A stretch of DNA of 64,000 nucleotides, taken from NCBI GenBank assembly GCA_963665095.1, contig OY762069.1:320001-384000 (forward strand), read 5' to 3'. The DNA is from an uncultured Desulfobacter sp. Lineage in GTDB: Bacteria > Desulfobacterota > Desulfobacteria > Desulfobacterales > Desulfobacteraceae. Made by a program: the position numbers and the translations under genes. Shown one piece after another: positions 1 through 64,000 of this stretch (position 1 is its first letter; each line of letters starts with the position of its first letter). The notes below the pieces were generated by a model. It made no database searches and had not been told where the DNA came from. It was given only the letters and a program-made list of their open reading frames with translations.

Positions 1-4
1 GCTC

Positions 5-63
5 GGCTAACAAGGCTAATCAGCCGACGCAAAAAGCCGCGCGGCTGATTAGCAGCGTTAAAT
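5..63 (+). other. attC-like integron cassette recombination site (59 bp)
   Basis: GGCTAAC (5-11, R''-like) and GTTAAAT (57-63, GTTRRRY R'); perfect inner inverted repeat GCTAATCAGCCG (15-26)/CGGCTGATTAGC (42-53), stem continues CGC/GCG with unpaired base 27. Confidence 0.75.
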
Positions 64-172
64 TTTACACTTTAAAAAGTTGATTCTGATTTGCATCCCC
101 ACCTGTTGAATATGTCTATGAAAAAACTCTATTGGTCCGAAAAACCCCATGAGCACTGGCGTTTCTATTGTT

Positions 173-197
173 GGGGATTGGAATCACCCCAATCCCC
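173..197. terminator. GC-rich hairpin downstream of the recombinase pseudogene
   Basis: GGGGATTGG (173-181)/CCAATCCCC (189-197); no clear U-tract. Confidence 0.3.
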
Positions 198-211
198 TTC
201 GATTTTTACCG

Positions 212-1040
212 GTAAATATTCTCAATCCATACATGGCCTCGGTGTCGCTGATTTTTCCAAGATACCTCTGGGTGGTGGACAGGTTAGAGTGCCGGAGGAT
301 AATTTTTGAAACGATTTCAATCGGAACTCCTGATCGGCTGGCATAAGTGGCTGCATGCCGTCTAAGATCATGTGGCTTTACATCAATTCCGATTTTCTTG
401 CCGGCGCTTTTAACAATCTCTCTGGCCCGGGTATATCCCAGAGGGAAAATACGCTCATCATCCAGGAAATTTTCAGCGGCAATATAATCACGCAGCCGGT
501 CTGCCACCTTTTGGGGAATAAAAACAACTTCGGAGGTACGGCCACTCTTTGGATTGGGCAAATGAAGTTTTCGATCCTGGACATCCTGAGGCTTCAATTT
601 CAGAACTTCACCGATCCTCATTCCACCCCTTGCCATCAGTTCAAGCATCAGTCGGTTTCTGGGGCTCTCTGTTTTGAAAATGAATTCATCAACGGCATCT
701 CGTTCCAAAATTGTCCAGGGTGACAACTTCGAAACTCGAAATGTTTTTTGATAGGACAGCAGAGTCGCATGGATTGGGAAGATCGGGCACGGCAGTATTT
801 TTGACAAAATTGAAGAGGCTTTTGAGAAGGGAATATTTGAGTTTCTTGGTTGAGGGTTTCAGGCCTTCAGTGATTTTTACCAGAAACTCCATGATTTCAT
901 CCGGCGTTATTTCCGATACATCCCGCCTGCCGAAGTGCTTTTGGAAGACCGCTAAGAAATACCGATAGTTTTGGATGGTGTTTTTTTGAATTGAGTTCTT
1001 GATACGCCAGAAAATTTTTGATTGCCTGTGACATTTTCAT
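212..1040 (-). pseudogene. XerC/D-like tyrosine recombinase with N-terminal SAM-like domain, three frameshifts
   Basis: Joined frames read MKMSQAIKNFLAYQELNSKK/NTIQNYRYFL...PNPCDSAVL/QKTFRVSK...GGMRIGEVL...HDLRRH...LRHSNLSTTQRYLG...EAM/WIENIYR*; catalytic R, HxxR, H and Y present; frame breaks near 985 (A7 run), 751 and 231. Confidence 0.85.
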
Positions 1041-1269
1041 GATGATGCTCTCCGTTAAAGATGTTGGAATCATCCTGATTGTCAGGGCCGTCTTGAAAAT
1101 GCAGCCAAATCCCCGGTTTGAAAATGTATGTTCTTAGCTGGTTTTTCTTCTCTTAAAAATCAAATTTAAAAATTTCGTCTTCTTCATTTTTTTCCTTTCT
1201 TTGCCCTCTGCTTTTTTCCGTACATACTGATCTTATTCATGTCTGATTTGAATCGGAGGCAATATGTAG

Positions 1270-1836
1270 ATGGGACTACTCAAGAAAAGAAGGTGCCGAA
1301 ATTGTAGAAGATTATTCGCTCCTAATCCAAGAAATATAGACTCTCAAAAATACTGTTCCAGATCTGAGTGCAGAAAAGCCAGCAAAAGGTGCAGCCAGAA
1401 AAAATGGCTGAACAAGCCTGAAAATCGAAACTACTTTTGTGGGCCTGCCCATGTTGAACGTGTTCAGGAATGGAGAAAGAAGAATCCCGGATATTGGAAG
1501 AAGACCAAAAGCCCAGATACGTTACAAGACTCGATATTGCCCCAACAGGCTGAAAATAAACAGGATTCAACGCAATTCATGGACAATGCGTTACAAGATT
1601 TCTTACGGGCGCAACCTCCTGTCATTATAGGGTTAATCGCCAACTTTACAGGCAGTGCGTTACAAGATGACATCGCTTCCACGCTCCTTCGTATGAAAAA
1701 ATACGGGCAAGACATTTTATGTTCACAACCCCAAAAAGAAGGAGAGCAAAATGATTGCAAAGGCCCCCATTTTACCATCCAGGGTTCGAAAAACACCCCA
1801 AAGCTTCAGTTGGATCGATCATCGCCTGGTGCGTGA
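1270..1836 (+). CDS. Cys-rich (putative Zn-binding) hypothetical protein carried by the IS21 element
   Basis: 188 aa, GGAGG RBS upstream, CRNC...YCSRSEC motif, basic N-terminus; lies inside the IRs. Confidence 0.7.
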   Translation: MGLLKKRRCRNCRRLFAPNPRNIDSQKYCSRSECRKASKRCSQKKWLNKPENRNYFCGPAHVERVQEWRKKNPGYWKKTKSPDTLQDSILPQQAENKQDSTQFMDNALQDFLRAQPPVIIGLIANFTGSALQDDIASTLLRMKKYGQDILCSQPQKEGEQNDCKGPHFTIQGSKNTPKLQLDRSSPGA

Positions 1837-2137
1837 ACGGCACATTGACAGGTGTACACACTCCCAGTCCGCCCTATATCTGTTTCTGGTGTGTGTGGCC
1901 GACAGTCAAGGCATCAGCTACTATGGAGATAAGGCGATCATGGATCGGCTGTGCATGGATTCTGATGGCCTGAAGACAGCACGTTCCGGGTTAATACAGA
2001 ATGGGCTGATTGCCTGGCAGAGACCTATTTACCAGGTGCTTGCCCTTGACCCTGCTCCTGGTAAATCAAAACGGCACGGCTCCATGCTGCGTCTTTCAGA
2101 TATTCTAAAAGCAGCAGCGGAGGGCAACCATGATTGA
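1751..2137 (+). CDS. Small putative winged-HTH protein carried by the IS21 element
   Basis: 128 aa, GGAG RBS, ALYLFLVCVAD..G.SYY pattern resembling HTH/replication-initiator N-terminal domains; overlaps istA start. Confidence 0.7.
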   Translation: MIAKAPILPSRVRKTPQSFSWIDHRLVRERHIDRCTHSQSALYLFLVCVADSQGISYYGDKAIMDRLCMDSDGLKTARSGLIQNGLIAWQRPIYQVLALDPAPGKSKRHGSMLRLSDILKAAAEGNHD

Positions 2138-3605
2138 TTACGAAACCTATGTTCAAATCAGAAATTACTTTACCCGAGACGGCCTGACATACAGCCAGAT
2201 TGCCAATGCCCTTGATCTGGACCCCAGGACAGTTGCCAGGTGGGCCAACCTGAAAAGGTACCAGCCCAGACAGTCAGCCCCCAGAGAAAGCAAGCTTGAT
2301 CCGTATAAGAACGCCATCCTGCATATGCTTGAAAAACATCCCTACAGTTCCCGCCAGATATTTCAACGAATCACCCAGGATGGTTTTGCCGGGGGCATCA
2401 CCATTGTTGAGGATTATGTCAGGAAGGTGCGGCCGCCCAAAACAAAGGCGTATTTGAAACTGAGTTTTGCTCCGGGTGAAGCTGCCCAGGTGGACTGGGG
2501 TTCTTATAGTACAGTAAGGGTGGGCAACACGACCCGGCGGTTGAGCTTTTTTGTGATGGTGATGTGCCACAGCCGCATGATGTACGTTGAGTTCACGGTC
2601 TCCCAGACCATGGAGCATTTTTTAGGCTGCCACCAGAATGCATTTGAGTTTTTTGGAAAGGTGCCGGAAAAGGTCATGGTGGACAATCTCAAATCCGCTG
2701 TTCTAAAAAGACTGCTGGGGAAAGCCCCGGTCTTCAACCCCAGATACCTTGATTTTGCAGATTATTACGGATTTACAATTGTTCCCTGTAATGTGCGCAA
2801 GGGTAATGAAAAAGGCCGGGTTGAAAATGCTGTGGGCTATGTCAAAAAGAATCTGCTCAACGGTCTTGAAATCCCTGATTTTAAGATCATGGAGCCCACC
2901 TGCAAACACTGGCTTGATACTGTCGCCAATGTCAGAACCCACGGAGAGACCGGTCAAAAGCCCGCAGAGATGTATGCCCTGGAATTGCCCCACCTATACC
3001 CTCTGCCGTCAGAACCCTATGATATCGGTGTGGTAAAGCAGGTACGGGCTTCAAGACAGTACAGGGTAGTCATCGATACAAATGCTTACACAGTACCCGC
3101 CCAGCTGGCAGGGGTGGCTTTGACTGCCAAGCTTTACCCTGATCGGATCTGCTTTTACCATGAAGACAAGTTGGTTGCCCGCCATGTCAGATCCTATGGC
3201 CGCAAAAACGACCTTGAAGATCCTGATCACTCTAAAATCCTTTTGAGCCAGCGCAAAAAGGCCAGAGACCAGGCAATTTATATGCGTTTTTTAAGCCTCT
3301 CTGACAAGGCCCGGGAGTATTACAGGCAATTGCAGAACAGGCGGCTTAACGCCTCCCATCATGTACGGCAAATCGTGGCCTTGAGTGAAATCTACTCCCG
3401 GGAACAAGTTGCCATGGCCATTGAAGATGCCTTTAAGTTCTCTGCATTCTCATGTGAATACATCGCCAACCTCCTTGAGCAGCGGGTTCGGTCTCCCCAG
3501 GAGCCCGGAGCCCTGCATGTTACACATAAAGCAGATTTACTGAACCTGACAATCCAGGAGCCTGATCTTAATATTTATACCGCCATAGGAGATAAAAATG
3601 CCTGA
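2130..3605 (+). CDS. istA: IS21 transposase IstA
   Basis: N-terminal HTH, PGEAAQVDWG, VDNLKSAV, EKGRVENAVGYVK (DDE), RTHGETG. Confidence 0.95.
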   Translation: MIDYETYVQIRNYFTRDGLTYSQIANALDLDPRTVARWANLKRYQPRQSAPRESKLDPYKNAILHMLEKHPYSSRQIFQRITQDGFAGGITIVEDYVRKVRPPKTKAYLKLSFAPGEAAQVDWGSYSTVRVGNTTRRLSFFVMVMCHSRMMYVEFTVSQTMEHFLGCHQNAFEFFGKVPEKVMVDNLKSAVLKRLLGKAPVFNPRYLDFADYYGFTIVPCNVRKGNEKGRVENAVGYVKKNLLNGLEIPDFKIMEPTCKHWLDTVANVRTHGETGQKPAEMYALELPHLYPLPSEPYDIGVVKQVRASRQYRVVIDTNAYTVPAQLAGVALTAKLYPDRICFYHEDKLVARHVRSYGRKNDLEDPDHSKILLSQRKKARDQAIYMRFLSLSDKAREYYRQLQNRRLNASHHVRQIVALSEIYSREQVAMAIEDAFKFSAFSCEYIANLLEQRVRSPQEPGALHVTHKADLLNLTIQEPDLNIYTAIGDKNA

Positions 3606-4332
3606 TCTTGAGAAATGCCTGTCCCACTTAAAACTACCTTATATCAGGGAAAACTATGAGTCAGTGGCTACCCTGGCTGCCCAGAAGCAATGGAGCCACG
3701 TTCAATATCTATCAGAGCTTGCCAGGCATGAATCACTACTGCGCCATGATAAAACCATCCAGCGCCGTATCCGTATGGCCAAGTTCCCGGTAATCAAAAC
3801 CCTGGACCAGTTCAACTGGTCATGGCCCAGAAAAATCAATCAGGCTCAGATCCAGAATCTGTTCAGACTCAAGTTCATTGAAGAAAAGGGTAACATTATC
3901 GTGATCGGCCCGGTCGGTGTTGGGAAAACACATATTGCGACTGCTTTAGGTTACCAGGCCTGCCTGAAAAACCATACGGTTCTGTTCTCTTCTGCCATTG
4001 ATATCGTCAACAATCTGGTGGCAGCCCAGAAGGCGGGTCAGTTAAAGCAGGAACTGAGAAAATACCTCAAGCCAACTTTGTTGATCATGGATGAACTGGG
4101 CTACCTGCCCATTGACAAGATTGGGGCAGACCTGTTGTTCCAAATTATCAGTCAGCGCTATGAGCAAGGAGCCATCATAATAACCACAAACCGGGTGTTC
4201 AAAGATTGGCCGGAGATCTTCAACAATGACATGACATTAACATCAGCTTTGCTGGACAGGCTTCTTCACCACACCGAGCCTGTGGTCATTGAGGGTAAGA
4301 GTTTTAGAATGAAAGATGTGACGGAAGAATAA
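3598..4332 (+). CDS. istB: IS21 ATPase IstB
   Basis: Walker A GPVGVGKT, Walker B LLIMDELGYLP, LLDRLLHH, IEGKSFR. Confidence 0.95.
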   Translation: MPDLEKCLSHLKLPYIRENYESVATLAAQKQWSHVQYLSELARHESLLRHDKTIQRRIRMAKFPVIKTLDQFNWSWPRKINQAQIQNLFRLKFIEEKGNIIVIGPVGVGKTHIATALGYQACLKNHTVLFSSAIDIVNNLVAAQKAGQLKQELRKYLKPTLLIMDELGYLPIDKIGADLLFQIISQRYEQGAIIITTNRVFKDWPEIFNNDMTLTSALLDRLLHHTEPVVIEGKSFRMKDVTEE

Positions 4333-4431
4333 CAAAGCCGAGGCCGGTCTACATGCATCTGGAGGCCGGCCCTTTAATCGCCTACATTTTTAAACCGGGA
4401 GATTTATGACATGTTCACGCCCCGCCTGACA

Positions 4432-4874
4432 CTTCTGCCATTGATATCGTCAACAATCTGGTGGCAGCCCAGAAGGCGGGTCAGTTAAAGCAGGAACTGA
4501 GAAAATACCTCAAGCCAACTTTGTTGATCATGGATGAACTGGGCTACCTGCCCATTGACAAGATTGGGGCAGACCTGTTGTTCCAAATTATCAGTCAGCG
4601 CTATGAGCAAGGAGCCATCATAATAACCACAAACCGGGTGTTCAAAGATTGGCCGGAGATCTTCAACAATGACATGACATTAACATCAGCTTTGCTGGAC
4701 AGGCTTCTTCACCACACCGAGCCTGTGGTCATTGAGGGTAAGAGTTTTAGAATGAAAGATGTGACGGAAGAATAACAAAGCCGAGGCCGGTCTACATGCA
4801 TCTGGAGGCCGGCCCTTTAATCGCCTACATTTTTAAACCGGGAGATTTATGACATGTTCACGCCCCGCCTGACA
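4432..4874 (+). repeat. 443-bp tandem duplication of 3989-4431 (istB 3' half plus second IRR)
   Basis: CTTCTGCCATTG...CCCGCCTGACA repeated directly after the first IRR; the ORF track shows an identical IstB C-terminal peptide. Confidence 0.95.
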
Positions 4875-4966
4875 TCCTGATGGATCAGGACAAAGACAGT
4901 ATACAAAATTTCCGGGGTAAAAAGCTGGGATTTTTCAGAAACACTCGGGAAATGCTTGCACAGTGT

Positions 4967-5218
4967 TTAATTTTTTTTCTTCATATCGGCTTCTGCAAGT
5001 TTGCTAAGTTGTGCAAAACCCATGAGTTTGTTTGTCGCAAGTCCATTTTCGGTAATTAGACTCAAATCTGTTGAAATTGCTTGCAGGCAAGCTGCAACAG
5101 TTATTTTATGACATTTATCAAAAATTTCACATTTCAGACATTTGTACGGTGCTTCACCATGGAGCACATCTTCAGCTTGTTGACCAAAACATTTTTTAGA
5201 ATCCCACTCATTTTTCAT
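4967..5218 (-). CDS. Small Cys-rich hypothetical protein
   Basis: 83 aa, GAGGTG RBS, CLKCEIFDKC motif. Confidence 0.55.
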   Translation of the reverse strand: MKNEWDSKKCFGQQAEDVLHGEAPYKCLKCEIFDKCHKITVAACLQAISTDLSLITENGLATNKLMGFAQLSKLAEADMKKKN

Positions 5219-5242
5219 GATGGCACCTCAATACTTTTTTCA

Positions 5243-5476
5243 TTAAGTCTCCTCGTTGTCATATGTTATGTTTAGATCCCGGGCCAATATCAGGAGTCCG
5301 TATTTCTTTCCGAGTCCGTTTATTTTGTCATGAGTGTTTTTACCGAATATTTCTCCAGTAAGAATCAAACAATTTTTTATTTCATCCGATAACTCAAAGG
5401 ACGCATACTCTGCACCGTCAATCATCTTTGCAGCCAAAATGAATTTATTTATCGTATTTTGAAGTTCAGCGTTCAT
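5243..5476 (-). CDS. Small hypothetical protein
   Basis: 77 aa, ATG start, co-oriented just upstream of 4967-5218. Confidence 0.5.
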   Translation of the reverse strand: MNAELQNTINKFILAAKMIDGAEYASFELSDEIKNCLILTGEIFGKNTHDKINGLGKKYGLLILARDLNITYDNEET

Positions 5477-5694
5477 TTATTTCATTTTCCTAAAAGATCA
5501 GCGTATCATAATTATTTCAAATGATCTCAATCAATCGGATTGATTATCCTTGCTGTAGCACAAATAGCAAGGATAATTTTGAATTTTACATAGGGTTCAA
5601 TGGTTTTGGCATTCCTGTCTGGCAAAAGTCCGGTAAATGTCTTTAAAAATACCATTATTGTGGACCTTGGTATTACTTGCTTTTGTCATGGATA

Positions 5695-6108
5695 TTACAT
5701 GTTGTTTTGATTTGGCAATTGGTCGAATTTGGCAACCTTTTCCAAATTATTGTCCCAATTTGCTTTGTTCCTCCAATAAATATGGCCTTGAGGTTCCATT
5801 TGCACATCACTGTCAAGACTTCCGGCTGGAACAACCAACAGATCTCCATCCATCTGTATATTGGGAAGAGCTGATCCACAATTCGAGCAAAAGCTTTTTA
5901 TATGCCCCTCTGATTTGAAATCAAAGGTTTTAGCTTTATCTTTGCCCGATAGCCATATTAACTTAGCTGAAGAAGAAAATAAATTAGCAGCATGTGCTGA
6001 GCCAGTATCTTTTCTACAACGTTCGCAATGGCAAAGAAAAAAGCTTTCAAATTCTCCGATTATTTCAAAAGTAATTTCACCACAAAGGCAAGATCCTTTA
6101 TACTTCAT
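5695..6108 (-). CDS. GFA (Mss4-like, glutathione-dependent formaldehyde-activating) family protein
   Basis: GSCLCG, CHCERCRK, FCSNCGS motifs; ATG at 6108 with AGGGG RBS. Confidence 0.9.
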   Translation of the reverse strand: MKYKGSCLCGEITFEIIGEFESFFLCHCERCRKDTGSAHAANLFSSSAKLIWLSGKDKAKTFDFKSEGHIKSFCSNCGSALPNIQMDGDLLVVPAGSLDSDVQMEPQGHIYWRNKANWDNNLEKVAKFDQLPNQNNM

Positions 6109-6425
6109 AACATCCCCTAAATTCTGTTTAATTTTAGTGTTTCGATATAGAATCAATTTTTAAGAGGCTTTCTTTTTAACCTTCAGTCAATTGGAGAATA
6201 TCCTGATTATCGCCTGGGTCGCAACGGGAAATTTGAATCCACGAAGCATAATTTATAGGACGTTACTTTGATCTATTATTAGTCATGGCATCAGAATTTC
6301 AAATAGCCCGGTTTAATACCATAAATCAACGCAACTATTCGATTTGCTTGAAACCAATGAAGATGTTAAAATACGATTTCATTTTCTGTAAAAAGAATAC
6401 CATTTTAAATCTTGGGAGGAGAAGA

Positions 6426-8150
6426 ATGTTAAATCGCATTTCTATCAAACAACGTATGTTTTTGATCATTGCTTTGTTTTTTGTCCTATTTGTAGGAATG
6501 GTCTGGTTTTCAATCAATGGCTCCAACAATGTCAGGGACATTGCTGTTTCTGATGTTGCCAAAGTAATGCTTGAGGACCAAAAGGACAAATTGAAGGTGG
6601 CTACACACTCAACAGCCCTGGCGATTGGTGCAAGTATTAAGGCCTTGGAGGATGGACAAAATAAGATTGAAGCCATTCGCTTGGCAGTGGATAAGATTCG
6701 GTTTGAAGAAGATAAATCCGGATACTACTTTGTTTACCAGAACACTACGAATGTTGCCCTCCCTCCTAAAAAGGAATTGCAAGGAAAGGATCTTAAAGAT
6801 TTAAAAGATAAGAATGATGTTTACCTGGTTCGGGACTTGAGGGATAAATCCAAAGCTGGCGGGGGTTTTGTGCAATATATTTGGCCGAAACCCGGAGCTG
6901 GTGATGTGCCTAAATTAAGTTATGCAGAGATGATTCCCGGAACAGATTTTTGGATAGGAACAGGGGTGTATTTGGATAACATAGACGCATACATAGCGGC
7001 TATGGAAACAAACATCGGTGAAAAGGTTAAGTCTATGAGAATCCAAATGCTGGGTACCACGGGCCTCCTTTTTACCGCCATCGCAGTGTTATGCCTTTTT
7101 ATTGTCTTTGGTATCACCAAATCCTTGGGGAGCATGATTTTGAGCGTCCAGGATATTGCCGAGGGCGAAGGAGACCTAACAAAACGGGTCGAGATCAATT
7201 CAAGAGATGAGTTGGGAGAGCTTGCAAAATGGCTCAACCTTTTTCTGGAAAAACTTCAAGATATCATTAAACAGATTTCAAAAGAATCCTTTGGGGTCGA
7301 TGAGTCATCCAATGAGCTTACAGATATATCCGACGCTATGACCAATGTGGCGCAAAACACATCAAATCAGGCCGATAGGGTAGCCTCTGCCTCTGAGGAG
7401 ATGAGTTCCAGCCTTAACAGTGTTGCGGCTGCCATGGAAGAATCCTCTCAAAATGTAAACCTGGTGGCTTCTGCCGCAGAGGAGATGAATTCCACGATAA
7501 ATGAAATTGCAGGTAATGCAGAAAAGACCAGAGGAACTTCAGAAAACGCTTCTTTAAAAGCGGCCGAGGCTGGGAAGATGATAAAAGACCTTAGCGATGC
7601 CGCAAAGTCAATCGGACAGGTTACGGAAACGATCACAGACATTTCCAATCAGACCAACCTGTTGGCGCTGAACGCCACGATTGAGGCTGCCAGAGCTGGA
7701 GAATCTGGAAAAGGGTTCGCAGTTGTGGCAAATGAAATTAAAGATCTGGCGAGTCAAACAGCAGATGCAACGCTTAACATAAAAAAGCAGATTGAAAATG
7801 TTCAAACAGTTTCTGCCTCTACAGCAACCTCCATCAATGAGGTAATTAAAGTTATAGACGAAGCTAAGGAGATGATATCCACTATTGCGGCGGCTGTAAC
7901 CCAACAATCGGCTGCCACGCAGGAAATCTCCAGCAATATTGAGCAACTCTCTTTGGGAATACAGGAAGTGAATGAAAATGTAAGCCAGAGTTCCATGGTC
8001 GCAACTAAAATATCAGAAGACATATCAAATGTTAATTCTGCATCCACAGAAATGACCTCCAGTAGTGAAACTGTGAGAGATAGTGCGGGTCAATTAAAGG
8101 AGATGGCCAAAAAGCTCAAGGCTATTGTTGACACCTTTATAGTTGAATAA
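6426..8150 (+). CDS. Methyl-accepting chemotaxis protein with single Cache domain and HAMP
   Basis: TM-Cache (YIWPKP, WIGTGVY)-[37 protein letters not shown]; start chosen by GGAGGA RBS. Confidence 0.93.
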
Positions 8151-8183
8151 GCAAATCAAAACTGTTATATTTTTACGTATACT

Positions 8184-8224
8184 TGCAGCCATTGACTTAA
8201 TTTTCAGTGGCTGCAGTCTCTTTT
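8184..8224 (+). terminator. Probable intrinsic terminator after MCP
   Basis: TGCAGCCATTGA/TCAGTGGCTGCA stem followed by T-rich run. Confidence 0.55.
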
Positions 8225-8340
8225 AGCAACCACTGAAACGATGTAAAATAAAATCGTCAATTACCTGGGGAATCGAAATTTTTCGAGTAAATTTGAAACG
8301 CCAGTAAGGGGTTGACTATATAGACATATCTGTCGCTTTG

Positions 8341-8973
8341 CTATTCCTCAGAAATATCATTATCCGGATAATATTTTTCCAAACAGTCGTCGCATATCCC
8401 GTGACTGAACTCTGCTTCAGAATGATCATGGATATAGGATTCAATCTGGGTCCAATACCCTTTATCATCACGAATTTTTTTGCAATGCGAACAGATGGGC
8501 AAAAGACCACTTAAAGTCTTAACCTTTTCCTGTGCTCTTTTAAGCGAAGTGATATCTTCTAATATTATAATGATTCCATCAAATTTGCCGCTTATATCTA
8601 AACTTTTAGAGAACTTTATGCTGTAGATAAAGGATTGTTGATTTAAGGCAATTTGTTTTTCGAATATCAATGAATCAAGATTGTTGTCTACATAATTATT
8701 AATTTCATGTTCAAGCCACGGCAAAAGTTCAGACAGAGCTGCTCCACCAAAACATGAAGGATCTATATGCTTATCTTCATCCAGATGTTGCTCTATTTCC
8801 AACTGGCGATCTCTACTTAGACAGTAATATTGAGACCCTGGTAAAATATTTGTTTTAAATAATTCAGCAGCCAAAAGGTTCATGTTATCAATCTTTTTCG
8901 CACGATTCAGAATTATCACTGGATTTGGTATACTTTCAAATATGGTCAGATATTTATTTTTTTCATTCGTCAT
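8341..8973 (-). pseudogene. 3' part of PAS-domain sensor gene interrupted by a transposon
   Basis: PAS-like IFESIPNPVIILN...EDITSLK and C-terminal LPICSHCKKIRDDKGYW...SHGICDDC motif; joins in frame to 12515-13035 when 8974-12514 and one GTCAT are removed (383 codons). Confidence 0.88.
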
Positions 8974-9050
8974 TGAGAGGAAGCACGATAATCAATGGAG
9001 CGACAATCAGGATAAATCAGGGAAAGGCATAACTGTATTTTCAATGATTA

Positions 9051-9248
9051 GCAGATGTCGCTGCGCTCCGACTGATTTTATTGGGTTTTTTAAGGCATGA
9101 GCAGGAAAGCTTGAATAATACAGAAAGGGGAAGCAGGTCAACCCCGCTTCCCCCGGCGCATTATTCAATGCTACCTGCTTTTGGCTATCCCTTGCCGGGT
9201 TTCCTCCCCAGGATGTCCCGGCTCCGTTTCACCAAAACCATAAAATTC
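9051..9248 (-). ncRNA. Putative structured RNA element, copy 1 (3' end of transposon A)
   Basis: Nested stems, homologous to 13285-13475 with compensatory and G-U changes; see findings. Confidence 0.6.
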
Positions 9249-9413
9249 ATTTTCTCTTTGTTCCTCTTGTTTGATCTCCAGCAATTCTGTCAAAAGATGA
9301 TTTTCCGAGTTTATTTTTTTTAAACTGACAAGGATCAACTCCATGACCAGATTGCCCAGCTCGTCGACAATTTCAGCCATTGTTTTTTCAAGTTGTGTTT
9401 CATTGATTGTCAT
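9171..9413 (-). CDS. Small acidic hypothetical protein in transposon A
   Basis: 80 aa, GAGG RBS directly after the ATPase stop; its 3' end runs into the structured element. Confidence 0.45.
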   Translation of the reverse strand: MTINETQLEKTMAEIVDELGNLVMELILVSLKKINSENHLLTELLEIKQEEQRENEFYGFGETEPGHPGEETRQGIAKSR

Positions 9414-9424
9414 TTTTATACCTC

Positions 9425-10249
9425 TTATCTGGTTGGCGACGGTTTCAGTGAAAAAAGCTCTATGAAAAGTTTCTCATCCAGTTGCGGCAGCTCTCTTTGA
9501 ACGCCCACTTCAAGCAGTTCTGCCGACATATTATTGAGGACCCGTAAGTTTCCTGTACAGTGCTCTACCAAAGCGGTGATTAAAGGTTTTGTCATGAGTT
9601 GAGGAGCTCCGGCCTGATTTAGGCAATGCGCTATATAATCCAACAATTCTTCCCGGGTATAAGGATCCAATTTTAACCGGAACCGGAGTCGACTCCCCAG
9701 GGCTACCAATGCACTGGTTCTGAACCGTTCCGGCAGCCGGGTATCACCACAGATAATGGTGGTCAATAAATTCTGGGAGTCAAAATCCATACTGTTGAGC
9801 AACCGAAGCTCATTCAGGCATCCGGTAAGCATTTCCTGAGCCTCATCAATGAGCAGGACGGGTCTGAACAGGGTTGTTTTAATATGATTTTTCCATCGTT
9901 GCCGCAGATCTTTGAACCCTCCGTAACGGTTGGCCGGACTCAAATTGACACCAAACAGTGTCCCCATTTCCCGATAGAAATCGGCCACGCTGCTTTGGGG
10001 GCGCTCCATAACGCCGACAACGACTTCATCAAGCTTGCCAAGCTGATGGGCAATCGCCTGTAGTGTCTTGGATTTGCCAAGACCGGGTTCACCGGCGATT
10101 AATGCAAATCCACCGTTCATGGTCATATTTTCAAGGCGTGTAATAAATGCCTCCATCCGGGGTGGATGCCATAATGAGTCCACAGGAATATTTGGTAAAA
10201 AAGGATTGTACTTCAATCCATAATAAGCCAATAATCGTTTGCTGTTCAT
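9425..10249 (-). CDS. ExeA/TnsC-like AAA+ ATPase
   Basis: YYGLKYNPF N-terminus, Walker A GEPGLGKS, Walker B LLIDEAQ, GNLRVLNN; start overlaps the transposase stop (TGATG). Confidence 0.9.
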   Translation of the reverse strand: MNSKRLLAYYGLKYNPFLPNIPVDSLWHPPRMEAFITRLENMTMNGGFALIAGEPGLGKSKTLQAIAHQLGKLDEVVVGVMERPQSSVADFYREMGTLFGVNLSPANRYGGFKDLRQRWKNHIKTTLFRPVLLIDEAQEMLTGCLNELRLLNSMDFDSQNLLTTIICGDTRLPERFRTSALVALGSRLRFRLKLDPYTREELLDYIAHCLNQAGAPQLMTKPLITALVEHCTGNLRVLNNMSAELLEVGVQRELPQLDEKLFIELFSLKPSPTR

Positions 10250-11694
10250 CACTTTTCCTCCATTGGCAAGTAGGCACAAGGCATTCCGGTTGCTGCATAA
10301 TCGGACAAGAGCTTTTTAAGCAGGGCCGGTTCTGATCCGGACAGGGTTTCATGGCCAGGGTTAATTTCATCCGGAGTGGATTTGATACGACGGATTGCTG
10401 AAGCATTCTTTGTCTTGTCCTGGGGATAAATTGCGGCAAGCTTATTTCCGGTTCGTTTATCTATCAGCCAGGCAACCGATTTATCCCAGGAGCAAAAACA
10501 GACATGAAGACGCTGGATATGATTAAACCGTGAAGGGATTTCAAACCGGATGCCCATCAAAGAGATGGTACCATCGGACAGACGCTGTTTTCTGGATTCA
10601 CAGGCTGTAAACGAAAATTGAAGCTGTTCAGGTTCCGGTGCAGGACGTGACACATCCTTGCCGTCAAGGGCGCATTGCAATGGCGACATATGAATTTCAT
10701 CATGGGTTGACTTGTTGTATTCCATCTCGATCCAGGCCTGGGAGACCTGATTTAAATATACCAGGGTCAAAGAATCCATCCGGCTCAGCATGGCGATCAA
10801 ACGGCCTTCAAGTGTACCCCAAAAGGCTTCCTGCTTCCCATTTTGATAGGGCGAGTATGGCAACGTGGTCTCATGACTGACGCCCAATCGTTTAAGTCCG
10901 TTGCCGGTTTCATGAGCAATCATGGCAGAACCATTATCTGTCATCAAGGCTCTGGGAAGCCCTCTTTTGTAAAACGCCTGGGACAAGCCGTGGATCAAAA
11001 CCTCTGCCGTTTCATTCAAATACCATTGAATATGACAACACAGACGGGAGCGATCATCAAGAATGCACAATGCCTTGGGCGTATGCCACTGACCTTTTTC
11101 GTCCACCACGCGCCTGCTGCATTCGTGAAAGTCCAGATGCCATAATTCATGGATGTTTTCGGTTTCATAACTACGGACTTCATACGTTTCTAATCGCTTA
11201 AAAGCTGATTTCTGTCCGGATGTTTGATTTTTGTTCTTGGAAGCCTTTTTTCTCCAACCCCGTTCAACCATACGCCTTCTCACACTTGCATAGGACGGCG
11301 GATTCTCACACAGGCCCTGTTCAGCGATTTCAGCTGCCAGGTTGTCGCAATGAAGCTGATAGCTCCATTGCGGATAAGTGTTGTACTGGACACCAAGAAG
11401 GCGGATCAATTCAGCATTCAATGCTGTGGATTTGCCCATATCTGAACGAACTTTACGGCCCAGAGCCAGAATTGGGTCCTGGCAATTTTTTGCCCTGTAA
11501 TACCAGGCCTCAATTGTGGAAAAATGAAAACAGGTCGGTTTGTTCGTCACAGGATGAGAATAGATTTGACCTGCGAGCCGGGTCAGTTCATTTTGCAACT
11601 CTCCCTTTGCCGGAGGGCGTGCCAGTAAACCGCCGATAACCGAAAAGCGAAATAATGCCCACAGGTCTGCCGGGTGCTGTGTTTTACCACTCAT
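10249..11694 (-). CDS. DDE (rve / Mu-TnsB-like) transposase
   Basis: WHLDFH, LDDRSRL, MTDNGS, PYQNGKQE catalytic motifs; Mu-like C-terminal beta domain (DGTISL.G.RFEIP). Confidence 0.92.
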   Translation of the reverse strand: MSGKTQHPADLWALFRFSVIGGLLARPPAKGELQNELTRLAGQIYSHPVTNKPTCFHFSTIEAWYYRAKNCQDPILALGRKVRSDMGKSTALNAELIRLLGVQYNTYPQWSYQLHCDNLAAEIAEQGLCENPPSYASVRRRMVERGWRKKASKNKNQTSGQKSAFKRLETYEVRSYETENIHELWHLDFHECSRRVVDEKGQWHTPKALCILDDRSRLCCHIQWYLNETAEVLIHGLSQAFYKRGLPRALMTDNGSAMIAHETGNGLKRLGVSHETTLPYSPYQNGKQEAFWGTLEGRLIAMLSRMDSLTLVYLNQVSQAWIEMEYNKSTHDEIHMSPLQCALDGKDVSRPAPEPEQLQFSFTACESRKQRLSDGTISLMGIRFEIPSRFNHIQRLHVCFCSWDKSVAWLIDKRTGNKLAAIYPQDKTKNASAIRRIKSTPDEINPGHETLSGSEPALLKKLLSDYAATGMPCAYLPMEEK

Positions 11695-11800
11695 AAATCA
11701 GGCTCCTTTTTAATTTCAGGTTAAAATTTCGGATCAACGTCTGAAATCAGGTGGTAAAACAGCCTGCATATATTTGTCTATGTTCATCCTCTGCGCGAGA

Positions 11801-12376
11801 TTATCCGGCCCTGATTTTGGACCCGCCTGATAAGATTATCAGGCTTGATACAAGTGCGTTTTCGGCGTTGGATTTCACCGCCCGGCAATAATTGATGAAA
11901 CTTGACGGCAGACGGCTGTTACTGACACCAGCGGATATCTGCCCCCGAAGCCTTCGCCAGGTTCGGCTCACTGGAAATGTATCCTGAAAAAAGGCAAGCC
12001 AGCGGTTTATTGTGTTCCGGCTAATGCCAGTTCGTATGGACAAATCATAAACGGTGATTTTTTCATTGGTATTTTGCCAGTCTGTTAAAACACACAGAAT
12101 AACTGCAAACCAGTAGACTTTTCTCCCCAGAAAACGGCAGGACGGCGGCATCAATCTTTTGCGACACCCTTCGGTTCCACAACATAGGCTGAACTGAATA
12201 AAGAATTCCTCCGGCACGCCCTCAGGCTCTCCCCGGGGCTTGCGCATGTAATTGCTGAAATATAAGGGGCCTCCACAATGCGGACAAGGCAACTGTCTGT
12301 ACTGTTTTGCTGTATTTTTATCGATTTCGTAAAGATGGAAAAAAAGATTTTTGTTTTTAATAAGTTCTGATAGCAT
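11801..12376 (-). CDS. Zn-ribbon/HTH protein (DUF6431-like) leading transposon A
   Basis: CPHCGG...CCGTEGCRKR..PPS, later HTH-like ISRNTINRW; GGAG RBS. Confidence 0.75.
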   Translation of the reverse strand: MLSELIKNKNLFFHLYEIDKNTAKQYRQLPCPHCGGPLYFSNYMRKPRGEPEGVPEEFFIQFSLCCGTEGCRKRLMPPSCRFLGRKVYWFAVILCVLTDWQNTNEKITVYDLSIRTGISRNTINRWLAFFQDTFPVSRTWRRLRGQISAGVSNSRLPSSFINYCRAVKSNAENALVSSLIILSGGSKIRAG

Positions 12377-12514
12377 ATCTCCTGCCCTGTTAGGGTAATA
12401 GGGGCAGAAGTTCCATTGATTATTTGCGAGATAAACGGGGGAGCTTCTGCCTCATCCCTGGCATATCTTGCAAATTATCTTTAATTTTTCCATGATTTTT
12501 TGTGATCATTCTCA

Positions 12515-13035
12515 GTCATCATTCGATTATTGATTTGAAGTTCCAGGATGGCATTATCACCTTTCGAACCTGACCACTCCACACAAAAGCCAATCTCAAT
12601 GCGATCAAATATCCTGTTTAAAAATAATTCATAATCCCTAAGGACGGTCCGATCCGTTATTTTATCGTGGATTAAATCAATATAGGACTGTCGATAATAC
12701 TTCATTAACCCAAGAAACATGTTTAGACTAACTCCTCTTTCTCTATGTTTTTGTGCTTCAACAATGCCAAACATAGCGATTGGGTCATCATTCCTATCTT
12801 CTTCTGGGGTTAATTCTGGAGCAGTCGTATTTGCTTTAAGCCCTTGTAGAATGGAGCCAGTTAAGCCTGATATCGATAGTCGCCAAGCTTCCTTTAAAGT
12901 TGACGTGTAAGCTGAATACCCTTGCTTTAATGCATACTCAAGTATTCTGCTCATCAACCATTCTTCATTGTCTATGAAGATTGACTCTAATAGTTTATAT
13001 TTTGATTGTTCATTTTCATGTTGTGTTTTTTTCAT
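12515..13035 (-). pseudogene. 5' part of the interrupted PAS sensor gene (RsbRD_N/globin-like sensor domain)
   Basis: MKKTQHEN...EAQKHRERGVSLNMFLGLMKYYRQ...NNRMMT, continues as (T)NEKNKYL at 8968. Confidence 0.85.
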
Positions 13036-13284
13036 ACTTCTTATTTTACACAAACCAACGCTGAAAAACAATAATCCAAAAACTCAGCTAATAAGAACCC
13101 ATAAATAATGGTATTTAAGAACTCCTAAGCCTATTTTGAGGCGGCGGTCATTATTTTTGTTATTGGTGACATATATCGAAAATCTGGAAGATCAAATCAA
13201 TGTGTTGAGTCGCATTTTATCCTGACTTAAATTTTCTAATTATTTTGAACAGATTAAATCTTTTCCATATTATTTAAGACAGCT

Positions 13285-13475
13285 ACAGAAGTCGCTGCGC
13301 TCCTTCTCAGTAGGTTTTTAAGGCATAGGCAGAACAGCTTGAATAAAGCAGAAAGGGGAAGCAGGTAATCCCCACTTCCCCTGGCGCATTATTCAATGCT
13401 GCCTGCTTCCGGCTATCCCTTACCAGGTTGCTCCTCAGCAGAGCCCGGCTCCGTTTCACCGAAATCGTAATATTC
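13285..13475 (-). ncRNA. Putative structured RNA element, copy 2 (3' end of transposon B)
   Basis: Starts about 20 nt after the ATPase stop; homologous to 9051-9248 with covariation. Confidence 0.6.
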
Positions 13476-13495
13476 TGCTCTATGGCTGTTTTTTC

Positions 13496-14305
13496 TTAAA
13501 AAATCTCCGATGAAGCAATGCGGACATGCTCTGCAGATACCGTCATTGATTTTTCTGCCGCAGCAGCAATCAATGAGCCTCTGGCAAGATTATTCGCCTT
13601 TCGTAAAAGGCCGCCGGAGCCTTGATGAATCGCAGTCACCGCCTGGTCAGAAAAAAAGTTGGTGTCAACACCGCATAGTTTTAAATGATGGATCAGGTAA
13701 GTTTTCATTCCAGCCACATCCAGACCATCCAGATGGCTTTTAGCCACAATCCTGGATGCAAACGGGATTGACGTCCGGTACTGAAGCTTATCTATCAATG
13801 TCGGCTGACCTGCAAGGATCACAGGCAGCCAGGGCATGGCGTCTTTTTCAAATTGAACCAGGGTGTGAAGTTCGGCAAAGACTTCCATGCGAAGCAGAGA
13901 TGCCTCATCTATAATCAAAACGGTTTTGATCTTTTTTCCCAGGACGAATTCACGTATTTCATTTTTAATAATGGAGATCATAACAGCGCGGGACGTCGAT
14001 GTCCGCTCTATGCCCAGTTCTTCAACAATCTGCCGGTAAAGTTCCATGATGGAACCGCTTGAGGCCGTAACATAAAAGACTTTGTATTCCGAAGGGTGTA
14101 GGGATGAGGCGGCATACCTTAAGGCGGTGGACTTTCCGCTGCCCACATCCCCTGTGATAACCGCACTGCAGCCAAGTCTTAAGGAATAATCAATCCGATT
14201 TTTAACGCCCGAGACCTCCGGGGTGACCAGGATATCATTGATTTCTATCTGTGCCGGGAAGGCCTCCCTATATAAGCCAAAAAAGGTACGATACATTTCA
14301 CTCAT
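13496..14305 (-). CDS. ExeA/TnsC-like AAA+ ATPase
   Basis: Walker A GDVGSGKS, Walker B LIIDEAS, LAGQP, GGLLRKANN. Confidence 0.9.
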   Translation of the reverse strand: MSEMYRTFFGLYREAFPAQIEINDILVTPEVSGVKNRIDYSLRLGCSAVITGDVGSGKSTALRYAASSLHPSEYKVFYVTASSGSIMELYRQIVEELGIERTSTSRAVMISIIKNEIREFVLGKKIKTVLIIDEASLLRMEVFAELHTLVQFEKDAMPWLPVILAGQPTLIDKLQYRTSIPFASRIVAKSHLDGLDVAGMKTYLIHHLKLCGVDTNFFSDQAVTAIHQGSGGLLRKANNLARGSLIAAAAEKSMTVSAEHVRIASSEIF

Positions 14306-15558
14306 AACAGTTGCCCTCCCTTGTAATTTGAGGGTTCAGGCATAATCCGGATATCATTTTCGTTCCAGCGGTGCCGCTTGACCCGACAGTTCACAGCAAG
14401 GTCCACCGGGGTTAACAAGCCATAAGACTTTGCTTTATAGATAACTTCAGCCTGCAAAGGGGTGTCCTCATGGTACTTTACATCCACATGTCTGCCGATC
14501 AGCGCAACCGGGGCCTCAAACATGTTGCCGTCAAGGGTTATGGTTCGGTCCTTTGCCACCTTGCGCCGGGCGGTTTTGCGGAAGTGGTCTTTCAGATCCG
14601 GTGGGGCGGTACGGATGCACTCCATGGCCGAGGTAAATCTTTTAAACGGTGATTCGCCTGTGGAGCTGTGTTTACGCTGATGGTACTCATTATGAAGCCA
14701 CTTCTCAAATGCCCCATTCAGATCATCCAGGGTCTTACCTGTAAATCTTTGCAGAAACTGAAGCCGAACCGTTCTGAACCAGCGCTCGATTTTACCTTTC
14801 CCCTGGGGCTTATATGGCCTTGCATGGATTAAAGCGATGGACAGAGACGCTGCTACATATTTTAAATGATGGGATCTGAACGCAGGACCGTTATCTACAT
14901 ACAGCTTGCGGGGAAGCCCACGGCTCAAAAAAGCCTGCTCCAGCACCATAAGATAGGTCTTCAGATTCTCAGATAAATAAAAACCTGCAGCCGTAACCAG
15001 CCTGGAATGATCGTCCATAATGGCAATCAGGTACGTTTTTCTTTGCTTATCCTGAACCAGGACTGTAGGGCCGTGCATGACGTCGCTTTGCCACATATCA
15101 TTGGGGTGCGGGGCTTCAAACTTTCTTCTATCCTCTGGCCGGGCCGTGTTCATTAGCCCCCGGCCGCGTAAAAAACGGTATACACTGGATGGACTGTATG
15201 TCTGGCATGTAGTTTTTTGAAGTGAACAGATCAATGTATCGACTGTCGCATCAGGCTGGTCTAACCGGAGTTTGATTAGTTGAGATGCAGTCTCGTCATC
15301 GAATACCCTTGATTTTCCCTGGTCTGAACGGTCTTTGGGGTAAAGAGACTCTATTCGACCGTTATACTGCCGGACCCATCCCAGAATCGTACTTCTGGAA
15401 AGCCTGGTCCTTCCAGAATACGGGATGGACCATTTGCGGGCGCACTTCTGCTGTAAAATTCGTTCTTTTTCACCGTAATCAAAATTTGTTCCGGTCACAA
15501 ATTCACAAATGACCCCAAACCTGAACACGGCAACCTCTTTTTTCTGATTTTCTGTCAT
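14302..15558 (-). CDS. DDE (rve / Mu-TnsB-like) transposase
   Basis: WQSDVMHGP, MDDHSRL, LYVDNGPAF, PQGKGKIERWF; AGGAGG RBS. Confidence 0.92.
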   Translation of the reverse strand: MTENQKKEVAVFRFGVICEFVTGTNFDYGEKERILQQKCARKWSIPYSGRTRLSRSTILGWVRQYNGRIESLYPKDRSDQGKSRVFDDETASQLIKLRLDQPDATVDTLICSLQKTTCQTYSPSSVYRFLRGRGLMNTARPEDRRKFEAPHPNDMWQSDVMHGPTVLVQDKQRKTYLIAIMDDHSRLVTAAGFYLSENLKTYLMVLEQAFLSRGLPRKLYVDNGPAFRSHHLKYVAASLSIALIHARPYKPQGKGKIERWFRTVRLQFLQRFTGKTLDDLNGAFEKWLHNEYHQRKHSSTGESPFKRFTSAMECIRTAPPDLKDHFRKTARRKVAKDRTITLDGNMFEAPVALIGRHVDVKYHEDTPLQAEVIYKAKSYGLLTPVDLAVNCRVKRHRWNENDIRIMPEPSNYKGGQLL

Positions 15559-15661
15559 ACTTCCTCCTTAAAATTTGGTTCTAAGGGCTTGTATGACAGT
15601 ATGATCCTTCGGTAAATCACAGCCTTCGGTAGGGTGGTTTAACCCTGATCCAGCCCCATGG

Positions 15662-16108
15662 TTAAATTGAACTAGTAACCGGGATTTTACCCATACCGAT
15701 TAGCTTGATAAAACCAGCAACCACACCTTTGTCCCAACTGTTGGACAGGTAGGCCGCTATATTTCGTTTCAATGCAGTAAACCAAAAATGCTGTCGACTC
15801 CAGGAGAGTTCCGGCAGATACCGGTCTGTGTATAGACGACTCATAATGCTGGTAAGGATTTGCCAGATACTGGCCTGGAACCTCTTGAAAAAACCATATG
15901 GCTTCAATTTGAATACGGTTTTGCAATAGGGGCAGCGATATCGCTTCAAATACACCCCTTGATCAAATCCATCAAAAAAGGAGAGTACAAAGCCGTGTCC
16001 CCACAGCCTGGAGTCGTTGCAATGTGGACATCGTGACGGTTTTGGCCATGTAAAATTTTTGCCCTGCTTGAAAATTTGCTTGATATCAGCTTTGACCTTT
16101 ATTATCAT
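15662..16108 (-). CDS. Zn-ribbon protein (DUF6431-like) leading transposon B
   Basis: CPHC..RLWGHG...LKRYRCPYCK motif. Confidence 0.75.
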   Translation of the reverse strand: MIIKVKADIKQIFKQGKNFTWPKPSRCPHCNDSRLWGHGFVLSFFDGFDQGVYLKRYRCPYCKTVFKLKPYGFFKRFQASIWQILTSIMSRLYTDRYLPELSWSRQHFWFTALKRNIAAYLSNSWDKGVVAGFIKLIGMGKIPVTSSI

Positions 16109-16146
16109 TTTTATGGTTGTTTTGGGATTTTATAAATCCCGGTCTT

Positions 16147-16187
16147 AAGGGCGAGGCTCTGCAAAGCTTTTCGCCCTTTTCATTTTT
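16147..16187 (+). terminator. Plus-strand intrinsic terminator inside the right end of transposon B
   Basis: AAGGGCGA.GGCT/AGCT..TCGCCCTT followed by TTCATTTTT. Confidence 0.5.
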
Positions 16188-16459
16188 GTCAGAATGCTTT
16201 GATCAGAACCTGTACAGGATAATTTGAGAAAAATGGAACTTTGTCAATTTAATATGAAAAATTTGGCGGGTTTTTGTTCAGGTTATTTCGGGAATCTACA
16301 AATGGATCTTAGGTGAAGACTACCCCAAGACAAGTACCTATCCCTGTCAATATTTTTTCAGGACTCTTATGGAAAAATTGGATTTGGATCTGATCAGGTT
16401 AGCGTTACACAAAGGGAAATAAAGAGGCCTGTCATATATCACTTGCTTTAAAATAAATT

Positions 16460-16740
16460 TTATGGCCTTTTTTGTGGATCCTGCCGATTATCGAAAACCG
16501 AATGAATTATAATTTCAAAATTTTCAATCGTATAAAAAATAGAAAAGGGGAAACGTCGGATCGGGCAGCCCCGGAAATGTGAATACCTTTTTTGATACAT
16601 CTTTGGGTTTTTTGAAATGTTTTTACTGCAGCTTCAACACAGTCCAGAAAGTCTGACCCCAATCCTCTTTTTTGCTCTTCGTACCATAAAATCCCCAGGT
16701 CGATTTCAGTCAACGCACGGTCAGTATAACGGGTGATCAT
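16460..16740 (-). pseudogene. RelE/ParE-family toxin, frameshifted
   Basis: MITRYTDRA...WYEEQKRGLGSDFL then shifted frame SKNPKMYQ...IRRFPFSIFY...VFDNRQDPQKRP*. Confidence 0.85.
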
Positions 16741-16970
16741 TTGAATCCGTACTTTGTCCTTAACTCATCGTGAACGGACTGGCAGTCATAGGTTTTTAGT
16801 TTGCCTGCTTTGTATTCGACATATCTTTTGTCAAGCTCTTGTTTTTGCCATTCCGGCAATGGATGATTGCCAGTTTCCTGGGCTATGGAATCCCATATAT
16901 CGTTTACTAACAGCAGCTTTTCAGAAAAATTAAGTTTATCAATTTCCTGTCTTATTTTTTCCTGTCCCAT
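16737..16970 (-). CDS. Addiction-module antitoxin (TIGR02574-like)
   Basis: EKLLLV.DIWDSI...LPEWQKQELDKR; GGAGG RBS; ATGA overlap with toxin. Confidence 0.88.
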   Translation of the reverse strand: MGQEKIRQEIDKLNFSEKLLLVNDIWDSIAQETGNHPLPEWQKQELDKRYVEYKAGKLKTYDCQSVHDELRTKYGFK

Positions 16971-17333
16971 TAATACCTCCTTCTGGTTAGAAGAACTGCC
17001 TAATTATAACGTCTAAGCGCTCATTTTGGCAATAATCCATTTCGACACATATATAAATCATTCAATGTCAGATGCCTTCCCATAATATCCTGAGATAATA
17101 CACATATGTTTCATATGTTTAGAGAGAGGACTACGTAATTGACCAGATCAATTTTCTGGGTCGTCGCCTACCCCGGACTTTCCCTGTACTTCCACACTTT
17201 TTAAATCCTCAAGTAAGGGAGCAATATTACGTGTATCACGGAATTTCCGATCCATCTCAATTCGAATTTTCCTGGAGAGTTCAAATGGTATGATTGAACT
17301 CTTTTCTGCAAAATATCCAGCCACTATATGTTG

Positions 17334-19248
17334 GTGCGCCACGAGGGCGCAGGATACCAGCGGATGAAAGTTCCGCCCGGGAAATTATCGGTTCATCCCG
17401 GTAGCGACCCAGACAGTGGGATAGGGAGACCTTCCTGCTGAAGCTCTGGGGACAGATGTAAGCCTATAGGGCTGCAGCAACCTGGCAGGCCGCAACGTGA
17501 GTGAACCTTGAGCAGGCCTCGAAAGGACAGTCGTGGATGCCGACCCGCCCAACATTCGGGGAAGGCCGAAGCGGAACGGGGATGTAACCGATCCACTCGT
17601 TTCGATCCACCGGGGTAATGAGGGCAGCATGCCAGGAAGGTATTCTGGGTAACGTGGGAGACCCGTCCCGAATGCGGAGTAGTGACCCGCAACAATCCAT
17701 TCGTGAATTGGTTCGGGCGGGAGTCGGAGAGGGCAATAGTACCGATGATTCCGGGTAATGCCGGTTGAGGGAAGTGCCCTTACTTCTGATGTTCTTTTGA
17801 AAGAAATGAGATGAGGTGATTGGCTATGGGCCTAGAAACACCAAACAGGATTCGGACTTTCCAGAGAAAGATTTACCTTAAGGCGAAGTCGGAACCGGAC
17901 TATCGATTTTATCTTCTTTATGACAAGATATATCGACCCGACATCCTTTTACATGCCTATTTGTCGGCAAAGCTGAATAAAGGCTCGGCCGGAGTAGATG
18001 GGGTAACCTTCAAACAAATTGAAGAGAAGGGGCTCGGAGAATGGTTGTCCGGGATCAGAAATGAATTACGTGAAAAGACATACAAGCCACAGCCTGTTTT
18101 ACGTGTAATGATCCCAAAACCAAATGGGGGGAGTCGTCCGCTTGGGATTCCTACCATAAGGGACAGGGTAGTTCAAACCGCAACCAAACTGGTCATAGAG
18201 CCTATATTTGAAGCAGATCTTGAGCCCAATACATTCGGCTATCGTCCAAAACGCAGTGCTTTGGATGCCATCCAAATGGTCCACCAATTGCTTTGCCAGG
18301 GTTACACCGATGTTGTTGATGCGGACTTGTCCAAGTATTTTGACACGATTCCACACAGCGAATTGATCAAGTGTGTAAGCCGCAGGATTGTGGATCGTAA
18401 TGTGCTCAGGCTGATTAAATTATGGCTCAAAGTGCCGGTAGAGAAGCGGGATAAAGATGGCCGGGGGCAAATGAGCGGCGGCCGGAAGAATCAACAAGGA
18501 ACGCCGCAAGGAGGCGTTATCAGCCCTCTGCTGGCCAATATATACATGAATCGATTTCTGAAATACTGGCGGATCAAAGGATGCAATGAAATCTTCCGTG
18601 CTCGGATTGTCTCATATGCGGATGATTTCGTTATCCTGAGCCGAGGCAGGGCGTCAGATGCGTTGAATCTGACCGATGCCGTTATGACGCGACTTGGACT
18701 CAAATTGAATCAGGACAAGACCGTCATTGTAAATGCCCAAAACGGGGATTTTGATTTTCTCGGCTATACCTTTGGGCAGATCTGGTTTCGGAAAACAGGA
18801 AGAAGGTATATGGGGGCAAGTCCATCAAAGAAGAGCGTGAAACGGTTGAAACAGAAGGTGAGAACTATTCTGCGCCCTGGTGAGAAGGGCGCATGGCCGG
18901 ATGTTAGAGATCGGCTGAACGACCTATTGCAGGGTTGGAGTGCTTACTTCTGTTACGGCACGACCCAGATAGCCTATCGTGCTGTTGAACGGCATGTCTA
19001 TAATCGCGTCAGACGTTTTCTGGTCAGTCGGCACAAAGTGCGTTCACAAGGCATACGCCGGTTTCCATCACAGAGAGTATTTGGTGAACTTGGGGTACTC
19101 TTACCGAGACCGATGAAACGTACCGTACGACGTGTGCCTTAAGGTGAAGTCAGTCGGAAAGCCGGATGCGGTAGCACCGCACGTCCGGTTTGATGAGCAG
19201 GGGCAGGAAACGGAACGGATTTGTCACCGCGCTTGCCCTTGACTCTAC
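17334..19248 (+). mobile_element. Group II intron, apparently complete
   Basis: 5' GTGCG at 17334; domain V AAAGCCGGATGCGGTAGCACCGCACGTCCGGTTT (19158-19191); DVI GGGCAGG...CTTGCCC...CTCTAC 3' end; EBS1 CAACAT (17550-17555) complementary to exon IBS1 ATGTTG (17328-17333). Confidence 0.95.
17826..19142 (+). CDS. ltrA: Group II intron reverse transcriptase/maturase without endonuclease domain
   Basis: RPLGIPTIRDRVVQ, GTPQGGVISPLLANIY, YADD, FDFLGY, maturase X domain; no HNH. Confidence 0.95.
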   Translation: MGLETPNRIRTFQRKIYLKAKSEPDYRFYLLYDKIYRPDILLHAYLSAKLNKGSAGVDGVTFKQIEEKGLGEWLSGIRNELREKTYKPQPVLRVMIPKPNGGSRPLGIPTIRDRVVQTATKLVIEPIFEADLEPNTFGYRPKRSALDAIQMVHQLLCQGYTDVVDADLSKYFDTIPHSELIKCVSRRIVDRNVLRLIKLWLKVPVEKRDKDGRGQMSGGRKNQQGTPQGGVISPLLANIYMNRFLKYWRIKGCNEIFRARIVSYADDFVILSRGRASDALNLTDAVMTRLGLKLNQDKTVIVNAQNGDFDFLGYTFGQIWFRKTGRRYMGASPSKKSVKRLKQKVRTILRPGEKGAWPDVRDRLNDLLQGWSAYFCYGTTQIAYRAVERHVYNRVRRFLVSRHKVRSQGIRRFPSQRVFGELGVLLPRPMKRTVRRVP

Positions 19249-19277
19249 TGCCAGCCTTCAAAAACTAAAAATCAAGA

Positions 19278-19322
19278 TTATTGGAGATTACGTGTATTAT
19301 TATAAGTATGTTACCCTGCGGC
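19278..19322 (-). repeat. Dispersed repeat copy (GGGTAAC..ATAATAATACACGTAATCTCCAATAA)
   Basis: 26-nt exact reverse-complement match to 54038-54063. Confidence 0.75.
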
Positions 19323-19627
19323 AACAGCCTCTTTGAACTGGTATTCAAAGAGGACCTGTCGTTTGTAGGACAGTAAGCCGTGGCAGGTATTCATGGACGT
19401 TCCGGCAATTGCAGGGAAGGATGAACTCTGATATATAACACTACCAATACAACCGCCAACTATCTGATACGGATTAATTAAGATAGCGCCGATAGAGGCC
19501 AGCGGTTCTGGCAACACGTTTGTAAGACTGCCGGAAGAAAATTTTTTAAGAATAGCTCCGATTCGGTGAAAAAAAACGATTTAATCCGCAGAATGAGTAT
19601 GTACCGTTCCATAAAAGGAGGCATGTC

Positions 19628-22120
19628 ATGAAAAGCAGCATCCGGGAACCTGACGCCCTTTCTTGCAGAATTCAATGGCTCAGGGACTATTATTTCAACG
19701 GGGCAGAAAGAGCGTGGAACAACGAATTTACCTGCTGGACCACCGGCACCCCCTGGGATCGCCAGTATCACGAGTTCACCTACTATATTGTCCCGGAAGC
19801 CTATGAGATGTTCGATGTCATGAAGGGCGGCTACCAACAGGCCGCCAGGCCTGTTGATCTGCCCAACCATTTCTGGGAAATGACGCTTCCTGAACGACGG
19901 GCCTGGTTTGTCCGTGAGACGCTGGTGAACCATGTGCCCCAGGAGATGCTTCCCGGGGATCTTCTGGCCGGTGCCCGCTTCAACATCCAGACCTCCATGT
20001 GCCTGACCCGAAAGGCGCAGAAAAAATATGACCGGCTGCTGACTGCCCGCAACGGGGCCAGGGCCAGGGTGAAATGGTTCCATGACCATGGCTATGGAAA
20101 TGCCGGCGCCACCTGCGGGCACCTTGTTCCCGGCCATGAAAGGGTGCTGAAACTTGGATGGACCGGTCTCTTGGAAGAGCTGGAGGATCGGTATAGACGC
20201 CTTACGGAAAAAGAGAAAAAAGGACCTAAGGGCGGCCAGCTTAGAGCCATGATAACTTCTGCCGGCATGCCGGGGGAACTGGCGCAGAAATATGCCGTGC
20301 TCTGCAGGACTCTGGCCGCTGCCGAAAAAGAAAGCGGCAGAAAAAAGGAGCTGGGGCAGATCGCAGAAAATCTTGTCAATATCACCCGGAAACCGCCCAA
20401 AACGTTCTGGGAGGCGGTTCAGGCCCTGTGGTTGACCCATATGCTGATCATGAGCGATGAAAATTACCCGGGGCCCGGTGTCTCTTTAGGCAGAATTGAT
20501 CAGTATCTCTATCCCTTCTGGGAGTACTCGAAAAACCAGGGCATGGACCGGGAGTTTGCCAAGGAGATTCTGAAATGTTTCTGGATTCACTGCAATACAG
20601 CCTATGACGCCACCATCCGTTGTGGCAACCAGGGTATCACGGCAGGCTACGGCCAGCTGATCACCCTGTCCGGCATGGGATTGGATGGTGAAGATCTCAC
20701 CAATGAGCTGACCTATCTGATCCTGGAAGTGATTGACGAGATGTCCCCCATCCTGGAACCCAAGCCCAATGTCCGGCTGCACAAAAAATCACCGGACCGG
20801 CTTCTTACAACCATTGTGGAGATGATTCAAAAAAGCCAGGGTGCCCCGTTCCTTCTCAATTTTGATGAACGTTCCATGGCCGGCATGATGCGTCAGGGAA
20901 AGCTTGCCGGTCTGAACAACCTGATCAGCCTGGAAAATGTCCATGAGTATGCCCCAGTGGGGTGCCTTGAAAATACCATGGTGGGAAACGACCGGTCCGG
21001 CACCGTGGACAACAACCTGAACCTGTTAAAGGCGGTTGAACTGGCCATGAACAATGGAAAAGACCTTGTTCCCTTTTGCGATCCCATGACTGGAAAAGTG
21101 GAAAAAATCCGCCGGGACGGACCTGCCACGGGAGAGCCCGGGGATTTTACAACCTTTGATGCCTTTTATAATGCTTTTGAACGGCAGATGGCCTTCATAG
21201 TAGAAAAGTGCGTGGACCTTTATGAGGCCTCTGAGTCGGTCCGGGCACAGTTCTTCCCCACCCCGTATCTCTCCTGCCTGGTCAAAGGCTGTGCGCAAAA
21301 AGGGCGTGATATCACCCAGGGGGGCGCGGAAATCAGTTTTACCACCCTTGAGGCAGTCACCTACGCCACCACAGTTGACTCTCTTCTTGCCATTAAATAT
21401 CTGGTGTACGACACCAAAGAGTGCACCCTTGAAGAGTTGTCAAAGGCTTTGGCTGCCAACTGGGAAGGGTATGAAATCCTTCAGGCAAAGGCAAAAAACA
21501 GGGCACCCAAATATGGACGGGACGATGACGAAGCCGATGCCATGGGCCGAAAGGTCATGGAACTGTGGTGCAATGAGGCCTGGAAGCACACAACTAAATC
21601 CACGGGCCGGCGATTCCGGCCGGGTATGCTCAGCTGGAATTACTGGGCCTCGGACGGCTATGTCATGGCGGCCAGCGCGGATGGCAGAAAACGGGGGCAG
21701 TTCCTTTCCAATGCCATCTGCCCCTCAAACGGGGCAGACATCAACGGGCCAACATCCAACACCAACTCCGTGGGAAAGGTCCTTGGCGGAAAAGCGGACA
21801 ACGATCAAAGTGACTTCAACGGATATGTCAATTTCCTGCCCAACGGTGCCAGCCACACCATGACCTTTAACCCTTCCATGATCCGGGATGCGGAACATAA
21901 AAACAAATTCATCGCCTTTCTCAAAGGCTATACTCAAAACGGCGGCACTGCCCTTCAGATCAATATGCTGGATCCGGCCATGCTCCTTGATGCCCAGAAG
22001 CATCCCCGTGACTATCGCCATTTACTGGTGCGGATTACCGGGTACAATGCCTACTTTACAACCATCGGCAAAGAGCTGCAGGATGAGGTGATTCACCGGC
22101 TCTCCCACAGCCGTTTTTAA
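19628..22120 (+). CDS. Glycyl radical enzyme (PFL2-like family), substrate unknown
   Basis: SLGRIDQYLYP, Cys loop VGCLE, C-terminal LLVRITGYNAYF glycyl radical motif; AGGAGG RBS. Confidence 0.93.
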   Translation: MKSSIREPDALSCRIQWLRDYYFNGAERAWNNEFTCWTTGTPWDRQYHEFTYYIVPEAYEMFDVMKGGYQQAARPVDLPNHFWEMTLPERRAWFVRETLVNHVPQEMLPGDLLAGARFNIQTSMCLTRKAQKKYDRLLTARNGARARVKWFHDHGYGNAGATCGHLVPGHERVLKLGWTGLLEELEDRYRRLTEKEKKGPKGGQLRAMITSAGMPGELAQKYAVLCRTLAAAEKESGRKKELGQIAENLVNITRKPPKTFWEAVQALWLTHMLIMSDENYPGPGVSLGRIDQYLYPFWEYSKNQGMDREFAKEILKCFWIHCNTAYDATIRCGNQGITAGYGQLITLSGMGLDGEDLTNELTYLILEVIDEMSPILEPKPNVRLHKKSPDRLLTTIVEMIQKSQGAPFLLNFDERSMAGMMRQGKLAGLNNLISLENVHEYAPVGCLENTMVGNDRSGTVDNNLNLLKAVELAMNNGKDLVPFCDPMTGKVEKIRRDGPATGEPGDFTTFDAFYNAFERQMAFIVEKCVDLYEASESVRAQFFPTPYLSCLVKGCAQKGRDITQGGAEISFTTLEAVTYATTVDSLLAIKYLVYDTKECTLEELSKALAANWEGYEILQAKAKNRAPKYGRDDDEADAMGRKVMELWCNEAWKHTTKSTGRRFRPGMLSWNYWASDGYVMAASADGRKRGQFLSNAICPSNGADINGPTSNTNSVGKVLGGKADNDQSDFNGYVNFLPNGASHTMTFNPSMIRDAEHKNKFIAFLKGYTQNGGTALQINMLDPAMLLDAQKHPRDYRHLLVRITGYNAYFTTIGKELQDEVIHRLSHSRF

Positions 22121-22132
22121 AAAGGCCTGTCC

Positions 22133-23101
22133 ATGAGCGGGAATTGTACAGGAAGCGTCCTTGACATTCAACGCATGTCCACCGAAGACGGCCCGGGCCT
22201 GCGGACCACTGTCTTTTTAAAGGGGTGTCCGCTTCACTGCACCTGGTGTCACAATCCGGAAAGCATTGATCCGGCACCTGAGCTTTGCTGGCATGCCACT
22301 GCCTGCATCGGGTGCCGAACCTGTATCGACGCCTGTGAAAAATCGGCCCTCTCTTTGAACGAAACAGGGGTTTTTATTCACAAAGATCTGTGCACAGGGT
22401 GTGGGAAATGTGCGGATGCGTGTCCTGCCCTGGCCCTGGTGCTCTCCGGGACAGAATGGACAGTCGAAGATCTTGTGGCCGAGCTTGTTAAAGACCGTGC
22501 CTTTTTTGAGCATTCAGACAGCGGTGGCATCACCCTTTCCGGTGGAGAGATGACCCTGCAGGCCGATTTCTGCGGCAAGGTTCTGGAGGCTCTTGGCCGT
22601 CACAGCATCCATACCGCCATTGACACCTGCGGCCAGTGTGCCCAATCCTCTCTGGAAAAAGTCCTGCCCCACACTGACCTGGTCCTGTTTGACTTAAAAG
22701 AGATGGATCCTGGAAAACATAAGGCGTTTACCGGACTGTCCAATACCAGCATTCTTGAAAATGCCCGGTTTGTTGCCCACTGGATCCAGAGCCATGAACG
22801 GCCGAAATCCATGTGGATCCGCACCCCGGTTATTCCAGGGGCCACCCTGGACCCGGATAGCATTAGGGCCATGGGGCGGTTTATTGCAGAAAATCTAGCG
22901 CTTTCGGTTTCCCGGTGGGAGCTGTGTACCTTTAATAACCTGTGCCGGGATAAATATGAGGCCCGGGGGGTATCATGGCAACACAGCCGGACAGAACTGG
23001 TAACAAGGGAAGAGATTGAACATCTTGTGACACTGGCAAAGGATTCCGGCATTGATCCAGCCATCGTTCACTGGAGCGGTTCAATCCGTAATGAAACCTG
23101 A
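22133..23101 (+). CDS. Glycyl radical enzyme activating protein (radical SAM with ferredoxin insert)
   Basis: DGPGLRTTVFLKGCPLHCTWCHNPES, two CxxCxxCxxxC clusters, GGITLSGGE. Confidence 0.95.
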   Translation: MSGNCTGSVLDIQRMSTEDGPGLRTTVFLKGCPLHCTWCHNPESIDPAPELCWHATACIGCRTCIDACEKSALSLNETGVFIHKDLCTGCGKCADACPALALVLSGTEWTVEDLVAELVKDRAFFEHSDSGGITLSGGEMTLQADFCGKVLEALGRHSIHTAIDTCGQCAQSSLEKVLPHTDLVLFDLKEMDPGKHKAFTGLSNTSILENARFVAHWIQSHERPKSMWIRTPVIPGATLDPDSIRAMGRFIAENLALSVSRWELCTFNNLCRDKYEARGVSWQHSRTELVTREEIEHLVTLAKDSGIDPAIVHWSGSIRNET

Positions 23102-23134
23102 AATCAGGATAAAACTTATAAAGAAAGGGGAGAT

Positions 23135-23983
23135 ATGGAACTGGTTACCACATTTGAGCAGCAGGATATTCAGGCAATGGCCCCCCTTGAAAAAATCGGC
23201 CTTTACGCCACCATCAATCCGGAGGGGCTTCCCCATATCACCTTTGTCAACTCTTTGATGGCAAGCGCTGCAGATGAACTGACCTTCGGGCAGTTTGTCC
23301 GGGGGCGAAGCAAATGGTTCATGCAGCTCAACCCCAAAACCGCCTTTTTCATTCTCGCCCCGCAGCAGAAACAGATGTGGTTTGGCACAGCCCTGTGGAA
23401 GGCAAAAAAAGATGAGGGACCAGAGCTGGATAAATACAAGGCCATGCCCATGCAGCGGTACAACTCCTATTTTCCCATCTACAGGGTCCATTATCTGGAT
23501 CTGGTCCGGACAACCAGCGCGCTTAAAATACCTGTTTTTTCGGTTCTGACCTCAGTGCTTGGTGCACTGGCTGCCAGGAGAAGCGCTAGGACCCGTATTG
23601 AGAAAAGGGTGATGAATCCATATAGTGAAGCATTGTTCAACAGGCTTAACGCGCTTAAATTCATGGCCTTTAAAGGGGCCGACGGGTTTCCGGTATTGAT
23701 TCCCGTCTTTGGTACCTTTGCCGCTGACAGCCGGCGTATTGTGTTTCATCCGGGACCCTTTGGTACGCTTCTGTCAGGGCTGCAGGACGGCCAGGACATT
23801 GCCGTATTTGCCCTGAGCCTGAAGCTGGAAAACGTTCTGGTCCGGGGAACATTCAAGGCGTTTAGAAACAAATTCGGCTTTCGCACCGGCATCATTGATG
23901 TTGTTTGGGTTTACAACTCCATGCCGCCCAATGCCGGCCAGATTTATCCTGAAGTCCCTTTGTCACCTGTGACCCGGTTTTGA
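23135..23983 (+). CDS. Tandem pyridoxamine-5'-phosphate-oxidase-like (FMN split-barrel) protein
   Basis: ATINPEGLPHIT...SKWFMQLNPK and second repeat AFKGADGFPVLIP; operonic with the GRE. Confidence 0.7.
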   Translation: MELVTTFEQQDIQAMAPLEKIGLYATINPEGLPHITFVNSLMASAADELTFGQFVRGRSKWFMQLNPKTAFFILAPQQKQMWFGTALWKAKKDEGPELDKYKAMPMQRYNSYFPIYRVHYLDLVRTTSALKIPVFSVLTSVLGALAARRSARTRIEKRVMNPYSEALFNRLNALKFMAFKGADGFPVLIPVFGTFAADSRRIVFHPGPFGTLLSGLQDGQDIAVFALSLKLENVLVRGTFKAFRNKFGFRTGIIDVVWVYNSMPPNAGQIYPEVPLSPVTRF

Positions 23984-24145
23984 TATTTCAGTAACCGGAT
24001 TAAAGGGCGTTTTCTGCAGTTGATTATCGCCCTGTCTGGATTCAGGAATGTGATTGATATTGGCACATTCACCGGATACCATAGCCTTGGGCTATGGCCG
24101 AATCAATGAGAGTGCTGCAAAAAAGCGGTTTTATTGCTGTTCTGT

Positions 24146-25378
24146 TTATCGCAAAGATTTCGGCATGGCACGCACCACCCAGGTCAGAAGAGCGCAGCAG
24201 AATACGGCAATACAGATGCTCATGATGCCGAACACCAGAGCCCTGTTGTCCCATTCCAGGGAGACAATGCGCATGCCGATGCTGCCAACCAGAAGTCCGA
24301 AAAAATTGATGACTGAAGATGCGGCGCCTGGATTCTCTTTTACTGCATCCATCATGGGATCCATTGCCAGAGGCCGCTGCATGGCCGATGCTGCCGATCC
24401 CGGAAGTACGCAGATAATAAAGAGGAACGCATTTGACAGGCCAATGGTTGAAATCAGCACCCCGCTGATACCGATGGTTAAAAAAGTAAGAAAGGCCAGC
24501 CGGTTAAAGCCCAGCCTTCTGTTCAGGGGAACAAAGAGCAAAGGACCTATGATGCCGGCACCTGCGTTCAGGGCAAAAAGGAGGCTGAAGGTGCCGGCAG
24601 AAACCCCGAATTCCTTCATTAAAATAACGGCGGACCCGCCGATAAATCCAAAAATATAGATAAACGGCATGGAAAAGATGAGCAGTGCCCGGCTGAAAAA
24701 GGCGTTTTTAAATACGGAAAACAGGCCTGAAAAAACAGTGATCAGTGACAGATCATCTTGTCTGGTCTTGTTTTCCAGTATAAAAAAGACCCCGACAAGC
24801 GAAATGATTCCCACAAGTGTAAGCAGAACAAATACAATCCGCCACTGGCCAAATGCCAGAATGGCCGAACCCAGTGACGGACTGATCACAGGCGCCACCA
24901 TGGTGAGCGCGCCAAGGATGGCAAGGATCTTCTTTTTGGCATCTCCGGTGTAAGTGTCCTGGACAATGGCCAGGGATATGGTCAGAGGCGCGCCTGAAGC
25001 AATGGCCTGGATCACGCGCCAGATAATCATCTGGTAAACAGTCGCTGACACAACGCATCCGGCACTGGCAATGGTGAAAAGTGCAATGCCTGCAATCAGT
25101 GATGGTTTTCTGCCGTACTTTTCCGATACCGGGCCCCAGAGCAGGGTGGAAAAGGCAAAAAATACAAAAAACAGGACCAGGGTCAGGCTGGCGGTACTGT
25201 CCGAGGTGTTGAAGTTGGCGGCCATCTGGGGCAGTGCCGGCAGATACATATCTGTGGCCAATGGAGGGTAGGAGCCCATGAGGATGAGCAGTGCAGGTAA
25301 AAAGAAGCCTGTTTTCCGGTCTTGGGTCTGTGTGCTGATTTCTGACGCGGATTCTCGTATGCTTGCATTTTGGATCAT
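24146..25378 (-). CDS. Bcr/CflA-family MFS transporter
   Basis: LATDMYLPALP, GPVSEKYGRKP, about 12 TM segments. Confidence 0.92.
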   Translation of the reverse strand: MIQNASIRESASEISTQTQDRKTGFFLPALLILMGSYPPLATDMYLPALPQMAANFNTSDSTASLTLVLFFVFFAFSTLLWGPVSEKYGRKPSLIAGIALFTIASAGCVVSATVYQMIIWRVIQAIASGAPLTISLAIVQDTYTGDAKKKILAILGALTMVAPVISPSLGSAILAFGQWRIVFVLLTLVGIISLVGVFFILENKTRQDDLSLITVFSGLFSVFKNAFFSRALLIFSMPFIYIFGFIGGSAVILMKEFGVSAGTFSLLFALNAGAGIIGPLLFVPLNRRLGFNRLAFLTFLTIGISGVLISTIGLSNAFLFIICVLPGSAASAMQRPLAMDPMMDAVKENPGAASSVINFFGLLVGSIGMRIVSLEWDNRALVFGIMSICIAVFCCALLTWVVRAMPKSLR

Positions 25379-25672
25379 GTTTAAACCTATAGAAGACTAT
25401 TTGTATAAAATTATAAAATAAAGTCTGGGTTATACCTGTATCCATTTAGTTCTTCAAGGATTATTAGCGATTTGTAATTAAAAAGTTGACCAAGGTAATC
25501 ATCTGCCGGCCACAGCCGAGGGTGAACGCCTCTGACTTCAAGAAAGAAAGGGAATGTTTGGGCAGGTTCGGGCTTGAGATTAGATTTTGATTGCTCTATG
25601 ATTTGTGCAGAAATCAGGGCAAAAATCAAAGTGACGGAACGGTTATTTAGCGCAAAAGGATACCAAAAGACC

Positions 25673-26392
25673 ATGGCGGCACCGAAATACAGTAAAAAAA
25701 AGTTGATCCGGGAATCCATCAGACTCTTTTATAAAGACGGATATCAGAATACCACCATGCGCAAAATTGCAGATGCCAGCGGCATCTCACATCCGGCCAT
25801 ATTTGCGCATTTTAAAAACAAAGCCCAGATCGGTACGCTATTAATCTACCGGTATATAAACGGGGTGGTGACCCTGACCCGGCGTTACATTGCCGATACT
25901 GGCATTAACCCGGCCATGAACCACGAACCGCTTGTCTTTTACTGGACCATCCATTTTCATATGATGAAGGAGGATCAACGGCTGTTTAATTTTTCCAGGG
26001 AATTTTATGCGTCCCAGGATATATATGAAAATGAGTCCAGTCCGGTTTTTTTGCAGATGTTTCTGGACCTGCTGCAGGGTAGCCACTCCCAGGACCTTGA
26101 GCAGAACCTTGAGGACCTCAAACTGCAGACCCAGCTGGTCTCCACAGTGGCTTCCATTATGGTGTACAACTGTTATGCAAAAAGGATTTCACTTGAAAAG
26201 GCAGTGATAGAGTACTTCAATCTTCTCTATTCCATTCTGAAAATTCAAAGAAACATATCTGTCCGGGATATTGAGGCCTTTCTTTCCCGGAAAGCGTATC
26301 TTCAATACCTGAACTTCAACCTGCTCGAAGAAGTTCTGCTCACCGATTTTGGCCGGGAGTATCCACATCCACCGGCTCTGTCCCTGGCTTGA
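25673..26392 (+). CDS. TetR/AcrR-family transcriptional regulator
   Basis: LFYKDGYQNTTMRKIADASGISHPAIFAHFKNK; divergent from the MFS gene. Confidence 0.9.
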   Translation: MAAPKYSKKKLIRESIRLFYKDGYQNTTMRKIADASGISHPAIFAHFKNKAQIGTLLIYRYINGVVTLTRRYIADTGINPAMNHEPLVFYWTIHFHMMKEDQRLFNFSREFYASQDIYENESSPVFLQMFLDLLQGSHSQDLEQNLEDLKLQTQLVSTVASIMVYNCYAKRISLEKAVIEYFNLLYSILKIQRNISVRDIEAFLSRKAYLQYLNFNLLEEVLLTDFGREYPHPPALSLA

Positions 26393-26873
26393 TTATTTTT
26401 ATCTCCCGGATTCAAACACAAATGCCCTGACCCGATATGTATCCATCCATTTGCCGCAGGGCAATCATTGATGCTGCAATGGACGGACACAAGTTATGAG
26501 CCTGTCCGTGCCGGTCGCCCACTGCGGACAATTTCAAATGTCGGGCCGTCAGCGGTTGCTGCCGGTCGGCCGCAGCGGCACCAAAAAGGTTTATAGTTAA
26601 ACTCTTCATTCAAAAAAGCAAAGCCCTGTTGAAAAAACTGTCATAGAGGGCATATCTGCGTGCAATATCTTATTTCGTTTGTTTTAGCACTTCTCGTCCT
26701 CGGACTTTCAGGTGCACCGTATGAAGGTGTCTTTACACTCACAATGGTAAAATCACCTAATGTTCGGCTGTATGCTGCCCCAAAGTCGATGAGTTTGGTC
26801 AACCAAACTGTGATAAACGGTAAGATGACGGTTCTATTTTAGGGATATATCTGATTTTTTAAATTAGTAACTA

Positions 26874-26935
26874 TTGACAAATAAAACAGTTTTTTTTAAA
26901 AGCTTACCATGGTAAATAAACATTACCACGGTAAT
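26874..26935 (+). promoter_or_regulatory. Promoter region with tandem palindromic operators
   Basis: TTGACA at 26874; TTACCATGGTAA (26904-26915) and ATTACCACGGTAAT (26922-26935). Confidence 0.6.
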
Positions 26936-27003
26936 CTATAATTTTGAAGGATCCGGCTTATAAGCCTGAAGATCGGTTTGCCGTATAGAATGGAGAGTAC
27001 TGT

Positions 27004-27807
27004 ATGATAATTATCGGAGAAAAGATCAACGGAGCGATTCCTTCCGTTGCAGAGGCCATCAGCAAGAAAGACGAAGCGTTCATTAAAAATCTGGCAATAA
27101 CCCAGTCTGAAGCAGGGTCCACCTTTATTGATGTCTGTGCATCTGTGGATGTAAAAATTGAGCTTGAAACAATGAAATGGCTTATTGACCTGGTACAGGA
27201 TGTCACCGAAACCCCCATTGCGGTGGATAGTCCTGATGCCGGCATCTGCGCTGCAGCCATTGATTTCTGCAACAAGCCGGGCCTGGTTAACTCCGTGTCC
27301 ATGGAAGGGGACAAGATTGACGTGGTGTTCCCTAAGATTGCCGACACCAAATGGGAATGTGTCGCACTGCTCTGTGACGATACCGGCATTCCCAAAACCG
27401 CTGAAAAGCGTTTAGAGGTCTTTTCCGATATTATGGAAAAAGCCAAAGCGTATAATATTGACCCTTCCCGTCTGCACATTGATCCTCTGGTTGAAATGCT
27501 GTGCACATCAGAAGATGGTATCAAACCCATCATTGAGGTGATGCTGGAGATCAAGCGCCAGTATCCTGCCATTCATATCACTGGCGGTGCCTCCAACATC
27601 TCCTTTAACCTGCCAGCCAGAAAATTTGTGAACCAGGCGTTTCTCATTCTTGCCATGGGGGCTGGCATGGATTCTGCTATTATCAATCCGCTGCATAAGC
27701 ACATGATGGGTCTGATTTACGCCACTGAAGCCCTTAAGGGTGAGGATGAGTACTGCATGGAATATATAGAGGCCTACAGAGAGGGACTTTTCGGGCCGGT
27801 GAAATAA
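27004..27807 (+). CDS. Methyltetrahydrofolate:corrinoid methyltransferase (AcsE-like pterin-binding)
   Basis: MIIIGEKING, PIAVDSPD, IDPLV, GASNISFNLPAR, GMDSAIINP. Confidence 0.9.
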   Translation: MIIIGEKINGAIPSVAEAISKKDEAFIKNLAITQSEAGSTFIDVCASVDVKIELETMKWLIDLVQDVTETPIAVDSPDAGICAAAIDFCNKPGLVNSVSMEGDKIDVVFPKIADTKWECVALLCDDTGIPKTAEKRLEVFSDIMEKAKAYNIDPSRLHIDPLVEMLCTSEDGIKPIIEVMLEIKRQYPAIHITGGASNISFNLPARKFVNQAFLILAMGAGMDSAIINPLHKHMMGLIYATEALKGEDEYCMEYIEAYREGLFGPVK

Positions 27808-28056
27808 GTGCCGGGGCGTGTGACCATGCTTGCCCGCCGCACATCCTTAATTGAATATAATGAAATGTACTAACAGAATCATGAGTGAATAAGTTTTTAG
27901 ATATATGCAGTGCCTGTCCACCCCCGGCCTTTTATCCCAATTTCAGGCCTGGGGATCCGACCGGGATGGGCGCTGTTTTGCAGGGCATACCCCTCCATGC
28001 AATGCAATCTTTGATTGCATACATGCCCTGTAACCACTGAGCGCTCCTGCTTGCCT

Positions 28057-28106
28057 CAGACAGAAAAACCCGGACGGCCGTCAGGCCGTCCGGGTTTTTC
28101 TGTCTG
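28057..28106. terminator. Bidirectional terminator, perfect 23-bp hairpin
   Basis: CAGACAGAAAAACCCGGACGGCC-GTCA-GGCCGTCCGGGTTTTTCTGTCTG between convergent genes. Confidence 0.85.
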
Positions 28107-28126
28107 GGGTTTTGGGGGCTTTGAGA

Positions 28127-29422
28127 TCAGGCGACTTTGTTAAGGGTCTCTTTTGCGATGTCAAAAACTTTCGGATTAAAGCGCGATGCCAGGGCCGATA
28201 GCAGCAGGTCCTTGGTCAGGAACAACTCCTTTTGAGCCAGGATGCCTAAGGAGGCAAGTGCCCAGTCCGGCTTGCTGATTTTCAATGCCTTGAAATCAAT
28301 TTCTTCCACATGGGCCGGCGTGTCCGGAATGTCTACGCTTTTTTCTTTGAGAACAAAGGCATCGGGCCGCAATGTGGCAAATATTTTTTTCCTGCGGGCC
28401 ACGCCCTCATCACTCAATGCCAGGACCACGCCCGGGGATTCAAGGCCTGTGTACCCGATGGGCTCTGGGCTGAGAAGGATTTCAGATACAGACTGGCCCC
28501 TGAGCACTGTGATATTGTAGTCATTTTTAATGGTAGCATTAAAGCCTGCCCCAATACCGGCATAGCAGACAATATCCCCGGCTGTGACAATGCGCATGCC
28601 TGCAGAGCCTAAAATAACAATTTCCCAGCGCCGGCTCTCTTTGGGCTCATACTGCTTTTCAATGATCAATGGTTCTGGGAATTTTGTTTTTTGGGCTGCC
28701 AGGGCGCGATAGCGATCACCGTATTCAGGCCGCGCATTTTCCGGGACCACGCCGCCTTCAGGAGGTGCTGCCGCAATCATCTCGTCAATGGCTTTGGGCG
28801 TCAACTTGTTGCGTTTGGTGTACCGGCCTGTGCAAAGCCCTAAGGTTTCCACAACGGAAAAGCCTTTGTGCAGAATGGCCCGTTCAATTTCAGCGGACAG
28901 ATCCGGGTCCATGCCCGAGTACCGGGAGACATAGGTGGCGCCGGCTGCCTTGGCGATTTTGCAGATATCAATGGGCTTTTCCGCCTGGTTCAGGAATTCG
29001 GATCCCACCACAGCATCCTCAGGGGTGGTGGCAGAATACTGGCCGCCGGTCATGCCGAAATTGAAGTTGTTCAGAATCAGAAGGGTGATGTCCAGATTTT
29101 TCCGACAGGCAGACAGCACATGGGCACCGCCGATACCAAGACCACCGTCTCCCATGGTGACGATCACGGTTAAAGAGGGATCGGCCAGTTTCAGTCCGGA
29201 CGCATAGGTCAATGCTCTGCCGTGAACCCCGTGCAGGGCATGGACATTGAAAAAGGTATCAAACAGGCCGGAGCAGCCAATGTCCGTTACAATCACCGTT
29301 TTGGCAGGGTCAAGGCCCATGTTGACAAAGGTTTTGTCAAGGCTTTTGGTGATCCGCTCGTGGGTACAGCCCGGGCAGAACACCGGGGGACGGTTTTCAT
29401 TTAAAAAACTACTCATTTTCAA
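28127..29422 (-). CDS. 2-oxoacid:ferredoxin oxidoreductase, fused beta (TPP-binding) and gamma subunit
   Basis: FCPGC, DIGCS, HGRA, GDGG...NNFNFGMTGGQ.S.TTP, then gamma-like GSAGMRIV...RGQSVSEI. Confidence 0.9.
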   Translation of the reverse strand: MKMSSFLNENRPPVFCPGCTHERITKSLDKTFVNMGLDPAKTVIVTDIGCSGLFDTFFNVHALHGVHGRALTYASGLKLADPSLTVIVTMGDGGLGIGGAHVLSACRKNLDITLLILNNFNFGMTGGQYSATTPEDAVVGSEFLNQAEKPIDICKIAKAAGATYVSRYSGMDPDLSAEIERAILHKGFSVVETLGLCTGRYTKRNKLTPKAIDEMIAAAPPEGGVVPENARPEYGDRYRALAAQKTKFPEPLIIEKQYEPKESRRWEIVILGSAGMRIVTAGDIVCYAGIGAGFNATIKNDYNITVLRGQSVSEILLSPEPIGYTGLESPGVVLALSDEGVARRKKIFATLRPDAFVLKEKSVDIPDTPAHVEEIDFKALKISKPDWALASLGILAQKELFLTKDLLLSALASRFNPKVFDIAKETLNKVA

Positions 29423-30524
29423 TGGCCTCCATAATCTTTGCCGGCGGAATCAATACCCCGTTCATTTGTCCGTAAAAATCAACTTTTTTGCCTGACAGGA
29501 TGCGGCGGATATCATTGACATACTGTCCAAGATTCATCTCCACCACCAGGATGCGGGAGAAGCGCCGGGCGGCATCTGTCAGCACTTTTTCCGGTACAGG
29601 ATAAAGGGTTTTCAAGGAGAGCGTGGATACTGGTCTGCCTTTTTCAGCCATGGCCTTTGCGGCATCATCCACAGCCCGGCTGGTAATACCGTAGGAAATC
29701 ACCAGGGTATCGGCATCAGGGATCAGATTCTCTTCATACAGGGCAATTTCGTTTCTGTATAATTGTATTTTATTTCTCAGGCGGTTCTGAACTGCAGCAA
29801 TGGCATCCGGGTCAATGGTGATATATCCGTCTTCACCATGGGTGGATGACGTCTGACGGACTAGCTGCGGGCTTCCGATGGGAAGAAAGGGCGGGGCTTT
29901 ATCCGGGTCCGCTGCAAAGGGAATATAGTTTTTCCCTTCAAACCGTGTCCGTTCAATTTTTTCCGGCAGGACCAGGGCGTCCATGTCAAAACTCTCTTTG
30001 GTCATGCCGATTTCCTTGTTGGATGCCACAAATACGGGACAGCGGAATCGTTCAGCATAGTTGAAAGCGGTATATGTCAGGGTGTAACAGTCCCGTACAT
30101 CTTTGGGTGCCAGCACAATCACCGGTACCCCGGAAGTGGAGCCCCAGCGCATAAACTGAATGTCTGAGTCCGCGCCACGGGTGGCAGACCCTGTGGATGG
30201 CCCTAACCGCTGGACATCGGCAATCACCAGGGGAATCTCACTGCCGATGGCAAAGGATATATGTTCCGAATACAGACTGATACCGGGACCGGAGGTGGCG
30301 GTCAGTGCCTTTTTCCCGGCCATGGACGCACCGATGCAATACCCCATGGAGGCAATTTCATCTTCCCCCTGAATGCAGATGCCGCCAGTGGGTGGCAGCA
30401 TTTTGAGCATACTGTTAAAGATCGTGGTGGCCGGGGTGATGGGATACCCTGCAAAAAAATTGCAGCCCGCAGCGATGGCCCCCCTGGCAACGGCTTCATT
30501 GCCTTCCATGAATGCTAACGCCAT
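29409..30524 (-). CDS. 2-oxoacid:ferredoxin oxidoreductase alpha subunit
   Basis: GNEAVARGA, AGYPITPAT, EDEIAS, TATSGPG, QRLGPSTG, VEMNLGQ. Confidence 0.93.
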   Translation of the reverse strand: MALAFMEGNEAVARGAIAAGCNFFAGYPITPATTIFNSMLKMLPPTGGICIQGEDEIASMGYCIGASMAGKKALTATSGPGISLYSEHISFAIGSEIPLVIADVQRLGPSTGSATRGADSDIQFMRWGSTSGVPVIVLAPKDVRDCYTLTYTAFNYAERFRCPVFVASNKEIGMTKESFDMDALVLPEKIERTRFEGKNYIPFAADPDKAPPFLPIGSPQLVRQTSSTHGEDGYITIDPDAIAAVQNRLRNKIQLYRNEIALYEENLIPDADTLVISYGITSRAVDDAAKAMAEKGRPVSTLSLKTLYPVPEKVLTDAARRFSRILVVEMNLGQYVNDIRRILSGKKVDFYGQMNGVLIPPAKIMEAIENE

Positions 30525-30567
30525 TTTTTACTCCTTGAATCTTCGATGTTAATGCATTAATTATTTA

Positions 30568-30581
30568 ATCAAATATTTGAT
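30568..30581. promoter_or_regulatory. Palindromic operator, likely for the adjacent GntR regulator
   Basis: Perfect palindrome ATCAAATATTTGAT in the divergent intergenic region. Confidence 0.5.
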
Positions 30582-30726
30582 CAGATAATAAGGGTGTTTA
30601 CCTGTAAACCCAGTATTTGTCAAGGAATAAGCAAATAAATTTGTATGGTTTTTCAATGCAAATTTGGATAAAACAAGGGTGAAATTCGTTGCTTTTCACC
30701 CGCTGTTAGTATATTGAAGGAGGGCT

Positions 30727-31416
30727 ATGGGAACAAAATCAAAAAGATCAAAAGAGGACTTCACCCGGGAGGCTTACAACGGCATCCGGCAGATGTTTTT
30801 TTTAAACGAGATCATCCCGGGTCAGAAAATTTCTTACGGGGATCTGGCCAAGCGGCTGAACATGAGTACGACGCCTGTTATTCAGGCACTGAAGCGCCTT
30901 GAATTCCAGGGCCTTGTCCGCCATGAGCCCAATCGGGGATATTATACGGAAAACATCAGCCTGGAAGAGGTCACGGAAATTTATGATTTCAGAGAGCTGA
31001 TTGAGTTGTCCCTCCTGCCGGGTACCATTGCCGGCATGACAAAAACCAAGCTTAGAAAATTGAAAAAAGCCCTGGACAACCACCTGGATGCAGTCCGGGA
31101 TGTGTTTTTAAAAGACCGGCTGGTGGCGGACATGGTGTTTCACATGACCCTTGCCGAACTTTCCGGCAACCGTATCAGGATCTCAACCCTTAAGGATCTG
31201 TTTGATCTGCTCTACCTGAAATACCGCGGGAATATTCTTTTTGTCACGCCCATGGAGATGGTGGATGCTGAGCATATCGAGCTCTATGACCACATTGCTG
31301 CGGGCAACCTTGAAGGCGCCCAAAAAGTTTTAAGCTCTCACATTGCCAATGTCCGAAAGCACGCCGTTCTCAGCATTGAGCGCATGAACCGCGAAAAAAG
31401 TCTTAAAAAAATCTGA
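30727..31416 (+). CDS. GntR-family regulator (FCD domain)
   Basis: PGQKISYGDLAKRLNMSTTPVIQAL..L...G; D..FH..LAELSGN; EHIELYD. Confidence 0.92.
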   Translation: MGTKSKRSKEDFTREAYNGIRQMFFLNEIIPGQKISYGDLAKRLNMSTTPVIQALKRLEFQGLVRHEPNRGYYTENISLEEVTEIYDFRELIELSLLPGTIAGMTKTKLRKLKKALDNHLDAVRDVFLKDRLVADMVFHMTLAELSGNRIRISTLKDLFDLLYLKYRGNILFVTPMEMVDAEHIELYDHIAAGNLEGAQKVLSSHIANVRKHAVLSIERMNREKSLKKI

Positions 31417-31495
31417 TAAACCGTTTTCCGGTCCTATAGGCCTTTAAAATATAGACCGTTAACATCAATATCAAAACAGACTGACCAAAAAGTGT

Positions 31496-31554
31496 GTTTG
31501 GACGCAAACTTGCCCCGTATGCAAGCCGCATATGGGGCAAGTTTGCGTCCAAAC
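31496..31554. terminator. 27-bp-arm hairpin between convergent genes
   Basis: GTTTGGACGCAAACTTGCCCCGTATGC-AAGCC-GCATATGGGGCAAGTTTGCGTCCAAAC (one G/T pair). Confidence 0.7.
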
Positions 31555-31570
31555 GTTTTTCAGCCAAACG

Positions 31571-33394
31571 TTATTCCGATAGTTCGAGCCAGTCAAACCA
31601 GATGGTATAGTTCTCCTTATACCAGGCCAGAATTTCTTTTAGCATCTCCTGCTTTTCCAAAGAGATGGTGCCGTCGGCCATCTGGTCAAACCGCACCACT
31701 ACTTTATCCCCGAAATGTTCAAGTGCTTCGGTGCAAAGCGTCTGGAGTTCATTACGGATTCTTCCTGAGTCTGAAATTTTAACGGCCCGGTTTCTAAAGT
31801 CTTCACCTTTGAAAAAACGGTTAAGCAACGGAGAGAAGATCAGTTTGCTCTGCTTTAACGGTTCCACCAGGCGCAGGGCAAAGGTAATTGCCTTGTCCCC
31901 GAATTCCGATGTGACCCGCACAGTAACTTCCCAGGTGTCCTCGCTGATCTGCCGGACGCCTTCTGCACCGCTGTAAGGATCGGGCAGCATGTATCCGGAT
32001 ACGGCCAGGGTTTGCCATTTTTTAGCGGCAATGAGATCTGACGCGTTGATGGTACGCGGTTTCAAGGGGATCCCTGCATTTTTAGCATCAAGGATACTGT
32101 TGCGGTAAACGTCAACCATATCAGGGGGCATCTTGGATTCAAACAGCTTCTGTTCAAGGATGAGGGGGAAGTTGTTGTCTTCAGGGTCCAGTTTCATAGC
32201 AGCTGCATCCTTTTCATAGGAGAGCTTGAATTTGGAGGAGAGAACGGCCAGGGAAACATCCAGGCCCAGAATACCGGAAAGGCTGGCCGCCTGCATGGCT
32301 TCAGCTGATGCCGCATATCCGTCCACCACCAGCAGGTGGGTGGCACCGGCCTCATCTGTCCAGGGTTTTACCGAAAAGGTCGGGGCATAGGTGCCGGAAT
32401 CGGTGAAAGGTGCAATGCCTGTGGGAAGGGTCCAGGTGTCATCAATGAGATGTGCACCGGCAAGGCGCCACTGCTCCCAGATTTTTCCAATCCGTTCCCG
32501 CCGTGCTTCTCCTGTCAGGGTCCAGATATGAACATTTTCGGGTAGAATAGCGGGGTAGGTCTGCCGGATGGCATCCATGACCATGCTTCTCGGGGTGAAG
32601 TAGTTCACCAGAATGGAGTTGTATGCTGCTGTCTCCACCACCGGTTCCGGCAGCACCAGGCAGCCCATGTATCCCTCGTACTGGTCGCTGATGATCAGGG
32701 GCTGGTCAAACAGGTGGAATACACTCATGGGGCCGGTGGGCTCGCCCTTGGCAAATCTGGACGTATTCTCAAGGGTGTCAATGGCTGCCCCCCACACGGT
32801 AATGTCCCGTTTCTGAATATCCCGTGAAAAATTATTCCAGGCATATTCCGGATCATTAATAAGGCGCAGCACCCGGTCTTCAAGAAACTTGGCCACCTGG
32901 GGCCGGGCATAAATCCGGCCGAACCCCAGAAGGGGATTGGCCCCCATTTCTGCAGTTTCCCCGGCCTTTGGCATGAGCCCCTCGCCGAGACAGACCATGA
33001 TGGCATGGTTTTCAGGCAGGGTGCGGGACAGATACCACAGGCTTTCGCTCATGGCATAGGCGGAAATGGCGTCCGCATCTTTTTTGACAAAATTAAGCTC
33101 TTTTTTAGCCAGTCCCTTTCCTTCCCCGTACCGGCCGAACAGGCGGGTACCCAGGGCTGTCACAGCAGCCGTCACCGCAAGCATCTTTTCTGTGCGGCCA
33201 TCTGTAAAAGAGACCGCATCCATATGACGGCGTTTGATTTTTCTTGCAGACTCGTCACTGAACCACTGGATACGAACATCCTCCAGCCAGAGGTGAAACC
33301 GGCCCAGAATAGGGCGGGTGTCAAATGCCCATTGGGAGATTAAATTTCTTTTCTGTACTTCAGACAGTGACGTGTTTTTCCTTGAATCAGGCAT
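31571..33394 (-). CDS. Divergent GlpX (class II fructose-1,6-bisphosphatase)-like protein with extensions
   Basis: KKDADAISAYAM, LGEGLMPK, AIDTLENT resemble the GlpX K..AD..A..AM, IGEGE and VDPLEGT motifs; 607 aa. Confidence 0.6.
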   Translation of the reverse strand: MPDSRKNTSLSEVQKRNLISQWAFDTRPILGRFHLWLEDVRIQWFSDESARKIKRRHMDAVSFTDGRTEKMLAVTAAVTALGTRLFGRYGEGKGLAKKELNFVKKDADAISAYAMSESLWYLSRTLPENHAIMVCLGEGLMPKAGETAEMGANPLLGFGRIYARPQVAKFLEDRVLRLINDPEYAWNNFSRDIQKRDITVWGAAIDTLENTSRFAKGEPTGPMSVFHLFDQPLIISDQYEGYMGCLVLPEPVVETAAYNSILVNYFTPRSMVMDAIRQTYPAILPENVHIWTLTGEARRERIGKIWEQWRLAGAHLIDDTWTLPTGIAPFTDSGTYAPTFSVKPWTDEAGATHLLVVDGYAASAEAMQAASLSGILGLDVSLAVLSSKFKLSYEKDAAAMKLDPEDNNFPLILEQKLFESKMPPDMVDVYRNSILDAKNAGIPLKPRTINASDLIAAKKWQTLAVSGYMLPDPYSGAEGVRQISEDTWEVTVRVTSEFGDKAITFALRLVEPLKQSKLIFSPLLNRFFKGEDFRNRAVKISDSGRIRNELQTLCTEALEHFGDKVVVRFDQMADGTISLEKQEMLKEILAWYKENYTIWFDWLELSE

Positions 33395-33544
33395 GGTATC
33401 AGCTCCCGTCGTCTTTGAATCCGCCCGTTTATGGATATTTGAATATGGGCTGATTTATCATTTCCAAAGAAAACATGTCAAGCTTTGCTGGACATATACT
33501 CAAAGAGGTTGTCTTAAACCCCGGCCTTGGGTATTGTGACCCCT

Positions 33545-36079
33545 ATGAATTTGAGATCAGATAACGCCTTTGACACAGGGCACATCAATGAACGCCTTAA
33601 AGGTGTCGTGGACCGGGTTACGTTTCATAATCCGGATAATGGCTGGTCTGTGCTCAAGGTGCTTCCCTTTGACACCCCCGGGGCACGGGAGACCGTGGTG
33701 GTCCACCAGACAAAAGTATTTGCCGGTGCCACCATGGAGTTTGAAGGGGCCTGGACCATGCACCCGAAATTCGGCCGGCAGTTCAAGGCGGTCCATGCCA
33801 GGGAACAGAAACCAGCCACGGCAGGCGCTCTGGAAAAGTATCTGGGTTCCGGCCTGATCAAAGGGGTTGGCCCCAAGACCGCCAAAAAAATTGTGGCATT
33901 TTTTGGGGCACAGACCCTGGATGTTTTTGAAACAGATATTTCCCGTCTGATTGAAGTTCCGGGTATTGCAGAAAAAAAACTTCAGATGATTTCCAAGGCC
34001 TGGCAGGAGCACAAGTCCATCCGGGAGGTGATGATGTTTCTGCAGTCCCACGGCATATCCACGCTGTTTTCCGTGCGGATTTACAAGGAATACGGACAGA
34101 ACGCCATTGCCTGGATTACGGAAAACCCCTACCGGCTCGCCGCAGATTTTTTCGGGATTGGTTTTTTCTCCGCAGACAAGGTGGCTTTAAGCATCGGGCT
34201 TGAACATGACAGCCCCCAAAGAATTGTGGCCGGTATCCGACATGTTCTGTCTGCGGCCAGGGAATTTGGCCACTGTTATCTGACAGCACCCCAGATTCAG
34301 GAACAGGTGGAAGGACTTTTAGATCTTGATTTGTCCAAAAAATTAAATGCCATGTTAACAGGCATGGAGGACAATCGTCTTTTGATGCGTCGGGATCTGG
34401 CAGATGATAATGGATGTTTTGTGGCCTGTTATTATGCCCGGTCCCTCTATTTTGATGAAGCCTATGTGGCGAAACGGGTGGCAGACCCCGGGCCTGTCCG
34501 TTCCTTTGACCGAACCCGCATAGACAGGTGGGTGGATCTATACTGCAGCCGATATGAAATAAGCCTTAGCCCTGAACAGGCTGCAGCCGTAAAGGGCGTG
34601 GTTCAGGAGCAGTTTTCCATACTTACCGGCGGGCCCGGGTGCGGGAAAACTACAGCCACCCGGGTGATGGTCCGGCTGCTGGAGGCCATGGGTCTGAAGG
34701 TGACGCTGGCAGCTCCTACGGGCCGGGCAGCCCAACGCATGAGTGAAGTGATTGGAAAATCAGCCAAAACCATCCACCGGCTTTTGGGCTGGAAGGCCCA
34801 GGGGTTCAAAAAAAACGAAAAAAATCAGCTGAAAACAGACTTTCTGGTGGTGGATGAGTGCTCCATGCTGGACATTAATCTTACGGCATCCCTGCTGAAA
34901 GCCGTACCTTCCGACAGTCAGGTGGTGTTTATCGGGGATTATGACCAGCTGCCGTCAGTGGGGGCCGGCAACGTGTTAAAAGACATTATTGCGTCTAAAA
35001 AAATTCCCTGCTTTCGTCTGACCAAAGTGTTCCGCCAGGCCCGGGCATCATGGATAATCAAGTTTGCCCACCAGATCAACCAGGGAGAAATGCCATGGAT
35101 TAAAAGTCCTTTTAAAAGTCCATCAATCTGGCGGGATGGAACGGACTGCCTGTTTATTGATTCTGATGAAGCCACGAACGAACAACTGGGCTTTATCAAC
35201 CGGGTTAAACGCCTGTATGAGGCATCCGGCATGGAAAGTGCGCTTTCGGCCAGCCAGGGCTCAGATTCCCAGGATCCGGAACAGGAGCGGCTGTTCGAGT
35301 TCCGGGTGGATGAGGCGTGTTCCCCCTGGGAAACTGAAATCCAGGTGCCCAAAAAATTTGCCCACGTTGATCTGACACGCCTGGCTGACACACAGACGCC
35401 GGTGGAAGAGTTGATGGCGGTGGTGGAAAAAGTGCATCCCTGGTCTTCGCTGCATTATGGTCTTTCAGCACTGGATGCGGTGAAAAAACTCTATCTGGAA
35501 TGGATCCCCAAATACCTGGGGCAGGATGCGGAAATTCAGATTCTTTCTCCCATGACCCGGGGAAGCCTTGGCACCAGATCGTTGAACAGTGAAATCCAGG
35601 AGCACTTTAATCCAATGAGCCAGGGCAAGGCACAGCTGACAGTCGGGCAAAGAGTCTTCAGGACCGGGGACCGGGTTATCCACCGGAAAAACAATTATGA
35701 TTTAGGGGTGTTTAACGGGGATATCGGCATTATTGACCAGATTGATACCATGGATATCACATGCACTGTCAGGTTTCTGCCGGATAACCGGATAGTGCGG
35801 TATCAGCAGGCAGATATCATGGAGCTGGATCTTGCATACGCCATTACCATCCATAAATCCCAGGGCAGCGAATTTGAAGTGGTGATTATTCCGGTCCTGA
35901 CCCAGCACTTTAAAATGCTCTTCCGTAACCTGATCTACACAGGAATTACGCGGGCGAAAAGGCTGGCTGTATTTGTGGGTACCCGCAGGGCTTTGGCCAT
36001 GGCGGTAAAAAACAAAGACATCAGCCACAGGCAAACAGCGCTGAGAGCCTTGCTATCCGGGGAAATCAACCATTTATAA
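33545..36079 (+). CDS. recD2: RecD2-family SF1B DNA helicase
   Basis: N-terminal OB and HhH (IKGVGPKTA), Walker A GGPGCGKT, VVDECSM, GDYDQLPSVG, YAITIHKSQGSE, YTGITRAK. Confidence 0.93.
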   Translation: MNLRSDNAFDTGHINERLKGVVDRVTFHNPDNGWSVLKVLPFDTPGARETVVVHQTKVFAGATMEFEGAWTMHPKFGRQFKAVHAREQKPATAGALEKYLGSGLIKGVGPKTAKKIVAFFGAQTLDVFETDISRLIEVPGIAEKKLQMISKAWQEHKSIREVMMFLQSHGISTLFSVRIYKEYGQNAIAWITENPYRLAADFFGIGFFSADKVALSIGLEHDSPQRIVAGIRHVLSAAREFGHCYLTAPQIQEQVEGLLDLDLSKKLNAMLTGMEDNRLLMRRDLADDNGCFVACYYARSLYFDEAYVAKRVADPGPVRSFDRTRIDRWVDLYCSRYEISLSPEQAAAVKGVVQEQFSILTGGPGCGKTTATRVMVRLLEAMGLKVTLAAPTGRAAQRMSEVIGKSAKTIHRLLGWKAQGFKKNEKNQLKTDFLVVDECSMLDINLTASLLKAVPSDSQVVFIGDYDQLPSVGAGNVLKDIIASKKIPCFRLTKVFRQARASWIIKFAHQINQGEMPWIKSPFKSPSIWRDGTDCLFIDSDEATNEQLGFINRVKRLYEASGMESALSASQGSDSQDPEQERLFEFRVDEACSPWETEIQVPKKFAHVDLTRLADTQTPVEELMAVVEKVHPWSSLHYGLSALDAVKKLYLEWIPKYLGQDAEIQILSPMTRGSLGTRSLNSEIQEHFNPMSQGKAQLTVGQRVFRTGDRVIHRKNNYDLGVFNGDIGIIDQIDTMDITCTVRFLPDNRIVRYQQADIMELDLAYAITIHKSQGSEFEVVIIPVLTQHFKMLFRNLIYTGITRAKRLAVFVGTRRALAMAVKNKDISHRQTALRALLSGEINHL

Positions 36080-36223
36080 ACAGACATGGATGTAACGTCG
36101 GTGCTGATGTGAAATAGCTGCCTGATACATCGGCTTCTTCCCTGAACTGTGGGCCAGTTTCAGCAAAATTACCGCACCAGTGAAATCAGTCTGCCAGTGA
36201 AATATATTTGACTGACCATAGGG

Positions 36224-36514
36224 TTATAGCGGGGTGTTATTGATCCTGTCTTTAAGTTTGCCTGCACATTTAAAGGTCACCACCCGTCTTTTTTCCAGAA
36301 TCATGGCATCCCCAGTGGCAGGATTTCTTCCTTTTCTCGGAGATTTATCAATTACCTGAAATTTGCCGAATCCGGAGATCATGATGTCCTCACCTGACGC
36401 CAATGTGGATTTTATGATTTCAATGAGGGATTCAAGCACCTCTTTGGCTTCGGATGGATTTTGATTAAATGTCTCAGAAATTTTATCGATAAGTGTGGAT
36501 TTGGTACAGGTCAA
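36224..36514 (-). CDS. Integration host factor alpha / HU-family DNA-binding protein
   Basis: ISGFGKF...RKGRNPATG...RRVVTFK. Confidence 0.92.
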   Translation of the reverse strand: MTCTKSTLIDKISETFNQNPSEAKEVLESLIEIIKSTLASGEDIMISGFGKFQVIDKSPRKGRNPATGDAMILEKRRVVTFKCAGKLKDRINNTPL

Positions 36515-36827
36515 AATATCAGCCTTTTTTTTTCAGTTTTAAGTGATAAAGCTTGAATTATATTAATAGAATTTTTTCAAGAGTCAAGCCATTAGTATTG
36601 TAAAATGAAAACAGATAGCCTAGAATGACCATTCAGAAATGAAACGGATATTCTGTCTATTGATGACAGACAGGCTAAAAGGCCAGAAAGATATACCCTG
36701 AACACTTCGGGAAATGGCCCTGATCAGCTGAATTGTATTGGGGTTTGGAAAGTTGCCGCTGCCCTGTTTTGAACTGCGGAACCGTTGCTTTGATTTGAAT
36801 TGGGATGATTTGAAAGGAGAATGAAAG

Positions 36828-38174
36828 TTGTCATATCAAAAGGAATACAAGCAAAAGCTCAGAAGCGCTGAAGATGCCGTTAAGATCGTTGAGTCCGGAA
36901 ATGTGGTGGATTATGGTTTTTTTAACGGAAAACCCGGGGTCTGTGATCTGGCACTGACTGACAGGGCGGATGAACTGGAGGATGTCTCTATTTTTTCAGC
37001 CGTGACCCTGCCGCCGATTCCCATGGTGGTCACAAAACCGGATTCTTTTACCTACAATGATCTTCAGTTCAGCAAATTGACCCGTATGCTCAAAGAGCAT
37101 CATAAAAATATCTATTACGGTCCGGTGCTCTACCACCTGATTCCGCCGCTGGTGGAAAACGGTCTCGGGCCTGACCGGGACGTGGGCTTTTACCAGGTCT
37201 GCCCCATGGACAAGCATGGCTGGTTCAACCTGGGACCTCAAAATTCCGAAACCCGGGTTAAAATACAGATTGATAAAAAAGTTGTGGTTGAGGTGAATAA
37301 AAGCATGCCGGTATGTTTAGGCGGTGCTGATGAAGCCGTTCATATCTCTGAAATTGACTATATTGTAGAGGCCCCGGATGATCAGGTGCCATTTGCCGCG
37401 GCCCCTGCCGAACCCAGTGATGTAGACCGGCAGATTGCCAATCAGGTCATGCCTTTTATCCAGGACGGCAGCGTGATTCAGTTAGGAATCGGCGGTATGC
37501 CCAATGCTGTGGGCAAGCTGATTGCCGAAAGTGATCTGAAAAATCTGGGCGGGCACACCGAAATGTTTGTGGATGCCTTTGTGGACATGATCGAAGCCGG
37601 CCGGATGAACGGATCCAAAAAGGCCTTTGACCGCCACCGGGTGGCATATACCTTTGCCATCGGCAGCCAGCGCCTCTATGACTTCATGGACAATAATCCG
37701 GCCATTGCCTCCTATCCTGTGACTTATTGCAATGATCCCCGGGTGATCAGTAAACATGATAATTTTGTATCCATTAATAACGCCCTGCAGGTGGATCTGT
37801 ATTCCCAGGTGAATGCCGAGAGCAACGGATTTTCGCAGATATCCGGCAACGGTGGCATGTTTGATTTTGTGCTCGGGTCCCAGTGGTCTAAAAACGGGAA
37901 AAGCTTTATCTGTCTGGCCAGCACGTTCACCGATAAAAAGGGCAATGTAAAATCCCGTATCGTGCCGACATTTAAAGAGGGGTCCATCACCACCATTCCC
38001 CGGCAGATGGTGGATTATCTGGTTACCGAATACGGGGCCGTCCGCATGCACCTTTTGCCAACCTGGCAACGGGCTGAATCCGTGATCAGTCTGGCTCATC
38101 CGGATTTCCGGGATGATCTGATCAAGGCGGCTGAAGTTCAGGGGATCTGGCGCCGGAGCAATAAAAAACTGTAG
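36828..38174 (+). CDS. Acetyl-CoA hydrolase/transferase family (butyryl- or 4-hydroxybutyryl-CoA transferase-like)
   Basis: QLGIGGMPNAVG, GHTEM, SINNALQVDL..QVNAES, ISGNGG..DF, VTEYG. Confidence 0.92.
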   Translation: MSYQKEYKQKLRSAEDAVKIVESGNVVDYGFFNGKPGVCDLALTDRADELEDVSIFSAVTLPPIPMVVTKPDSFTYNDLQFSKLTRMLKEHHKNIYYGPVLYHLIPPLVENGLGPDRDVGFYQVCPMDKHGWFNLGPQNSETRVKIQIDKKVVVEVNKSMPVCLGGADEAVHISEIDYIVEAPDDQVPFAAAPAEPSDVDRQIANQVMPFIQDGSVIQLGIGGMPNAVGKLIAESDLKNLGGHTEMFVDAFVDMIEAGRMNGSKKAFDRHRVAYTFAIGSQRLYDFMDNNPAIASYPVTYCNDPRVISKHDNFVSINNALQVDLYSQVNAESNGFSQISGNGGMFDFVLGSQWSKNGKSFICLASTFTDKKGNVKSRIVPTFKEGSITTIPRQMVDYLVTEYGAVRMHLLPTWQRAESVISLAHPDFRDDLIKAAEVQGIWRRSNKKL

Positions 38175-38224
38175 GCTATATTTAAAATGCCCCTTTTCCG
38201 GGCTAACGAAGTTTTATTAATAAC

Positions 38225-38268
38225 GAAGGCTTTTTAAGTGACATCGCTTAAAAAGCCTTCTTGTTTTA
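38225..38268. terminator. Terminator hairpin between convergent genes
   Basis: GAAGGCTTTTTAAG...CTTAAAAAGCCTTC then TTGTTTT. Confidence 0.75.
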
Positions 38269-38318
38269 TTGAATGATTGGGTCAGAAAAGTTGCCCGGTT
38301 TCGGTTTATACGAGTTTT

Positions 38319-40562
38319 TCAGTATTTTTCAAAGGCATCATCCAGGGAATCCTCTCCCATATCCAGTATAACGCCCCGGGCCTGGCCCAGGGTTTCCGGC
38401 TTATTGGTGATGCTTATGGGCCTTGGTTCCTGGCTGTCCCACTCGCTGCCGTTTGTTTTGTCTTGCTGGTGAGAGCTGGGCCGTTCCTGGGTTTTTGCCG
38501 GTATTTTCTTGGTATGGACTTTAAAGTAGGAAATTGCATCCTGGAGCTGCTCTGCTTGGGCTGACAGCTCTTCTGCCGTGGATGACATCTCTTCGGAAGA
38601 GCTGGCATTCTGCTGAATGACCTGGTCGAGCTGTTGCAGGGCGGTATTGATCTGGTCGGCACCGGTGCTCTGTTCGGCAGAGGCGGCATTGATCTCCTGA
38701 ACCAGTTCTGATGTTTTACGGATGTCAGGCACGATTTTATTAAGCATCTCTCCGGCATTTTCTGCAATTTCAACACTGGAAGTGGACAGATTACTGATTT
38801 CACTGGCCGCTGCCTGACTGCGTTCTGCAAGTTTTCTCACTGCGTCCGCGACCACGGCAAACCCTTTGCCGTGGTCGCCAGCCCGGGCCGCTTCAATGGC
38901 GGCATTCAGCGCCAGCATATTTGTCTGCCTGGCAATCTCTTCAATAATGAGAATTTTGTCGGCAATCTCTCTCATGGCCACAACTGTTTGGGCCACAGCT
39001 TCTCCACCCTTTTCAGCGTCTTCTGCGGCCTGAACCGCTAAACGTTCCGTCTGTTGGGCATTGTCCGCATTCTGTTTGATGTTTCCGGACATCTGTTCCA
39101 TGGAGGCAGATGCCTGTTCTGCTGATGCTGCCTGCTCTGTGGCACCCTGGGACATCTGTTCGGATGTGGCACTGAGCTCTTCACTGCCTGCGGCCACACT
39201 GCTCACTGCATTCTGTACCTCTCCGACAATATCTGTAAGCGATGCCACCATATTTTTCATGGCGGTTTGTAATTGGCCAATTTCATCTTCCCCCAAGGCA
39301 TTTATGGTGACATTCAAGTCGCCTTCGGCCAGTTTGTTGGCAACCTTGACACCTTCAGATAGGGGATCCTCTATGTATTTTTTACTCATGAGGCAAACCC
39401 AGAAAAAAGCCGCAACCACCAGTATGGTAATGGTAACAGCCATAAAGATAACCTGACGGCGCACAACAGAACGCAATTGCATTTCTTTTGCAGCAATTTG
39501 GGCTTGGAGTCCGTCAACGTATACGCCTGTGACCACAATCCAGTTCCAGGGTTTGAAAAATTTGAAATAGCCCAGTTTCGGCTGTGGTGTTTCAGAACCG
39601 ATTTTGGGCCAGGTATAGTCAATATGACCGACGCCGTCTGATTTGGCTGTTTCAATGATTTCCCTGAAAATATACCTGCCGGCAGAATCCTTTGTGTCCA
39701 AAAGGTTTCTACCGATGGTCTCCTGGTTCAGGTGGGCCAGAATATTGGCTTCCGTATCCATGATATAAAAGTAATCATTATCGCCGTATTTCATCTTCGA
39801 TATAATCTCTTCAGCTTCTTTCCGTCCGTCAGCTTCTGCCTGATCCACATAAATGCCTGTACCCACAATCCAGTTCCAGGGTTTGAAATACCTGATATAA
39901 GACAGCTTTCTGACCCATTTGGTATTGTCATCCAACGAGGGCCATAAATAGCTGATAAACCCGTCACCGGATTCTTTGCCGATCCGGACCATTTCAATGA
40001 ACATGGGCGTGGTAGTTCCTTCGGCCATAATAACCTTGCCATTTTTCGTATAACGAGAGAGGTCTTTGCCGTAGAGGTCCGAAACTTTGGGGTGCATTAC
40101 CATTTTGGGGTATGTATTGTTAATCCAGAAGTAGTTGCCGCTGGCATAGCCAAGCGTACTGATTTTCTTTTTAACGGCTTCCTTTGCTTCTTTCATAAGG
40201 TTTTCGGAAAATTCAGTGGACAAAGAGGCGTCATTTAAAGCGATATTGTAGGCGTCATTGATCATAGAGAAAGGAATATCCACAAGATTTTTTAAGCCGG
40301 GTCCGTATTTCTTTTTAATATCTTCAACAGTGACCGCCTGGCTGTGAATCTTCTCCACCATGGTATAGACCGTGTCCACCAGATCTTTAAGTTTTTGTTT
40401 GGTTTCATCCATCAGCTCTTTTTTAAAGGCGGCAACATCCTCACTGGCCTGGTGGATGGTGTTGTAAAGTGAATAGCCGCCCACTATTCCCACGGAAATG
40501 AGGATACCAAAAATAACGATCACAATAATTTTCATTTTGATTTTCATGTTTTTGAAACTCAT
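38319..40562 (-). CDS. Methyl-accepting chemotaxis protein with two Cache domains and C-terminal pentapeptide
   Basis: Two Y.WP / WNWIV..G.YVD Cache repeats, [31 protein letters not shown], ends AFEKY. Confidence 0.95.
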   Translation of the reverse strand: MSFKNMKIKMKIIVIVIFGILISVGIVGGYSLYNTIHQASEDVAAFKKELMDETKQKLKDLVDTVYTMVEKIHSQAVTVEDIKKKYGPGLKNLVDIPFSMINDAYNIALNDASLSTEFSENLMKEAKEAVKKKISTLGYASGNYFWINNTYPKMVMHPKVSDLYGKDLSRYTKNGKVIMAEGTTTPMFIEMVRIGKESGDGFISYLWPSLDDNTKWVRKLSYIRYFKPWNWIVGTGIYVDQAEADGRKEAEEIISKMKYGDNDYFYIMDTEANILAHLNQETIGRNLLDTKDSAGRYIFREIIETAKSDGVGHIDYTWPKIGSETPQPKLGYFKFFKPWNWIVVTGVYVDGLQAQIAAKEMQLRSVVRRQVIFMAVTITILVVAAFFWVCLMSKKYIEDPLSEGVKVANKLAEGDLNVTINALGEDEIGQLQTAMKNMVASLTDIVGEVQNAVSSVAAGSEELSATSEQMSQGATEQAASAEQASASMEQMSGNIKQNADNAQQTERLAVQAAEDAEKGGEAVAQTVVAMREIADKILIIEEIARQTNMLALNAAIEAARAGDHGKGFAVVADAVRKLAERSQAAASEISNLSTSSVEIAENAGEMLNKIVPDIRKTSELVQEINAASAEQSTGADQINTALQQLDQVIQQNASSSEEMSSTAEELSAQAEQLQDAISYFKVHTKKIPAKTQERPSSHQQDKTNGSEWDSQEPRPISITNKPETLGQARGVILDMGEDSLDDAFEKY

Positions 40563-41211
40563 TCCATCCTCCTTGTTACTAATCTTGCACCAGACATGTA
40601 AGTATATTTAAAATTTTAGCCATAACACCTTTAAATAATCAGACTATACCCGGCCGCAATTAGAATACCTGCAGATGTTATCATAAAATTTTTACGATAA
40701 AGGGCTGTTTGTTCGTAAAAGGATATCTAAATATCTTATTTCGTACGGGTCTATTCATTTTCGTAACAGCCGTCTGGAAGACGGGCTCTATTTTAGTTAA
40801 CTGCAGGTTCGCCAAATCGCACCAGCAATGTAACAGTCTCGTGTAAGGTAACAGCAGTAATTTTCTTTGCAGAATGGGTATCAACAATAGTGATCCAAAG
40901 AACCAAAAACTAAAATGGATTGTTATAAATAGTTTGGTTATATCTGCTTGTGGGATATATTGTCAACATTCAATGCAGTATTTTACCATTTCGCTTATTT
41001 TATTCTATATACATAAAATGGTGGAAATTTGTTTAAAAATACGGCATGGTAAAACCAAATGTAAAATTTTTCCTTCCTATGCCTGGGAAGGGCTGTCCCT
41101 GAATATGACAGAATCGATTTTTGTTCTTTTGACATTGTTATCATGCTGGTGCTATAAGTTAAAGTTAAGAAAACCCCTCTTCTGTCATTACAGACATACG
41201 ATTCAAAGGAA

Positions 41212-43041
41212 ATGAAAATGGCGCACCCAGCTGATCATATTGTCAATGACCCAGTTGCCGGCAGGCTGATTTCCATGCTTCCGGGGTTGTCTGTTGCCCT
41301 TCAGAAAGGCCTGGACGGCATTGAGCCGGGTTTTGACTCCCTTGGTCAGACACTGCATAAGGTCTATGCAGACGCAGAGGAACTGACAAAAGGGATAAAA
41401 GCCTCTGTGACTCATCTTGATGTTGATTCTGATGCCAGTCTGTTGAATCACGTCGGCGAAATCGTCGAAGGCTCCCTGGCCGTACTTTCAGGCTGCAGGG
41501 ATTCTATTCTGGCCAGCCTGGAGAATATCGCAGTCTGTTCAGAAGATTTGAATCGCCTCTGTTTTATCTGCAAACAGATGAAAAAAAATTCAGGTTTTCT
41601 GCATATTCTTGGTTTAAATATCCGTGTGGAGAGCAGCCGAACAAAAAAGACCACAGAGATGTTTAAAGGGTTTGGGGGCGAAATAAAGACGCTTGCTGCG
41701 AAATTAGGAGAAACAACCGCACAGATATTTTCAAGTGCGGAAAAGGTTCAGTCAGACCAGGCTGTTGTGCAGATGGATGTTAATGATAATATGAAATATT
41801 TTGATACAGTGACAGCCTCAACAAAAAGTGCGGTGGCGCATGCCACAGAAGAGATTCAATCCATCGGTAACCAGGCAGCCATGACGTTGGAAACCGCAGG
41901 ACGGCATTCTGCCAAAGTGGCCGGAATCGCTTCAGAGATCGTCTTGGCCATTCAGTTTCATGATATTGCCAGGCAGCAGGTGGAGCATATTATTGCCGCC
42001 ACGCAGGATATTCTTGAAATTTTTAATACGCCGCTGTCTACCCGAGACAGTGTATGGGAAAACAATGACCAGAAAAAAGGCGGCGCTTATGCCATTTTAT
42101 CCCTGCAGTCCGCTCAGTTAGGGTTGGTTCATACTGAAGCGAGCAAGGTGTATGAACAGATTAACAACGCCTTTTCCCAGATCAGCGGTGAAGTCCGTCA
42201 GCTTATTAATAAAGTGGCGGTTTCCGGTCTGGAAAGCCGGGGGGGATCTGACCTTGAAAAGGGGTTTCACACGTTCCAGTCAAAGGTCGAAAATCTGCAT
42301 CAGCTTCTGGTTAAAGGTGACGACTTGGAGCAGGAGATCAAAGACAGTATGCACGAAGCCTCCAATGCGGTTTCCACACTGTTTCAGTACACGGACCAGG
42401 TTAATAATATCAATGTTGATCTGCAGTACAAAGCACTCAACGCCATGATTATGACCAATAAGCTGGGTGAAGAAGGGTCGGCTTTCGAGGTGTTGTCCCG
42501 GAGCGTCAGGGATCTTTCCAAAGAGTCCAATGCCCAGGTCCGGGAAGTGCTAAAGATTATTCAGTCTATTACACGGGAGCCTGAGAAGGACGCAGCAGCA
42601 CGGGTCAGCCCCACAGAGGATAACTTAGCTTCCAGCAGCTACGGGATCTCCGTGTCAGAGTGTATTGAACGTATTGACGGTGCATTTAATGGATATAAAA
42701 AAGAATGCGATCAGGCGGTCCTGCTTGCAAAGGATATTATGGGTGCCATTGAAAAGACAAAAAAACAGCTTGTGTTTTTTCCCCGCTGGATTCAGGCGTG
42801 TGAACGGGTTCGTAACACTATTGACACCACACTTGATGAACTGGTTTTCTGGAAAGAGCTGTCCATGTCATTACCCCAGGGCGCACAGGATGAAATTGCC
42901 CAGCGATATACCATGGAAAGCGAACGCCGTATCCATGAAGCCCAGCTGCAGTCGGACCATGGGTTTGGCGAAACGTTTGGCGGGAAAGTTGTTGAAGACG
43001 AAATAGACGGCGATATGGGTGATAATATCGAACTATTTTGA
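41212..43041 (+). CDS. Soluble divergent MCP-like chemotaxis protein
   Basis: Two degenerate signalling hairpins (LGLNIRVES, ALNAMI...G.EG.AF.V), IQFHDIARQQVEH, RYTMESER..H, ends DNIELF; first gene of the che operon. Confidence 0.8.
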   Translation: MKMAHPADHIVNDPVAGRLISMLPGLSVALQKGLDGIEPGFDSLGQTLHKVYADAEELTKGIKASVTHLDVDSDASLLNHVGEIVEGSLAVLSGCRDSILASLENIAVCSEDLNRLCFICKQMKKNSGFLHILGLNIRVESSRTKKTTEMFKGFGGEIKTLAAKLGETTAQIFSSAEKVQSDQAVVQMDVNDNMKYFDTVTASTKSAVAHATEEIQSIGNQAAMTLETAGRHSAKVAGIASEIVLAIQFHDIARQQVEHIIAATQDILEIFNTPLSTRDSVWENNDQKKGGAYAILSLQSAQLGLVHTEASKVYEQINNAFSQISGEVRQLINKVAVSGLESRGGSDLEKGFHTFQSKVENLHQLLVKGDDLEQEIKDSMHEASNAVSTLFQYTDQVNNINVDLQYKALNAMIMTNKLGEEGSAFEVLSRSVRDLSKESNAQVREVLKIIQSITREPEKDAAARVSPTEDNLASSSYGISVSECIERIDGAFNGYKKECDQAVLLAKDIMGAIEKTKKQLVFFPRWIQACERVRNTIDTTLDELVFWKELSMSLPQGAQDEIAQRYTMESERRIHEAQLQSDHGFGETFGGKVVEDEIDGDMGDNIELF

Positions 43042-43102
43042 CACTGCATCTGGATTGGGATATATTCTGTGACAATACCACCGAATCATACAAGGAGTGT
43101 TC

Positions 43103-43417
43103 ATGGTTTCTGAGAATCAGGATAAGGACGGTAATCTGGTGATCAAGATCGAAGGCGCTTTATCCGCTTATGAAGTGGGGGATATCAAAGATCGCCTGTT
43201 GGCCGGTCTTATAAGTCACCCTGCTGTTGTTGTGGACGTAAGCAGCGTAAGCGAGTGTGATACGCTGGGGGTTCAGCTTCTGTGTTCAGCGGTCAAGACA
43301 GCTGAAAAGCTAAAGAAAATATTTAAGATTTCCGGCTCATCCCATGCGCTTTCTGAATCGGTGGCAGGGGTTGGGCTGGACGCAGAGGATTTTCCTGTTT
43401 TCTTTGAGGAGACGTAA
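43103..43417 (+). CDS. STAS domain protein
   Basis: VDVSSVSECDTLGVQLL; AAGGAG RBS. Confidence 0.85.
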   Translation: MVSENQDKDGNLVIKIEGALSAYEVGDIKDRLLAGLISHPAVVVDVSSVSECDTLGVQLLCSAVKTAEKLKKIFKISGSSHALSESVAGVGLDAEDFPVFFEET

Positions 43418-43421
43418 GGGT

Positions 43422-43787
43422 ATGGGTAAGGTTATCATGACAGCGGATGATTCCACAAGTATCAGACAGATGGTCAGTTTTACTCTAAAGCAGGCCGGGT
43501 ATGACGTCGTAGAGGCCGTGGACGGACAGGATGCCGCCATTAAGCTTGCCACCACGCACATTGATATGCTGCTGACAGATCTTAATATGCCCAAAAAGAA
43601 CGGGTTTGAACTGATTGAAGCCGTCCGGGCCATGCCAAAGTTCAAGTTTATTCCCATTATTATGCTGACAACAGAGTCCCAGGTGGAAATGAAACAGAAA
43701 GGCAAGGCTGCCGGTGCTACCGGGTGGATCGTAAAACCGTTCAAACCGGATCAGCTCTTGGCTGTAATTAAGAAAGTTCTTCGTTAG
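43422..43787 (+). CDS. cheY: Chemotaxis response regulator CheY
   Basis: ADDS, LTDLNMP, LTTES, GWIVKPF. Confidence 0.93.
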   Translation: MGKVIMTADDSTSIRQMVSFTLKQAGYDVVEAVDGQDAAIKLATTHIDMLLTDLNMPKKNGFELIEAVRAMPKFKFIPIIMLTTESQVEMKQKGKAAGATGWIVKPFKPDQLLAVIKKVLR

Positions 43788-43848
43788 TTCACCCATATCA
43801 TTAAAGATATACATTTGTTTTGAACATGTATTTCAAAGGAAGGATCCC

Positions 43849-45969
43849 ATGAATGAATCAAACAGATTCATTGAAGAATTCTGCAACGAAGCAGAAGAAC
43901 TTCTTGCCGGTATTGAGGACGCAGTCCTGGATATTGAGGACAATCCTGAAGACCAGGAGACGATTAACCGGCTGTTTCGCGCCATGCATACCATCAAGGG
44001 CTCAGGAGCCATGTTCGGGTTTGATGCGATATCCGAGTTTACCCATCATGTTGAGACAACCCTGGATAAGGTTCGAAGCGGGGAGATTCCGGTTTCTAAA
44101 ACTTTGATTGACCTGATCCTGGTGTCACGGGACCGGATTACGGCCATGCTTGCAGAGGCGAATGGCGGACCGGCCGTGGATCCCCAGGATGGTGAAAATA
44201 TCATTGCCTCGCTCAAGGCGCTCCTTGATCCGGACGGCAGTGCGCCCGCTCCCGCTCCGGAACCGTCCCCACTGGAAACTGCACCGGCCGCACAGACTGT
44301 CGCCCAAAAGGTGCCTGAAGCTGAAAAAGAGGTCCCGAAAGGGGAGACGGTCTATCGTGTCCGGCTTGAACCAGAACCTGAGATTTTTTCCTCGGGAATG
44401 GATCCGGTGATGCTGCTGTACGACCTTAGCGATATGGGGGAGTGCAGTATTGTGGTTCAGACCGATAAAATTCCTGACCTTGAAACCCTTTCACCTGAAT
44501 CCTGTTACTTTTCATGGGATGTGTTTTTAACCACCTCAAAGGGGTTCAATGCGGTCAGAGATGTATTCATCTTTGTGGAAAATGATTGCAAAATTTCCAT
44601 TGAAACCATTGACAGCCAGGCTGTTCCAGCGGACCAGGCCCCGGTTCAGAGCGTGGGGGAGATCCTTGTGGCCCGTGGTGATGTTGATAAAGATGCATTG
44701 GAAGAGAAAGTTGTTGAGCATAAAAAGATCGGAGAAGTCCTGGTAGAATCCGGCGTTGTCTCAAAGGAGAAGGTCAAGTCGGCATTAAAGGAACAGAAAA
44801 TCATCTCCAAGGCCCATAAATCATCTGTCGCATCAACGGTTCGCGTTCCATCGGACAGGCTTGACAAGCTGATTAACCTGGTGGGCGAGCTTGTCATTAC
44901 CCAGGCCCGGCTTACCGAGGTGTCATCCAGCAGGGAGGATTCAGAGCTTGGAGAGTCAGTGGAGGAGATCGAACGTCTGACTGCTGAGCTTCGTGACAGT
45001 GTGCTCAATATAAGGATGATGCCCATTGGCACAACGTTTAATAAATTCCGGCGCCTGGTCCGGGATCTCTCCTCACAGCTGAACAAGGAGATTGAACTGG
45101 TGACCAAAGGGGCTGAGACAGAACTGGATAAAACCGTTCTGGAACGTCTGGATGATCCGCTGGTTCACTTGATCCGAAACAGTATTGACCACGGGGTGGA
45201 ACCGCCTGATGTCAGAAAGGAAAACGGCAAACCTGAAAAGGGAACCATCGTCCTTGCCGCCAGTCACAAAGGGACCAATGTGGTGATCACCATAGAAGAT
45301 GACGGAAAAGGCCTTGATGTGGATGTTCTCCGGAGAAAAGCCATTGAAAAGGGGCTGATTGCAGAAGGGGCGGAACTGTCGGACAGAAAAATTTTTGCCC
45401 AGATCTTTGCTCCGGGATTTTCCACTTCCAAGGAGGTGACCAACGTATCCGGCAGGGGTGTGGGCATGGATGTGGTGAAAAAGACCATTGAATCCCTTCG
45501 TGGGCGCATTGATATTGACAGTACGCCTGGGCAGGGTACTAAGATTACCCTGAATCTGCCCCTGACTCTGGCCATCATAAACGGCCTTCTGGTAAAAATT
45601 GAAGATGATTTTTTTGTTCTGCCTCTGATGTCTGTGGAAGAGTGCGTGGAGATCAGAAGCAAAGAGATTGAGACCATTAACGGCAGAAATATTCTCAACG
45701 TCCGTGGCGACATGGTGCCTTATATCCGGTTAAGAGACCGGTTTCTTATGGGGGACAGGCGTCCGGAGATGGAGCATATTGTTATTGTCGATGTGAATGA
45801 CAGCCGCATTGGTTTTGTGGTGGACCATGTGATAGGCGGGCATCAGACCGTTATCAAGCCTTTGGGGCCGGCGTTCAGGGAGGTGAAGGATATTTCCGGT
45901 GCCACCATCCTGGGCGACGGCACCGTAGCGCTTATTCTGGACACAAATGTACTGCTTGAAAGTGCATAG
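43849..45969 (+). CDS. cheA: Chemotaxis histidine kinase CheA
   Basis: Hpt FRAMHTIKG, HLIRNSIDHG, DDGKG, PGFST, SGRGVGMDVV, CheW domain. Confidence 0.97.
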   Translation: MNESNRFIEEFCNEAEELLAGIEDAVLDIEDNPEDQETINRLFRAMHTIKGSGAMFGFDAISEFTHHVETTLDKVRSGEIPVSKTLIDLILVSRDRITAMLAEANGGPAVDPQDGENIIASLKALLDPDGSAPAPAPEPSPLETAPAAQTVAQKVPEAEKEVPKGETVYRVRLEPEPEIFSSGMDPVMLLYDLSDMGECSIVVQTDKIPDLETLSPESCYFSWDVFLTTSKGFNAVRDVFIFVENDCKISIETIDSQAVPADQAPVQSVGEILVARGDVDKDALEEKVVEHKKIGEVLVESGVVSKEKVKSALKEQKIISKAHKSSVASTVRVPSDRLDKLINLVGELVITQARLTEVSSSREDSELGESVEEIERLTAELRDSVLNIRMMPIGTTFNKFRRLVRDLSSQLNKEIELVTKGAETELDKTVLERLDDPLVHLIRNSIDHGVEPPDVRKENGKPEKGTIVLAASHKGTNVVITIEDDGKGLDVDVLRRKAIEKGLIAEGAELSDRKIFAQIFAPGFSTSKEVTNVSGRGVGMDVVKKTIESLRGRIDIDSTPGQGTKITLNLPLTLAIINGLLVKIEDDFFVLPLMSVEECVEIRSKEIETINGRNILNVRGDMVPYIRLRDRFLMGDRRPEMEHIVIVDVNDSRIGFVVDHVIGGHQTVIKPLGPAFREVKDISGATILGDGTVALILDTNVLLESA

Positions 45970-45983
45970 AAAAGGAGGAACCA

Positions 45984-46514
45984 ATGAGTGTGCCGGCCAT
46001 AACCGAAACAAGCCAGTACCTGACATTTAAACTGGACAACGAGATTTATGCCATGGACATTAATACGGTCCGTGAGGTGCTTGATATTACCCAGATTACG
46101 AAAGTGCCCCAGATGCCGGATTTCATGTGCGGGGTGATCAATTTAAGAGGCGGTGTGGTGCCGGTGGTGGACCTTCGGCTGAAATTTGGTCTTAAGGAGG
46201 CCCAATCCCCCGATGAAAACTGCATCGTAATCATTGAAATCATATTGGATGGGGAAGAGACGATTCTGGGTATTCTGGTGGACTCCGTTCAGGAGGTGAT
46301 GAGTCTTGAACCGGATCAGATTGATCCCCCGCCCCGGATCGGAACCCGTCTTAAGACTGAATTTATTAAAGGCATGGGTAAAAAGCAAAACGAGTTTATT
46401 ATTATCCTTGAAACCACAAAAGTCTTTTCTGCTGAAGAGCTGGCCATTGTCCAGGCCTCGGAAGAGCTGGCCGCGGTTGAAGCTGCCGATAAAAAAGAGG
46501 ACGAGGACGGTTAA
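45984..46514 (+). CDS. cheW: CheW coupling protein
   Basis: QYLTFKL, GVINLRG.VVPVVDLR, GILVDSV.EV. Confidence 0.95.
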   Translation: MSVPAITETSQYLTFKLDNEIYAMDINTVREVLDITQITKVPQMPDFMCGVINLRGGVVPVVDLRLKFGLKEAQSPDENCIVIIEIILDGEETILGILVDSVQEVMSLEPDQIDPPPRIGTRLKTEFIKGMGKKQNEFIIILETTKVFSAEELAIVQASEELAAVEAADKKEDEDG

Positions 46515-46563
46515 GGATGTTATCCTTTAAATACCTTTTTTACTGCATTAAGGGGGGCGAATA

Positions 46564-47433
46564 ATGACAGCCTACTCTCACCCCCTGCGGTCCATGGCCT
46601 CGCTTTCCATGAAGGATTTCAAACACCTGGCATCCTTTATTCATTCAGAGCTTGGTATCAAGATGCCCGAGGCCAAACGCGGCATGGTGGAATCCCGCCT
46701 GCGAAAACGCCTGAACGTTCTTGGAATGGTGTCCTATGAGGAATATTGCGCTTATCTGTTCAGTCCCCAGGGCATGAAAGATGAACTGACGTTTTTCATC
46801 AATCAGATTACAACCAATAAAACGGATTTTTTCAGGGAACCCAAACAATTTGTGTTTCTTGAACAGAAAGCGCTGCCAGAGCTTCTTCAACCCGTCCCTG
46901 CCGGCGGAACAAAGACCTTTTCCCTGTGGAGTGCGGCCTGTTCCAGAGGACATGAGCCTTATACGCTTGCCATGGTTATGGCTGAATATGCAGAAAAGTC
47001 CATAAATAAAAAAATTCATTTTAATATTTTGGGAACTGATATTTCAACGGAGGTGCTCGGGGTTGCCCAGAAAGCCATATACCCCCATGAAGAAATTGAA
47101 CCGGTATCCAATGTGATGAGACAGAAATATCTGTTAAGAAGTAAGAACCGGCAAAAAAAACTGATCAGAATCGGGCCTGAGCTTCGTTCCAGGGTCAGGC
47201 TGCAGCGTTTGAATCTGATGTCTGCCCAATACCCCGGCATAGAGATGATGGACATTATTTTCTGCAGAAATGTGATGATCTATTTTGAAAGGGAAACCCA
47301 GAATCAGATTCTTACCCGGCTGCTGAAACATCTTAAACCCGGGGGATTTCTTTTTATGGGGCATTCAGAGGTCATTCAATGTGCTGATTTTCCTTTAAAA
47401 TCGGTGGAAACGACCATATATCAAAAAGTATAG
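46564..47433 (+). CDS. cheR: CheR methyltransferase
   Basis: TTNKTDFFRE, WSAACS.G.EPYT, GTDIS, IFCRNVMIYF, GHSE. Confidence 0.95.
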   Translation: MTAYSHPLRSMASLSMKDFKHLASFIHSELGIKMPEAKRGMVESRLRKRLNVLGMVSYEEYCAYLFSPQGMKDELTFFINQITTNKTDFFREPKQFVFLEQKALPELLQPVPAGGTKTFSLWSAACSRGHEPYTLAMVMAEYAEKSINKKIHFNILGTDISTEVLGVAQKAIYPHEEIEPVSNVMRQKYLLRSKNRQKKLIRIGPELRSRVRLQRLNLMSAQYPGIEMMDIIFCRNVMIYFERETQNQILTRLLKHLKPGGFLFMGHSEVIQCADFPLKSVETTIYQKV

Positions 47434-47460
47434 TCATGTCAATTACCGTAAATAAAGAAG

Positions 47461-48543
47461 GTGAAAATGGGGAAGAAAATTAGACTGCTTATTGTTGATG
47501 ATTCGGCGCTGGTGCGAACCGCTCTTTCCGAGGTCGTTTCTGCAGACCCGGATATAGAGGTCATGGCGATGGCCCAGGATCCCATTGTCGCAGCGTCAAA
47601 GATTCGTAATGAAGTCCCTGACGTTATCATTCTGGATGTTGAAATGCCCAGAATGGACGGGATTACCTTTTTAAAGCGAATTATGGCACAGCATCCTATT
47701 CCTGTCATTATCTGCTCTACCCTGGCAACCGAGGGGAGCCAGACCGCACTGACAGCGCTTGAGTGTGGGGCTGTAGAGGTCATTGAAAAGCCCAACCTTG
47801 GGACAAAAAAGTTTTTTGAAGAGTCCAGGATCAGAATCTGCGATACCGTCAAAGCTGCAGCCATGGTAAAGGTTTCGGTCAGAAAGCATGTCAAAGAGTT
47901 AAAAGTCGCCCCGAAGCTGACCGCAGACGCTATTATTCCGGGGCCTCCCACCAAAGCCATGGATAAGACCACGGAGACAGTGATTACCGTTGGTGCCTCC
48001 ACCGGAGGTACCGAAGCGTTGCGAATCTTTTTTGAGAGTCTTCCCCGGGACACACCCGGCATGGTAGTTGTTCAGCACATGCCGGCAAATTTCACCAAGG
48101 CCTTTGCCAACCGCTTGGATAAAACCTGTCTGGTCTCCATCAAGGAGGCTGAAAACAATGATACAGTGCTTCGCGGCCAGGTGCTGATTGCCCCTGGAAA
48201 CCACCATCTGCTCCTTAAACGAAGCGGGGCCAGGTATTATGTTGAGGTCCGGGAAGGACCGCTGGTCTCCCGTCACCGTCCCTCTGTTGATGTCCTTTTT
48301 CGCTCCGCGGCCCGGTATGCCGGGAAAAACGCGGTCGGTGTCATTATGACGGGAATGGGGGATGACGGTGCCCGGGGAATGCTGGAAATGAAAGAGGCCG
48401 GCGCTTACACTATTGCCCAGGATGAAGCATCCTGCGTGGTATTCGGTATGCCCAAGGAAGCCATAAAGCGGGACGCCGTCAACAGCATTCTTCCCTTGGA
48501 AAAAATTGCAGAAGAAGTACTCAAAAGATGCCGAACCGTATAA
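47461..48543 (+). CDS. cheB: CheB methylesterase
   Basis: REC domain plus [27 protein letters not shown]. Confidence 0.96.
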
Positions 48544-49096
48544 TCGGACGGTAAACCAGGTCTCCATTGGCATTGGAGAATATTTTGCCAGCAGCCAGGA
48601 TATTGTCATTCACACGGTGCTCGGCTCATGTGTCGCCGTTTGTCTGCATGATACCCAGAACCGCATCGGCGGAATGAACCATATTCTGATGCCCACCAAT
48701 CCCGATATTAAAAAGTATGATGCATCCGCCCGATACGGTATCCATGCCATGGAGCTTTTGATCAATGCCATCATGCGGCTGGGCGGAAACCGAAAAAAAC
48801 TGATTGCCAAAACTTTTGGCGGTGCCAACATGCTTCGAAGCCTTCCGGAGGAAAAGGCTGTGGGCAAAAGAAATATTGAATTTGTTGTGGATTTCCTGCG
48901 TGCGGAAAGAATAAAAATATTAGGCCGTGATTTCGGCGGGTATGAGTCCCGTAAAATTTTTTTCCATATAGCCACAGGGGAGGTCTTTTTGAAACGTGTG
49001 CCCTCCATGAGATCCTTGATTGATGCGGAACAGAAGAAACTTGACCGGATCAAGGGGCGGTTTGAGGAGCCCGGTGATATTACCCTGTTTGACTGA
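48506..49096 (+). CDS. cheD: CheD deamidase
   Basis: [28 protein letters not shown]; start uncertain. Confidence 0.92.
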
Positions 49097-49109
49097 GATA
49101 TCCGTTATT

Positions 49110-51194
49110 CTATTTTTTTTGTGAACTGATCGTGGCATGCGGGACCCATTTTTCCAATATATCCATCAAATCCTCCATCATAAATGGCTTGGTCAGACAA
49201 TCGTCCATACCTGCATTGAGACAATCGTCCTGGTCTTCAGCCATGGCATGGGCCGTGATGGCAATAATCGGCGTTCTGATGCCGGAGGATTTTTCAAGCC
49301 GTCTTATCTCCTGGGTAGCCTGGTAGCCGTCCATCTGCGGCATCTGGCAATCCATGAGAATAATATCCGGTTGGCGCATGACAAATTTTTCTTTTGCTTC
49401 AATACCGTTGGCAGCAATTTCCACCTGGCATCCAAAGGCCTCGAGCATGGCACTGAAGACTTCCTGGTTGGTGATATTGTCTTCGGCCACAAGCACATGG
49501 AATGCTCTATTTTCAGAATCCTTTCTGCGAATAGTGGGTTTGATGGCAGTTTCAGGTAAGGGATTTTTTAATTTTTTCAGCGGCAATACAAAGGAAAAGA
49601 TGCTCCCTATGCCTGGTTCACTGGTGCACCGGATGGTGCCGCCCATCAGGGAAATCAGATCTGATGAAATGGCCAGGCCAAGCCCTGTTCCACCGTATTT
49701 TCGGGTAAAAGATGCATCTGCTTGGGAAAAGGGTGTGAACAATGCTTTCTGAGCCTCCTGTGAGATGCCGATGCCGGTGTCTTTTATGGCAATGGTCAAC
49801 TCAACCCATTTATTGGGATTTAACACTTTTGGCCGTATATTCCCCCGGGCCGGACAGGTGGACACGGAGATGGTTACCCCGCCTTTCTCCGTAAACTTTA
49901 TGGCATTGCCTATAAGATTTATCAATATCTGTCTGATGCGTGTGGGATCTCCTTCCAGGAACAGATGGGCTTCTTTATGGATGTCAATGGTCAGGTCAAG
50001 ATTTTTACTCCGGGCAGAGGTCTCCAGAAGTGTCCGGATATCATAAATAAGGTCTGCCAGGTCAAAGGGGATGGATTCAACCTTGAGCTTTCCTGCCTCA
50101 ATTTTTGAGAAATCCAGAATATCGTTAATGATCTCCAGCAAAGCCAGGGCAGACTTTTGAATACCAGTGGCAAATTTTTCCTGATCGGTGGAGAGCGTTG
50201 AGGTGAGAAGAATTTCCGTCATGCCGATAATGCCATTCATGGGCGTCCGGATTTCATGGCTCATGTTGGCTAAAAATTGTGACTTAACCCGGCTGGCCTC
50301 TTCTGCCTTTTTCTGGGCTTTTTCCAGATGTCTGACTGTGGATTCAAGTTCCTCCTTGGCACGGGTCAGGTCTAATGTTCTTTGTTTTACCCGGGTCTCC
50401 AGCTGAGTGCTGTATGCATGCAGCGCTGCATCCCGTGCCTGGATCTCTTCAATCATTTTATTGAACTGCTCCATCAGGATGCCGAACTCATCGTGACTGT
50501 ATTTTTTGACCCGAACCTGATAGTTTTTCTGCCGGGTCACCTTTTTCATGGAATCAATGACGTCAAACAAAGGCCTTGTGAAAATGGACTGCATCCTGGA
50601 TGCAAGGATCAGAACCATGGCCAGTGTAATGGCAACAGTGCCGGCAACCATCAGGTAGTAGGCTTTAAGCCGTTTACCCTGTTGCTGCATATTGTCAATT
50701 AAATGAATGGCACCTAAAAAATTGCCTTCAAAACTCACCGGCAGGATTACATGAGTGTGGCTGTCTATGAATTTTGTGATCAGGTTTCTGGCAGCGATCA
50801 TTTCAATAAGGGGGTTGCCCGGTGTAACAACCTGTTTGATTTCATCGGTCAGGGAGTCAATTGGAGCCGGTCCCCTTGACCAGCTGGCATAAATATGTCC
50901 GCTGGCATCGTAAAGAGCCGCCCCAATAATCCCCTGTTTTGCTGACAGGGCGGAAAGGTCTTCCATGGCTGATGTCTGGTCGTTAAACATCATGGCAACG
51001 GCACTGTTCAGTGCCACAAGGTCTGCCATGGATATCAGTTCATCGATCAGATTTTTCTTGGCATTATTTGTTTCATAGGCCACCATGGCGCCGGCCACCA
51101 TAAAAAGAGCCATCAATGCCGTCAATCCAAGGCTCAGGATCAATTTTGTCCTGATGGAAACCGGGCGTTGGTTCGATTTGTGTTCAGCGGTCAT
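49110..51194 (-). CDS. Hybrid sensor histidine kinase (periplasmic CHASE-like, HAMP, HisKA, HATPase, REC)
   Basis: FLANMSHEIRTPMNG, NLIGNAIKFT, GGTGLGL, MDCQMP.MDG. Confidence 0.95.
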   Translation of the reverse strand: MTAEHKSNQRPVSIRTKLILSLGLTALMALFMVAGAMVAYETNNAKKNLIDELISMADLVALNSAVAMMFNDQTSAMEDLSALSAKQGIIGAALYDASGHIYASWSRGPAPIDSLTDEIKQVVTPGNPLIEMIAARNLITKFIDSHTHVILPVSFEGNFLGAIHLIDNMQQQGKRLKAYYLMVAGTVAITLAMVLILASRMQSIFTRPLFDVIDSMKKVTRQKNYQVRVKKYSHDEFGILMEQFNKMIEEIQARDAALHAYSTQLETRVKQRTLDLTRAKEELESTVRHLEKAQKKAEEASRVKSQFLANMSHEIRTPMNGIIGMTEILLTSTLSTDQEKFATGIQKSALALLEIINDILDFSKIEAGKLKVESIPFDLADLIYDIRTLLETSARSKNLDLTIDIHKEAHLFLEGDPTRIRQILINLIGNAIKFTEKGGVTISVSTCPARGNIRPKVLNPNKWVELTIAIKDTGIGISQEAQKALFTPFSQADASFTRKYGGTGLGLAISSDLISLMGGTIRCTSEPGIGSIFSFVLPLKKLKNPLPETAIKPTIRRKDSENRAFHVLVAEDNITNQEVFSAMLEAFGCQVEIAANGIEAKEKFVMRQPDIILMDCQMPQMDGYQATQEIRRLEKSSGIRTPIIAITAHAMAEDQDDCLNAGMDDCLTKPFMMEDLMDILEKWVPHATISSQKK

Positions 51195-51799
51195 TTTTCT
51201 TCACTTACGATGACGGCCAGTTTTAAAAGCCTTGAACTGAATTTAATATCATGGGCTTGCGCATTTTTGAGGTTGACCTCAAAATGCAGGCGGTCATTTT
51301 TTTTAATAAATTGAATAATGCCTCCCCTCCGGCTGAAGTTTTTCTCTTCACCAATAGTGAGAATCGGCCTGTTTTCAGTGGCGTTAATAATTCGGGAAAC
51401 CTTTTCTGCATCCATCTGGCTGCTGATGAAAACAATCTGGCATTGGGAAAGTTCTGTCTCAAGGTCCAAGGCGTCAGGTTCGGGTGTAAAAATTCTGATG
51501 GTTCGATCGGCACTGGTTTTCCCGTCTATGGATTGAAAAAGGGTTTTTACATGGTCACTGCCGAATACGGCGATATTAAACGGTTGGGATTTTCCTTTAA
51601 ATGCCGATTTCGGCCATTGGGTCAACTGGGTGAAATTATAAACAAAGGCGGCTTTAACAGCATACTCTTCAGGTGCCTGAGACTCGGCAGATTGGGGGCC
51701 TCCAAACGTCAGAACAAGACAGCTGAAAGTCGCAAGAAGCAGTTGTTTTATTAAACAATCAAAAGGGCTGCATCTGCTTTTTTGTCCCTGAAAATACAT
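51191..51799 (-). CDS. YfiR / DUF4154 family periplasmic protein
   Basis: EYAVKAAFVYNF....WP, FEVN...A.....SSRLLKLA. Confidence 0.9.
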   Translation of the reverse strand: MYFQGQKSRCSPFDCLIKQLLLATFSCLVLTFGGPQSAESQAPEEYAVKAAFVYNFTQLTQWPKSAFKGKSQPFNIAVFGSDHVKTLFQSIDGKTSADRTIRIFTPEPDALDLETELSQCQIVFISSQMDAEKVSRIINATENRPILTIGEEKNFSRRGGIIQFIKKNDRLHFEVNLKNAQAHDIKFSSRLLKLAVIVSEEK

Positions 51800-51802
51800 A
51801 TC

Positions 51803-53842
51803 TTATAGCTTAAACGTTACGCCTGCATAAACAGAGCGGGATACTTCCACAGGATAGCTGAACGCTTCCTGGACAAATTCGAGGTGGCTGTCTTCCAGCA
51901 GGTTCTGGCCGACCAGGAAAAATTCCAGGTCGGGACGTATCTTCCATCCTAAACGCAGGTCCAGGGTGGTATAGTCGTCAATATCGTAAATAGCGTCAGA
52001 ATTAAGCCCATACGTCGCTTTGGTTTTGCCCACATATCGAAGCCATGTATCCAGGGTCAGGTTCTGCAGCAGATCATATCTGTACCTTAATGATGCCTGG
52101 TGTCTGGTGAATCCAAAATCCAGTTCAAAATCCTCGTCGTTGTCATAGGAGTGGCGGGTAAAACTGTATGCCAGAGTCCATTTGGTTTTTTTACCCGTGG
52201 CCAGGTCCATGGAAAGTTCTGCTCCCCAGGAGTGTGCATTGGACATGTTGCTCAGCTCAATTTCCTGTATGAGGATATTATTCTGTGCGTCATAATAGGG
52301 GCTGTCTACCGGGGCGTAAATTCTTAACTTTTCATAATCATTATAAAATAGGGCAAGGTCTAAGGAAAATTGAGCACCATGGATAAACCGGTATCCGGCC
52401 TCATATGCCCAAAGCGTTTCCTCTTCCTGGTCCTCATTATTCAGAAATCGGCTGTACAAAGGAATTCCGTATGCCGTATCCTGGCCGGAAATCCAGATCG
52501 AGGCATTGGTTTCCACCCGTGAGGGAATTCTTACCGCCCGTGATACTGCCGTCCACACCCTGTGATGTTCACCTGGAATCCACATCAGTCGTGATGTGGG
52601 TTGACATTCAAATCCGGTGTAGTCATTGTGTTCAAATTTGGATCCTATGGTCAGCTTGACCTGATTGTCCAGCATGGAGATTTCATCCTGGATAAATGCG
52701 GAGTAGAGATTGTCCCTGGTGCTGACTGGGTCTATGACTGCTATTTTTGAGCCGTTGAAATTATCCTTTGAAATTCTCAGTCGCAAACCCCATATAATAT
52801 CATTGACATCCAGTAATCCAAACCGGTGCTGGAAATCCATATCAAAGTTCTTGCGATCCTCATTCAGGATATCCTCATACCGTTTCATTGCATCGTAATA
52901 CATCTGAAGGGACATCTCTGAATTCCCTGACAGGGTTCTGGTCCAGCGGCCAAGTATATTTCCACCGGATACGTTGGTCTTTGTCGGAAAATCATCCATA
53001 TAGGGGGAGGATTCGCTGATGAGATAAAGATCCTGATGGATATGTCCGTTGTAAACATCTCCCTGGAGAGTCACACTGTCCGACGGCGTCAGGCCTGCGT
53101 CCATCCTGAAGCCTGCCTGGTTCATCATCCAGTCATCACCGGCGTCCTCACCGGACACACGTTCAAATTCATCCCTGTCCCGGTGCTGGGCATACAACCG
53201 CCAGGAAATATCCTTGCCAATGGTATCGCCATACCTTACGGCAGCCATGTTTTTTTCTACGGTACCCAGGGATGCCTGCACAAATCCTCCCTGCGTGTCC
53301 CTGGAAGAGCGGGTGATGATATTGATCACTCCGTTTACGGCGTTGGACCCCCAGACAGTGGCCCCGGGCCCCCGGATCACTTCGATGCGGTCCACATCTT
53401 CCAGCAGCACATCGGTTACCTCCCAGTAAACGCCTGAAAAACTTGGCGTGTAGACGCTGCGTCCGTCAACAAGTACCTGGAGACTGGGAGAAAACCGGCT
53501 GTTAAAACCCCGGCAGTTCACTGCCCATTTATTGCTGTCGATGCGTGCCACATTCACCCCGGGAACCATGCGCAGGGCATCGGGGATGTTTGTGATCCCG
53601 GAACGTCTGATTTCGTCACGGGTGATGACAAAGACTGCGGCAGCACTGTCAGACAGCCGCTGGCTTTTTTTATTCACGGAAGTGACCTTGATATTCATGA
53701 GCTCTTCTATGGAAAACTGTGTCAGGTCCTGGTCCGGGGATCCGGCACAGACCACCTGCACATCACCCACTACAAGGCACAGGACAATCAGGCACAACAG
53801 ATATATATTTTTAAGATATACATTCAAGGGCTTTTCCCTCAC
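51803..53842 (-). CDS. TonB-dependent receptor
   Basis: SIEELMNIKVTS, plug domain LVDGRSVY, RIEVIRGPG....GSNAVNGVINIIT, terminal beta strand. Confidence 0.93.
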   Translation of the reverse strand: MREKPLNVYLKNIYLLCLIVLCLVVGDVQVVCAGSPDQDLTQFSIEELMNIKVTSVNKKSQRLSDSAAAVFVITRDEIRRSGITNIPDALRMVPGVNVARIDSNKWAVNCRGFNSRFSPSLQVLVDGRSVYTPSFSGVYWEVTDVLLEDVDRIEVIRGPGATVWGSNAVNGVINIITRSSRDTQGGFVQASLGTVEKNMAAVRYGDTIGKDISWRLYAQHRDRDEFERVSGEDAGDDWMMNQAGFRMDAGLTPSDSVTLQGDVYNGHIHQDLYLISESSPYMDDFPTKTNVSGGNILGRWTRTLSGNSEMSLQMYYDAMKRYEDILNEDRKNFDMDFQHRFGLLDVNDIIWGLRLRISKDNFNGSKIAVIDPVSTRDNLYSAFIQDEISMLDNQVKLTIGSKFEHNDYTGFECQPTSRLMWIPGEHHRVWTAVSRAVRIPSRVETNASIWISGQDTAYGIPLYSRFLNNEDQEEETLWAYEAGYRFIHGAQFSLDLALFYNDYEKLRIYAPVDSPYYDAQNNILIQEIELSNMSNAHSWGAELSMDLATGKKTKWTLAYSFTRHSYDNDEDFELDFGFTRHQASLRYRYDLLQNLTLDTWLRYVGKTKATYGLNSDAIYDIDDYTTLDLRLGWKIRPDLEFFLVGQNLLEDSHLEFVQEAFSYPVEVSRSVYAGVTFKL

Positions 53843-54016
53843 TGGGTTATGAAACGGTTATCCGGATCTGGAAGGATAAGCTTTCCATAAGATTTGCCGT
53901 TCAGGCAGAGCAATCGGCTTGAATTAAAATCTGCTTAAGTCGATTATTTATGAATCTATTACATTCATATCATTTTTTAACGTGTAACCCCGTTATTGTC
54001 AATTGTTTCTAGGCAT

Positions 54017-54743
54017 CCGGGGAGGGTAACCGCATTAATAATAATACACGTAATCTCCAATAAAGTTGAATGCAAATCTGCGGTTCAACCCGTTCCGGCC
54101 CACCTGCCTGCCGTTCGCTGAAATCCGTTTGCACAACTTCTAAATTTGCTACGCTAAACTGCAAAAACTGCGGTCCAGTTGGTCCTCAAACAGTTGTAAG
54201 ATGCTCACTTGCAGGCAGGTCCTCAAACAGTTGTAAGCATAAGCTTCTCTTCGAGCGCAGTTCTTAACGCTGCGCTGCATTAAGAGTTTGTAGCAAACGA
54301 ATCCCTGATGCTCACTTGCAGGCAGGTGGGCCTCCACTGGAGGACCTTAACAAAATCACGGATGGTTTTCCCTTGCCTTGAGAAATTTTAGAAAGCATCA
54401 GAGAAACGATATTTTATTGTGGTTGCCCGTCTCTATCCTGGGGTAATGCCAAATGCGTAGCGAAGAGGCTTTGGGCAGGCTGTGTGGCGCGTTAAGCTGG
54501 AATTTTTACAGCCTTTTAATGCGGCGGCGCGGTTAAAAGAAAAAGCTGTCTGACCGAAGGGAGTTTTTTTCAGCAAAGCGGAATTTAAAGGCTGTTAAGA
54601 ATCTTTGCCTGCGGAACAACAGCCTGCCCAACGCCGGATTGGAATTTGAAAGGGGGGATGAAAAAAATAGGGGACAGAGAGGAGTCTACTTTATTAAATT
54701 GATTCTTGATTTTTTATGCCGGGGAGGGGTAATCTCCAATAAA
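54017..54743. repeat. Intergenic repeat complex: two long nested hairpins bracketed by direct repeats
   Basis: CCGGGGAGGG and GTAATCTCCAATAAA at both ends; GGCCCACCTGCCTGC/GCAGGCAGGTGGGCC and TTGGGCAGGCTGT/ACAGCCTGCCCAA inverted repeats. Confidence 0.7.
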
Positions 54744-54858
54744 ATTTTTCTCAGTGGTTCAAGGCAGACACAATATGTACTGGCCGGATATTTTCAGAAA
54801 AAGCGTTTATAAATATCATTGCGCGGTCTGCTTTACTGAAAGCAAAGTTGAATAAAAA

Positions 54859-54895
54859 TGAAAAAGGCAGAGCCATTATGGTCCCGCCTTTTTCA
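54859..54895 (-). terminator. Terminator after the PEP-CTERM gene
   Basis: TGAAAAAGGC...GCCTTTTTCA with an adjacent A run on the plus strand. Confidence 0.6.
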
Positions 54896-54917
54896 AGCGA
54901 TTAATATTTTAGAACTT

Positions 54918-55517
54918 TTATTGTTTTTTCTTTCTTGATGCTCCTGCAGTACCTAATAGACCAATGCCGAAAAGAATCATTGTGGCGGGTTCAGGAACGG
55001 GATTAGGTGTCCATTTAGCATATAAGAAACTTGTATTGTCATGATCCAAATTCCATAGTACTTCTGCATAGGCTCCGCTAAAGACCTCGTCGTTTGAAGC
55101 AGAGTTTAAAGCTTCTACGACCCAAACAGCATCAAAGGTCTCTGTCCCTCCTGATGGGGTATTATTTGTAATTTCCAATTCTAGTTCATAGGGTGTTAAA
55201 ATGTAAACTTGATTGTGTGTTACATTAATTATATCCCAAGGTTGTGAATCAAACAGATTAACTCCAGCATCAATTAGCACCTGGTCTAACAATGACTGGC
55301 TTGCAATTTGGGCATCACTGATGGTTGTAAAGGCAAAGTTATAATCTGGACCCCAGATATTCTGTGCTGTATCTTTCACAAATTCAACGTCATAAAAATT
55401 TCCATTCACTTCAACACCTGTGGCACCCAATAATTTTCCGCTCCCGTCAATATCAAGCATTACAGCTTGCGAATAAGTTGAAAAAGCAACAACCCATAAA
55501 AAAGAATAAGTTAAAAA
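54918..55517 (-). pseudogene. PEP-CTERM sorting-domain surface protein, 5' end disrupted
   Basis: C-terminal VPEPATMILFGIGLLGTAGASRKK; signal peptide start MKKFLLIL lies at 56331, beyond an IS4 remnant. Confidence 0.85.
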
Positions 55518-55521
55518 TAAT

Positions 55522-56242
55522 CAGTAAGGTTGTTGCATATAAAAAATATCTAAAATTATTCAAAAAACGTCAATGACAAATGTGCGTAAAAATTTTTGCG
55601 CGCCTTGAAAAATTTTATTGACGCGCATTTCAATTACCAAAGCCATCTGAATTTTGACAAGTTCCGCAGGTCGCTTCCACAAGCACCAGAATTGCAATCT
55701 CGAGGAGACCGACCTTTAAAAATGACATTCGAAGACCTTGCCCTGATTTATTTTCATCTGCAGGAACACAAATCAGCCCGGCATTTAGTCCAAGATCTCA
55801 AGGAAAATATGCCAAAGAACATATTGCTCCGGAAGGCGGTATCAGCCGCAGCAGCTTTTGTGAAGCAGTCAACCACCGAGGGCTTGAACAACTGCAAAAG
55901 ATCTTTTAAACAGGCTGTTGGGTGCCTGCCAAAGGAGCATGCCGAGTTGGGCGATCTGGTTTCCATTGACGGCAGCCTTATAAATGCCGTCCTTTCTGCA
56001 TTGGGCAAACTACAGGAAAGGAAGTAAAAAAGCCAAAGCGCATTATTTGACATAAATCACGGCATTCCAAACAAAATATTTCAACGGCGGGGAGCGCCCT
56101 TTTGTCCCAAAGATACTTACCGAGGGGCAAACAGGTGTTTTGGCTATCATCACATCACGATTTTGACTTGCTCAGGCACAAGGCAAGCATTTTGTTTGCC
56201 GTATAAAAGCCAAAACAACCAGAACGGTAATTGAGACTCACG
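55522..56242 (+). mobile_element. Degraded/truncated IS4-family transposase fragment
   Basis: Fragments LIYFHLQEHKSARHL.QDLKE, SRSSFCEA, LVSIDGSLI.A, FDINHGIP, HFVCRIK scattered across frames; boundaries approximate. Confidence 0.75.
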
Positions 56243-56523
56243 ATTTTCCGCTCCCGTCAACTATGGCAGCATTACAGCTTGCTATGAAAAAGCAACAACC
56301 CATAAAAAAGAATAAGTAAAAATTTTTTCATTGCATCTCCTTATATAATTAAATTTATCGCTTTTAATTTTCCCCTTTCAAAAACTCTTACACGATCTAT
56401 TTGTTTTTTCGGGAAAAATCTATTGGTAGAAATGCGTATTTAGAGGGTTATAAAATCTGACGGGATAATTCTGATTCAGTATTCCCTCGATGTGATCTTT
56501 TAGCTGATGATATATCAGATGAC

Positions 56524-56677
56524 AGAATCGCTGTTAGGGAAGGTGTCAGGCCGAACGGCAGGGGCTTGCGAATACGAAAGTTCAGGCGTAAAAAACAAGC
56601 AGAATCGCTGTTAGGGAAGGTGTCAGGCCGAACGGCAGGGGCTTGCGAATACGAAAGTTCAGGCGTAAAAAACAAGC
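56524..56677. repeat. Exact 77-bp tandem duplication
   Basis: AGAATCGCTGTTAGGG...AAAAAACAAGC at 56524-56600 and 56601-56677. Confidence 0.95.
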
Positions 56678-56793
56678 GATAGTTTTCATGGTGAATCTGA
56701 AAACGGGACCTTTTTTAGTTGTGGCTACCTTTCCAAATAATATTTAGTGTTGTATATTTATTTTAATTGTTTCATTTAAAGGGAAATTTAAGC

Positions 56794-57054
56794 ATGACTG
56801 AAACAAAAAAAAATGTCAGTTTTTCATTGGGTGCGCGTGACCGTGCATTTATTGAAAGCCAGGTGGAACATGGTCGTTTTGGTAATAGAACAGAAGTTGT
56901 AAGGGCAGGGTTGCGTCTTTTGGAAGACTATGAGTATAGACAAAAGCTACAGCGTTTACGGACTGAAATTGCAAAGGGCGATGCAGATATAAAAGCCGGG
57001 CGGGTAACTGAATATGACAGTGCAACCTCTCTATTCAATGACATCATGGTCTAA
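56794..57054 (+). CDS. ParD-like (ribbon-helix-helix) antitoxin
   Basis: SFSLG....FI..QV..GRFGN..EVVRAGLRLLE...LR.EI..G. Confidence 0.9.
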   Translation: MTETKKNVSFSLGARDRAFIESQVEHGRFGNRTEVVRAGLRLLEDYEYRQKLQRLRTEIAKGDADIKAGRVTEYDSATSLFNDIMV

Positions 57055-57066
57055 AATAAGGTAGGT

Positions 57067-57368
57067 ATGACATTAAATCCTTTAGTTTAATCCTGACTGA
57101 TCAGGCTGTAGCAGATTTAAAGGATATTCGAGACGTTATTGCCCGGGAAAATCCAAGCGCATCATCATTTATTAAGGATCTTACGGATAAGTTAAAAGAC
57201 CTTTCAGATAAGGGGGCTACCGGCTCACCAAGGGACTGGGTAAGCACAGGATTAAGGGGATTTCCTTACAAAGGGCGTTGTTTTTATTTCCGAATTATCA
57301 AAGACAAAATGATTGTGGTCCGAATACTTCATGGGAAACAGGATGTCACGGCACAATCCTTCTTCTAA
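57067..57368 (+). pseudogene. ParE-family toxin lacking an in-frame ATG (frameshift near start)
   Basis: Frame reads ILTDQAVADLKDIRDVIARENPSA...G.PRDWVSTGLRGFPY...FYF......VVRILHGKQD; the ATG at 57067 is out of frame. Confidence 0.82.
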
Positions 57369-57579
57369 ACAGGAAATCCGTAAAGATCATAAGAGAAACA
57401 GGGTTGCAAGAAACCCAAAAATTAAAGTTGCTCTCCAATTACCTTTATGGACGGTACCCTAATATCATGCCGGATTATAAATGCAAAGACCCTGGGCATC
57501 CAGGACATTTGCCGGGAGATAGGAGTGCTTTCCGGCAGGTTGTGTTAAGGAAAAAGCATGCAAAAACTGGTTAGCACAT

Positions 57580-58578
57580 TTAATGTGATACCTTTTCAAG
57601 AAGGGTGTGATAGGCATTGTTGAGCGTGACAAAGGTGTCATGGTCGCCGCCGGTATCCGGATGGTGCTGCCTGGCAAGACGCCTGAAGGTCCGGGTCAGT
57701 TCCTTTTTCCCCATGGTTTTAAGTTCCCTGGCAGTGAGATTAAACATTTTGAAGGCCTGGGACAGGGGCATATCAGACGCAGGCTTTCCGGGGCGAAAAA
57801 ATCGGCTGTTTTGCCGGAATTGAAAATTTTTGACCATATCATCCAGAAGGACGGTGTCGCCGTAACTGTGGTCAAAAAACATGATGGCATACCGGATCAG
57901 GTAATCATGCAGATGGGAGGTCAGATTAAAAAGGGACTTATTCAACAGACAAAGTTCCTGGATAAAAAACGACTCCACCTTTTCCTGATCCAGGGCATGG
58001 GGCATCTTTCTGGCCATAAATCCCTGGAAAAATCGCTGGAGATCAAACACGGTATACACATAGGACTTAAGATCCCTTTTCCTCAACACCCGTTCCTGAT
58101 CCATGAACCGTTGTTCTATTTCATCCCTGGATTTATTGTGACATTGTCTGAAAACCGCTGCCGGCATATTGACAAGGGGCCCCTGATCCATATTGCCGAA
58201 TTTCAGGAAGTGTGCCCGGCGTTTGTCAAAGGTGTGAACCTCTCCGGAAATGACCAGTTTCTCTTCCTTTGTCAGGGGGGTATAGGCTGTAAAGGCGCGC
58301 TGTCTGAAGGTCTGGGTTGCCCTGCGGATGGCAGGCCGGATAAAGGGCCAGAACAGATCTTCAAGCCGGCTGCTGTCGAATTCTTTGGCAAGGCATGAGA
58401 TCCGATCTTCCAGATCCGGGCTCAGATACCAGGCATTGCCCCCGGGATAATCGATCCATGCGCCGGGGCAGGGGCCTAAATCAAAGATGTCCCGGGCCAC
58501 CATGTGATCGCCCCGTTTGACTGACTCTCGCAAAATATAGGTTGTCTGCCTGTTTATATTTACCTTTGCCAGATACAT
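57580..58578 (-). CDS. Protein with C-terminal DnaJ (J) domain
   Basis: FRRLARQHHPDTGGDHDTFVTLNNAY. Confidence 0.85.
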   Translation of the reverse strand: MYLAKVNINRQTTYILRESVKRGDHMVARDIFDLGPCPGAWIDYPGGNAWYLSPDLEDRISCLAKEFDSSRLEDLFWPFIRPAIRRATQTFRQRAFTAYTPLTKEEKLVISGEVHTFDKRRAHFLKFGNMDQGPLVNMPAAVFRQCHNKSRDEIEQRFMDQERVLRKRDLKSYVYTVFDLQRFFQGFMARKMPHALDQEKVESFFIQELCLLNKSLFNLTSHLHDYLIRYAIMFFDHSYGDTVLLDDMVKNFQFRQNSRFFRPGKPASDMPLSQAFKMFNLTARELKTMGKKELTRTFRRLARQHHPDTGGDHDTFVTLNNAYHTLLEKVSH

Positions 58579-58583
58579 CGTTG

Positions 58584-59729
58584 TTATCCGTGGGCGCCTG
58601 AGTTCTTATAAGCAAGGGTTTCCAAGGTTACCAGGTTGTACTTGCGGGTACCAAGACCGATATCTTCAGCATACTTGAGCTGGTGTTCCCAGTCCACATA
58701 GGGATAAAGCCCTTTAAACTTGTCTTCTCCCGGGGCCAGGTGGGTAGTCAGAACGGAATTGGGAAGGCCCTGCTGCTGGTTGACCAGATCGGCACAGGCC
58801 TGGTCAATGGCCACCGGGTCTGAAGAGGCCACCACCCCGATGTTGTTGCAGATAGGGGCTTCGGCATAGGGCAGGCAGTCGCATTTGGGGGATACATCGG
58901 TGATAAAATTGACAAACAGACATTTGCCGGCCTTGTTTTTAAGGACGCCTGCGGTATATTCCATCATTTTTTCAAGAAACACCGGTACATCCTGGTTCCA
59001 GTTGATGTTGATGGATTGCGTGGGGCAGCGCACAATGCATTCGGCACAGCCAATGCAGTCATCCTTGTTAATATAGGCTTTTTTTTCTTCAATATAGATG
59101 GCGTCACCGGGGCAGTGCCGGGCACACAGCCCGCACCCGATGCAGGTTTTCCTTTTTACCTTCGGGCTGACATTGGAGTGCTGGTCCAGCTTTCCCCTGC
59201 GGGAGGCACACCCCATGCCTAAATTTTTCAGGGTCCCTCCGAATCCGGACAGCTCATGCCCTTTAAAATGGGCCACAGAAACAATGGCATTGGCGTTGAC
59301 AATCTCCGATCCGATGAACACCTCCTTGTTATGCTTCAGCCCCACTGTCACAGCAGTTTCACTTTTACCAAACAAACCGTCTGCAATGATCAGAGGGGCG
59401 CCGTCCATGGAAGAATAGGAAAAACCATTTTCCACCGCCGTTTTGATATGTGATACTGCATCAGACCGGGTGCCGACGTACAGTGTGTTGGCATCGGTGA
59501 GAAAGGGTGCGGCACCTGCTTTTCTGATGGCCCGGATAACTTTACGGATAAATATCGGCCGGATATAGGCGGTATTTCCCTGCTCTCCAAAGTGGATCTT
59601 TACGGCTGTCAGATCATTATCATCCACGATATTGGAGAGCCCTGCCGTCGTCAGCAGTCGTTCCAGTTTGGCCGGCAGGTTTTCCCTTGATGTGGCTGTC
59701 ATATCCATGAAAAATACATCCGCCCCCAT
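58584..59729 (-). CDS. DUF362 family Fe-S protein with 2x[4Fe-4S] ferredoxin domain
   Basis: AVKIHFGE.GN, HFKGH...GFGGTLKNLGMGC, two CxxCxxCxxxCP, DPVAIDQA. Confidence 0.9.
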   Translation of the reverse strand: MGADVFFMDMTATSRENLPAKLERLLTTAGLSNIVDDNDLTAVKIHFGEQGNTAYIRPIFIRKVIRAIRKAGAAPFLTDANTLYVGTRSDAVSHIKTAVENGFSYSSMDGAPLIIADGLFGKSETAVTVGLKHNKEVFIGSEIVNANAIVSVAHFKGHELSGFGGTLKNLGMGCASRRGKLDQHSNVSPKVKRKTCIGCGLCARHCPGDAIYIEEKKAYINKDDCIGCAECIVRCPTQSININWNQDVPVFLEKMMEYTAGVLKNKAGKCLFVNFITDVSPKCDCLPYAEAPICNNIGVVASSDPVAIDQACADLVNQQQGLPNSVLTTHLAPGEDKFKGLYPYVDWEHQLKYAEDIGLGTRKYNLVTLETLAYKNSGAHG

Positions 59730-59965
59730 GTGTGCCTCCTTTTGTTTGGTTTTTGACCAGGTTTTCAGATTGGGCTTAAAGGATAAAGTATCTGTGATGG
59801 AAATTCAATACAGGTAAAAATGTCCACCGATAATGCTTTCCGGTATCAGTCTTGCTTGGTCTTTCTGAGAACAAAATTTGCTGATATGCCCTGCAGGGAA
59901 TTTGACTTGGCTGTTTGGGCATGCTAAAACCCTTTGCACACCATGGATATGGTAATAACACGCCC

Positions 59966-61402
59966 ATGACACCAGGAATTTCAAAAAAGCTTTTTATCTT
60001 TATTTTCTTATTCATCCTTATCTTTTACGGCACCGTATTTGGTTTATTTGTGAAGGTTCAGCAGATGTCTGATGCCTCTGCGCGGATTGTCGGCATCAGT
60101 AACCGTATTGCGGTACTGTCAAAGAATCTGAAGGACAGCCTCATTGAAATGGACACCAATATAAAAAAATTGAAGCTGTTGAAAAAAGAGGTCTACTTTG
60201 ACTATTTTGAGTCCGCAAGGCGGACCTATCAAACTGATTTCTTACAGATTCTTGCCCTGGACAAGATCCGGGAAACCCCTGCAGGCTTCTGGTCGGATAT
60301 TGACAAGGCATTTGGCAGCCGTATCCGGCCGGGCATGCCCATGCAGGCGTTGATGGATGATACTGTCGTCTGGATGGAACCCGGGGTCATGGAGCAGTGG
60401 ACAGGGGCCATTGCTGCGGCCAGAAAGGATAATGAAGCCAGAATTGAAGCTTCCCTGATCCAGATCAGTCGGTTAAGCCGGCAGGTGGTGAAAAACGGCA
60501 TGATTGGGTTTGGCATCTCCATTCTGGTGGGCATTATGGGGGTGCTGTTCATCTCCCGGTCCATTATTGTGCCGCTGAACAAGCTGAAATCCGGCTTGAA
60601 AAGTATCTCCCGTGACAACTATTCATATGAAATGCAGGTCTCTTCCCGGGATGAGTTCGGCCAGCTTGCGGCCACTTTCAACGATATGAACCGGCAGCTG
60701 AAAGCCGATGAAGAGATTCGCTCCGACTTTATTGCCACCCTCAGCCATGAGATCAGAAGCCCCTTATCCTCTATCCGTGAATCGGTGAATATGCTCACTG
60801 AGGAGGTCCTTGGGCCGGTGAATGAAAAGCAGAAAAAATTTTTAACCATTGCCGGCAATGAGATTGCCAGAATTACCAGCCTGTTGAACCATCTGCTGGA
60901 CGCCTCCATGCTGGTTGCAGGGGACGAAAAAAGACAGATCCGCCCCTTTGATCCCAATGCGCTTGTGGACTCAGCTGTTTTAAGCATTACTCCCGGTGCA
61001 AAGTCCAGGGAAATTGCCATTGGGTTTACCCCCCTTAAACAGGCACCCATGGTAAAGGCAGATGAAAAGGAGATCATGCAGGTGATGATTAATATCCTTG
61101 ATAATGCCATGAAATTTTCTCCCGGGAACAGCCGGGTGGATATCCGGCTGACCCGGGGACCGGGAAAGCAGTTTCTGACCTGTGGTATCAGTGACCAGGG
61201 GCCGGGGATTCCTGAGGACAAAAAGACCCTGATTTTTAAAAAATATTACCGGGCCAGGGAGGTCCGCAAACATATGAACGGTGTGGGGCTAGGCTTGAAT
61301 ATTGCCCGGCGGATCATCCATGCCAACGGCGGAGCTATTTTTGTGAAAAATAATCCGGATAAGGGGTGCACCTTTTCATTTACCCTGCCGGTTCATCAAT
61401 AA
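59966..61402 (+). CDS. HAMP sensor histidine kinase (GlrK/QseE-like)
   Basis: TM-periplasmic-TM-HAMP, SHEIRSPL, NILDNAMKFS, DQGPGI, GVGLGL; start uncertain. Confidence 0.92.
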   Translation: MTPGISKKLFIFIFLFILIFYGTVFGLFVKVQQMSDASARIVGISNRIAVLSKNLKDSLIEMDTNIKKLKLLKKEVYFDYFESARRTYQTDFLQILALDKIRETPAGFWSDIDKAFGSRIRPGMPMQALMDDTVVWMEPGVMEQWTGAIAAARKDNEARIEASLIQISRLSRQVVKNGMIGFGISILVGIMGVLFISRSIIVPLNKLKSGLKSISRDNYSYEMQVSSRDEFGQLAATFNDMNRQLKADEEIRSDFIATLSHEIRSPLSSIRESVNMLTEEVLGPVNEKQKKFLTIAGNEIARITSLLNHLLDASMLVAGDEKRQIRPFDPNALVDSAVLSITPGAKSREIAIGFTPLKQAPMVKADEKEIMQVMINILDNAMKFSPGNSRVDIRLTRGPGKQFLTCGISDQGPGIPEDKKTLIFKKYYRAREVRKHMNGVGLGLNIARRIIHANGGAIFVKNNPDKGCTFSFTLPVHQ

Positions 61403-61509
61403 CTGCCGCAAACGTCCCTGTTTTTTTGTTCAGGTTTGGTTCGAAACAGGATATGAAAGAAATTCAGAAATTTACTGAAAGTTAAAAAAATAAGCGCAAA
61501 GGAACGTCT

Positions 61510-62241
61510 ATGCTTCTTTTACGGATATCTGTCCGCTGCTTGAGATTGATGATAACAAGGGGGCAAAGCCGCCTGCTGTTTTTTTTAAAATTATGGATCT
61601 TTACCTGCCTTTTAAGTGCTTCCATTGGCGGGTGCGGATGGCTATCGACCTGTTCGGTTATCTGCCGGGATGAACTGGTGAAACAGGGGCAGGATGCGTA
61701 TTTAAATGAAGATTACACCCTTGCCCGGCAGGTTTTTCATGATCTTGCCTTGCGGGAAGATGATATTGATCTGCAGGCTGCCGGCTGCTACGGAATGCTG
61801 TGTCTTGACATGACCCTTGCAGAAAATGCCCCGGCCTTTCGTAAGGCCGCAGAGCAATTTTTCCTGCTGCCGTCCCGGCAGAACTATGCACCCCCGGTGG
61901 ATGGGATACAGGTGCCTGGGGCACAGGAAAACTGGCCCGGCCCCGAATTTCCATTTCTGCATCCTGCGATGCTGGTCAGGGCAATGGCCCATGGCACGGT
62001 GCTGCTGGAATCGGAGCGGGATGGCATCCTGGAGAAATTAAATGCGCTTTTTGCCAAAGAAAAGGTGTATATAAAAGAGCGGAGCAATATGCAGTCGGCC
62101 ATTGAAAATTTAAAACAGGAAATTGCTGATTTAAAAGCAATGGTTTTATCCGGACAGGAAGAGATAACAGCGCTTAAGCATCAGATCACCACCCTTGAAA
62201 ATATTGACAGGCAACAGCAGGAGCAAAGGAAAAATAAGTGA
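61510..62241 (+). CDS. Putative lipoprotein with C-terminal coiled coil (QseG-like position)
   Basis: Hydrophobic stretch ending SIGGC, coiled coil ending LKHQITTLENID; lies between kinase and regulator; start uncertain. Confidence 0.65.
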   Translation: MLLLRISVRCLRLMITRGQSRLLFFLKLWIFTCLLSASIGGCGWLSTCSVICRDELVKQGQDAYLNEDYTLARQVFHDLALREDDIDLQAAGCYGMLCLDMTLAENAPAFRKAAEQFFLLPSRQNYAPPVDGIQVPGAQENWPGPEFPFLHPAMLVRAMAHGTVLLESERDGILEKLNALFAKEKVYIKERSNMQSAIENLKQEIADLKAMVLSGQEEITALKHQITTLENIDRQQQEQRKNK

Positions 62242-63599
62242 CAGCAGCACCTAAAATATTAATTGTAGATGATGACCCAAGCATTCTGGAAGTTCTGGAT
62301 GCACGGCTGACCGCATCCAACTTTAAGGTGTTGAAGGCTAAGAATGCGGCCGGTGCCGAGCAGATACTCAAAGAGCAGCAGGGAATTGATCTTCTGGTAT
62401 CTGATATCAAAATGCCGGATAAGAGCGGTATGGAGCTGTTCAACGGTATCAGAAAAACCCTGCCGGATCTGCCGGTCATTTTCCTGACAGCTTACGGGAC
62501 GATACCCGATGCCGTGGAGGCCATCAAACAGGGTGCGGCTGACTATATTTCCAAGCCCTTTGACGGCCGGGAACTGATAAGAAAAATAGATGCGGTTATG
62601 GCAGTGCGGTCAACCGGGGCAAAGGTGCGCCCCGCCCCCGTAGTTGAAGCAGGATTTTACTGGGGCAAATCCACAGTTATGAAAAATCTTTACAATATGG
62701 TTCAAAAAGTGGCTGCCACCCAGGTGAATGTGCTGATCCTGGGCGAAAGCGGGGTGGGCAAGGAACAGATTGCCGGCTGCATTCACCGGAACAGCGAAAG
62801 AGACACCCGGCCTTATATGGTGGTGGACTGTGGTTCCACGCCCCCCGGAATTCTTGAAAGTGAGTTGTTCGGACATCTTAAAGGTGCGTTTACCCATGCG
62901 GTCAAGGACAAGGTGGGATTGATTCAGGCCGCCGATACAGGGACCCTTTTCCTGGATGAGATTGGTAATATTTCCCATGATATGCAGTGCAGGTTGTTAA
63001 GGTTTCTGGAGGACAAAAAGATCCGTCAGGTGGGGGCGGTCAAGGAAACGCCTGTGGACTGCCGGGTGATTGCCGCCACCAATGCCGATCTGGCGGAGGC
63101 CATTGAGACCGGCTCTTTCCGTCAGGATCTTTACTACCGGCTTAAAGGGATCACTTTAACCGTGCCGTCTCTGCGCAAACGCAAAGAGGATATTTATCCC
63201 CTGGCCGCGTTGTTCGCGGACAGGTACGCCGCTGATAACGGCATTGAGCAGATTCACATTTCTGATGCCGCCGTCAAGGTGCTGGAAGAGCATACCTGGC
63301 CCGGGAATGTACGCGAGTTGAAAAACATCATCGAAGCAGGCGCCGTGTTATGTCGGGATCACGTGATTGAGCCATGGGATCTGCAGGTTGAAAGTATCCG
63401 GAAAGATGCGGTGATGATCAGTGATCTGCCCGAATCACAGTCATTTTCCATTGAGCTTAGTGAAAAACAGACCATTATCCGGGCACTGAAACAGGCCCGG
63501 GGAGTGCAGAAAGACGCGGCTGAACTTGTAGGAATCAGCAAGCGGGCAATGCATTACAAAGTTAGAAAGTATGACATTGACCCTGGGGAATACAAATAG
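62238..63599 (+). CDS. Sigma54-dependent response regulator (NtrC/GlrR family)
   Basis: REC, GESGVGKE, ESELFGH.KGAFT, FLDEIG, WPGNVREL, Fis HTH. Confidence 0.95.
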   Translation: MTAAPKILIVDDDPSILEVLDARLTASNFKVLKAKNAAGAEQILKEQQGIDLLVSDIKMPDKSGMELFNGIRKTLPDLPVIFLTAYGTIPDAVEAIKQGAADYISKPFDGRELIRKIDAVMAVRSTGAKVRPAPVVEAGFYWGKSTVMKNLYNMVQKVAATQVNVLILGESGVGKEQIAGCIHRNSERDTRPYMVVDCGSTPPGILESELFGHLKGAFTHAVKDKVGLIQAADTGTLFLDEIGNISHDMQCRLLRFLEDKKIRQVGAVKETPVDCRVIAATNADLAEAIETGSFRQDLYYRLKGITLTVPSLRKRKEDIYPLAALFADRYAADNGIEQIHISDAAVKVLEEHTWPGNVRELKNIIEAGAVLCRDHVIEPWDLQVESIRKDAVMISDLPESQSFSIELSEKQTIIRALKQARGVQKDAAELVGISKRAMHYKVRKYDIDPGEYK

Positions 63600-63630
63600 A
63601 ACTATCCTGCTGGTTCAATTCAATTATTGG

Positions 63631-63984
63631 CTATTCGGCTGCAACGGCATTGGTCACTATTAATAAGATACCATGTTTGTTCTTTTCAAGCCGCCCGCTG
63701 ACCATGACCACTTTGCCCACCATGGTTTCAAGGGCCGGGACACCTGGCTCCGGATCCTGTTTTAACAGATATGTGCCGGTCCCGTTGATCAGGGTCAGGC
63801 CTGATTTGCCCACTTCAACAATTCCCCTGTAGATGCCCTTTTCCTTTGCATAGTTGAGTCCGGGGGCAGGGGTTACAGCATCTTTCATGTACGCGTGACC
63901 CGGCTGTCCCTGTTCACTGGCTGAGGCAGGCAACCAGATCACTGACAGACTGAGAGCCATAAGGGCCGTGATGGTCTTTTTCAT
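63631..63984 (-). CDS. Exported hypothetical protein (small OB-fold-like)
   Basis: Signal peptide MKKTITALMALSLSVIWLPASA, GAGGAG RBS. Confidence 0.75.
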   Translation of the reverse strand: MKKTITALMALSLSVIWLPASASEQGQPGHAYMKDAVTPAPGLNYAKEKGIYRGIVEVGKSGLTLINGTGTYLLKQDPEPGVPALETMVGKVVMVSGRLEKNKHGILLIVTNAVAAE

Positions 63985-64000
63985 TTTATCTCCTCGTGTT

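Follow-up and report, generated by a model that had tools for sequence, protein, structure and literature searches.

A covarying structured module shared by unrelated mobile elements, with a possible role in priming second-strand synthesis

What is the non-coding block that two divergent transposons share in the genome of an uncultured Desulfobacter sp.? We analyzed a 64,000-nt stretch of this genome (the window) containing the elements E1 and E2 (Table 1). Over 197 nt, the blocks at 9051-9248 and 13285-13475 share 80.2% identity. In contrast, the transposases are only 27.6% identical and the ATPases give no blastp match at E<=1e-3. Both elements resemble IS21, Mu, Tn7/Tn552-type and IS481 elements in their rve transposase and ATPase, TG...CA ends and short target duplications, but differ from them in having an AAA_22/ExeA-like ATPase (not IstB) and an extra Cys-rich first ORF, and neither reaches the NCBIfam cut-offs for IS481, IS21 or IS3. 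E1 is inserted in a PAS-domain gene. The difference in duplication length described in the original prediction is real in the window (5 bp for E1, 4 bp for E2) but does not extend to the genome as a whole, where duplications of 3-7 bp in 12/13 E1 copies (the other has none) and of 4-5 bp in 13/14 E2 copies overlap. The small ORF of E1 looks, by eye, like the same-slot ORFs of relatives over its first ~55 residues.

Both copies of the block fold better on the minus strand than shuffled sequences do (z of -5.7 for copy 1 and -4.6 for copy 2). A fold common to both had been proposed, and its GCCGGG stem, inner hairpin with a compensatory pair and tip hairpin are retained here. Overlooked was the closing stem P0 (UUUUGGU/GCCAAAA versus UUUCGGU/GCCGGAA), which is the best-covarying helix of the family. 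AAGG, assigned to the base of the long arm, instead sits in an internal loop and forms a pseudoknot with the 3' tail, and the P2 loop (GGGG or GAGG) pairs with CCC or CCU further along this tail. The supposed GCAG/CUGC hairpin finds no support; homologues have GAGCG(C/A)AGCGA, in which a short outer stem encloses a GCGNAGC mini-hairpin. As corrected, the fold stacks three stems, carries a variable arm whose tip resembles a terminator, and ends in a 3' tail that forms two covarying pseudoknots. A conserved peptide or small ORF was rejected, as the frame differs between the two copies and an AUG in the tail is often followed by a stop.

Table 1. Positions of the two elements, their genes and the parts of the motif in the window
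Feature	Position	Strand	Remarks
Element E1	8974..12514	-	3541 bp; TGAG...CTCA ends; 13 genome copies
E1 first ORF	11801..12376	-	191 aa; Cys-rich, weak HTH; no family at cut-off
E1 DDE transposase	10249..11694	-	481 aa; rve; best NCBIfam IS481, below cut-off
E1 AAA_22 (ExeA-like) ATPase	9425..10279	-	284 aa
E1 small ORF	9171..9413	-	80 aa; 3' end overlaps the motif
Motif copy 1 (type 1)	9083..9237	-	in E1
Copy 1 P0	9231-9237/9179-9185	-	
Copy 1 internal loop	9223-9230/9186-9193	-	
Copy 1 P1	9217-9222/9194-9199	-	
Copy 1 P2	9202-9213	-	GGGG loop
Copy 1 arm	9099-9178	-	
Copy 1 arm tip	9126..9154	-	terminator-like hairpin
Copy 1 tail	9083-9098	-	
Copy 1 mini-hairpin	9057..9072	-	GCGCAGC (9060-9066); GTCG/CGAC stem; DNA-type triloop
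Element E2	13203..16300	-	3098 bp; TGTAG...CAACA ends; 14 genome copies; 4-bp duplication here
E2 first ORF	15662..16108	-	148 aa; Cys-rich; no family at cut-off
E2 DDE transposase	14302..15558	-	418 aa; rve; IS481 208.7 bits vs cut-off 224
E2 AAA_22 (ExeA-like) ATPase	13496..14305	-	269 aa
Motif copy 2 (type 1)	13312..13464	-	in E2
Copy 2 P0	13458-13464/13407-13413	-	
Copy 2 internal loop	13450-13457/13414-13421	-	
Copy 2 P1	13444-13449/13422-13427	-	
Copy 2 P2	13429-13440	-	GAGG loop
Copy 2 arm	13327-13406	-	
Copy 2 arm tip	13354..13382	-	terminator-like hairpin
Copy 2 tail	13312-13326	-	
Copy 2 mini-hairpin	13287..13307	-	GCGCAGC; AGAAG/CTTCT stem; DNA-type triloop
Copy 2 weak promoter-like site	13471..13499	-	at the family's usual distance; by eye, under scan threshold

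A larger alignment bears out the predicted covariation. Among 73 sequences, 90.3% of cells are paired versus 66.7% after shuffling, and 21 of 25 pairs change on both sides. The loop-tail pairing is exact in 56/63 sequences (14.9 when shuffled) and, in a second form of the motif (type 2), in 76 of the 78 rows that have a tail. The core has many invariant unpaired bases, and an A-run crosses the stems. Family stems contain 87 G-U/G-T pairs against 21 A-C; this bias, once offered as an argument for RNA, identifies the folding strand only and does not distinguish RNA from single-stranded DNA.

In order, the module consists of a promoter, the three stems in their stack, the arm and its terminator-like tip, the complementary strand of the arm, the tail and, often, a mini-hairpin. 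Judging from sequence, the putative promoter, a feature of an independent small-RNA gene, starts family-wide at the first stem and is matched to the host phylum; it is weak in both window copies. In type-1 search ranges chosen by eye, a Bacteroidota-type box is present in 16/28 sequences (0.5 when shuffled) and a -10 box in 27 of 38 others (5.9 when shuffled). Type-2 sequences have -35 and -10 peaks 17 bp apart, in 36/89 and 38/89, the -10 peak at 17-18 having been taken from the histogram after a preset window of 19-23 nt gave 7/89 versus 7.4. The 3' half of the arm contains a U-rich run in 74/143 sequences. An R-N-A triloop hairpin lies on the sense strand within 50 nt after the tail in 46/140 (2.7 expected), compared with 3 on the antisense strand and 1/136 further downstream. 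Such mini-hairpins are far more stable as DNA and occur at the G4 and RSF1010 ssiA priming sites (PMC13037366). UUCG and GNRA loops are not enriched in the arm (2/142 versus 1.2), and predicted DNA folds of the motif are weak and hardly strand-biased. In RNA-seq runs matched to locus L021, reads came from the flanking gene (mainly the empty site) or a piece of the transposase, leaving the motif uncovered. We consider the motif most likely to be transcribed.

The motif matches no family in Rfam 15. At the gathering threshold the window gave only a group II intron elsewhere; positions 8900-13600 gave eight weak, unrelated matches at E<=10, and 20 homologous loci of both types gave none at E<=1. 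We found no description in the literature, though the supplements of PMC11109978 and PMC5737381, outside the search, may list the motif unnamed; six spellings of a 20-nt core occur in no paper text, and the supplements of PMC8040213, searched in all but two files, lack them as well. ARRPOF, GEBRO and PAGEV (PMC5737381) and MRSC-65-2 (PMC11109978) are likewise covarying motifs in mobile DNA whose nature, RNA or single-stranded DNA, is open. MRSC-65-2 differs in being a single long stem that carries UYCCGG repeats; our comparison did not extend to the further 250 mobile or repeat candidates of PMC11109978.

The motif is not confined to elements like E1 and E2. A mobile gene is present at 113/160 flanked loci, nearly always from a family with circular intermediates (one is IS4-type), and neighbors include IS3/IS481, IS110, IS256, ISL3, IS21, tyrosine-recombinase, DUF1670 and rolling-circle Rep genes (L024, terminase-like by eye, was left out of the Rep counts). 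The motif occurs in at least seven phyla and in either orientation; among 51 assigned genome loci, 29 are convergent, 16 downstream same-sense, 5 divergent and 1 upstream same-sense, unlike a riboswitch or cis-regulatory leader, which would lie consistently 5' of a same-sense gene. Tailed-phage-like contigs without a transposase (L278 and L322) also carry it. In the same genome, type 2 is found in an IS3 element in the opposite orientation (9/10 copies; the other adjoins a broken IS66 gene). All 27 type-1 genome copies sit in E1 or E2, and thus the motif is not a REP or MITE unlinked to transposases. BLAST of plasmids and phages found two plasmids, a weak third and one microvirus pair; matches in E. 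coli plasmids were to a terminator alone, and pattern searches of viral contigs gave none. A model search of 150 genomes of the phylum found one further genome, but only 20 candidates were scored per genome, so no prevalence can be derived.

The original prediction of a transposon-encoded RNA therefore stands in part: this is a conserved, covarying structured nucleic acid on mobile elements, but not a hallmark of E1 and E2. Among 15 close ATPase relatives with enough downstream DNA, one has the motif; three related elements have a RepB'-type primase gene in its slot, without the RNA, and 11/15 have neither, indicating that the motif is dispensable. Its sequence follows host phylum more than transposase family (31/38 nearest neighbors versus 9.6 expected). 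GC content may contribute to this signal. We conclude that the motif is a widespread, host-adapted passenger module of mobile elements.

Three loci place the motif same-sense and upstream of a rolling-circle Rep: L218 (Rep_1), L262 (a weak G2P match) and the microvirus L014. At these three loci the motif lies where a single-strand origin would be expected, on the strand that becomes single-stranded and near the dso or rep. In L014 a stretch of ~850 nt, containing a terminator-like hairpin and a gene, separates the two halves of the motif. Arm and tail still match despite this distance, including a rarer AGC/GCT pair, and the tail ends 5 nt ahead of the Rep start codon. Distant tail matches in L053, L027, L029 and L020 lack arm pairing and were dismissed.

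We tentatively suggest that a short RNA binds to single-stranded DNA downstream and helps to prime the second strand of circular intermediates. Transcription by host RNA polymerase would end at the tip hairpin, giving an RNA of about 100 nt. Once the same-sense strand of the element became single-stranded, as a copy-out circle or rolling-circle product, the RNA would use its apical loop, internal loop and arm to make three collinear contacts with the downstream half, present as DNA. This RNA:DNA complex, beside the DNA mini-hairpin, could be trimmed to yield a primer or could give host priming proteins a place to load, in either case aiding second-strand synthesis as an RNA-assisted single-strand origin; the module would be optional and swapped between elements within a host lineage. 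It is possible, but slightly more doubtful, that a single two-part cassette of this kind, with a host-transcribed RNA bound in a hybrid double pseudoknot, is shared in many phyla by copy-out insertion sequences, rolling-circle replicons and a microvirus and is interchangeable with a primase gene. The structure, promoter, U-rich run, strand-specific triloop hairpin, circle-forming neighbors, Rep loci, split L014 copy and primase-bearing relatives all favor an RNA-assisted origin.

Several observations argue against such an origin. The U-rich run is missing from 69/143 arms and the triloop hairpin from 94/140 loci, and relatives do without the module. Promoters of the window copies are weak, and there the motif could simply end the element's mRNA. 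The 3' end of a terminated RNA needs processing to be complementary to the DNA. No RNA made beforehand would accompany an incoming phage strand, and none of the eight next-closest microviruses to L014 has the motif. One copy adjoins an IS4 gene, in addition to that beside the broken IS66 gene. Lastly, orientation bears on the idea in two ways. In an IS256 element each end is able to attack the opposite one (PMC7780238), so either motif orientation would be allowed; IS110 elements also carry the motif both ways, whereas one IS110 circularizes the top strand only (bioRxiv 2025.10.25.684509).

Known single-strand origins and initiation sites (pT181 sso, phiX174 ssi, the G4 origin and RSF1010 ssiA) are, as PMC5714925 and PMC13037366 describe them, similar in their folded sense strand, single-stranded-stage replicons, mini-hairpins, position upstream of Rep and host dependence, but in their case primase or RNA polymerase acts on the single-stranded DNA itself. 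We found none that combines an upstream double-stranded promoter, a terminator and a two-part pseudoknot, or that resides in DDE/DEDD insertion sequences. Another parallel is ColE1 RNA II with its downstream primosome assembly site, a promoter-driven folded RNA followed by an assembly signal in non-template-strand DNA. RNA II, however, has several times the length and forms pairs with the template strand, whereas the motif would contact the sense strand and resides in transposons.

Other readings account for parts of these data. A single read-through RNA might fold the double pseudoknot alone and regulate as an attenuator or a ligand- or protein-sensing switch, its output being antisense into the transposase gene, transcription across the element end or control of a downstream Rep. 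The promoter at the first stem, the commonness of convergent orientation, the proximity of the L014 tail to the Rep start codon and the invariant unpaired bases are consistent with this, as is the A-run, which crosses stems in H-type RNA pseudoknots too. We nevertheless consider a regulator rather doubtful: no single gene lies downstream, orientation varies between families, the tail is beyond the terminator-like hairpin and thus cannot compete with it, and the strand-specific DNA-type mini-hairpin is left unexplained.

Could the entire fold be single-stranded DNA, an sso/ssi-like origin whose promoter serves just to open the duplex, or to form an R-loop by which the folding strand is released? 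The mini-hairpin on the same strand, the location on the displaced strand upstream of Reps, a G-U/G-T bias compatible with DNA and the lack of UUCG/GNRA enrichment fit, and such motifs cannot be separated from RNA by sequence, according to PMC5737381. This is made unlikely by a promoter that starts precisely at the first stem and suits each phylum, by tips that resemble terminators and by predicted DNA folds that are weak and barely strand-biased. We regard as similarly improbable a trans-acting RNA that binds a host protein (a defense component, a repair factor or, if the RNA acts as a put-like antiterminator, RNA polymerase) and benefits any carrier. It would suit the independence from transposase family and orientation, the tracking of host phylum and the phage-like contigs, but leaves unexplained the partner strand and mini-hairpin beyond the terminator and the bias to circle-forming families, and the phylum signal may in part reflect GC content.

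A new ribozyme class, with the 5' half as catalytic strand and the tail (RNA or DNA) as substrate, is a very unlikely reading suggested by the compact double-knot core with invariant loop bases and the enzyme/substrate-like layout; no Rfam ribozyme matches and we recognized no conserved cut-site signature. The topology presumably also differs from that of the HDV, twister, pistol and glmS ribozymes. IS110 bridge RNA/seekRNA is encoded by its element, pairs its loops with DNA and, like the motif, occurs in IS110 non-coding ends (bioRxiv 2025.10.25.684509), but the motif has conserved loops of 3-7 nt that match the element's own adjacent sequence, lacks a cognate protein and occurs in many non-IS110 families. 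The original proposal, an RNA that guides or scaffolds the proteins of a distinct TnsB/TnsC-like family, is largely refuted: although L002, L004, L008 and L182 have the motif after the ATPase and in the same sense, as in E1 and E2, identical copies at 27 (13 + 14) unrelated target sites leave no variable guide segment, close relatives mostly lack the motif, and it lies, in one orientation or the other, beside genes of at least eight unrelated mobile families, with no fixed partner protein.

The accounts of copy-out transposition consulted here leave the conversion of the strand-bridged intermediate to a double-stranded circle to unspecified host functions. With a discrete, covarying module whose loop-tail pairs can be exchanged, this second-strand step becomes directly testable. 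To our knowledge, few non-coding modules pass between transposase families as this one does. Should the priming idea prove wrong, the motif is still an abundant, complex structured RNA or single-stranded DNA family, missing from Rfam, that unrelated mobile elements have repeatedly acquired.

The non-coding blocks of E1 and E2, the two insertion sequences of the window with an rve transposase and an ATPase, are closely similar (80.2% identity over 197 nt), fold on the minus strand as the original prediction held (z-scores -5.7 and -4.6), and match no known family in Rfam (Rfam 15). Both elements consist of a Cys-rich ORF, the rve transposase and an AAA_22 ATPase, and neither reaches an NCBIfam family cut-off. 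Target-site duplications span 3-7 bp in E1 and 4-5 bp in E2, and the insertion sites are unrelated to one another. E1 splits a PAS-domain signalling gene (window 8341-8973 and 12481-13071), with a 5-bp duplication at the junctions. One E2 copy (G000:C1:1967081-1971497, 4417 bp) has a DDE_Tnp_1 element inserted in it, and nesting of IS copies in one another is frequent in this genome. A small acidic helical ORF lies 3' of the ATPase in E1 (window 9171-9413) and at L002, L156, L158 and L170; none of the five has a Pfam match.

Location of the features in the window, its own genome and related loci
Feature	Location	Remarks
IS21 element	window 2130-4775	IstA 491 aa, IstB 244 aa
E1	window 8974-12514	insertion sequence, 13 copies; block close to right end
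E2	window 13203-16300	insertion sequence, 14 copies; block close to right end
Group II intron	window 17367-19200	Rfam D1-D4-6 match
Reverse-transcriptase-like ORF, 440 aa	window 17820-19142	inside group II intron
Third motif-bearing element, 1.5-kb IS3	G000:C1:526305-527830 (L331) and copies	type 2, nine motif copies
RepB'-type DNA primase gene	L151:2160-3101; L170:366-1211; L174:873-1466	directly 3' of ATPase, E1/E2 relatives
DUF1670 with type-2 motif	L206, L214, L222, L231, L234, L248, L251, L252, L258, L273	

The form of the motif in E1 and E2 (type 1) runs P0, loop GAARCGGA, P1, a 3-nt bulge, P2 with a GRRR loop, P1', loop AG(G/C)RAUA, P0', a variable arm and the tail AUG(C/G)CU-NN-AAAA-YYY. 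The alignment, fitted to a model, comprised 73 sequences, including 57 from which the model had been built; 90.3% of its cells were paired, compared to 66.7% after shuffling and ~44% or less when slid. Changes on both sides occurred in 7/7 pairs of P0, 5/6 of P1, 5/5 of the arm base and 3/3 of the loop-tail knot, the last of which is absent from the alignment model. After removal of 10 type-1 rows without a parsed tail, the RRR and YYY of this knot were exact complements in 56 of 63 rows (14.9 when shuffled), across five loop variants, and a compensated pair here distinguishes the two window copies. Loop/tail combinations that occur naturally include GGG/CCC, GAG/CUC and AGG/CCU. In type 2, the complementarity was found in 76 of 78 rows with a tail; of the 86 rows, 8 had no tail. 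The variable pair of a second knot was Watson-Crick in 57/63 rows (46.9 expected, maximum 54), a figure that few changes underlie. Sequence relatedness inflates the shuffle controls; nevertheless, loop-tail swaps recur across phyla. In P0, G-U was commoner than A-C (87 against 21).

The motif is not confined to such transposons. A BLAST search of 400 genomes of the phylum with the E1 copy gave matches in nine further genomes; on inspection five of these proved real, including one with the motif 3' of an IS3 transposase. Weak matches to a plasmid (3' of an IS110 gene), a small plasmid and a microvirus suggested a 20-nt core, which was then found at 12 viral loci and at least 120 genome loci, in (among the matches listed) Bacteroidota, Acidobacteriota, Planctomycetota, Desulfobacterota, Bacillota, Verrucomicrobiota, Cloacimonadota and other phyla. 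Type 2, which differs in internal loop and tail, occurs at a minimum of 118 metagenome loci. The genome and metagenome samples were drawn by exact patterns and do not measure total abundance; the inner hairpin is invariant in them because these patterns chose the loci. Among the matches listed, the named records nearest to the window copies come from Desulfobacterales/Desulfobulbaceae, so the host probably belongs to the same phylum. In its own genome the motif is carried by E1 and E2, by a nine-copy IS3 element, in which it is convergent and points into the end of the transposase gene, and by a remnant beside a broken IS66 gene. This genome also has 23 DDE_Tnp_1 and 17 IS66 matches, and ~15 rve matches related to the window IS21 element, in which the 3' part of istB is duplicated (4461-4775).

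The proposal that the motif marks one TnsB/TnsC-like family did not hold. Among 15 loci with ATPases 51-80% identical to those of E1/E2 and at least 250 nt downstream, the ATPase is followed by the motif in one, a RepB'-type primase gene in three, and neither in 11. In L170, the primase gene possibly sits just beyond an E1-like end.

Neighboring genes are diverse. At 51 of 80 genome loci with flanks (including a few repeat copies from one genome), a mobile gene could be assigned: 27 IS3/IS481-like, 10 IS110, 5 ISL3, 4 IS256, 2 IS21, 2 tyrosine recombinases and 1 ISNCY-type; 17 of the other 29 reach a contig edge and 12 have no assigned gene. The motif was convergent at 29 of the 51, downstream in the same sense at 16, divergent at 5 and upstream in the same sense at 1. 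For type 2, where the scan of unassigned loci took in the longest nearby ORFs, 62 of 80 loci were assigned: 19 IS3/IS481-like, 10 DUF1670, 9 IS110, 8 IS256, 4 ISL3, 3 IS21, 3 recombinases, 3 ISNCY-type, 2 rolling-circle Reps and 1 IS4. All these counts are raw, not scaled to IS family abundance. IS21 and ISL3 form circles. Copy-out is described for IS3, IS256 and IS30 (PMC7780238) and for one IS110 element (bioRxiv 2025.10.25.684509).

Similarity follows the host more than the element. For 38 labelled sequences, the nearest neighbor came from the same phylum in 31 cases (9.6 expected) and belonged to the same IS family in 21 (11.3 expected), and same-phylum pairs from different families were more similar than same-family pairs from different phyla, to which GC content possibly contributes.

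At ten loci a DUF1670 gene, which probably closes a mobile element not yet recognised, ends 50-80 nt 5' of the type-2 motif. L262:300-800 is an integrated rolling-circle element, with a tRNA-like end, type-2 motif, triloop hairpin, G/C-run hairpin and G2P-like Rep gene in series. On phage-like contigs L278 (type 2) and L322 (type 1), without a transposase nearby, the motif is directly 3' of the same uncharacterised ~235-aa gene. At L026 and L116, a tail-less type-2 5' half lies within the 5' part of the IS21 istA frame, in the same sense.

A promoter ends directly 5' of P0, and its type tracks the host: in search windows chosen by eye, a Bacteroidota-type box was present in 16/28 (0.5 expected) and a -10 box in 27/38 others (5.9 expected). 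In type 2, -35 and -10 peaks (36/89 and 38/89) are spaced by 17 bp. The window copies have a weak promoter that the promoter scan did not pick up, and their tip hairpin scored as a terminator. Of the non-redundant members, 74/143 have a U-rich run after the tip. Within 50 nt past the tail, an R-N-A triloop hairpin is found on the sense strand in 46/140 (2.7 expected), compared to 3 antisense and 1/136 in the following 50 nt. GCGNAGC mini-hairpins, described as far more stable as DNA than as RNA, are contained in the G4 and RSF1010 ssiA priming sites (PMC13037366).

The motif can also be split. In microvirus L014, the 5' half is the end of a gene, and a terminator-like hairpin comes next; the arm strand that matches it and the tail, which show the rarer compensated pair, lie ~850 nt further on, ending 5 nt 5' of the Rep start. 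None of 200 shuffles gave this match, from which the pattern itself was derived. Eight other microviruses examined lack the motif. The halves are 1.2 kb apart in L034/L036 and 0.3 kb in L068, possibly through insertions.

The three contacts between the halves run collinear and antiparallel; the two halves often have a terminator-like hairpin between them, and a DNA-type signal closes the 3' half. We therefore favor, tentatively, a model, inferred at every functional step, in which a short RNA would dock on the single-stranded sense DNA of the 3' half and might aid second strand priming. This would be comparable to the sso/ssi step of rolling-circle replicons, as presented in PMC5714925, but RNA-assisted. 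However, RNA-seq runs matching L021 contained the flanking gene or a transposase piece and showed no transcript of the motif, the module is dispensable, IS110 elements carry it in both orientations, and the RNA would need processing. A regulatory read-through RNA is a doubtful explanation. An origin made of ssDNA only is unlikely, and we think as little of an RNA that binds a host protein. A ribozyme is very improbable.

Twenty homologous loci had no Rfam match at E<=1, nor did our search of the literature, including supplementary files of PMC8040213, turn up a description of the motif. An earlier unnamed listing is possible, for example in the supplements of PMC5737381 or PMC11109978, the latter of which lists 250 mobile/repeat candidates. 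We are confident that the motif, undescribed in detail, is a real module shared across families of mobile elements.
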